Assembly: GCA_963697165.1 (NCBI GenBank)
Contig: CAVOMX010000002.1
Location: 1 to 28,759 of the forward strand
Reading direction: 5' to 3'
Source of the DNA: Candidatus Bathyarchaeota archaeon
GTDB taxonomy: Archaea; Thermoproteota; Bathyarchaeia; Bathyarchaeales; Bathyarchaeaceae
DNA length: 28,759 bases
Positions 1 through 28,759 of the stretch are shown in pieces. The position numbers were made by a program, and so were the translations under genes. The notes beneath the pieces are model-generated. The model had not been told where the DNA came from and did not search any database. It saw nothing but the letters and a program-made list of their open reading frames with translations. Numbering within the stretch: the stretch's first letter is position 1; every line of letters starts with the position of its first letter.

Positions 1-156
1 TCAGCAGATCGATCGACCTTATTTTCAAGTAAATTTCAGATTAAACTGAAATTAAACCGCTGATTTCCTTTGCCAATATTTTCAACAAGCTCTCGATAAA
101 ATTCAGCATATTCTGTCTGGGTTTGACTTTTCTCCCCCTCCTTTTGGGCTACTTTT

Positions 157-785
157 TTACAGAACTAATGAAATGAGGACAAGAATATTTGTTTTATCAA
201 CAAAAAATTGGTTAATTGCTAAAGCATGTAGAGAAAACGAAGTTGACTCACTACATTCGTTAACATAATTGATAATTCTCATAAGTTCACTATTTATTTC
301 ATCAACGACAATTACTAAAACGAATCTTCCATTTTTCAAGCAATCAATAATTCCTGTTCTGAAGTTCTCTTCATCCCAATCTTCTCCGACTGCATCCTCA
401 ACTAAGTTAGCTAATGATCTACCCATTTTTGCTGTTATTCGCTGATCAAATTCATCATAACTTGGTTTGCAGAAGGTAGGAAGCATATTCGAGAATTTGT
501 CCTATGACTTTTCGTCTAACTTCAGGATTTCTGGCTAGTTTACATTCAATTAATGCTATATCGCCTTCCGGAGTAAACCCAATCAAGTCTGTTTTTCCCG
601 ATCCAGGTAAGCCAAATTCTCTAATAGCAAAAACAAGTGGTAAAATGCCTTCTCTTATCTCAGTGATGTTAATCAACTAAGAGAGATTCAACAAGTAACT
701 CTTGAAGTTCAGATTCAGCTTTCAAAGTGACTGATTCAGCTAACTTCCAATTACTGTTCCCATTACTTCTGATTAGTATCCTCAT
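157..785 (-). CDS. PD-(D/E)XK nuclease, NucS/DUF91-like; frameshifted in this sequence
   Basis: ATG at 785 gives MRILIRSNGNSNWKLAESVTLKAESELQELLVES. After frameshifts it continues in ORFs 455..676 (REFGLPGSGKTDLIG...ALIECKLARNPEVRRKVIGQILEYA, matching D...ExK...QxxxY nuclease motifs) and 157..486. The true 3' end may lie closer to the window edge. Confidence 0.65.
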
Positions 786-857
786 GCTTTTCTATTCCTT
801 TCAAAACTCATTTAATTTTTTCCTTTGAGGGAAAAATCTACTAATGTTTTTTGCTCC

Positions 858-1568
858 TCATGCAGGTCTCTTCTCTGTTGCACATGCAATTCTGCTATTT
901 CTTTTATTTATAAAATCAATCACCCTTTCTTGATAGATTAAGTAATCATTTACGCAATGAAATTTTGGAGCGCTCATAAAATTATCGAATGGTAGATAGA
1001 ACTTAATCTGTGCGTAATTTTCTGTCACTAAATCTTGTAATAAAAAGAAGTCAACATAGCCACGAAAATCCCTAAATAAACCAAAAAAGTCTTGGTATCG
1101 CAAGAACACATCATGTAGCGGACTGGGTAACCCAAGATAAAATCGTCTGATGCACTCTAATGTTAAATCAAATCTGTCGTCAATTTTGCCGTTACACCCA
1201 CGTGCACCGTTGATAGTCTGTTTGTTGTTAATTGTATTATTAGGAAAAATGATATATGCTCCAATTGTGCTTCCAGCAGAATAAAGTTGGTTAACTGCTT
1301 CGGGGATTTGTTGAGTCAACCATTGTTTGCGTTTATGGTGTTTGTAGGAGTGCGTAATTGCATCGCTCCCTAAAAAGAATTCACCAAGTTCAGATTTATG
1401 ATATAGATATGCTCCAGCTTTGTCGTCTCGTAAATCAAATATTTTACCATTCGGCAATGATTTGCTCCAAAGAATTTTGTGATATTTTTTGAGAGTTGGA
1501 CTATGTGCATCAGGGTCTTTCCCATTAGAGTCAGTGTAAAAATCAAAAGTTATGTCAATCATTTCCAT
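858..1568 (-). CDS. conserved hypothetical protein (DUF6994-like)
   Basis: ORF 858..1625, with a likely start at MEMIDITFDF (1568). The motifs KDPDAHSPTLKKYHKILWSK, TINGARG, DRFDLTLECIRRFY and YVDFFLLQDLV are recognised from memory as this family. Confidence 0.7.
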   Translation of the reverse strand: MEMIDITFDFYTDSNGKDPDAHSPTLKKYHKILWSKSLPNGKIFDLRDDKAGAYLYHKSELGEFFLGSDAITHSYKHHKRKQWLTQQIPEAVNQLYSAGSTIGAYIIFPNNTINNKQTINGARGCNGKIDDRFDLTLECIRRFYLGLPSPLHDVFLRYQDFFGLFRDFRGYVDFFLLQDLVTENYAQIKFYLPFDNFMSAPKFHCVNDYLIYQERVIDFINKRNSRIACATEKRPA

Positions 1569-1639
1569 TACTTTCCTACAATTTATTTTTAATATTTGTG
1601 AATTTGTAAGGCGTAATTTTTTCATTTATTTCTTTTCGA

Positions 1640-1885
1640 GTGTCTACTCGTTTTCGATCATACATACTTTCTTTTTTGTCTACTCTGTAGTACTTTCCGT
1701 ATTTTTAGGTAGGTAGATGGTACCAGATCGAGTAGACACCCTCCAACCGTTCAGGTCGTTTTGTCGTTCCGTCCGTTCAGGCGGTTCACGTCGTTTCGTT
1801 CCCACCGTCTGGACGTCGGTCGTTCAGGTCGTCGTTCCGTTCGTCCGTGGTTGGTTGGTTGGTTGGGTTAAAATTTAAGCCCAAA
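1640..1885. repeat. low-complexity/inverted-repeat intergenic region
   Basis: 11-bp inverted repeat GTGTCTACTCG (1640-1650) / CGAGTAGACAC (1729-1739); CGTTCAGG three times; GTCGTTCCGT twice; a (GGTT)4 run; imperfect palindrome GGGTTAAAATTTAAGCCC (1865-1882). Confidence 0.8.
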
Positions 1886-2100
1886 GAAAACCTAAACCAT
1901 GTAAGATGTGGATGCATATTAGCATATGGAATTAAAAACAAGGCGGCATGAACAAAATTCCTTGTTTGATACTTAATTTGAGGAAAAAACTGAAATCTAC
2001 AGTAAAACCAGTCGTGACATGCAACAATATAATAATGTATAAAGCTAGTCCCATACCCAAATCTGGATGAAATTCTTTTTAGATTATTGTTGACCGAAAC

Positions 2101-2145
2101 TTTTAAATCAATTATCAACATACTGAGTATGTTAAACATACTGAG
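2101..2145 (+). promoter_or_regulatory. TATA-like box followed by a triple half-site operator
   Basis: TTTTAAAT at 2101, then AACATACT-G-AGTATGTT-A-AACATACT (2117-2142, two overlapping perfect inverted repeats), just before the GAGGTG RBS of the AbrB-like gene. Confidence 0.6.
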
Positions 2146-2155
2146 AGGTGGAAAA

Positions 2156-2440
2156 ATGGAAAATAATAATGAAGAATCCGAAATGAAACGTCACGAGAGA
2201 ATGAAAGAGTGCCATGAGAGAAGAAGAAAGCATCACGAGGGGATGAGAAAACATTCTGAACGAGTTATCGTTAAAGGATACATGCGTCCAGATGGAACAT
2301 CCTACTACGTTGTGATCCCCAAGCAAATAAGGGAGCAATTCGGGCTACAAGGCGGAGAATACTTCCTGATCAGGGCGAGACCTAAGGAAAACGAAATCAA
2401 GTTGAAACTCGCAAAATTCGTTGAAGAAGAACAAGAATAG
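2156..2440 (+). CDS. AbrB/MazE/SpoVT-like DNA-binding protein with His/Arg-rich N-terminus
   Basis: GAGGTG RBS before ATG 2156. The motif GTSYYVVIPKQIREQFGLQGGEYFLI is typical of the swapped-hairpin fold. Confidence 0.75.
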   Translation: MENNNEESEMKRHERMKECHERRRKHHEGMRKHSERVIVKGYMRPDGTSYYVVIPKQIREQFGLQGGEYFLIRARPKENEIKLKLAKFVEEEQE

Positions 2441-2674
2441 CAGCATACTCCACGATTCTCTATTTTTCCCTGTTTTGACAAGGCTGCCTGAAAAGATCAG
2501 GGTAAGTTTTGATTTCGCCTCAGGTTGAAAAATGGGTTTGGTTTTGCGGGAGAAAATTGGAGATGTCATCATCTTTGGGGGTGAACATAGATTATTGTAA
2601 AACTATAGTGTTTCATTTGAAACCTTTTTTAGCACAAGTCTATTATAGTTCATGTTTTAAACTTAGTTCAAACT

Positions 2675-3121
2675 TTGAACGTGATAAATTTGCCTAAAGG
2701 AGAATCAAGTAGCGAAAAAGTGTGTTGGGAAATTCAAGAGTTTCTATTTAATAATTCATCAACTTTCACCCAAATCGTTGAAAGTTGTAATGCAGCTAAA
2801 GCAACAGTCAGCAAATATTTGAATGAGCTCGTCGATGAGGGAAAAATAATTTGGAAACCGAAAAGAAAACGAGGAGAAAGCAAATATGCACTTTCTAATA
2901 AAACAAAAGACGAGATAAAACTTTTAATGGAAAAACAAAAAATTAAGACCAAAATAGATCAGATGTCACCTCAAAAAATTCAGGAATTCAAAAAGTTACT
3001 CGATTTTCTTGTAAAAAGTAAGGATGGAGAAGAGTTTTGGTTATCGCTTCCAGATGCAGACCATCCTGAAAAAATAAAAAAGTTCAAAAATGTAGGGACA
3101 AAGATTTTGGTTCAAGATTAA
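2675..3121 (+). CDS. winged helix-turn-helix transcriptional regulator
   Basis: TFTQIVESCNAAKATVSKYLNELVDEGKI...KYAL fits a wHTH pattern. The start codon is uncertain. Confidence 0.7.
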   Translation: MNVINLPKGESSSEKVCWEIQEFLFNNSSTFTQIVESCNAAKATVSKYLNELVDEGKIIWKPKRKRGESKYALSNKTKDEIKLLMEKQKIKTKIDQMSPQKIQEFKKLLDFLVKSKDGEEFWLSLPDADHPEKIKKFKNVGTKILVQD

Positions 3122-3373
3122 TATTTGTAAATTACCTTTTTATGAAAAGCAGTCCGATCAATAAAACCTACAGAAGACTCCGAACAGGCATTACAAGAAG
3201 ACATTAGATGATTACTATTAAAAAAATTATGAGAACATTTTGATTTTTATCTAAGGGCAACTTTAACCCAGAACAGAATTGTTTGTTTCATGAAATATTT
3301 TTTTTATTGTTTGGGGATTTAGGAATACGGAGAGAGTATGGAGTAGATGGAGAATTGGGGGAGTAGATGTTTG

Positions 3374-3392
3374 GGGGTTAAAATTTAACCCC
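3374..3392. repeat. perfect palindrome GGGGTTAAA-A-TTTAACCCC
   Basis: 9-bp arms with a 1-nt spacer. A near-identical copy lies at 1865-1882. Flanked by GAGTAGATG twice (3341, 3361) and CCCAAA repeats. Confidence 0.8.
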
Positions 3393-3620
3393 AAACCCAA
3401 ACCCGTGTACTTTTCTACGTGTGTAATTTTTTTCTCTTATTCCTGTACTTGCACTTTTTCTCGTTCACTCTCTCTCACTCCCCCCTCACGTGTGAAACCC
3501 GCACGCACGTGCCTGACTATGTTTACATTTTTTATATTCTGTTATGTTAGTAGAAGATTTTACTAGAATCAATATTCTGATGGTTTAATAATGGACTTTT
3601 TTGTTTTAGTTGGTAGGTGG

Positions 3621-4238
3621 ATGAATAATTTGAATAAATTTGTGGTGATATTATTTGTTTTGGCAATGATGGGTCTGTTGGTTACTGGTGTTTATGCAAA
3701 AGGTGGCGTTGCTAAAAATGGAAAAGGATCTGGGGACGAAGAAATTGCAGTTTCTGGCGGAGAAGTTGCTGGTGTGTATTCGGGAGGGTGTGGTGCTGAA
3801 AATGGGAAAATTACTGGTGGCGGACAAATCACAATTCCAGACGGAAAAGCTAGTTTTGGGTTTAATGTTATGGAATTTTCAAAAGATGAGGGTCCAAAGG
3901 GAGAACTAGATTACATTGATCATATGACAGGAATAAAAGTTCACGCCCACAGCATTGACATTATTCTTTATGTTGCACAACCCAATCCTGGAAATAAACC
4001 ATATCCAATGCGAGTAGCTCAATTTGAAGGACCATGTATGGTAAATCATAAAGATGGATATTGGTTTAAAGTCTTTGTTGTAGACGAAGGAGAACCAGGT
4101 AAAAACGACCAATTCTATATAGATGTTGTAGGTCCCAATCCTGATGATGGTACTCCCGGTTGGCATTACGAGAATCCTCAAGGCGACGGTATTACGTTAC
4201 TAGCAGGAAACATTCAGATACACAAACCTCCAAGATAA
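3621..4238 (+). CDS. secreted protein with post-COAP-1-like beta domain
   Basis: AGGTGG RBS and ATG at 3621, with a signal peptide ending VYA. Motifs KITGGGQI, ASFGFNV, VDEGEPG and C-terminal GNIQIH; the family name is recalled from memory. Confidence 0.6.
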   Translation: MNNLNKFVVILFVLAMMGLLVTGVYAKGGVAKNGKGSGDEEIAVSGGEVAGVYSGGCGAENGKITGGGQITIPDGKASFGFNVMEFSKDEGPKGELDYIDHMTGIKVHAHSIDIILYVAQPNPGNKPYPMRVAQFEGPCMVNHKDGYWFKVFVVDEGEPGKNDQFYIDVVGPNPDDGTPGWHYENPQGDGITLLAGNIQIHKPPR

Positions 4239-4713
4239 TCCCTTGCCACTAAGAACCAATGATATCATTTTCTCCTTTTTTGAGGCTTAATCTGTTACTA
4301 TTAGTAATTTTCGCGTGCATTGATTGGTGAAGGGGCTCTCCCTCTAAAACGCTTTAAGAGGCTATGTTGGCAAGATTAAACCAGCTTGAAATCAATCTTG
4401 AACATATTATAGTTTAACGTATCTCAACGAATCTATTCTTAAAAAAGACAGCTAGTTAATTAGTTAAAGCCCTATCATTAGTAGTATCAACTGCTTTTCT
4501 GCTAGTCATACAACTTCTCGACTATACTTTCCTTCCATAACCAAAGTCAATCTGCATTCTGTCAGGTCAGGGCATTATCCCTGCTTATTTAGAATTTATT
4601 TAGGCCTTATTTTGTAAATGAAATTAAATAATTGTTCTAAATTTGGATTATCGCGTTTGAGACCTTTTATTTTAAATTGATGTTTGTATCTTATAATTTT
4701 GAGATGCTCAAAG

Positions 4714-5995
4714 TTGAAGCTGATCTACATCATAATCGACGGAATGGGCGACCTTCCCATAGAAGAATTAGGCGGCAAAACTCCTCTTGAAGCCGCTGAA
4801 ACTCCATATATGGATTCGCTCGCCAAAAACGGAAAAACAGGACTCATGTACACGGTCGGTAAGGGCATGGCACCCGAAAGCGACGTAGCAGTTGTTTCCG
4901 TTTTGGGTTATGATCCATTCCATTATCATGTGAGCAGGGGCGCCCTCGAAACTGTCGGTGCAGGATTATCTATGAAAAACGGTGACTTGGCTATTCGCTG
5001 CAATTTTGGGACGTTAGCGCCTGACAACAGCTCTATCTTGGACAGGCGGGCTGGAAGAAACCTGACACAAGAAGAAGCTGATGAACTAGCCGATGCATTA
5101 AACGATCAGGTACTACTGGAGTCATATCCAGCCAGCTTGGAGATTAAAAGTACTGTAACTTACAGGGCAGCATTGGTTATACGAAGCAAAGAAGGAAGGT
5201 TCTCAGGCAACATAAGCAACACTGATCCTGCCTACAAGAGGATCAATAGTGTAGGCGTGGCTGACCTAGAAGCCAAGATGATACTGAAAACCTGTAATCC
5301 TCTTGACGAAACTGAAGAAGCAAAAATTTCTGCAGAACTGGTTAACGAATTCACACAAAAGGCTACGTTTGTTCTGGATACGCATGAAGTAAACAGGAGA
5401 CGTGCCAAAGAGGGAAAACTGAAGGCTAACGTCATACTCAGCAGAGACGCGGGTAGCATGGTTCCGAAGTTTCCCCCGCTCAGCGAACTTTATGGACTCA
5501 ACTTTGTTTGTCTCGCTGACATGAATGTTGAAAGAGGAATAGCAAAGCTCGCGGGAATGAGTTTAGTTGATCTTCCTCTTCCATCAAAAAACCTCGAAAG
5601 TGATTGTAAACTTAGAATAAAGAAACTGTTTGAGGTTCTGGCTAATTATGACGGTTTTTACATTCACATCAAGGGTCCAGATGAGCCCGGTCACGACGGC
5701 GATTTTAATGCTCAAATCTGAACTCATCGCTACTGTTGACAAATATTTTGTGGGCGAAATGCTCCAGAAAATAAATCTGGAAGATTACATTGTTTGTATA
5801 ACCGCTGATCATTCGACGCCCTGCAAACTAAAGGCTCACAGTGACGATCCTGTTCCCCTTCTAATCGCAGGAAACAAGCTGCTAGGGGATAGGGTTCAGA
5901 AATTCTCTGAAAAAGAATGCAAACTGGGAGAATTAGGTGTTCTAAGTCGAGGAACTGAGCTTATGCCCAAGCTGGTTGACTTTATGAAAGAATAG
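4714..5995 (+). CDS. apgM: 2,3-bisphosphoglycerate-independent phosphoglycerate mutase (archaeal type); one frameshift near 5712
   Basis: IIIDGMGD, TPLEAA, PESD (catalytic Ser), DRRAGR and HIKGPDEPGHDG in ORF 4684..5721. TADHSTP...HSDDPVP follows in ORF 5630..5995. Confidence 0.9.
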
Positions 5996-6003
5996 AAGGT
6001 ATG

Positions 6004-6303
6004 TTAGTACCTTCTGTATCCTATGAATAGACCAGCAACGAAGCTAGCTACGAAAGGAACACTGGATACCAGAGCCACAATTCCTAAGGGGGTGATAATG
6101 CCTAGGACGTTTGATATGTTTGCGGATATCGAGTCAAAGTTTACGTTAAGGTTTCCGGTGTATGCCATTGCTATTATGATGAACGCTACAACTACGATTG
6201 CCATTGCCATGCTTGAAATCTTTCTAAATAGTTTTCCTGAGAAGTAGCCAGCCACCCCGCCGATAACTAGTGTAAATATAATTGGTGCCATCAAGTCTTC
6301 CAT
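6004..6303 (-). CDS. FUN14-like small membrane protein
   Basis: GGVAGYFSGKLFRKI...YTGNLNVNFD...SFVAGLFIGY pattern; GAGGTG RBS upstream. Confidence 0.65.
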   Translation of the reverse strand: MEDLMAPIIFTLVIGGVAGYFSGKLFRKISSMAMAIVVVAFIIIAMAYTGNLNVNFDSISANISNVLGIITPLGIVALVSSVPFVASFVAGLFIGYRRY

Positions 6304-6319
6304 TTTCCTTTTTCACCTC

Positions 6320-6426
6320 TCATCTTTGTTGATATATTATGGTGCCACACTTTTGCAGTGACAGAAATTTCCTTCAAAACCGGATTGTATTGAGGTTATT
6401 TCCTCTTTGCAGTTGGGGCACTCCAT
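6320..6426 (-). CDS. zinc-ribbon microprotein (about 35 aa), apparent 1-nt deletion
   Basis: ATG 6426 reads MECPNCKEEITSIQSGFEGNFCHCK. Adding one A to the A4 run gives KCGTIIYQQR* ending at 6320, next to the RBS of the FUN14-like gene. Not in the ORF track. Confidence 0.55.
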
Positions 6427-6551
6427 ATTGTCTGTCTCCGACTTCTTTGTATTGATTTGTTTTATTAATATTGATTATGAATTCAGAGTACATATTTTCC
6501 TTTCATAATTGCTTTTTATTAAAACGGTTGAATGAGGCTTTGGAGTTCAAA

Positions 6552-6689
6552 ATGAGCCCAAAACTTCAAGAAATTCAAAAAAAACTTGCAAATCTTGAGA
6601 AAGAAGCGAATGAATTAAAACGCCTTAAATCTGACTATAATTATGCTAAACAATTCCGCAGAATGCTTGTGAAACAACAGATGGATTAG
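6552..6689 (+). CDS. small coiled-coil hypothetical protein (45 aa)
   Basis: GGAG before ATG 6552. MSPKLQEIQKKLANLEKEANELKRLK shows a heptad pattern. Confidence 0.45.
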   Translation: MSPKLQEIQKKLANLEKEANELKRLKSDYNYAKQFRRMLVKQQMD

Positions 6690-6697
6690 AATAGAGT

Positions 6698-7686
6698 CTA
6701 AATCGGCGGTTTGGTGAGTTTTCTTTTCTGCAGTGGGAGTTTCATCCAAGTTCTGAAATCAGAATCTGGAGGTTCCGTTTCAAAGAGCTGCCTTCTGTTA
6801 AACTCTAGAAAATTGTTTTCTTTACCTAAATATTCGGCTGCAGTTAGGACTTTGTGGCCTGCATCAGTGGCGACGTCAAATATGGGTTGGCAGAAACTCT
6901 TCCATTTTTCATCCCTGAGAATGTGGTGTTCTAGGATTGTTGTTGGCACCCTTTCAACAAGTTTTTTTAGGTTTTGTATTCCCGCTTCTATATTTTCATC
7001 TTTTACTCTAAATCCCGCTAAATAGGTTGGAGGTCCCCCTACAAGCACTAGCTGAGGACTTTCAGCCAATATTTTGGCTAAAGTAGGAGCGTACATTGGT
7101 CCTTGAACATCAGACGCAAAAAGAACCATTTCATCTGCAAACTCAATGGTCAACATCACTATCCATCCTAACTCCGAGTTTTCGGGTCCATGGAAAACTG
7201 GTTCAGAAAACCTCAGCTTTGTTTCTCCAAACTCAAAGGTTCTCCCGTCAGCGCTCTCCAGCCTCTTTGCATAGTTGCCTGCGGTATTCTTGAACATCCA
7301 TCCTCGGCGTCTCTGGCTGGCGTTGACTCTGGAACGGTAACTCTTCGCGAGGACAATTTTGTCACTGTAGATTTGTTTTGCAGTTTCTGCTGAGGACCAG
7401 TTAGTTAACCAGTCGGTATAGGAGGGTGTATGGTGGTCGAAGTGATAGTGGCTTATGGTTATGATGTCTGCTTTTTCTGCTGTTTTGCTGATTTTTTCCC
7501 GGCATTCTGCTAGGGCTTGATATTCTCTGGGGTGTGGAGGATGCTCTAGCCTATTTGGTGCCAAGGCTGCGCCGGCGTCTAGGAGAATTTTTGTGTCCTT
7601 TGTTTCTATGTAGGTGCACATTGACCTTACTCCGAAACTCTCCTCTCTAGTGGAGTGATCTTGATTTTTTTGGCATTGTTGTTCAT
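6698..7686 (-). CDS. UPF0282-like metallo-beta-lactamase-fold hydrolase; N-terminal frameshift
   Basis: SHYHFDHH, VFHG, SDVQG, GGPPTYL and EHHILRD motifs. The upstream KIKITPL/EESFGVRSM segment lies across a frameshift at about 7645. Confidence 0.8.
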
Positions 7687-8016
7687 CGCGTTGTTTTTTG
7701 TGGGCTATATTTTTATGCTGGGGGGCATTTAATTTTGTTTGGTGGGCAATGACGATTTTGACCCCACTGAAAAGTGATTGAGATCTTGAGAAAAGTGGAC
7801 GGCTAAGAATCGTCTATTGTTTGTCGCTTTCAAGAATGCGTGAGCCCACCGCCATTCCTGTTTTTGTTTGGTTACTACGTTTTTGGCTGTTGTGAGGTGG
7901 GTTTAGGTTTTGGTGACTGAAATCTTATGACTTGTAGTACATATATGCAGTATTATGTCGAAAATCGTAATATATAGTTAAATGTCAAATATGTAATTGT
8001 TATAATTCTTAACGGA

Positions 8017-8352
8017 ATGGTGTGGAATAAGTTGACAGAAGAAAAGATAAAGAACATTCTTACTGATGAAAAACTTTCGGCTATCAAGGCGGTGTTAGAG
8101 AAGGACCATGCCATCGACTGCATTTTTCTTTTGAAATTAGAGAATGGTCGATGGAAGAATGCTAAGGCTTTCATGCATGATTTGAATCTGACTCTTAGCG
8201 ATGGAACGTTCCGTTCGAGGATGATGGAGATGGAACATCTTGGATTGGCCGAGAGTGTGGCAATTGATCCTCTGAAGAAGTATTATGTGATAACCGAGTT
8301 AGGTAATAAGATAGCTGATCTTCTTTTGGGCATGTTTAGTGCCTTAGAGTAG
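8017..8352 (+). CDS. winged helix DNA-binding protein
   Basis: LSDGTFRSRMMEMEHLGLAE...KYYVITELG fits a wHTH pattern. Confidence 0.7.
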   Translation: MVWNKLTEEKIKNILTDEKLSAIKAVLEKDHAIDCIFLLKLENGRWKNAKAFMHDLNLTLSDGTFRSRMMEMEHLGLAESVAIDPLKKYYVITELGNKIADLLLGMFSALE

Positions 8353-8477
8353 TAGGTTGTGTTTTGTTTTTTTGCTTGTTTTTTTCGGTTTTAAAATATG
8401 TTGTATTGAGTCGTAAGATTTAAATCTCTTTATTGTATAGTCCACTTGTGAACTCACAAGGAGGGAAAAATCAAAAA

Positions 8478-8906
8478 ATGAGAAAACTCCTGAAAAGTAA
8501 AAAAGCTCTTAGCCCAGTAGTAGCAGCCATCATACTCATCGCAGTAACAGTAGCAGTATCCATCGCAGTAGCAGCATGGATGGGCTCAATGACATTCACA
8601 TTCATGGAAACAGAAGAAATAACAATCACCAACGTGATATTCACAGCTAATGACCTGGTGCCGACACTATACTTGTAACATGTTATGAACACAGGAACAA
8701 CTGATGTATCAATCTACGACTACAGCTAGCAGTAACAGGAAACGGGGTAACTGGAGGATACTACCGTAGCAAGCTACAGTTTCAGCAGGTGGCACTGAAT
8801 CATTCCTAGTAACATCTTACGGGTGAATTAGAAGCTGGCAGCACATACAACGTGGAACTACTATCATACAAAGGGCAACAAATTCAGTTACACTGGAACT
8901 GCATAA
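8478..8906 (+). CDS. archaeal type IV pilin (class III signal peptide); several frameshifts
   Basis: MRKLLKSKKA|LSPVVAAIILIAVTVAVSIAVAAWMG. Downstream frames give VMNTGTTDVSI and C-terminal KGNKFSYTGTA* (stop 8904-8906). Confidence 0.8.
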
Positions 8907-8987
8907 AACCACTGAGCAGAGCTTTAATTAGAAAAATTTGAGGGATAGGGAAATCCTCCCTCTTTCACCATCTTTGGAGGTGTAAAT

Positions 8988-9413
8988 ATGGTAGTTGAAC
9001 TAAAAGAATATGAATCCGCGATAGAAATAGCAAAAGCAATGGACACAGATATATCCAAAACAAAAAGTATCCTCGGCGAATACCTACGCAGACTAGACTC
9101 CATACGGAATCTGGCTGAAAGGTCAAAGAAGATACGCGAAGTAGTCTTCAAACTCGCTGGCAAAAAAACAGCCCAAAGCAGCCTCGGAGAAATAACCGTC
9201 GGCGACCTAAACGTAATCCTAGACGCAAACCCATTCCACGAACTAACAGCAATCGAACAGGTCGTCCGCAGCCAACAAGACAGACTATTAATACTACAAA
9301 AAGCCCGCGACGCACTAAACTGGGTTGACCAAATAGGCGACACTGAAGGACTCAAATACATAGTGCTGGAAAACGACGGGGTTCCCGAACGGATTCTGCT
9401 AAAGATCTCATAG
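8988..9413 (+). CDS. conserved helical/coiled-coil hypothetical protein
   Basis: GGAGGTG RBS; intact 141-aa ORF with long amphipathic helices, ending DGVPERILLKIS. Confidence 0.75.
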   Translation: MVVELKEYESAIEIAKAMDTDISKTKSILGEYLRRLDSIRNLAERSKKIREVVFKLAGKKTAQSSLGEITVGDLNVILDANPFHELTAIEQVVRSQQDRLLILQKARDALNWVDQIGDTEGLKYIVLENDGVPERILLKIS

Positions 9414-9435
9414 ATCAGGCAGGACGTGAAGAACA

Positions 9436-10153
9436 ATGAATCAGGGACCCCAACTCTATTGCCTTACACAATGCTCTGACCGAGATTAAGAAGGCGTACC
9501 CGGGTATCCACCACTCTTTCCTTTTTACAAAATAACGGATCCATAGTCACTGGAGATCCAGAAACTGACGACGAAACCGTAAAAAACGTGTTAGAGTCTT
9601 TCGAGGATTTAAAAGAAAAGGCGAAAGCAATCGGTAATCTCAAAAGCTTTAGTATTAACGCTAAAAACGGCAAGATAGCATTATCCAGTATTGAAGACAT
9701 GTATCTTATATTGGCTACATCTGAAAAAATCGATGACACTCAAATTTATTCCATAACCCATGTTATAATTCCAACAATCCTAAAAACCATGAAAACATTT
9801 GCTCAACCAAACCTCCAATCAGAATCCGACAAAAAAGCTAGTTGTTGACACTCTCGGCTGGATTCTTTGCTGGAGATTCAGTGCAAATTGACGTAGAGAC
9901 TTTAATGGACTGGACCGAAAATAGTGATCCACGTGACCGCGTAAAAGCTGCACTAACTGGAGAACAAAACCCACCAGAAAGCATCGATCAAGTTGAAATC
10001 GAAACGTTTGGCGGTAATTCTACCCTGTGCAAAGTGAAAGAGATTAACGATCAGAAACTAAAAGGAAAAAACATGATTAGAATACCCGAAAAACTCTGTA
10101 ATACTCTTGAAATCAAGAAAGGTGACATGGTAAAGGTCAAACCAATGTTATAG
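9436..10153 (+). CDS. roadblock/LC7-like N-domain fused to CDC48-N/double-psi-barrel-like C-domain; frameshifted
   Basis: Joining frames gives DPNSIALHNALTEIKKAYPGIHHSFLFTNNGSIVTGD, then ORF 9588..9848, then KKLVVDTL/GFFAGDSVQID...CKVKEIND...IRIPEKLCNTLEIKKGDMVKVKP. Most breaks are at homopolymer runs. Confidence 0.6.
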
Positions 10154-10163
10154 AAGGAATAAT

Positions 10164-10515
10164 ATGCTCGCTAAAAACTCCCAAAACGAAAACGATAATG
10201 ATGAAAACCTGCAAGAAAAACTGCGGGAAATCAAAGGTCAGGAAGGAATCATTGGATACATATTGCGTGGTCAAAAATCAGCAGCAATAGATCTGAAGGA
10301 CCCCACAAAAATAATTGAGTATGCCGTCTTTTCATCTGCAGTCTTTGATATTAGCCAGCAACATGACCGATACTCTGCAGGTGGGAGAGGTAGACACAAT
10401 AGTTGTAGAGAGCGAAAAAACCAAACTGCTGTCCATGAACGTCAACGACCAACGCCTAAGCATATTCATGGAAAAGAGTGTTGACCACAACAAGCTATAC
10501 AATGAACTAAAATAA
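10164..10515 (+). CDS. roadblock/LC7 (MglB-like) domain protein; one frameshift near 10355
   Basis: LREIKGQEGIIGYILR...YAVFSSAVFD, then MTDTLQVGEVDTIVVESEKTKLLSMNVNDQRLSIF: the secondary-structure pattern of roadblock proteins. Confidence 0.7.
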
Positions 10516-10542
10516 ATTCCCCCCTTTTTTAAAGGATTTTTT
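10516..10542 (+). terminator. pyrimidine/oligo-T archaeal terminator
   Basis: TTCCCCCCTTTTTT followed by a second T-tract directly after the stop of the roadblock gene. Confidence 0.5.
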
Positions 10543-10767
10543 TATCAACTTCTTCTGTATGCCTCACGTTTTTTCAATTTTCAACAATGGAAAACATTAT
10601 TGTTCTCTATTTAGTTCAAACTGATGACACAATTGTTACGTTGTCTTCAGAGCGGTTCAGCAATTGCCAGTCAGAGATAAATCTAAAAGGCTAATTGCTG
10701 TAACTGGTTTCTACGTCGTAACATATTTGTTAATGTTCGATTTTGACAAGATGCTGAGTTGAAAAAC

Positions 10768-11605
10768 ATGGGAAAGCTGATGGGATTCCTTCAGATAATA
10801 CGACCACCGAACTGTCATAATGATGGGTTTTGCAGTGATCGTGGGAGCTTCTCTGGTTTCCAGCCTCAGCTTCACATCAAATTTGCTCTTGGGCTTTGTA
10901 ACCTCATTTGCCTTAACCGCCGCGTCCATGGTGATAAACGATTTCTACGACCGCAAAATCGACGCCATAAACGAGCCAAACCGTCCCATTCCAAGAGGTG
11001 ACGTTAGCCCAAAACAAGCCCTGATTTTCGCCGTTGCTTTGAGCATACTTGGATTAACAGCAGCCTTCAGAACTAACCTCCCAAGCCTTGTGTTGGCAGT
11101 GATAGCATGGATCATATCCATAACATACATCACCAAAGGAAAGGGCACAGGGCTACCCGGAAATTTTTTGGTCAGCGCAACTGTTGTAATTCCCTTTGTT
11201 TACGGCGGATTAGCGATCGGACAACTTGAAACATCCACCTTACTGTTTGTTGCAATCGTATTTCTTTCAAACACAGGAAGAGAAATAACAAAAGGGATAG
11301 TGGACGTTGAAGGCGACCGATCCCACAACATTAAAACAATCGCAGTGACACAAGGAGAACGAACAGCGGCAATAATTGCAGCAATTTTTTCTCTTTTGGC
11401 TGTCAGCCTCAGCCCATTACCGTGGATTTGGGGGATCGTTTCAAACTGGTTTCTTCCTCCAGTAATCTTAACCGACCTAGGGCTGATAGGCTCTTCTGTT
11501 CTGCTTCTCCGAGACTATTCCAGAACTAACGCTAAAAAAATAAAGAGTCTGAGCCTAGCATGGTTTGTTACTGGACTCTTGGCTTTCATCCTAGGAACAA
11601 TATAA
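10768..11605 (+). CDS. geranylgeranylglycerol-phosphate geranylgeranyltransferase (DGGGP synthase, UbiA family); N-terminal frameshift
   Basis: MGKLMGFLQIIRPPNC, then NDFYDRKIDAINEPNRPIPRG and REITKGIVDVEGD motifs; multiple TM helices. Confidence 0.88.
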
Positions 11606-11621
11606 ACGCTATAAAAACGGA

Positions 11622-11948
11622 TTATCCAATTTTGCTTCCTGCAGCAATTTCCTTTTCAGGACCAATCAGCGCTACATTTCCCATAATGTCTTCGGCGGCT
11701 AGAATCATACACTGGGATTCAATGCCCATAAGTTTTCTTCTCGGCAGATTAATTATAAAAACAAATTTTTTGCCCACCATCTCTTCAGGTTCATAATAGT
11801 TCAATAGGCCAGCCACGCATTGCCTCTTTTCAAAACCAAAATCGACAATAAGCTTAATCAGACTTCTTGATTCAGGAATCTGTTCTGCTTCTTCAACTTC
11901 GCCAATGCGTATATCAAGCTTCTTGAAGTCCTCAAACGTTATCTCCAT
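11622..11948 (-). CDS. stand-alone tRNA-binding OB-fold protein (MetG C-terminal/Trbp111/CsaA-like)
   Basis: ITFEDFKKLDIRIG...VDFG..KRQCVAGL...NLPRRKLMGIESQCMILAA. Confidence 0.88.
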   Translation of the reverse strand: MEITFEDFKKLDIRIGEVEEAEQIPESRSLIKLIVDFGFEKRQCVAGLLNYYEPEEMVGKKFVFIINLPRRKLMGIESQCMILAAEDIMGNVALIGPEKEIAAGSKIG

Positions 11949-12407
11949 TCAAGCCACCAACAACCATTTCATTCAGGTTCCCAAAATTTTAAACTTTTGT
12001 CATTCAAACCTGACCAGAATGGAATGAAACGAAAAAATATAATGGACGGGTCATAGGTTTTTTATTTCTGGCGTAAACACGAAAGTAGGAGTTCCTTTCT
12101 TGTAAGTGATACCTTGAGCATTAGCAGAATTGAGCTCTGGCACTACAAGAGATATGACTGAATCAATAAATCTTCCAATTAACCTCTAAACTTGGACACC
12201 GATTTTCTTGGTCAATTTGGAAACCTCAATTTTAATTTTTGAAAAATGAATGTTAAACTAAAAACTTGTTTATTCTTTGTTAGCGAAGATTCTCTAATCA
12301 ACTTCAAGTAGATTCCGAGAGCATATGTCGTAACCGAGTTCTGATTAGAATTTCTGCTTCGATACTTATTTATTCCTTTGTGGCAAGGTTGTTAGAAGGA
12401 AGAACCT

Positions 12408-13436
12408 ATGAAGGTTGGAGTGTTAAGTGGGGGGGGCGATGCTCCGGGAATCAATGCTGTCATTCGTGCAGTAGTGCGAAAGGGTATCCGGAACTACGGT
12501 TACGAAATGGTTGGAATAACGGACGGGTGGCTGGGACTAGTTGAAGGCTCCTTCACTTCCCTGAATCTGGAAACAATTTCTGGGCTGCTTCCCCGTGGAG
12601 GATCAATTTTAGGAACCTCCAGAACTAACCCGTTCAAACGTGAAGGAGACGCCCAAAAGGTTCTAGATAATGTCCGAGAGCAGGGTATAGACGCGTTAGT
12701 TGTTATCGGAGGCGACGACACTCTGGGGGTAGCCCACAAAATGGGTGAACTGGGTCTCAAGTGCGTTGGAGTGCCAAAAACAATTGATAACGACCTATGC
12801 TTAACCGACTATACTTTCGGTTTTAACACTGCCGTTCACATAGCATGCGAAGCTATAGATAGGCTTCACACAACGGCTGAGGCTCATCATAGGGTAATGA
12901 TTCTTGAAGTGATGGGCAGATACACTGGATGGATTGCCCTAGAGGCGGGAATCGCTGGAGGCGCAGACATTGTTTTGATACCAGAGAAGCCCTTTGACAT
13001 AGATGAGGTATGTCGGCATATTATGCAGCGGCTGGAATGCGGCAAATCCTTCAGCCTGGTTGTTGTTTCTGAGGGAGCGAAACCGAAAGGCGCCAAAACA
13101 ATAGTTTATGGAACAGGTTCAGACGAGTTTGGAAACCCTAGGCTCGGTGGCGTAGGCTACTATGTTGGAAAGGAGATTGAAAAGTGCACAGGAATCGAAA
13201 CGCGTGTTGTGGTTCTTGGACATCTTCAACGTGGCGGTTCTCCGACAGCTTTTGATCGGGTGTTAGCGACAAGATATGGAATAGCCGCCATTGACTTGGT
13301 TCATGATGGTCTGTTTGGAAAGATGGTTGCGCTTCAAGGAAACCAGATAGTTTCTGTTCTGCTAAAGGATGTAATTGGCAAGCGGAAAACTGTTGACTTG
13401 GAGCTCTATAAGATAACTGAAGTCTTTTCAGGTTAA
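12408..13436 (+). CDS. pfp: PfkA-family phosphofructokinase, probably PPi-dependent
   Basis: SGGDAPGIN, GGSILGTSR, GGDDT, PKTIDND, EVMGR and LGHLQRGG. Asp in GGDD and Lys in PKTIDND are the established PPi-specificity residues. Confidence 0.85.
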   Translation: MKVGVLSGGGDAPGINAVIRAVVRKGIRNYGYEMVGITDGWLGLVEGSFTSLNLETISGLLPRGGSILGTSRTNPFKREGDAQKVLDNVREQGIDALVVIGGDDTLGVAHKMGELGLKCVGVPKTIDNDLCLTDYTFGFNTAVHIACEAIDRLHTTAEAHHRVMILEVMGRYTGWIALEAGIAGGADIVLIPEKPFDIDEVCRHIMQRLECGKSFSLVVVSEGAKPKGAKTIVYGTGSDEFGNPRLGGVGYYVGKEIEKCTGIETRVVVLGHLQRGGSPTAFDRVLATRYGIAAIDLVHDGLFGKMVALQGNQIVSVLLKDVIGKRKTVDLELYKITEVFSG

Positions 13437-13541
13437 CCATGAGTGCCATTATATTTGTGAATTCTATCTGAAACTGTCGTTAAAAGAGAAAAATAGTAGA
13501 AAGTTGAGGAGCATCTCTCCTCTCGGCTTGTTCCTTTTTTG

Positions 13542-14096
13542 TTAGCTACTTACTTTTTTAACGTAAACCGTTGCTACCATGCAATCTCCTAATCGTAGGC
13601 AAAGAATGCACTCTTGAGGAATGGGCGAATCCTTTGGTCTGCTTGCCAGATATCCGAAGTGGTGAAGGCATCCTGAGAAGAACTTTTCTTCGCGAGCAGC
13701 CGGATTTTCTTCTTTTGCCACAGATTTGACTGCAGACTGTACGCTATTACTTGGTTTTTTCTCACTCATTTTTTGAGCTTGCATTACCATTGCTTGTTGT
13801 GGTTCTGTTGCGAAGATACGGTTTCTTAGGAACAGCACTAATCCAGCAGAAAAGAGTGACACACCAATTAAGAAGTAGTGGATGACTGCCATGCCTATTC
13901 CTAGGCTGATTGCTTCGCCTGTTCTGGACCCCAAGAATATGGTGCCGATGTCCTTATTCCAAACGTATATATCTTTCCATATCAGAAAGCCAACCCAGGC
14001 TAGAACAAGTGCCCCACAGGCAAATAACGCTATCATTATTAATTTTGGCATGGAACGAATAAAATCAAATTTTGACAACCGTAATTCTTGTGACAT
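13542..14096 (-). CDS. 2-TM membrane protein with C-terminal Cys/His putative zinc-binding module
   Basis: Two hydrophobic helices, a low-complexity linker, then CLHHFGYLASRPKDSPIPQECILCLRLGDC. Confidence 0.7.
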   Translation of the reverse strand: MSQELRLSKFDFIRSMPKLIMIALFACGALVLAWVGFLIWKDIYVWNKDIGTIFLGSRTGEAISLGIGMAVIHYFLIGVSLFSAGLVLFLRNRIFATEPQQAMVMQAQKMSEKKPSNSVQSAVKSVAKEENPAAREEKFFSGCLHHFGYLASRPKDSPIPQECILCLRLGDCMVATVYVKKVSS

Positions 14097-14426
14097 CTCG
14101 TTTCCTCAATCTAAATTTCCAGGTGTTCTACTCTTTTTAGAAAGAACTATTTAGTTTTGATGAATCCAGAATATTTTTTACCAATTCAGAATACTATTTT
14201 GGTTTTCTGAACACTTAACGAAAAGAATCTCTCTAAGGATTCGAAATAATGGTAAGTGTTTGTCTTCAAAGAATCCTGCTTTTCTTACGATTTCCCTTTT
14301 CGATTTAGGGACTTTGATAATTCCTATTTACTCTCCGTTCTTTACGATTTTCAAATCTATTTGTTCGAAAACACTTTGAAATATAGACACATTGGCAGTC
14401 TCTTATGACGATGGTTTTCCAGATTT

Positions 14427-14548
14427 TTTGAAGATTCGACTAACCTAAGATTTTGATAAAAAAATTAACTTATAATATAAAAGAAGTTGTTAACCATAAG
14501 CCTGCAGTGCTGTTCATCAACTTCTAATGCTAGAGATTACATGCATGC
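14427..14548 (+). repeat. about 120-bp dispersed direct repeat, copy 1
   Basis: TTTGAAGATTCGACTAACCTAA...GTTAACCAT..CTGCAG..TGTTCATCAA.TTCTAAT...ATGCATGC aligns with 17883-18002. Confidence 0.9.
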
Positions 14549-14783
14549 CTAGGATTTGGAAATATTTTTGTTACATCAACCTCTTCCTTTGACAAACACA
14601 AAATAGACCATACCCCAGAAACCGACATATCCACCCTCAAACTCTCACAGATCCTCGCACAAATTTGGTTGCCTTTGGAGTTAAAATGCGCACGCGTCAA
14701 TTACATTGCTACTTTAACAAATAAAAGAAGAACACAATATAGAATAACCTAATCTACAGTGAAAAAGAAGAGGAGCATTCGCT

Positions 14784-16565
14784 TTGACAACTCAACAAGT
14801 CACATGGGATTTATCAGAACTTTTCCCCAGCATAACTGACCCCAAAATCAACCAAGCCATCGCAGAAGCCACAGCTTTGGCAAACGCGTTTGAGAAGACT
14901 TACCGGGGCAAAATAGCCAATCTAAATACTGATGACTTGCTGCGGTGCCTTAGAAGTATGGAGGGCTTTGAGGCTAAATTTAGCGATATAACCCTGTATT
15001 CAAGCCTCTCTTTTTCTGCAAACATGACTTTGCCCCTTACACAGTCGTTAAATGATAGAGTAAAAAAGTTGAATGCAGCAGTTGAAAAGCAACTCACGTT
15101 TTATCAACTGGAGCTTGGCGCCTTGTTGAAACGTAACCCTCAAATCATCGGGGAACCAGCTTTACGCAATTATAGACACATGCTGGAACGGGTTTATCGA
15201 AATGTTAAGCACCAACTATCTGAAGTTGAAGAGCAATTAATCATCGAGAAAGACCAGTTTGGCGTAGATGCTTGGAAAGAGCTGCAAAGCAAATGGCTCA
15301 ACACCCGCGTGTTTGATGTAACGGTTTTAGGAGAAAAAAAGACACTCTCCTACGGAGAAGCCAATGGTTTACTACCACATCTCGACCGAGCCACAAGAGA
15401 ATCCGCCAACAAATCCATCTACGAATTGCTCGGTAAAGATGGAGAAATTTTCGCTTCAGCTTTGCGCAGTATATGTAATGATTGGGTAAATGTTTCTCAA
15501 CGAAGAAACTACGAATCACCAATGGAGTCCAGCCTAATCAGCAACGACACCGAGCAGGGCATAATTGATAATTTGCTCAGAACCATTGAAGAAAACGCTG
15601 GAATTTATCGGCGTTACCTAAAGCTCAAAGCTAAACTGATGGAGCTACCAGTGTTAGGTAACCATGATATTGTAGCGCCACTGCCTGGCTTGCCAGAACC
15701 AAAATTCACATTTCAACAAGCACAAGACTTGATCACCCAAGCATATAGCCGCTTGGACACTCAATACGCTACTGCAGTTGAAGAAATGTTCTCCAAACGC
15801 CACATCGACGCTGCACCACGCTTTGGCAAACGCAATGGCGCCTTCTGCGCAAGCTACTACAACGGTAAATCAGCATATATCCTAAATAGCTTCAACGGAA
15901 CACTAAGCGACGTTTTCACCCTAGCCCATGAACTTGGACACGCTACCCATGACTGGTATGCCTCAAGAACCCAAACACTACTAAACATGGATGTCCCCTC
16001 GATTGTAGCTGAGGTAGCATCAATTTTTGGAGAGCTTTTGCTAACAGACCTACTTCTTGATGAGGCAAAATCTGATGCTGAACAAAAAGCAGTGCTCTGC
16101 TTGGTTTTAGATGAAGCAGGAATGACAACCTTCCAAGTTACCGCGCGTGTATGGTTTGAGCAGGCACTTTACGCTTCCATTCAGAAAGACGAATTTCTGG
16201 ATTACAAGACTATTTGCAGTCACTGGACAGCGGCACGAGACCGCATTTACGGAAACACAGTAACTTGGTCTCCAGAAATGGACGCCGAATGGACGATGAA
16301 ACCACACTATTACATGACAAACTACCGCTTCTACAACTACCCGTACGTTTACGCTCAAATGTTCGTATACTCCCTGTACGAACATTACCTGCAAGAGGGC
16401 AAAGAGTTTGTGCCTAAACTAAAGGAAGCGTTGTCAGCAGGCAGCAGCTTATCACCATTGGAAATCGGCAACATATTCGACTTAAACGTTGCAGCACCTA
16501 ACTTTTGGAACAACGGCATAAAAGTGTTCGAACGCTTCGTCGTTAATTTACAGAAAATAATCTAG
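14784..16565 (+). CDS. pepF: M3B-family oligoendopeptidase F
   Basis: WDLSELF start, GKRNGAFC, TLAHELGHATH zinc motif, AEVASIFGE and FYNYPY; TTG start after GAGGAG. Confidence 0.9.
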   Translation: MTTQQVTWDLSELFPSITDPKINQAIAEATALANAFEKTYRGKIANLNTDDLLRCLRSMEGFEAKFSDITLYSSLSFSANMTLPLTQSLNDRVKKLNAAVEKQLTFYQLELGALLKRNPQIIGEPALRNYRHMLERVYRNVKHQLSEVEEQLIIEKDQFGVDAWKELQSKWLNTRVFDVTVLGEKKTLSYGEANGLLPHLDRATRESANKSIYELLGKDGEIFASALRSICNDWVNVSQRRNYESPMESSLISNDTEQGIIDNLLRTIEENAGIYRRYLKLKAKLMELPVLGNHDIVAPLPGLPEPKFTFQQAQDLITQAYSRLDTQYATAVEEMFSKRHIDAAPRFGKRNGAFCASYYNGKSAYILNSFNGTLSDVFTLAHELGHATHDWYASRTQTLLNMDVPSIVAEVASIFGELLLTDLLLDEAKSDAEQKAVLCLVLDEAGMTTFQVTARVWFEQALYASIQKDEFLDYKTICSHWTAARDRIYGNTVTWSPEMDAEWTMKPHYYMTNYRFYNYPYVYAQMFVYSLYEHYLQEGKEFVPKLKEALSAGSSLSPLEIGNIFDLNVAAPNFWNNGIKVFERFVVNLQKII

Positions 16566-16688
16566 CCATTAAAGGCATGGCAAAAGCCGAAAGTTTTCAC
16601 ATTTGCCCTTAAAATCCAAATACAAGTCAGCCCAGCTAAACGACCACTAATCTTAATTTTGGCTGTTCATTTAAGTGAAGGCACGCGC

Positions 16689-16961
16689 ATGACTATGATC
16701 CAAGTTCCAACTCCGCTAGTTTTCCTCGTGATCTTGAACATTATCTCAATGATATTCTTTGGAGTGGACAAGTTGAAAAGTGTGAGGGGAGGATGGAGGA
16801 TTCCGGAGTGGAGGCTTCTGTTGGTTGCACTTTTCGGACCGTTCGGGGCCTACACGGGTATGCTGCTCTTCAGGCATAAGACTCGTAAGGCCAAGTTCCT
16901 TATGGTCCCGATCTTCCTGTTTATCCAATTATGTTTGATAGTGTATTTTCACCTCATTTGA
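16689..16961 (+). CDS. DUF1294 family membrane protein
   Basis: FGVDKLKS..GGWRIPE..LL...GPFGAYTGMLLFRHKTRK. Confidence 0.85.
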   Translation: MTMIQVPTPLVFLVILNIISMIFFGVDKLKSVRGGWRIPEWRLLLVALFGPFGAYTGMLLFRHKTRKAKFLMVPIFLFIQLCLIVYFHLI

Positions 16962-17098
16962 AGCAACGCATACAACACCATAGTCTTTACCAAACCCAAA
17001 TAAAAGTACCTTACGTAATGATTAGTGATTCGGCGCGTGCATTCAAAAAAATCATCATTTGACCACGCACACACAAAGATCACTTTTAGGCAATTTTT

Positions 17099-17752
17099 TC
17101 ATACTGGAAGCCTCTTACATTCAGCTTCATATTCACAGATTCTGCATTTATTACGATTCACCGTTGAAATGGCTTCTCTTTCTTCTTTCCAGAATTGAAT
17201 CGCCCATTGGCTAACCTTGATTTTGCCTCTTGTTCATCAAACTTGTTGAGGTAAACAACAGCATTTTCAATAGGCAAAATTCAGCCTTTTTTAGCATATG
17301 TTTGTTTTTGGACAAATCAATTTGCTGTTTCTAACATCAGAATCTTTAGATCAAACTTGATATCTTCATACAGGCAACCATCAGAAAAGATACTCCTTAT
17401 TACTTACTCTAAATTTGAGTATCAAACCAAAGGAAATCGAGTTTCAAACAACCATTCGGTTCTAAATAATGTCATTATACTCTAGAGCAACCATTCCAAT
17501 CAAGACTGGTTCTAAAACTGCTTTTTATTTCTGATCAACATCGCTGCCCAAAAAATTTTCATGACTCTGTGCCATGAATCTTGGTTTCAGTTTCCACTCC
17601 CATAACGATCCTCATTTTTCTTTCACAATAATACTCCCAGAAATATTTTAGCAAACGACTAAACCGAAGCTCTCCCTCGTTCTTCTCTTTCCTTTGGCAA
17701 TCTGCTCCCGCAAAGAATTGTATCTCTCAAGTTGTTTTTTCCAGTCAGTCAT
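17099..17752 (-). pseudogene. decayed exonuclease V/Cas4-like Fe-S PD-(D/E)XK nuclease
   Basis: Manual translation across frames: MTDWKKQLERYN...EYYCERK..GVETETKIHGTE...VVYLNKFDEQEAK...WAIQFWKEEREAISTVNRNKCRICEYEAEC. This is the 1+3 Cys layout. Many stops and shifts; absent from the ORF track. Confidence 0.65.
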
Positions 17753-17882
17753 ATACCCGATTCCATCTTCCTAAAAGATACAACTGAATAAAAAATATGC
17801 TTGAATTTTTAGTTCATTATTTGTTAGATTTGAAATTCATAAACCCTATCAATAAAAAAACTTTTCACCATATGCGCGCGCA

Positions 17883-18002
17883 TTTGAAGATTCGACTAAC
17901 CTAAAATTTTGATTAAAAATCATAAACCTATAACATAAAAGTGTTAACCATCAGTCTGCAGGCTCATGTTCATCAATTTCTAATAAGCTCCTTTATGCAC
18001 GC
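17883..18002 (+). repeat. about 120-bp dispersed direct repeat, copy 2
   Basis: Aligns with 14427-14548. Begins at the palindrome ATGCGCGCGCAT (17872-17883) and ends in ATGCACGC. Confidence 0.9.
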
Positions 18003-18016
18003 ACTTTATAATACTG

Positions 18017-18052
18017 AAAAATGTAGAGTTTGCGAGATTCTTTTCGGGTGAT
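18017..18052 (+). repeat. AAAAAGGGGGAGTTGCGGGA-N6-7-CGGGTG family repeat
   Basis: AAAAATGTAGAGTTTGCGAGATTCTTTTCGGGTGAT; relatives at 18536, 18602, 19670 and 26031. Confidence 0.65.
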
Positions 18053-18162
18053 AATTTTATTCTTCAATTTGGTCTAGTTGAGGATGTTTTATAGCTCCAG
18101 CTAATTAGTAAGTAATTGTATTCGATGTTCCAAATTTTAAAGGAAGAATATCGGAATGACAA

Positions 18163-18537
18163 ATGACGGATTTGATTTACGTGGATAATAAAATTAAAAG
18201 GGCATATTTAGAGAAAAATATGTTGGTCTCTTTTGGAAAAGGAAAAAATGATTTTGTTGCTTTTTGCGATTTCTGTAATAAAAAATTAAGCGGTTCAATA
18301 CGCATTTCTAAAAATAATCTTCCATATGAAATTAAAGTTGATAATGCGGAATTTCACCACTCGGATGGGAACCCAGAAAATGATGTAGTAGAAAATATGA
18401 AACTATATTGTAATTTGTGTCACAAAAATGTACATCGTTGGGGAATAATTCAAAGATGGTTAGAACGGACCGGAAAAACAAAGGAGGATTTACCTGACGC
18501 AAAAAATTTGAAACCTATGACGTTTAGAAAATATTAA
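18163..18537 (+). CDS. HNH endonuclease-like protein
   Basis: CDFC...EFHHSDGNPENDVVENMKLYCNLCHKNVH, an HNH motif with two zinc knuckles. Confidence 0.8.
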   Translation: MTDLIYVDNKIKRAYLEKNMLVSFGKGKNDFVAFCDFCNKKLSGSIRISKNNLPYEIKVDNAEFHHSDGNPENDVVENMKLYCNLCHKNVHRWGIIQRWLERTGKTKEDLPDAKNLKPMTFRKY

Positions 18538-18626
18538 AAAAGGGGGATTTTGCGGGAGATATCTCCATTTGATACCAGGGCAGCAACAACCTAACCCTCA
18601 GAAAATAGGGGAGTTTGTGGGAGAAA
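18536..18626 (+). repeat. two partial copies of the AAAAAGGGGGAGTTGCGGGA family repeat
   Basis: AAAAAAGGGGGATTTTGCGGGAGA (18536-18559) and AAAATAGGGGAGTTTGTGGGAGAAA (18602-18626), between the convergent HNH and guaAB stops. Confidence 0.65.
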
Positions 18627-18641
18627 TCAAGCTCAATCGAA

Positions 18642-19574
18642 TCATTCGAACTCTATGGTTGCTGGTGGCTTATCTGTAACATCATACAAGCATCTAACAA
18701 CAGTTGGCAGTTCATCTGTTATTCTATGGGCAATTTTAAACAATGTTTCATATGCAATTTCTTTGGCTTTTGCAGTTACAGCGTCTTCTGAAACTACAAC
18801 TCTTATTGTAATAATGTTACCATACACTCTTTTCCCATTTTTAATTCCTGTTGCTTTATCATTATGAAGAACAGCAAAATTCTGGAAAGTTCCTAAACTT
18901 AATGTTTCTGCTTCAACTATTTGGGTGGCTTTCCTGACAATAGCAATTTTTTCAGGAGTTACTTCACCTAGAACCCTCAATGACAATGCAGGTCCAGGGA
19001 AAGGCATTCTTTCGGAAATTTCTTTTGGAAGACCTAGTTCTCGAGCTACTTTCCTCACACCGGGTTTGAATAGCTCTTTTAATGGTTCAATTATTAAATA
19101 ACCATACGTTTGAGGATCGATTCCAATTTGTTCTAATACGTTATGTTGTGATTTAATTCCTTGTAATGTTTCCATTATATCCGCTTTTATGGTTCCTTGG
19201 ACAATAAATTTTACATTTTCTTCTTTAGCTACTTTTCCAAAAGTTTTATAGAATTTATCTCTGAATGCTTTACGCTTTTCTTCAGCATCAGTTTTTCCTT
19301 TAAAAATTTGGAAGAACTCTTTTTTCGCATCAATAGATCGAGTGTTAATTCCCCATTTTCTGAGATTTTCAACCACAAATTCGGGTTCTCCCTCTCTTCT
19401 TAATCCATCATTAATGAAAACTGCAATTAGATTATCTCCTACGGCTTTATGTACTAGATAAGTTGCAGTCATGCTGTCCACTCCTCCAGAACAGGCAGAG
19501 ATTACTTTATCATCTCCAACAATTTCTTTAATTTCAACCATAGTTGTTTCAATAAATTCTTTGGCATCTACCAT
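18642..19574 (-). CDS. guaAB: GMP synthase subunit B (ATP pyrophosphatase subunit)
   Basis: SGGVDS PP-loop, AEEKRK, QGTI, IKSQHNV, PFPGP and DVTDKPPATIEFE; no glutaminase domain. Confidence 0.88.
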   Translation of the reverse strand: MVDAKEFIETTMVEIKEIVGDDKVISACSGGVDSMTATYLVHKAVGDNLIAVFINDGLRREGEPEFVVENLRKWGINTRSIDAKKEFFQIFKGKTDAEEKRKAFRDKFYKTFGKVAKEENVKFIVQGTIKADIMETLQGIKSQHNVLEQIGIDPQTYGYLIIEPLKELFKPGVRKVARELGLPKEISERMPFPGPALSLRVLGEVTPEKIAIVRKATQIVEAETLSLGTFQNFAVLHNDKATGIKNGKRVYGNIITIRVVVSEDAVTAKAKEIAYETLFKIAHRITDELPTVVRCLYDVTDKPPATIEFE

Positions 19575-19669
19575 TATGATTACCCCATGTTATTGATTAG
19601 AAAATATTGGCGCTTTTCCTTTTTTAGATTTATCATCAAAACTATGTGAGATTGCTAAAATTAAACCCT

Positions 19670-19702
19670 AAAAAGGGGGGAGTTGCGGGAAATAAACGGG
19701 TG
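19670..19702 (+). repeat. AAAAAGGGGGAGTTGCGGGA-N6-7-CGGGTG family repeat
   Basis: AAAAAGGGGGGAGTTGCGGGAAATAAACGGGTG. Confidence 0.75.
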
Positions 19703-19729
19703 TAAACTAGAAATATAGTTGGTTTTTTT

Positions 19730-20005
19730 ATGTCTCGGGGTAATAGATTTAGGGTTAGGGGCAAAAATTTACGGCAAATTCATTGGGAGTATAGGCAGCA
19801 AATTCTGGAACTACTTATTGAAAAGGGAAAGCCAATGAGCATAACTGATGTTGCTGAAGAAACAGGCATCTCCTATCCTACAACTACTCTGATTTTGATG
19901 GAACTAGCCCTTGAAAACAAACTGAACTATACTGTAATAGGAAATTCTAAGGTCTTTACTGCTAACGTCAAGAGTGTAGTTGAAAAACTAGAAACAAGGA
20001 AATGA
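19730..20005 (+). CDS. small winged-HTH protein
   Basis: ILELLIEKGKPMSITDVAEETGISYPTTTLILMEL...IGNSKVF. Confidence 0.7.
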   Translation: MSRGNRFRVRGKNLRQIHWEYRQQILELLIEKGKPMSITDVAEETGISYPTTTLILMELALENKLNYTVIGNSKVFTANVKSVVEKLETRK

Positions 20006-20169
20006 CTATGATGTCATTATGTAAAATCGATAACTAACCCGTAAGAGAGCTACGATATATGTTGGAAATTTATAGATTTAGTTAAAAATTGATTTTTATT
20101 TTAAATTAAAAATGGCAAAAATAGCATTTCTAGGTTTAAATTGAATATTATACGCGCGCATATGACTTA

Positions 20170-21933
20170 TTAAATGAACCTTCTGGGGTCGCTGTCAATA
20201 TCAACTATAGTAGTTTTACCGGATACCAAAGCTTTGTCAACTGCTGCCTCAAGCAGAGTGGGTTCGGTGACTTTGATTCCTAATCCACCTGAGTGCTCAG
20301 CGTAGTTCGCGAAGTTAAAATCGTACAGTTCCGTCTGCGAGCTCTTGTAGCCTTCGACTTTTTGTTCTTGCAAAATCATACCCAACGACTTGTTGTTAAT
20401 TATGAAGACTTTTACTGGCAACTGATACTTCAAAGCAGTCAGGAAATCGCCCATAACCTGAGTGAAACCACCATCACCCGTAATGCAAACAATCTGCCTG
20501 TCCGGATAAGCAAGTGCCGCTGCCATAGCACCTGGCAAGCCGAACCCCATCGACGCCAATAACCCACTCATGACCATTTTCTGAGTCTTTTTCATCTGGA
20601 AATTCCTCCCGAACCACCAGCAGTTTTCCCCAACGTCCAACGAGATGATCGCGTCTGCTGCGACTTTATTGTTCAGCACCTTCATTATATACGGCGGCCT
20701 TATAGGTTTCAACGAAGCATCAGCTTCCCGTAGAAGTTGTTGGTTCCAGACTTGCTTTAGATTTAAGATTTCATCTAGATAAGCGATTTTCTGATTCGGT
20801 TGAACTTTTCTAGTAAGTTTCCGAAGGAGTACAGCACTGTTACCGAGTAATCCAACTTCGACAGGATACTTCCTTGCAATGTTCTTCATGTTAATGTCGA
20901 TTTGAACCATTCGTTTCTTTGGAATCTGCGTATATTGACTGAAGGAGGAGCCGATTACTATAAGCAAATCTGATTTCTCCACTAGTTTAGCAGCAGTTGT
21001 TGAACCAATACCGCCGTGGCAACCTGCCGACAAAGGGTTGTCTTCGTCGATAACACCCTTCGATCTGAAAGTGGTCACTATGGGCGCGCTGATTGTTTGA
21101 GCCAGTTTCAAGAGTTTGTTTCCTTGTCCTCTGGTCCCGAAACCTGCGATTATTACCGGACGCTCTGCTTGGTCTATCGCTTTAGCGGCTTTCTCTATAA
21201 GCGAATCCTCTACGCCGAAGGCCAAACTAGGCATTCTGCCCTCGAATGGCTGAATGTTCTTGTCACAAGGTAGTTTTTGCACATCGTTAGGTAAACCGAT
21301 GTTGCTTACCCCTTGATCCAGTAATGCATGTTTTACGGCGAGCGTGACTAGCATCGTTGTTTGTTCTTCAGTCATGAGAATTTTATTAAAGACACAGATC
21401 GGCTCGAAGAAACTATGCTGGTCGATTTCTTGGAGTGATCCCGGTCCAATAAATTGCCTCGCCACCATACCTGACAAAACAAGAACTGGCGAATGATCCA
21501 AGGAGGCATCATAAAGGCCTGTAGCTAAATTAGTTGCTCCGGGTCCGGAAACGCTTAGGCAAGCAGCAATATTTCCGGTGAGTTTGCCGTAAGCGGAGGC
21601 CATGAAAGCTGCAACTTCTTCGTGTCGCACTTGGATGTATTTTATTTTGTTACTTTTCCGTAGAGCGTCAACGACCCCAAGTGTTGATGTTCCAGGCACT
21701 CCGAAGACGTATTGTACACCCCATTCTGCGATTTGTTCAATTAGAACTTCTGATACTGTTTTACTTTTCTTTAACTGTTCCACTGTTTTCTCTGTTAAGA
21801 TTACGAATACGGTTTTGGGTACTCCGCACACGGGGCACACCCATTCTGATGGCAAGTCGCTGAATTTCTTTTCTTCTTTTAATTCATCATATACATAGTT
21901 GCAAACTGTGCACCTGTACTTTGTCACGATCAA
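20170..21933 (-). CDS. rubredoxin-fused thiamine-pyrophosphate enzyme (pyruvate oxidase/PoxB-like)
   Basis: N-terminal [11 protein letters not shown]...[14 protein letters not shown] rubredoxin, followed by [25 protein letters not shown] and the TPP motif GDGG...NN. Confidence 0.88.
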
Positions 21934-22124
21934 TACCTCAAAAAACCTTGGCTTATCTATGTTGATTTGGTTTTATCTATTTTTGGATTGATCATTTCGA
22001 ATTAATCGCTATTATTTTTTATTAAAGTGCCCTACTCTTAGTTTGTTTGATAGTTATCTTCGAGATAACTGTATTCCATTGACTTATCTAGTTTAAGCGC
22101 GCGCATTGCATTACGTTTGTCAGT

Positions 22125-22319
22125 TTATGCACCTTTTTTTAGCCAGGGATGCATATTGGGTTTCGAATCCTCGATTGAATATTCTCTGGTTTTATCTTCT
22201 TTTTCCTTTATTGTTTTATTACAATAAGGGCAGTCCTTTGGCAGTTCCGCGCCCAAGTCCCATTGAAATTGGGGGAGGCTAACGTTCCGCTTACAGTTCG
22301 GACATTGTTTATTTACCAA
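22125..22319 (-). CDS. small zinc-ribbon protein
   Basis: CPNC...CPYC pairs; GAGGTG RBS upstream of a TTG start. Confidence 0.65.
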   Translation of the reverse strand: MVNKQCPNCKRNVSLPQFQWDLGAELPKDCPYCNKTIKEKEDKTREYSIEDSKPNMHPWLKKGA

Positions 22320-22580
22320 AATTCTATCACCTCTTTAATTTGAATTATGAGTCTAGTAACTGTTAAACATATTATGGGCTATTAGATATTTATTCAACTC
22401 GGTTTGCCCGTACATTAGTCGGGTGATATCACCAATATGGGCCAGAATTACCTCATTGCAGCCATAATTTGTTTGATCCCGACCATTTGTATGGTGTCCA
22501 AATTATGGGCGCGCATTCTTTGGGATGTTAATTGGGACTGAAGTCTATATTCTCTTCAGAATTATAGCTTCCCTTTCTGT

Positions 22581-23929
22581 CTATCCCATAGCAGCACAAG
22601 TATGATTCTTCTTTTGGAGATCAAGAGGGCATCCTCCTCCACAAATCTGCAGTTGGGGACACTCCCTACATTTTGGTTCTACATATTCTCTATTTCTAAT
22701 TTTGACCGCTAGCGGATGATTCCAGATGCTTTTCCAATCATTCTTCAAGATGTTACCTAAACTCTCAAAGTAACTCTGGCAAGGATATACATCCCCGTTT
22801 GGTCCAATACACATGTTAATCATTGCAGCTGAACAAGATTTTATACCCAAACCGAGCTCGATTGGATTAAATTTACAGTATTGGGTTGGAGTATACCACA
22901 AGAATTTTAATCCCAGCTTAGTTGCTTTATCCTGAACCTTTGGCAGAAGAATCTTCAAATCTTCAAGAGGAAAAACAAAATCTTCAATTACATCTTTTGC
23001 TTTTCCAGAATAGATCAAACTATTGCATCCGAAGGCAGCAACCCCCAAGTCCTTAATAAAATCTATAGTATCAAGAAAATCCCCCGCATTATACTTACTT
23101 AATGTTGTGTTTGTAGTTGTGTAGATTTTTGTTGGAATCAGATTCTTAATTCCTGCTACCGTCTCCGTCCAGCTTCCCATAATACCCGTCATCAAATCAT
23201 GAATCTCTGGCCTATGAGACTCGAGAGTTACCTGAACAAAATCAAGTCCAGACTCCCCGAGAGATCTAACATATTTTTCATCAGTTAATCTTCTTCCGTT
23301 GGTAATTAGACCCGTTACTAAACCCTTTTTTTGTCCATAACTAAGGAGTTCAAGCAAATCCTCCTTTAAGGTTGGCTCTCCACCCGTAAAAGTCAAAATA
23401 AAAACGCCAATCCGATAAAGATGATCAATAACCTGCTTCCATTGTTCAGTAGAAAGTTCATCTGTTTCGTGGGATCCACCAGCATAACAATGAATACAAC
23501 TATTCTGGCATCTGAAAGTAAGTGACACATCAACCCGTATAGGAGCAGAATACTCTTGGCTAAAAGGCTCAATTTTCTTTAAGTCAAGATATGATATAGG
23601 ATCCACTTCTTCAGTCTGCACCAATGTACATTAACAGTATAAACCAACTTTTCATAATCAACCCTGGCACGTCTCTCTTTAACCCGAAAAATACTTCTAA
23701 TCTTAGAGACAACCTCTTCAGTTGTCAAACCCTGCATCAAAAAATACGCATAAGCTGTAGAAGTCTCGTTTAAAAATAAAACCGTGTTCGCATTAATAAT
23801 CATAAGCCCATTACCGTCAGATTCAACCCGAAGTTGAAGAGCTAAACCCCTAAAATGGCCTTCCCCTCTATAGGTGTATCTTCCTTGAGGAATTTTTGAT
23901 CTCTGAAAAATCTTACGTGCAAAACCCAT
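22581..23929 (-). CDS. radical SAM/SPASM protein with N-terminal PqqD-like RiPP recognition element; one frameshift at about 23628
   Basis: ATG 23929 (MGFARK...) encodes an RRE-like domain (LRVESDGNGLMIINANTVLFLNETST...TTEEVVSKIRSIFRV...ARVDYEKL). It continues in ORF 22581..23624 with CQNSCIHC, FTGGEP, TNG and SPASM CSAA..GDVYPC...CRECPQLQICGGGCP. Confidence 0.88.
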
Positions 23930-23945
23930 AATCAAACTTCCTTTA

Positions 23946-25577
23946 CTACCCAACTCCTCCACCAGCACATGCACAGGCGCATGAAACACAAGCACAGGCG
24001 CATGCACACGTAGCACAAGCACATACACACTTGGCTTTTTGTTGCACTGGTTGCTTAGATGATTTTTGCTTAGGACCCATGGGAACTATAGAATTAGCAA
24101 ATTTTTCCATATTGACAACAAAATTATTAGCGCTCTTTTCTATCGCAGTAGCTATATTATTAGCAAAATCTGCACCAGGAATTGTAGGAGGTTTTTTTCC
24201 TTGAGCCGGAACCCCAATATTAGGCTTGTATGTCGGATTCGGAGAATAATACCTATAAGAATACCAATACCAAAACCAAAAAGGACTAGGCTCAAAAACC
24301 CTATTGCTAAAAACTGTTTTAGTTCGATCTGAAACCTTCGGATCCAAAAACAACCAGAGCAACTGTTCATCATAAGCTTTGGAGGTTAATTTTGTTGTTC
24401 CAGCTCCTTCAACCTGTCCCCAAGCTTTCTCAACAATCTTTCGATAATAATCTATCGTGTCACTTCTACAATATCCCTTCAACTTTTCCTCCATAGTAGA
24501 TTCAAGAAACATAATCATTGAAGCAAGCTTCTCCTCACCAAGAGACCCGTCATCATTAATAGAATTAAGAAAATCGATCTCATAATATCTCAAAGGATTC
24601 TCTGGCGTTCCTGTTTTGTCAAGGAATGGTTTTAGTATCCTAAATCTAAGAGAAGGAGATGTGTTCTCAACCCAAACAGCCCTCTTCTTAAGAACACTAT
24701 ACAATATCTCAGTGACAATCTGAGGCGGCTTTAAATCCAAAAGATAAGAAGCTTCTACAGCAGTTAATCCCCTTACTATTCCTAGACATTCAATACCAAC
24801 ACTAGGTTTTGAATAGGGTCGCTTACGAGAAACAAATAATACAAAAACTAACACAATCCCAATGACTCCAAATACCAATAATGGCCAAAAACTCTCCAAA
24901 AAATTTTCTAACCCGTCAGATCCATCAGTAACTGAGGTCCATCCTTCCTGTTTTGGATAGGAAACTTCAACCGTAAATCTTTCATCTGGCAAAAGATTTT
25001 GCTTTTCCCAATAAACAGCCAACCTATCATCTTCATATTGGACATTATTCCAAAAGATTGACCCTGTTTTCACTTCACTCTCAGAGACTCCAGGAGGCAA
25101 AACAATAAGCACCCGTGCATCTTCAATAACTGCTTCTGAAAACCAAGATAAAGTAAATTGCATTCCATCATTTCCCGGATTAGTTTCGTCTTCATAAATC
25201 ATGTGAGCAACATTCGTAACCAAAGTAAACCAAACAGTCTGTCCAGCTTGTAAAGGAGAATCAAGATTAACCCTAACATTATAGTCACTTCCAGAACTGA
25301 TATCAGCTGTTTCTAACGTATTCCCAAACTGATCCACAGCAGAACCGATAAAAAAGTCGCCTTTAGGTTGACCAATACTTATCCAATTAATTTCCTGACC
25401 AAAATCAAGAGTTAAGCTAACATTATAAAAAAGATCAATAGAACCGTCCGAATTTATCCAAACTTGCGCCCATTCCTGCCCAAAAAAATATTGCCTCTGA
25501 GCAACAATCCCCTCAACAAATGAAAAACACACTAACCCAACAAGTAACACAACCAGAACAGCAGACAACTTCACCAT
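23946..25577 (-). CDS. single-pass membrane protein (DUF2207-like ectodomain) with C-terminal Cys-Ala repeat tail
   Basis: Signal peptide, then a beta-rich domain starting VWINSDGSIDL, a TM helix FWPLLVFGVIGIVLVFVLFV followed by SRKR, a helical domain, and the tail KCVCACATCACACACVSCACACAGGGVG*. Confidence 0.85.
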   Translation of the reverse strand: MVKLSAVLVVLLVGLVCFSFVEGIVAQRQYFFGQEWAQVWINSDGSIDLFYNVSLTLDFGQEINWISIGQPKGDFFIGSAVDQFGNTLETADISSGSDYNVRVNLDSPLQAGQTVWFTLVTNVAHMIYEDETNPGNDGMQFTLSWFSEAVIEDARVLIVLPPGVSESEVKTGSIFWNNVQYEDDRLAVYWEKQNLLPDERFTVEVSYPKQEGWTSVTDGSDGLENFLESFWPLLVFGVIGIVLVFVLFVSRKRPYSKPSVGIECLGIVRGLTAVEASYLLDLKPPQIVTEILYSVLKKRAVWVENTSPSLRFRILKPFLDKTGTPENPLRYYEIDFLNSINDDGSLGEEKLASMIMFLESTMEEKLKGYCRSDTIDYYRKIVEKAWGQVEGAGTTKLTSKAYDEQLLWLFLDPKVSDRTKTVFSNRVFEPSPFWFWYWYSYRYYSPNPTYKPNIGVPAQGKKPPTIPGADFANNIATAIEKSANNFVVNMEKFANSIVPMGPKQKSSKQPVQQKAKCVCACATCACACACVSCACACAGGGVG

Positions 25578-25909
25578 TTTGGTTCCTCAACTACCTCAAA
25601 AGTATGACCACAATAATCACAAGTAGCATATGGCACTCCGGAAACAGTCTTTATACTATTTGAATTTATAGAAGCCGAACAGTTTGGACATTTCAAAGCA
25701 ACAGCTTTCATCTGACCCGAAAACTCCAATCTCTGAATACTCACCTTAGGTTTTCTAGTCAAGTAATATACGATCCCAAAACCTACAACAAAAAATAAGC
25801 CAGCAACAATTAATCTTGAAACCGCAAACACCGAAGCGAAAGCAAAAATAATTCCCAAAAAGAAAAGAACAGCAACTACAATCGAGCCCAAAACCATCTT
25901 CAGATTCAT
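25571..25909 (-). CDS. 2-TM membrane protein with C-terminal zinc ribbon
   Basis: Two hydrophobic helices, then CPNC...CDYCG. Its stop overlaps the start of the 543-aa gene. Confidence 0.8.
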   Translation of the reverse strand: MNLKMVLGSIVVAVLFFLGIIFAFASVFAVSRLIVAGLFFVVGFGIVYYLTRKPKVSIQRLEFSGQMKAVALKCPNCSASINSNSIKTVSGVPYATCDYCGHTFEVVEEPKW

Positions 25910-25930
25910 AGATACATCTGAGGCACATTA

Positions 25931-25938
25931 AATATAAA
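25931..25938 (-). promoter_or_regulatory. TATA box of the radical SAM operon (probably a near-leaderless transcript)
   Basis: TTTATATT on the minus strand, 22-29 nt upstream of ATG 25909; no obvious RBS. Confidence 0.5.
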
Positions 25939-26030
25939 AAAATATTCTGTAATTTGCCTCCCTATTCTTTATCCAAAAACCCCAAACCCAAAATATTTGC
26001 GCACGTTCTCGGTTAAGAATTGACAATCCG

Positions 26031-26064
26031 AAAAAAGGTGGAGTTGCGGGATTTAATCGGGTGA
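26031..26064 (+). repeat. AAAAAGGGGGAGTTGCGGGA-N6-7-CGGGTG family repeat
   Basis: AAAAAAGGTGGAGTTGCGGGATTTAATCGGGTGA. Confidence 0.75.
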
Positions 26065-26198
26065 TTTCGCTACGGTATTATGAATTGATGAATCCAGAAT
26101 ACTAGTTACAAATTTGGAATACTGTTAGGTTTTTTCTTCTTTTCTTAAGGAGTTTGTTGTAACAACTTTTTTATTTGCTTTGAGTCCAATAAGTGAAT

Positions 26199-26618
26199 AT
26201 GGTTTCTTCAAAGGTTGCTGCGTTAATGGCTTATATTGGAGGTACGCTTCTATTGCTTGCTGGAGCAACAGGTTCTGTTGGCATTGTTGGAACAATAATA
26301 GAATATATGATTGAAAATTTAGGTGGCGCCACCGCAAACTTTCTCTCGATGATTTTGCAAGTGCTAAATTTTGTCGCTGATTTAGGCAGTGTAGCTGTTA
26401 TTATAGGTGGCTCATTTGTCCTAACTGAAAGAAAGAGAACAGGCAGATTCATCATGGGTCTTGGCGCTGGAATGGGATTGATCGGTTTTCTGTTAATATT
26501 AGCTTCTGCTTTATTGCACGGTTGAGCTAACGCAATAGATTTCTTGCTCATCATATCTCAATCTGTTGGCTGGATCGGCGTAATTTTTGCAATAATCGCC
26601 ACATTACTAGCCAAATAA
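26199..26618 (+). CDS. multi-TM membrane protein with an internal in-frame TGA (26523-26525)
   Basis: After ...ALLHG* the same frame continues ANAIDFLLIISQSVGWIGVIFAIIATLLAK*, a further TM helix. Confidence 0.65.
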
Positions 26619-26696
26619 TGTGCCAAAAAAAGATGAAAAAATTTGGTTTAACTAGTGAGCTATTTTTTCTTTTTGAGACAGAATAACACTGATTCT

Positions 26697-26855
26697 TTAG
26701 GTATAGGTTTTTGATAGGTGATGCTTTTCTGTTCCTTTGAATCGGACATAAACTTCCACAGTGTCATCCAACCAGTCATGCTGTTTCGCTTTCCAGCCTA
26801 TCTTGAAGACTTCATCTTTGTTTGTAATGCCCGAGACAAGTATGTCGTCGCTCAT
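26697..26855 (-). CDS. small hypothetical protein (52 aa, possibly the 3' part of a frameshifted gene starting near 26925)
   Basis: Manual translation MSDDILVSGITNKDEVFKIGWKAKQHDWLDDTVEVYVRFKGTEKHHLSKTYT*; globular-looking composition only. Confidence 0.35.
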   Translation of the reverse strand: MSDDILVSGITNKDEVFKIGWKAKQHDWLDDTVEVYVRFKGTEKHHLSKTYT

Positions 26856-27159
26856 GAATTACCTGTCTCTCGTAAATGCCGATTTCTCCGTTTCTTATCC
26901 CTTTACAAGTGTCACTTGCGGTCATTTCTTTTGAGAAAAATAATTCAAAAAAATAACATTAAGAATGTGACTAAAGTTTGATGTTGTTCCATTGGAAATA
27001 TTCGGGTTTAGAGATATATGGGCTTAATATGTGCGCGACTGTCAGGAACAAAGATTAACTGCGTCATGAAGGGGAGACAAGATCTGTTTTTGCTACTCCA
27101 ATTTAACATAGGATTTGGCCCCTATTGTTTGTTGGGGGCTTCCCTATTTACGGCAGTCT

Positions 27160-27432
27160 TTATTTTGCGTTTTTCGTTTCTACTTTTACGACTACTTCTT
27201 TTGGTCCTCGGAGTTTTTCGTATATCATCATTGCTATGCTGAATGCAATCCAGATAATAATTCCAAATATGACTCCGTTGATAATGCCTTCAGCGATGTG
27301 TGCATAGTCTGTTTGAAGCAAATCGGGAATGTATTGCTGGACTATCCAATCTCCTGGGGGTAGCCCTATGCCTGCAAGACCAATTAAGACGAATAGAACA
27401 AATGCTATGACAAAAATGACGGCTCCAATCAT
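27160..27432 (-). CDS. small 2-TM membrane protein
   Basis: GGAGGTGA RBS; two hydrophobic helices separated by an LPPG loop; TTTAAA box upstream. Confidence 0.75.
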   Translation of the reverse strand: MIGAVIFVIAFVLFVLIGLAGIGLPPGDWIVQQYIPDLLQTDYAHIAEGIINGVIFGIIIWIAFSIAMMIYEKLRGPKEVVVKVETKNAK

Positions 27433-27504
27433 ACCTTCACCTCCACTCCCAGTGAGGTATGTTGTAAATGCATTTAAAACCTTTGAAAAAATGGCCCCGA
27501 TTTT

Positions 27505-28210
27505 CTAGTAATGTATTCTATGTTTATGTTGATTGAACTTCTTCGGTTTTAGGGTGTATTCACTGATTTTTATGAACAGCCTGTCGTTGCGTTTTTCTTT
27601 TGTGAATTTTGAAATTTCTATGGTTTCTTTGAATGTTGGTCCATCGATAGTCATGGTGTGGTATTCTCCGTTTTCTCCGCAGGGGTCCATTCCAGTCTTT
27701 TTTGCTAGTGCCCTCAAGTCGTTGACAGAGTTTTTGTTGAGTTCTCGTCCAAGCCATTCTTCAGTGAACCATGTCGTCTCCCCAAGCAAGTGAAGACCGA
27801 TCTGAATCCCGTTGACACTTCTTCTTCTAGAACTTTGCTTGTGTTTTGCTCCCACAAGGGCATAATTACGGATATGTCTAATCCCTCGGTTACTTTATCA
27901 ATCCATCGTCCATGCAAGTCGTCCACAACGTAGATGTCTCCGGTTACTATGCCTTCGATGCCTTTTTCTATCAGTTTTTTTATGGCTTCTCTGTAGCTTT
28001 GTTCGTAGGGTTCTTTTACTTTGAGCTTTAGAAGGGGTATTCCCATTGCTTTAGATTGGAGCTCCATGATGGATAGCGGGTGACAGAATGAGGGCCATGT
28101 ATCGGCAACGAAAACTGCAAGATATGCTACTTCGTGTCTCTTTCTTTCATTGCCCTGTAGCACGCTAGGGCTGATTCAATTCCGCCACTCCAAGAAATTG
28201 CTATTTTCAT
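27505..28210 (-). CDS. diphthine--ammonia ligase-like (Dph6/DUF71) PP-loop ATPase; several frameshifts
   Basis: ATG 28210 gives MKIAISWSGGIESALACY. Then GIVTGDI and MPLWEQ (ORF 27714..28163), and WLGREL and DPCGENGEYHTMTIDGPTF (ORF 27505..27855). Confidence 0.8.
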
Positions 28211-28561
28211 TTCTAAAGCTCCTAATCTTTGTTCAATCCTGTGTTGAATGTTTTTGTTCAGTTAGCATCCAAATATTGATGGATTCATATATAAACATTT
28301 CCATAAATATGAATTATTAATCATGATATATAAAAAAAGCTGAATGTTTGTTCATGTTCCTTCTGGCGTTTTTGGTTGCGGCTTCTCCTACACGGGTGTT
28401 CAAAGCCCTTAAAAGAAACGCCTAATTTAGCTTTATTAACCAAAAAAAGTGTTGAAGAAAACAATACTACACTGTTTAGTTAATATCAGATATAGTTAGT
28501 TTGGATAGACCATGACAAGATGATTAGTGTCTCTGGAAAAAAGTGAGTTGACACAAAAAAT

Positions 28562-28759
28562 ATGACTGCTTGCACCATGTGTGAAAGGAACGAAGCCGTT
28601 TTTGGGCGTAGCTATTCTGGGGAGAATCTTTGTGGAAGATGCTTCTGCAGAACCGTCGAAGATAAGGTGCGAAAAACTATCTCAAAATATAAGATGCTTG
28701 GACATAAGGCCAATTTTATGGTGGCTGTCTCCGGAGGCAAAGACAGTGTTACCCTACTT
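28562..28759 (+). CDS. tRNA 2-thiolation protein (TtuA/Ncs6-like), 5' part, truncated by the window end
   Basis: MTACTMC...YSGENLCGRCF...KVRKTISKYKML...VAVSGGKDSVTLL: a zinc finger followed by a PP-loop. Confidence 0.88.
   Translation, partial: MTACTMCERNEAVFGRSYSGENLCGRCFCRTVEDKVRKTISKYKMLGHKANFMVAVSGGKDSVTLL

What the first reader, a model, noticed from the sequence alone, without database searches (positions are those of the whole stretch)
22581..25909. Candidate new system: RRE-radical SAM/SPASM maturase paired with a membrane protein that ends in a RiPP-core-like Cys-Ala tail
Seen: three tightly linked genes (7-nt overlap, then a 16-nt gap) behind one TATA box. They encode a 2-TM Zn-ribbon protein, a 543-aa single-pass membrane protein ending in CVCACATCACACACVSCACACAGGGVG, and a radical SAM enzyme with an N-terminal PqqD-like domain and a full SPASM domain. 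No short precursor-peptide ORF is evident in the operon. Established: RRE-rSAM/SPASM enzymes (PqqE/MftC/CteB/AlbA/PapB class) modify ribosomal peptides, often making Cys thioether crosslinks. Inference: the substrate is the C-terminal tail of the large membrane protein, so this would be RiPP chemistry on a membrane receptor/scaffold or on a peptide released from it. I know of no characterised example of this arrangement.
Basis: partly seen in the sequence, partly recalled or inferred. Interest (0 to 1): 0.92.

Follow-up and report, generated by a model that had tools for sequence, protein, structure and literature searches.

The report
Radical-SAM enzyme paired with Cys-Ala-tailed membrane protein
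A three-gene set of a sediment archaeon pairs a peptide-modifying radical-SAM enzyme with a full-size membrane protein whose cytoplasmic end is a nearly unchanging run of alternating cysteines and alanines, which is probably the enzyme's target, a modification that nobody has yet tested.

Summary
The three genes are real and lie as described: 7-nt overlap, then a 16-nt gap, on the minus strand. One correction is needed. In this window the PqqD-like (RRE) part and the radical SAM/SPASM part are in different frames, split by a 2-nt insertion at 23630-23631. That insertion is missing from every related locus I aligned and from every public contig that covers the spot, so the family norm is one fused RRE-rSAM-SPASM protein of about 448 aa.

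The gene pairing holds up well:
- All 77 Bathyarchaeia loci that reach far enough keep the order Zn-ribbon, membrane protein, RRE-rSAM.
- Among 401 genomes of the class, 99 have both genes, 3 have only a fragment of the membrane protein, and 1 has only a fragment of the enzyme.
- A tail-first DNA scan of metagenomes found the orthologous enzyme next to the related 7-Cys tail (...CACACACAGCACACAGGGR) in 40 of 55 loci with enough flank.

The tail residues stay fixed while their codons drift. No precursor gene fits between the membrane-protein and enzyme genes.

Best reading (about 0.7): the enzyme modifies the cytoplasmic tail, most likely by thioether crosslinks; the chemistry is inferred. My searches found no paper on this system. 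The closest precedents are CrpC/CrpA, StsB/StsA, and the proposed MNIO/TIGR04222 pairing. The scan has reported this cassette before on other genomes.

The parts
25927..25940 (-). TATA-like promoter box (TTTTTATATTTAAT) about 30 nt before the first start codon
   Evidence: Sequence read. An AT-rich box at -36..-26 is conserved in 55 related loci (AT fraction 0.96-1.00 at -30..-27). Promoter function is inferred.
25571..25909 (-). Zn-ribbon membrane protein, 112 aa, ending ...VEEPKW
   Evidence: ORF. Weak zinc-ribbon family hits. Hydrophobic N-terminal segment. Present upstream in 79 of 80 Bathyarchaeia loci. A same-strand ORF of under 220 aa with two CxxC motifs, most ending in ...TEEPKW or a close variant, lies upstream in 34 of 48 tail-first loci.
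23946..25577 (-). 543-aa membrane protein: signal/anchor helix, beta-sandwich ecto-domain (aa 29-208), TM helix (aa 231-251), cytoplasmic domain (aa 273-422), linker and Cys-Ala tail
   Evidence: ORF. AF2 model with pLDDT 80.3. Foldseek matches ribophorin I/Ost1, best 3.9e-12. Hydropathy and the K/R-rich flank after the TM helix. More than 1555 homologs.
24081..24182 (-). Conserved segment IPGADFANNIATAIEKSANNFVVNMEKFANSIVP (aa 466-499), candidate recognition sequence for the RRE
   Evidence: Conserved columns in alignment A2. A role in recognition is inference only.
23949..24029 (-). C-terminal tail CVCACATCACACACVSCACACAGGGVG (aa 517-543), proposed substrate
   Evidence: Sequence. Ten Cys in 72 of the 78 loci that reach the gene end, nine Cys in 5, frameshifted in 1. 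Eight of 12 non-Cys positions are invariant in 72 of 72 tails despite 3-6 codons each.
23632..23929 (-). RRE (PqqD-like) domain, in frame with the ATG at 23929
   Evidence: NCBIfam lasso PqqD hit at 2.4e-4. Pfam PqqD in 12 of 55 fused homologs. AF2 model of homolog L006 shows four strands and three helices at aa 16-104, and Foldseek aligns the full length to SuiB and SkfB.
23630..23631 (-). 2-nt insertion that splits the RRE from the rSAM part in this assembly
   Evidence: Alignment with 8 homologous loci. Contigs of 4 public runs all lack the 2 nt.
22581..23624 (-). Radical SAM + SPASM part (347 aa if read from the TTG at 23624)
   Evidence: Pfam Radical_SAM 9e-24 and SPASM 2.5e-11. CQNSCIHC motif. 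Conserved Cys of the SPASM region in A1.

Best explanation
This is one copy of a self-contained three-gene cassette. It encodes a small Zn-ribbon membrane protein, a type-I membrane protein distantly like DUF2207, and a fused RRE-radical SAM-SPASM enzyme.

The membrane protein has a ribophorin-I-like ecto-domain, one TM helix and a cytoplasmic domain. It ends in an almost invariant Cys-Ala tail.

Proposed mechanism, all inferred:
1. The cytoplasmic enzyme docks through its RRE on a conserved segment just before the tail (FANxIxP region).
2. It then modifies the tail in place, so the product is a modified membrane protein rather than a released peptide.
3. The most likely chemistry is a set of Cys-derived thioether crosslinks (sactionine or ranthionine) that turn the tail into a rigid ladder or hairpin. 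About 0.45 given that the tail is the substrate.

Shown here: the gene anatomy, the enzyme class and fold, the conservation of the pairing, the selection on the tail, and the probable cytoplasmic position of the tail.

In this assembly the enzyme gene carries a 2-nt frameshift that is probably an assembly error.
For: Synteny:
- The order Zn-ribbon, membrane protein, RRE, rSAM is kept in 77 of 77 Bathyarchaeia loci that reach that far. These come from 80 loci; 3 are cut by contig ends.
- RRE and rSAM share one frame in 73 of 77 loci. At least 60 are uninterrupted ORFs of 441-465 aa.
- The gap from the membrane-protein stop to the RRE start is -11..+21 nt in 55 of 55 loci.
- Neighbours outside the three genes are not conserved: 0-4 of 80 loci for each of 10 window ORFs.

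Co-occurrence in 401 genomes of the class:
- Membrane protein in 102 genomes; enzyme (E<=1e-90) in 100; both in 99.
- The 3 genomes with the membrane protein alone and the 1 with the enzyme alone have only partial matches.
- The cassette is patchy, present in 5 of 12 genomes of the window's own genus.

Tail-first test:
- I scanned metagenomes with a DNA pattern for CACACACAGCACACAGGG.
- Of 55 loci with at least 1500 nt downstream, 40 have a strong match of 360-575 bits to the Bathyarchaeia enzyme profile, spanning the RRE, rSAM and SPASM regions. 39 of the 40 are on the same strand.
- Counting 10 further matches on shorter flanks, 42 of the 49 same-strand matches start within 110 nt of the tail gene's stop.
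- 6 more loci have a variant rSAM enzyme (Pfam PqqD in 2 of the 6), 4 of them followed by a methyltransferase.

Selection on the tail:
- Third-codon-position identity is 0.47.
- 8 of 12 non-Cys positions are invariant in 72 of 72 tails.

Enzyme class:
- Radical_SAM and SPASM in 55 of 55 fused homologs.
- The AF2 model aligns over its full length to SuiB (TM 0.60), SkfB and CteB.
- Best PDB match by sequence is SkfB, 1.7e-22.

Topology: a single TM helix is followed by RKRPYSK, and no further TM helix is predicted.

Precedents:
- CrpC crosslinks the 28.8-kDa protein CrpA (PMC13692751; abstract and sections 8 and 14 read).
- StsB links CxCxC donors to GxGxG acceptors in a hairpin (PMC10288494; passages read).
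Against: - No biochemical or proteomic datum exists; the modification is inferred from gene linkage alone.
- In the tail-first sample, 9 of 55 loci show no rSAM gene within the flank. L135 and L137 may be cut short, since they resemble L133, where the enzyme lies 4.1 kb away.
- Five of 78 Bathyarchaeia loci have nine rather than ten Cys.
- The RRE is weak by sequence: PqqD in 12 of 55 homologs, best E 4.6e-4.
- The AF2 model gives the tail no structure (pLDDT about 35).
- The window's own enzyme gene is frameshifted. The second copy in the same genome bin (contig C21) has the membrane-protein gene in 2 frames and the rSAM gene in 3, so function in this organism is not assured.
- Related genomes are not independent samples, so the counts overstate the number of independent events.
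Confidence: 0.7

Rival explanations
1. The Cys-Ala tail is a metal- or iron-sulfur-binding or redox site in its own right. The radical SAM enzyme either builds or loads a cluster on it, or merely docks there and acts on another substrate.
For: - Alternating Cys would put all thiols on one face of a strand.
- Distant relatives (TIGR04222, DUF2207-like) carry Gly/Cys-rich tails, some without any modifying enzyme (PMC12452194, passages read).
- CrpA's authors also suspect metal binding (PMC13692751, section 14).
- 9 of 55 tail-first loci lack an adjacent enzyme.
Against: - The Ala, Val and Ser positions are as fixed as the Cys (8 of 12 invariant in 72 of 72 tails). Plain metal binding would not demand that.
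- The enzyme has the peptide-maturase architecture with an RRE.
- The two genes co-occur in 99 of the 103 genomes that have either.
Confidence: 0.13
2. The enzyme's true substrate is another product: an unannotated small peptide, the Zn-ribbon protein (conserved ...TEEPKW end), or a membrane lipid. The membrane protein would serve only as an anchor or partner.
For: - The Zn-ribbon protein is as conserved in the cassette as the other two genes.
- GDGT-MAS, a lipid-modifying rSAM enzyme, is among the sequence and fold matches (7tol, 2e-13).
- A few tail-first loci have 560-1850 nt between the tail gene and the enzyme gene, which I did not examine.
Against: - No room for a precursor gene in 55 of 55 Bathyarchaeia loci.
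- Genes outside the three are not conserved.
- The best structural matches are peptide maturases with an RRE.
- The tail, not the rest of the protein, is the most conserved part.
Confidence: 0.07
3. The 10-Cys tail is a hydrophobic C-terminal membrane-inserted segment (a tail anchor made of small residues) rather than a soluble substrate.
For: - The Kyte-Doolittle mean over 19 residues of the tail is 2.1-2.25, in the range of TM helices.
- The tail is preceded by a K-rich stretch.
Against: - The 7-Cys version is only 15 residues between Gly runs and is not flagged.
- AF2 predicts no helix.
- This reading does not explain the dedicated enzyme or the fixed Cys spacing.
Confidence: 0.04
4. Orthogonal point about this locus: the 2-nt insertion is real, so in this strain the enzyme is either inactive or made as separate RRE and rSAM proteins.
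For: - The window sequence as given.
- Discrete RRE proteins work in other systems (StsC with StsB; PMC10288494, passages read).
- A TTG/GTG start follows the frame opening.
Against: - All contigs of 4 public runs that cover the site lack the 2 nt, though these are 90-99% alike, not identical.
- Two other genes in the window and the C21 copy also carry frameshifts, which points to indel errors in the assembly.
Confidence: 0.15

Closest known systems
StsB/StsC/StsA hairpin sactipeptide system of Streptomyces sparsogenes (PMC10288494; passages read)
   Same: - A radical SAM/SPASM enzyme working with an RRE.
- Donor cysteines spaced CxCxC, linked to small acceptor residues (Gly) in a nested hairpin.
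- NCBIfam StsB model hits the window enzyme at 3.2e-23.
   Different: - StsA is a short precursor peptide with a leader, and its RRE is a separate protein.
- Here the Cys run is the end of a 543-aa membrane protein and has 7-10 Cys alternating with Ala.
- The StsB model score is 82 bits against a cut-off of 625.
CrpC/CrpA of Methanococcus voltae (TIGR04463; PMC13692751; abstract and sections 8 and 14 read)
   Same: - An RRE-rSAM-SPASM enzyme, shown experimentally to install thioether (ranthionine) crosslinks in a whole Cys-rich protein encoded next to it.
- Archaeal, with a Cys-rich C-terminal part.
   Different: - CrpA is a soluble 28.8-kDa protein with ten 17-residue CxxQ/D repeats.
- It has no membrane protein, no Zn-ribbon partner and no Cys-Ala alternation.
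- The words membrane, DUF2207 and TIGR04222 do not occur in the paper.
TIGR04222 membrane proteins proposed as substrates of MNIO enzymes (PMC12452194; passages read)
   Same: - Membrane proteins with low-complexity, Cys-containing C-terminal tails, genetically linked to a RiPP-type modifying enzyme.
- Weak sequence link: P0222 1.4e-7 and P0199 1.5e-4 to TIGR04222.
   Different: - A different enzyme superfamily (MNIO, not radical SAM).
- Tails are Ser/Gly-rich and predicted to be periplasmic.
- The association is loose: the paper reports that a third of genomes with TIGR04222 lack an MNIO gene.
- Also untested.
SuiB, SkfB and CteB (solved RRE-rSAM-SPASM/twitch peptide maturases)
   Same: - Same domain order and fold: Foldseek SuiB 8.1e-16 with TM 0.60 over 447 columns, SkfB 1.3e-15, CteB 1.8e-12.
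- SkfB is the best PDB match by sequence.
   Different: - Only 16-20% identity.
- Their substrates are short leader-bearing peptides.
DUF2207 membrane proteins (Pfam PF09972 + PF20990)
   Same: - Same overall layout: ecto beta-sandwich, TM helix, cytoplasmic domain, low-complexity C-terminal tail.
- UniRef labels two relatives DUF2207.
- Weak N- and C-domain hits, and an Atlas lead at 0.88.
   Different: - No member tested reaches Pfam's cut-off.
- The Cys-Ala tail and the rSAM partner are not features I found described for DUF2207.

Membership tests
RRE-dependent radical SAM/SPASM peptide maturases (SuiB/SkfB/CteB/PqqE class) | CxxxCxxC radical SAM cluster motif in a partial TIM barrel | tested here: met
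   CQNSCIHC in the ORF. Pfam Radical_SAM 9e-24, and in 55 of 55 homologs.
RRE-dependent radical SAM/SPASM peptide maturases (SuiB/SkfB/CteB/PqqE class) | C-terminal SPASM domain with the conserved Cys set for two auxiliary clusters | tested here: met
   Pfam SPASM 2.5e-11, and in 55 of 55 homologs. Invariant C351, C365, C373, C383, C420, C423, C429, C433 in A1. Cluster binding itself was not tested.
RRE-dependent radical SAM/SPASM peptide maturases (SuiB/SkfB/CteB/PqqE class) | N-terminal RRE (PqqD-like winged helix) fused to or working with the enzyme | tested here: met
   Fold: strands at 16-53 and helices at 55-104 in the model of L006, with full-length alignment to SuiB and SkfB. Sequence support is weak. 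In the window itself the RRE is in another frame.
RRE-dependent radical SAM/SPASM peptide maturases (SuiB/SkfB/CteB/PqqE class) | A cognate ribosomal substrate that the enzyme modifies | not testable with these tools
   Only genetic linkage to the tail is shown.
Named sacti-/ranthipeptide and related maturase families of NCBIfam (AlbA, StsB, SkfB, MftC, PqqE, WgkB, ACGX-system rSAM and others) | Score at or above the curated cut-off of the family model | tested here: not met
   The best 25 of 75 matching families all fall far below their cut-offs, for example AhbD 143.5 vs 500, MftC 122.7 vs 265, StsB 82.3 vs 625, ACGX rSAM 78.4 vs 400.
CrpC family (TIGR04463) | Score at or above the curated cut-off | tested here: inconclusive
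   Not among the 25 families shown of the 75 matched. Its score was not displayed.
DUF2207 (PF09972 N-terminal, PF20990 C-terminal) | Pfam gathering score reached | tested here: not met
   Window protein: no hit. Across 81 relatives, the N-domain is sub-threshold in 3 and the C-domain sub-threshold in 4.
TIGR04222 domain-containing membrane proteins | NCBIfam cut-off of 43 bits | tested here: not met
   Window protein: no hit. Relatives P0222 at 31.4 bits and P0199 at 21.5 bits, out of 12 scanned.

The most novel reading that the evidence does not exclude
A dedicated RiPP-type radical SAM enzyme crosslinks the cytoplasmic C-terminal tail of a full-size, ribophorin-I-like membrane protein, in place. 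With a Zn-ribbon membrane partner, this would create a covalently stapled, sulfur-rich structure at the inner face of the membrane: a structural, metal-binding or redox element. The system is spread as a three-gene cassette through many anaerobic archaeal and bacterial lineages. It would be the first RiPP-like maturation of an integral membrane protein.
Probability: 0.6. Interest if true: 0.82.

Novelty: new variant of a known kind. Interest (0 to 1): 0.74.

Why it matters
- Radical SAM thioether chemistry is known from small secreted peptides and, since 2026, from one soluble archaeal protein. An integral membrane protein as the substrate would widen the reach of RiPP-like chemistry to the cell envelope.
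- It would give a first functional handle on the large, unexplained DUF2207/TIGR04222-like group of membrane proteins with low-complexity tails.
- The cassette is common, so one biochemical result would annotate thousands of genes. I found over 1500 protein clusters in the 10-Cys branch and over 1400 in the 7-Cys branch, and it is present in 99 of 401 sampled Bathyarchaeia genomes.
- The tail is short and invariant, and the enzyme is a single polypeptide, so the hypothesis can be tested directly by co-expression and mass spectrometry.

Tried and rejected
- Complex prediction of the fused enzyme (A1) with the last 100 aa of the membrane protein (A2), three 4Fe-4S clusters and SAM. The verdict was 'no answer' (score 0.00 in two runs, controls not run). 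This is no evidence either way.
- Exact family assignment of the membrane protein. Pfam and NCBIfam give nothing above cut-off. The ESM Atlas gives DUF2207_C clusters at 0.88, which is a lead only.
- DNA-level repeat or slippage as the cause of the Cys-Ala run: rejected. Each position uses 2-6 codons across loci while the amino acids stay fixed.
- A fourth conserved gene: rejected for Bathyarchaeia. Ten neighbouring window ORFs match 0-4 of 80 loci each.
- Stop-codon read-through joining the membrane protein to the enzyme. The two are in the same frame in 28 of 55 loci. That is too close to chance, and the loci are not independent. In the window they are in different frames with two stops.
- My first count of 'ten invariant Cys in 72 of 72' was produced by the search pattern itself and is withdrawn. 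The honest count is 72 of 78 loci with ten Cys, 5 with nine, and 1 frameshifted. Alignment A2 was selected with the same pattern.
- The habitat labels of the sequencing runs were not used for any claim.


Full report
**1. The observation**

On the minus strand the window holds three tightly packed genes:
- A 112-aa ORF (25909..25571) with a hydrophobic N-terminal part and a CPNC...CDYC zinc ribbon.
- A 543-aa ORF (25577..23946). It overlaps the first by 7 nt and ends CVCACATCACACACVSCACACAGGGVG.
- After a 16-nt gap, an ATG at 23929 opens a frame with a weak PqqD/RRE signature (NCBIfam lasso PqqD, 2.4e-4).

The radical SAM/SPASM ORF (23624..22581; Pfam Radical_SAM 9e-24, SPASM 2.5e-11) lies in a different frame and overlaps the RRE frame by 46 nt.

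Evidence that the break is an artefact, or at least atypical:
- Alignment with 8 related loci shows a 2-nt insertion at 23630-23631 in the window only.
- Contigs of four public runs, 90-99% alike to the window, all lack the 2 nt wherever they cover the site (1, 1, 3 and 1 contigs).
- Two further genes of the window are split the same way: a phosphoglycerate mutase at 4684-5995 and a diphthamide-synthase-like gene at 27505-28163.
- A second copy of the cassette on contig C21 of the same bin is about 86-94% identical to the window's proteins. Its membrane-protein gene lies in two frames and its rSAM gene in three.

I therefore read the break as a probable indel error of the assembly. I put the chance that it is real at about 0.15.

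In 55 related loci an AT-rich box occupies the same place (AT fraction 0.96-1.00 at -30..-27).

**2. The proteins**

*The enzyme.*
- In 77 related loci that hold both parts, the RRE and rSAM parts share a frame in 73. At least 60 are uninterrupted ORFs of 441-465 aa, most often 448.
- All 55 aligned members carry Radical_SAM and SPASM. 12 of 55 reach a weak PqqD hit.
- An AF2 model of the closest intact homolog (L006; pLDDT 75, pTM 0.79) shows four strands and three helices at aa 16-104, followed by the barrel and the SPASM region.
- Foldseek aligns the whole model to SuiB (8.1e-16, TM 0.60, 447 columns), SkfB, CteB and PqqE.
- By sequence the best solved relative is SkfB, at 1.7e-22.
- No curated NCBIfam family is reached. 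The best is AhbD at 143.5 bits against a cut-off of 500.

*The membrane protein.* The AF2 model (pLDDT 80.3) has these parts:
- An N-terminal signal or anchor helix.
- A confident beta-sandwich ecto-domain (aa 29-208). Foldseek matches it to ribophorin I/Ost1 (3.9e-12) and to the N-domain of M1 aminopeptidases.
- One TM helix (aa 231-251) followed by RKRPYSK.
- A confident cytoplasmic domain (aa 273-422).
- A disordered linker, two helices, and the unstructured tail.

No further TM helix is predicted, so the tail should face the cytoplasm, where a radical SAM enzyme works. This topology is inferred.

By curated cut-offs the family is neither DUF2207 nor TIGR04222. It has weak sub-threshold links to both.

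**3. Is the pairing more than chance?**

*Synteny.*
- A scan of species-representative genomes gave 80 loci, nearly all from Bathyarchaeia.
- The order Zn-ribbon, membrane protein, RRE, rSAM holds in all 77 loci that reach far enough. Three are cut by contig ends.
- The enzyme gene starts -11 to +21 nt from the membrane-protein stop in 55 of 55 loci. That leaves no room for a precursor gene.
- Ten other ORFs around the window cassette match 0-4 of the 80 loci each, so the unit is three genes.

*Phyletic pattern.* In 401 genomes of the class:
- The membrane protein is found in 102 and the enzyme (E<=1e-90) in 100. 99 have both.
- Three have only a partial membrane-protein match (G136, G008, G139).
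- One has only a partial enzyme match, on a small contig (G003).
- The cassette is accessory and patchy: 5 of 12 genomes in the window's genus, and 73 of 219 high-quality genomes for the membrane protein.

*A test that does not start from either protein.*
- Distant relatives of the membrane protein (28-35% identity) end in ...GGGG-CACACACAG-CACACAGGGR.
- I scanned metagenome contigs for DNA encoding CACACACAGCACACAGGG.
- All 77 loci with an in-frame ORF end exactly in ...GGGR.
- Of the 55 with at least 1500 nt downstream: 40 have a strong match (360-575 bits) to a profile of the Bathyarchaeia enzyme, covering the RRE, rSAM and SPASM regions, and 39 of these are on the same strand. 6 have a weaker, variant rSAM enzyme 1.1-4.1 kb away (Pfam PqqD in 2), followed in 4 by a methyltransferase. 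9 have none in the flank.
- Counting 10 further matches on shorter flanks (3 strong, 7 cut by the contig end), 42 of the 49 same-strand matches start within 110 nt of the tail gene's stop.
- Two of the nine (L135, L137) resemble L133, where the enzyme lies beyond the point at which their contigs end.
- In 34 of 48 loci with upstream DNA, a same-strand ORF of under 220 aa with two CxxC motifs lies just upstream, and most of these end in ...TEEPKW or a close variant.
- Named members of this branch come from Deltaproteobacteria, Cloacimonadota and Edwardsbacteria MAGs. A third tail variant comes from a Methanocella isolate record.

**4. The tail is under protein-level selection**

- Among the top 120 homologs (60-98% identity), all 118 full-length proteins carry ten Cys in the tail.
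- Of 103 representatives of 480 aa or more, 96 carry a Cys-x-Cys tail. Four of the seven without it share only the ecto-domain.
- Of 78 Bathyarchaeia loci that reach the gene end, 72 have ten Cys in the same spacing. Five have nine (L023, L033, L034, L040, L046). One is frameshifted.
- In the 72 tails collected by pattern, Cys invariance is by construction. The other positions are free, yet 8 of 12 are invariant in 72 of 72 while using 3-6 codons each. Third-position identity is only 0.47.
- Fixed Ala, Val and Ser positions argue for a precise structure or enzyme fit, not a loose thiol-rich patch. They also rule out a DNA repeat.

**5. Mechanism**

The best-supported reading is that the fused enzyme binds a conserved segment before the tail through its RRE and modifies the tail on the membrane-bound protein. 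The segment is aa 466-499, with two FANxI motifs.

The chemistry is not shown. I favour Cys-derived thioethers for three reasons:
- The nearest solved and curated relatives include sactisynthases (SkfB, StsB, AlbA).
- StsB links CxCxC donors to GxGxG acceptors in a nested hairpin (PMC10288494, passages read).
- CrpC installs ranthionines in a whole protein (PMC13692751; abstract and sections 8 and 14 read).

Other SPASM chemistries cannot be excluded, such as epimerisation of alternate residues or oxidation of Cys to formylglycine. That these belong to SPASM enzymes is from my recall, not from a call.

Rivals are listed in their own section: a metal or Fe-S site, another substrate, and a hydrophobic tail anchor. 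A complex prediction gave no verdict and counts for nothing.

**6. What is known**

Literature searches:
- 'DUF2207' with 'radical SAM': no paper.
- 'DUF2207' alone: nine papers, none on this subject judging from titles and abstracts.
- 'TIGR04222': three papers.
- The five-term search, the archaea/RRE search and the Cys-Ala wording search: nothing that describes this system.

The nearest precedents are CrpC/CrpA, StsB/StsA, and the bioinformatic proposal that TIGR04222 membrane proteins with Cys-bearing tails are MNIO substrates (PMC12452194, passages read). I did not read the supplements of these papers.

This scan has reported the same cassette on other genomes several times. Those notes agree with the present results, and one of them led me to the CrpC paper.

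**7. Verdict**

- It is a new enzyme-substrate family within a known kind of chemistry, with a substrate type (an integral membrane protein) not yet described.
- Interest 0.74.

Noticed in passing
window 4684-5995 (+) and 27505-28163 (-): Two further genes are split by frameshifts: a cofactor-independent phosphoglycerate mutase (Metalloenzyme profile 3-169 and 169-239 in two overlapping ORFs) and a diphthamide-synthase-like gene (profile 22-140 and 147-217). This suggests an indel-prone assembly.
   Followed up: partly
own genome contig C21, about 32450-35800 (loci L002, L003): A second full copy of the cassette, about 86-94% identical to the window's proteins, with the membrane-protein gene in 2 frames and the rSAM gene in 3. 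Nearly all other genomes with the cassette have a single match (5 show 2, mostly fragments), so this may be a second strain in the bin or a decaying duplicate.
   Followed up: partly
window 20170-21933 (-): A thiamine-pyrophosphate enzyme (TPP_enzyme N, M and C domains) with an N-terminal rubredoxin domain fused to it (Rubredoxin 1.5e-9). It is not part of the cassette: similar genes occur in only 4 of 80 related loci.
   Followed up: no
loci L095, L113, L116, L127, L133, L150 (tail-first metagenome loci): A variant arrangement. The same 7-Cys tail gene is followed, 1.1-4.1 kb away, by a shorter radical SAM enzyme with no Pfam SPASM hit (Pfam PqqD in 2 of the 6). In 4 of them a SAM-dependent methyltransferase follows directly. 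In L133 and L137, phospholipid-synthesis genes and a nitroreductase follow the tail gene.
   Followed up: partly
loci L094, L101, L104, L109, L146, L155, L160: An extra 560-1850 nt separates the tail gene from the enzyme gene. The content was not examined.
   Followed up: no
55 Bathyarchaeia loci, junction of the membrane-protein and enzyme genes: In 28 of 55 loci the enzyme gene is in the same frame as the membrane-protein gene, often right after its stop codon (gap 0 in 17 loci). Probably translational coupling. Read-through was considered and not supported.
   Followed up: partly
window 858-1625 (-): A full-length DUF6994 protein (8.5e-92), a family of unknown function.
   Followed up: no
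proteins P0153, P0154, P0159, P0176, P0177: The ribophorin-like ecto-domain also occurs fused to other C-terminal parts instead of the TM helix, cytoplasmic domain and tail. Pfam finds NosD/beta-helix in P0153 and a pectate-lyase-like domain in P0154; the other three were not scanned. All five have no Cys-Ala tail.
   Followed up: no

What the first reader, a model, noticed from the sequence alone, without database searches (positions are those of the whole stretch)
23949..24029. Cys tail architecture: 10 Cys in 21 residues in 3-4-3 CxC blocks, predicted cytoplasmic and kept at protein level
Seen: CVCAC-AT-CACACAC-VS-CACAC then AGGGVG. The codons vary (TGT/TGC, GCT/GCA/GCC), so it is not just a DNA microsatellite. 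The signal peptide, single TM helix and following SRKR place the tail in the cytoplasm by the positive-inside rule, where an Fe-S enzyme could reach it. Strict alternation would put all thiols on one face of an extended strand. Inference: a crosslinking substrate, or alternatively a metallothionein-like metal/Fe-S site coupled to the ectodomain.
Basis: partly seen in the sequence, partly recalled or inferred. Interest (0 to 1): 0.8.

Follow-up and report, generated by a model that had tools for sequence, protein, structure and literature searches.

The report
Cys-Ala tail with radical-SAM partner
A large archaeal membrane protein ends in an almost unchanging cysteine-alanine string that is probably rebuilt chemically by the radical-SAM enzyme encoded right after it, which would apply peptide-antibiotic chemistry to a full-size membrane protein.

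Summary
Window 23949-24029 (- strand) encodes the last 27 residues, CVCACATCACACACVSCACACAGGGVG, of a 543-aa protein (23946-25577). The tail is the most conserved part of a large, unnamed family. Across 28 related archaeal loci the 15-codon core differs from the window by 240 synonymous and only 10 non-synonymous codons.

The protein has a signal peptide, a beta-sandwich ectodomain, one TM helix, a cytoplasmic domain and a disordered tail.

The decisive context is a three-gene cassette:
- a small TM/zinc-ribbon protein;
- the tail protein;
- an RRE (PqqD-like)-radical SAM-SPASM enzyme, whose closest solved relatives are the RiPP maturases SkfB, SuiB and CteB.

Tail gene and enzyme are adjacent in 28 of 29 archaeal loci and 67 of 80 bacterial loci. 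In 201 genomes of the class, 42 have both, 3 have one (all cut at contig ends) and 156 have neither.

I read the tail as this enzyme's substrate (about 0.65), most likely receiving thioether crosslinks (about 0.35-0.4). A metal-binding reading is not excluded, and the chemistry is untested.

In this window a 2-nt insertion splits the enzyme. Contigs of four public runs lack it.

No NCBIfam model reached its cut-off, and five paper searches found no description. This scan noted the same cassette five times before, on other genomes.

The parts
25571..25909 (-). Gene 1: 112-aa small membrane protein with a hydrophobic N-terminal half and a C-terminal zinc ribbon (CPNC...CDYC). Its stop overlaps the start of gene 2 (ATGGTGA).
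   Evidence: ORF. Weak zinc-ribbon matches. A homologue lies directly upstream of the tail gene in 101 of the 112 loci L001-L112.
23946..25577 (-). Gene 2: 543-aa membrane protein (P0001), distantly DUF2207-like, ending in the Cys-Ala tail.
   Evidence: There were 1555 homologues at E<=1e-3 among the 8000 candidates scored, and 1045 representatives in the 50%-identity library.
25500..25577 (-). Aa 1-26: N-terminal hydrophobic signal peptide or anchor.
   Evidence: Hydropathy. Helix 3-19 in the AlphaFold2 model. A cleavage site was not tested.
24954..25493 (-). Aa 29-208: extracytoplasmic beta-sandwich domain.
   Evidence: pLDDT 86-94 for the 10-residue blocks between aa 31 and 170, 82-90 from 171 to 210. 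Foldseek finds ribophorin I/OST1 (E 7e-13) and the N-terminal domains of M1 aminopeptidases. The DUF2207 N-terminal model matches weakly in 10 of 29 family members.
24825..24893 (-). Aa 229-251: the single strong TM helix, followed by SRKR.
   Evidence: Kyte-Doolittle peak 2.87. Helix 222-250 in the model.
24288..24770 (-). Aa 270-430: cytoplasmic helical domain with a small beta hairpin.
   Evidence: pLDDT 72-92. It contains many invariant columns.
24078..24182 (-). Aa 466-500: conserved segment IPGADFANN...EKFANSIVP just before the variable basic linker. Candidate recognition ('leader-like') sequence for the RRE. This is an inference.
   Evidence: Invariant P467, A472, V487 and F493 and nearly invariant G468. 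Low-confidence helix 469-497. PG..FA is also kept in the bacterial type II consensus.
23949..24029 (-). Aa 517-543: the finding itself, CVCAC-AT-CACACAC-VS-CACACA-GGGVG.
   Evidence: The model shows it disordered (pLDDT 27-37).
23579..23929 (-). Gene 3a: 116-aa ORF (P0002), the RRE/PqqD-like domain of the maturase. Its last 16 residues are out of frame relative to relatives.
   Evidence: NF033530 PqqD-type match at E 2.4e-4. In relatives it is contiguous and in frame with the radical SAM part.
23630..23631 (.). 2-nt insertion (AT on the - strand) that breaks the RRE-radical SAM reading frame in this window.
   Evidence: Alignment to the C21 copy. 'Left out 2' at 23630 in every contig covering the place in four public runs from four studies: 1, 1, 3 and 1 contigs.
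22581..23624 (-). Gene 3b: 347-aa radical SAM + SPASM catalytic part (P0003), with a possible TTG start.
   Evidence: PF04055 at E 9e-24 and PF13186 at E 2.5e-11. CxxxCxxC and the SPASM cysteines are invariant in 46 orthologues.

Best explanation
The tail is the core-peptide-like substrate of the enzyme encoded immediately downstream, an RRE (PqqD-like)-radical SAM-SPASM protein of the RiPP-maturase type.

Shown:
- The 543-aa protein is built as signal peptide, ectodomain, one TM helix, cytoplasmic domain and a disordered Cys-Ala tail.
- The tail is under very strong protein-level purifying selection.
- The tail gene, a small TM/zinc-ribbon gene upstream and the maturase gene downstream form one cassette, kept together in Bathyarchaeia and in several bacterial phyla.
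- Tail gene and maturase gene are present or absent together.

Inferred:
- After membrane insertion (N-terminus out, C-terminus in), the RRE domain binds the conserved segment aa ~466-500.
- The radical SAM site then works along the tail.
- The most likely chemistry is repeated thioether formation: a Cys sulfur bonded to the alpha (or beta) carbon of a neighbouring or cross-strand Ala or Gly, as in sactionine and ranthionine links.
- This would turn the floppy tail into a stapled, rigid structure on the inner face of the membrane. Some thiols might be left free for a metal.

My odds: the tail is this enzyme's substrate, about 0.65; the product is thioether crosslinks, about 0.35-0.4. The function of the finished protein is unknown.
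For: Gene order:
- The RRE-like and radical SAM/SPASM matches follow the tail gene in 28 of 29 non-own archaeal loci; the 29th is cut by a contig end.
- In 67 of 80 bacterial loci an orthologue (>=40% identity) lies directly downstream on the same strand.
- Five bacterial loci had no enzyme match within at least 1.4 kb downstream. The genomes of all 5 encode an orthologue elsewhere (E<=1e-139).

Co-occurrence in one sample of 201 genomes of the class: tail gene in 44, maturase in 43, both in 42. The 2 tail-only and 1 maturase-only cases are fragments at contig ends; 156 genomes have neither.

Enzyme type:
- In relatives the enzyme is a single fused ORF of about 440-540 aa, seen in 71 loci.
- CxxxCxxC and the SPASM cysteines are invariant in 46 orthologues.
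- The AlphaFold2 model (pLDDT 87.2) has an N-terminal strand-and-helix domain.
- Foldseek aligns the model over its full length to the RRE-bearing RiPP maturases SkfB (E 3.8e-20), SuiB and CteB.
- The best PDB sequence match is the sactisynthase SkfB (E 3.5e-21, residues 24-405).

Tail:
- Invariant C-A-C...C-A-C-x-C-A-C-V-x-C-A-C-A-C-A in 29 sequences whose mean column identity is only 55%.
- 240 synonymous versus 10 non-synonymous codon differences.
- The residues between the cysteines are themselves fixed as Ala (or Val). A simple metal-binding loop would not need this; a chemical or steric role for Ala would.

Precedents, as read:
- CrpC, an RRE-radical SAM-SPASM enzyme, puts thioethers on the 28.8-kDa Cys-rich protein CrpA (PMC13692751: abstract, Results part 1, Discussion).
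- StsB makes a hairpin of sactionines from CxCxC donors to GxGxG acceptors (PMC10288494: sections 7 and 8).
Against: - No chemistry was observed; everything rests on gene context and family resemblance.
- The enzyme reaches no curated NCBIfam cut-off. Its best score is 143.5 bits against cut-offs of 265-850 among the 25 shown, and AhbD/NirJ2-type models, which are not peptide maturases, score as well as the maturase models.
- Apart from one Thr and one Ser, the tail offers only Ala, Val and Gly as acceptors. It has none of the Asp/Asn/Glu/Gln acceptors of the CxxQ/D motif in CrpA (PMC13692751).
- 14 of 150 family representatives have a single (CA)n block. A two-strand hairpin therefore cannot be obligatory.
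- The tail is borderline hydrophobic and could sit in the membrane.
- In this window the maturase frame is broken between the RRE and the catalytic part. The second copy on C21 shows 14 gaps against the window copy and breaks the tail gene and the enzyme gene across frames. The cassette may be inactive in this bin, or the assembly may carry indel errors.
- Three bacterial loci show only the cysteine-poor paralogue next to the tail gene.
Confidence: 0.6

Rival explanations
1. Metal or iron-sulfur site. The tail stays unmodified, or only partly modified, and binds metal ions or an Fe-S or metal-thiolate cluster in the manner of metallothionein CxC motifs. This would couple a cytoplasmic redox or metal state to the ectodomain. 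The radical SAM enzyme would then assemble or insert the cluster, or act elsewhere.
For: There are 10 Cys in 21 residues in CxC spacing. On an extended strand alternate residues point to one face (geometry; inference). The cassette's first gene carries a zinc ribbon. The carriers named (Anaerolineae, Zixiibacteriota, Cloacimonadota) and Bathyarchaeota are mostly anaerobes by my own knowledge, and free thiols persist in such organisms. The authors of the Crp study also suspect metal binding for CrpA (PMC13692751, Discussion).
Against: The residues between the cysteines are invariant Ala or Val across archaea and bacteria, whereas a metal site needs only the thiols. The enzyme has an RRE peptide-binding domain, and its nearest structures are peptide-crosslinking maturases. 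CxC is not the usual spacing for cubane Fe-S ligands (my own knowledge).
Confidence: 0.15
2. Other radical SAM chemistry on the tail. One option is epimerisation of every second residue, giving an alternating D/L chain that could form a beta-helix in or at the membrane. Another is conversion of Cys to another residue, such as formylglycine as anSME does.
For: The strict two-residue period and the borderline hydrophobicity would suit an alternating D/L helix. Foldseek also lists the epimerase EpeE and anSME among the matches, at E 1e-10 to 1e-11.
Against: EpeE and anSME match less well than SkfB, SuiB and CteB and lack the aligned RRE part (340-355 aligned columns against 418-461). No precedent is known to me for such chemistry on (Cys-Ala)n.
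Confidence: 0.1
3. The tail is a second, weakly hydrophobic membrane segment or a lipid-anchored 'cysteine string', similar to eukaryotic CYSTM modules or palmitoylated Cys strings. The enzyme would help to fix it to membrane lipid.
For: The tail is the third most hydrophobic 19-mer: simple sum +0.23 on a recalled Hessa-type scale, against -2.2 for the TM helix and -0.7 for the signal peptide. It is preceded by a Lys/Arg-rich linker. One of 29 members gives a faint CYSTM match at E 0.18. Radical SAM enzymes that act on lipid tails appear among weak matches (GDGT-MAS).
Against: The AlphaFold2 model gives no helix there. Type II tails are preceded by long Gly/Ser runs and end in a charged Arg. 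The enzyme carries a peptide-recognition domain. The CYSTM match is not significant.
Confidence: 0.07
4. The tail is a true RiPP natural product that is cut off its very large carrier and released.
For: The layout of recognition segment, linker and C-terminal core mimics a RiPP precursor.
Against: Clustering of all ORFs in 110 loci found no conserved protease or exporter. The only widely shared families are the tail protein (110 loci), the enzyme (101), the zinc-ribbon protein (96) and, mainly in bacteria, a methyltransferase (51). The 500-aa carrier is itself well conserved.
Confidence: 0.04

Closest known systems
CrpA/CrpB/CrpC of Methanococcus voltae (Dieter et al. 2026, PMC13692751; I read the abstract, Results part 1 and the Discussion)
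   Same: An archaeal RRE-radical SAM-SPASM enzyme modifies a protein-sized, Cys-rich substrate encoded beside it, and the cysteines lie in the C-terminal part. The product remains a protein and is not a released peptide.
   Different: CrpC belongs to TIGR04463, which is not among the 25 best NCBIfam matches of this enzyme. CrpA is a soluble 28.8-kDa protein with ten 17-residue repeats carrying CxxQ/D. Here the substrate is a 543-aa membrane protein with one short CxC tail and no Gln or Asp acceptors. The paper's text contains no occurrence of 'membrane', 'CXC' or 'Bathyarchae'.
StsA/StsB/StsC and BlaA/BlaB hairpin sactipeptides (Precord et al. 2023, PMC10288494; I read sections 7 and 8)
   Same: Donor cysteines are at every second position (Cys2, Cys4, Cys6), and a radical SAM/SPASM-type enzyme works with an RRE. 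This shows that CxCxC strings can be substrates for multiple sactionines.
   Different: StsA is a short peptide with GxGxG acceptors and a discrete RRE protein. The StsB model scores 82 bits here against a cut-off of 625. The tail here has Ala between the cysteines and only a terminal GGG.
SkfB/SkfA (sporulation killing factor), PDB 6EFN
   Same: It is the best match in the PDB by sequence (E 3.5e-21, covering the RRE as well) and by fold (E 3.8e-20, 418 aligned columns). It is a thioether-forming RiPP maturase with a fused RRE.
   Different: Identity is 22%. From my own knowledge, SkfB has a twitch domain with one auxiliary cluster and makes a single Cys-Met link in a small secreted peptide. 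Here a full SPASM cysteine set is conserved.
DUF2207 membrane proteins (PF09972)
   Same: The overall layout is the same: N-terminal signal, beta-sandwich ectodomain, TM helix, cytoplasmic part and a low-complexity C-terminal tail. The PF09972 model matches weakly in 10 of 29 family members (best E 2.1e-4).
   Different: P0001 itself gives no PF09972 match even at E<=1. From my own recollection, classical DUF2207 proteins end in Gly-rich tails, and I know of no radical SAM partner for them. The only DUF2207 function paper listed (S. mutans SMU.243, PMC10457818; search listing only) concerns stress tolerance.
Metallothioneins
   Same: High Cys density with CxC spacing.
   Different: Metallothioneins are small soluble proteins with variable residues between the cysteines (my own knowledge). 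Here the motif is a 27-residue tail of a membrane protein, the residues between the cysteines are fixed as Ala or Val, and a dedicated radical SAM enzyme is present.

Membership tests
RRE-dependent radical SAM/SPASM RiPP maturases (sacti- and ranthisynthase type) | [quoted passage not shown] | tested here: met
   CQNSCIHC in P0003. PF04055 at E 9e-24. C140, C144 and C147 are invariant in 46 orthologues.
RRE-dependent radical SAM/SPASM RiPP maturases (sacti- and ranthisynthase type) | SPASM domain with the cysteine set for two auxiliary clusters | tested here: met
   PF13186 at E 2.5e-11. Invariant C351, C365, C383, C420, C423, C429 and C433 and nearly invariant C373.
RRE-dependent radical SAM/SPASM RiPP maturases (sacti- and ranthisynthase type) | RiPP recognition element (PqqD-like winged helix), fused or adjacent | tested here: met
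   Weak PqqD-type match NF033530 at E 2.4e-4. The model of the fused orthologue shows four strands and three helices at aa 16-104. Foldseek aligns the whole length to SkfB, SuiB and CteB. In relatives the element is fused (71 loci). In this window it is separated by a 2-nt insertion.
RRE-dependent radical SAM/SPASM RiPP maturases (sacti- and ranthisynthase type) | Cys-bearing substrate encoded beside the enzyme | tested here: met
   28 of 29 archaeal and 67 of 80 bacterial loci. Co-occurrence of 42 both, 3 one and 156 neither among 201 genomes.
RRE-dependent radical SAM/SPASM RiPP maturases (sacti- and ranthisynthase type) | Substrate is a short leader-core peptide that is cleaved and exported | tested here: not met
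   The substrate candidate is a 543-aa membrane protein. No conserved protease or exporter was found among the ORF clusters of 110 loci.
RRE-dependent radical SAM/SPASM RiPP maturases (sacti- and ranthisynthase type) | Demonstrated thioether (S-C alpha/beta/gamma) formation | not testable with these tools
   This needs mass spectrometry of the co-expressed or native protein.
Crp system (TIGR04463 enzyme + CrpA-type protein) | Enzyme scores as TIGR04463 | tested here: not met
   TIGR04463 is not among the 25 best of 75 (P0003), 63 (L008 orthologue) or 58 (Bellilinea orthologue) NCBIfam matches. None of those shown reaches its cut-off.
Crp system (TIGR04463 enzyme + CrpA-type protein) | Repeated CxxQ/D motif in the substrate | tested here: not met
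   The tail has CxC with Ala or Val and contains no Gln or Asp.
StsB-type hairpin sactipeptide systems (NF045574) | Enzyme above the StsB model cut-off; CxCxC donors facing GxGxG acceptors | tested here: not met
   82.3 bits against a cut-off of 625. CxCxC donors are present but there is no GxGxG, only a terminal GGG.
DUF2207 (PF09972) | Significant match to the Pfam model | tested here: inconclusive
   P0001 gives no match at E<=1. 10 of 29 family members match weakly (best E 2.1e-4). The fold and layout are compatible.
Metallothionein-like metal site | Stoichiometric binding of metal by the Cys cluster | not testable with these tools
   Only the CxC spacing can be read from the sequence. The fixed Ala between the cysteines is atypical.
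CYSTM tail-anchored Cys-rich TM module (PF12734) | Significant match to the Pfam model; C-terminal TM helix | tested here: not met
   1 of 29 members matches at E 0.18. The model shows no helix in the tail. Hydrophobicity is borderline.

The most novel reading that the evidence does not exclude
A three-gene system shared by Archaea and Bacteria uses a RiPP-type radical SAM enzyme to convert an invariant (Cys-Ala)n tail of an integral membrane protein into a new protein-bound structure at the inner face of the membrane. That structure could be a ladder of thioethers to alanine or glycine carbons, or a protein-derived sulfur- or metal-bearing cofactor. It would give this widespread DUF2207-like membrane-protein family a function that depends on radical chemistry.
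Probability: 0.3. Interest if true: 0.85.

Novelty: new variant of a known kind. Interest (0 to 1): 0.7.

Why it matters
Radical SAM thioether chemistry is known almost entirely from small secreted peptides. The first experimentally shown large protein substrate in archaea (CrpA) was published only in 2026.

Here the same type of enzyme is tied to the cytoplasmic tail of a full-size membrane protein:
- The link rests on gene order and on joint presence or absence.
- It holds in Bathyarchaeia and in Chloroflexota, Zixiibacteriota, Cloacimonadota and other bacteria.
- The family has more than a thousand representatives at 50% identity.

If the modification is real, it defines a new class of post-translationally matured membrane proteins. 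It would also give a first handle on an unnamed, DUF2207-like family. The test is simple: co-express the tail and the enzyme and weigh the product. A cultured, harmless carrier (Bellilinea caldifistulae) exists.

Tried and rejected
- Complex prediction of the fused maturase (alignment A3) with residues 460-546 of its cognate tail protein (A4), plus three 4Fe-4S clusters and SAM: no verdict (score 0.01, mark 0.32). It counts neither for nor against binding.
- RNA evidence: no RNA holder is listed among the 21 runs found.
- NCBIfam scans found no model for the tail protein (types I, II and III), and no model at cut-off for the enzyme (the zinc-ribbon protein gave only weak matches far below cut-off).
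- Profile search of the tail family against PDB sequences gave only a non-significant ribophorin I match (E 0.56).
- Paper searches:
  - The motif strings matched only DNA primers; none of the 15 listed papers held CACACAGGGR or 'Cys-Ala repeat'.
  - None of the 9 DUF2207 papers concerns a radical SAM partner, judged by title and abstract start.
  - The combination 'radical SAM' + 'Bathyarchaeia' + 'RiPP' gave 0 papers.
  - Subscription journals are not covered, and I did not open the supplements of PMC13692751 (Supplemental Data set 1 lists further radical-SAM-associated Cys-rich proteins).
- DNA microsatellite or slippage origin: rejected because of the synonymous codon turnover, although a weak 21-nt period exists.
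- A second TM helix at PFWFWYWYSY: rejected. It is 10 residues long and the 19-aa hydropathy windows there are negative.
- I considered scoring the 'catalytic site proximity' residues of Precord et al. I did not, because the reference residue tables are in figures and supplements that I did not read.
- Search of this scan's notes by place near the finding returned nothing.
Full report
**Observation.** The finding's coordinates hold what was described. On the - strand, window 23949-24029 encodes CVCACATCACACACVSCACACAGGGVG followed by a stop codon. This is the end of a 543-aa ORF at 23946-25577. It has ten cysteines in 21 residues, in blocks of 3, 4 and 3. Codon use is mixed: TGT x8 and TGC x2; GCT x4, GCC x3 and GCA x2 over the 29 codons from A515.

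- Tandem Repeats Finder reports a weak 21-nt period (3.2 copies, 82% matches), so the DNA is not free of repetition.
- The motif is far beyond chance. With 1.46% Cys in the long ORFs of this genome, about 7e-8 such windows are expected.
- Among 34,260 six-frame ORFs of 30 aa or more, 11 contain (Cx)3C. Only two of these are long ORFs: this gene and a second copy on contig C21.

**Conservation.** A word-indexed search found 1555 homologues at E<=1e-3 among the 8000 candidates scored. The few that carry names are 'hypothetical protein' from Bathyarchaeota or Thermoproteota.

- Of the 120 best homologues (down to 60% identity), 119 end in the same 10-Cys tail. The exception is a truncated record.
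- In a 29-sequence alignment with a mean column identity of 55%, the tail columns C519, A520, C521, C524, A525, C526, C528, A529, C530, V531, C533-A538 and G540 are invariant.
- At the DNA level, the 15-codon core in 28 related archaeal loci differs from the window by 240 synonymous and 10 non-synonymous codons. Both Cys codons and at least three of the four Ala codons are used at every site. This is purifying selection on the peptide, not a microsatellite.
- The alanines are as fixed as the cysteines.

**The protein.** An AlphaFold2 model built on that alignment (mean pLDDT 72.7) shows:

- an N-terminal hydrophobic helix (aa 3-19);
- a confident beta-sandwich (aa 29-208);
- one long TM helix (aa 222-250), followed by SRKR;
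- a cytoplasmic helical domain (aa 270-430);
- a short aromatic helix (aa 435-444);
- a low-confidence helix (aa 469-497);
- a disordered tail (pLDDT 27-37).

Hydropathy agrees with a single strong TM segment. The aromatic stretch PFWFWYWYSY is not a TM helix.

There is one caveat. On a simple sum with a Hessa-type scale that I recalled from memory, the tail is the third most hydrophobic 19-mer: +0.23, against -2.2 for the TM helix. A membrane-embedded tail is therefore a live minority view.

The ectodomain-plus-TM part resembles ribophorin I/OST1 and the N-terminal domains of M1 aminopeptidases (Foldseek). The Pfam DUF2207 N-terminal model matches 10 of 29 members weakly, but not this protein.

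**Context.** Directly downstream on the same strand lie two ORFs:

- a 116-aa ORF with a weak PqqD/RRE match;
- a 347-aa radical SAM + SPASM ORF.

In relatives the two are contiguous and in frame. A single RRE-radical SAM-SPASM ORF was found in 71 loci.

The window carries a 2-nt insertion at 23630-23631 that separates them. Every contig covering that place in four public metagenome runs from four studies lacks these two letters (1, 1, 3 and 1 contigs). The split is therefore an assembly error or a private mutation. Those contigs also carry a synonymous change inside the tail, at 24000.

Upstream, a 112-aa TM/zinc-ribbon gene overlaps the start codon of the tail gene. It has a homologue in the same position in 101 of 112 loci.

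**How tight is the link?**

- In a sample of 201 genomes of the same class, the tail gene was found in 44 and the enzyme (at E<=1e-60) in 43.
- 42 genomes have both, always adjacent.
- The two tail-only genomes and the one enzyme-only genome show fragments at contig ends. 156 genomes have neither.

**Wider family.** A profile search of 1.84 billion representatives gave 1045 family members at E<=1e-3. Of the best 150:

- 69 carry a bacterial-type tail, GGGGG-CACACACAG-CACACA-GGGR (7-8 Cys);
- 27 carry the 3-4-3 tail and 2 carry 2-4-3;
- 14 carry a single (CA)n-GGG block;
- 7 carry ...CACACACAGGGGCT;
- 29 have no Cys tail, and most of these are fragments;
- 2 are other.

Among the 114 that are 480 aa or longer, 106 have a Cys-Ala tail.

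**Bacterial loci.** A scan of one genome per species found more than 607 CACACAGG-coding stretches, of which 286 lie in relatives. The 80 loci kept come from Anaerolineae and other Chloroflexota (including the cultured Bellilinea caldifistulae), Zixiibacteriota, Edwardsbacteria, Cloacimonadota, Coatesbacteria and others. Among these 80:

- 67 have an enzyme orthologue (>=40% identity) directly downstream;
- 1 has it elsewhere in the locus;
- 3 show only a diverged paralogue;
- 4 are cut by contig ends;
- 5 lack it within at least 1.4 kb downstream, and all five of those genomes encode an orthologue elsewhere (E<=1e-139).

**The enzyme.**

- CxxxCxxC and the SPASM cysteines are invariant in 46 orthologues.
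- The model of a fused orthologue (pLDDT 87.2) has an N-terminal strand-and-helix domain typical of an RRE.
- The best solved relatives, aligned over the full length, are the RRE-bearing RiPP maturases SkfB (a thioether former), SuiB and CteB (a thioether former).
- No NCBIfam model comes near its cut-off for any of the three proteins.

**Mechanism.**

- Shown: the architecture, the topology prediction, the conservation, and the linkage of the tail with a RiPP-type radical SAM enzyme.
- Inferred: the RRE binds the conserved segment aa 466-500, whose PG..FA...F pattern is kept in archaeal and bacterial forms. The enzyme then processes the tail that follows a variable basic linker.
- Most likely chemistry: repeated thioether formation. 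The nearest characterised relatives and the two closest precedents do this.
  - CrpC crosslinks the 28.8-kDa Cys-rich protein CrpA (PMC13692751: abstract, Results part 1, Discussion).
  - StsB links Cys2, Cys4 and Cys6 to Gly15, Gly13 and Gly11 in a hairpin (PMC10288494: sections 7, 8).
- The fixed alanines would fit a role as acceptor carbons or a strict steric need.
- Against a compulsory two-strand hairpin: single-block tails exist.
- Against ranthionine of the CrpA type: there are no Asp, Asn, Glu or Gln acceptors.
- Still open: metal binding by unmodified or residual thiols, epimerisation to an alternating D/L chain, and a lipid or membrane role.

**Comparison and novelty.** The enzyme is a member of the RRE-radical SAM-SPASM maturase class by every sequence and fold feature I could test. 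It belongs to none of the curated families within that class. The substrate differs from all described cases: it is an integral membrane protein, with a unique (Cys-Ala)n tail and a zinc-ribbon membrane partner, and the cassette spans two domains of life. Five paper searches found no description. The library lacks most subscription journals, and I did not open the supplements of the Crp paper.

This scan has noted the same cassette five times before on other genomes. Those notes agree with this report. One of them led me to the StsA paper, which I then read myself.

**Verdict.** I rate it a new variant of a known kind, with interest 0.7.

Noticed in passing
G000 contig C21:32400-35855 (loci L002, L003): A second, syntenic copy of the whole cassette (zinc-ribbon gene, tail gene, enzyme) is 93% identical to the window over 3.5 kb, with 14 gaps. 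Its tail gene and its enzyme gene are each broken across reading frames, while its RRE-to-radical-SAM junction is in frame. It could be a co-binned related strain, a decaying duplicate, or indel errors.
   Followed up: partly
window 23630-23631: A 2-nt insertion splits the RRE from the radical SAM part of the enzyme in this assembly. All contigs covering the place in four public runs lack it. A discrete RRE plus enzyme could still work, as in PqqD/PqqE, but this looks like an error or a private mutation.
   Followed up: yes
L074:9014-10279 (Bellilinea caldifistulae) and many other bacterial loci: Bacterial cassettes carry a second RRE-'radical SAM' paralogue right after the true enzyme. It has lost CxxxCxxC and the SPASM cysteines: 65 of 166 ORFs in the enzyme cluster have neither motif, and most of those listed are 377-467 aa long with 1-3 Cys, the rest being short fragments. 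It is probably an inactive scaffold or chaperone.
   Followed up: partly
L074:10228-11013 and 50 other loci: A class I SAM-dependent methyltransferase-like gene follows the cassette in 49 bacterial and 2 archaeal loci. It might add a further modification. It is absent from the window.
   Followed up: no
window 24825-25493 (aa 29-251 of P0001): The ectodomain plus TM helix gives its best Foldseek matches to eukaryotic ribophorin I/OST1 of the oligosaccharyltransferase complex (E 7e-13 to 1e-9). Two of 29 family members also match Pfam Ribophorin_I weakly.
   Followed up: no
window 20170-21933 (-): A 587-aa pyruvate oxidase/acetolactate synthase-type thiamine-diphosphate enzyme carries an N-terminal rubredoxin domain (PF00301 at E 1.5e-9).
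   Followed up: no
window 27505-28163 (-): A diphthamide-synthase-like ORF (149 aa) covers only profile positions 22-140 of 219 and overlaps a second ORF. This may be another frameshift, which would fit indel errors in this assembly.
   Followed up: no
G093 contigs C8 and C69: One genome of the class carries two copies of the enzyme gene (E 5.5e-154 and 5.6e-123).
   Followed up: no
window 858-1625 (-): A 255-aa protein matches DUF6994 over its full length (E 8.5e-92). Its function is unknown.
   Followed up: no
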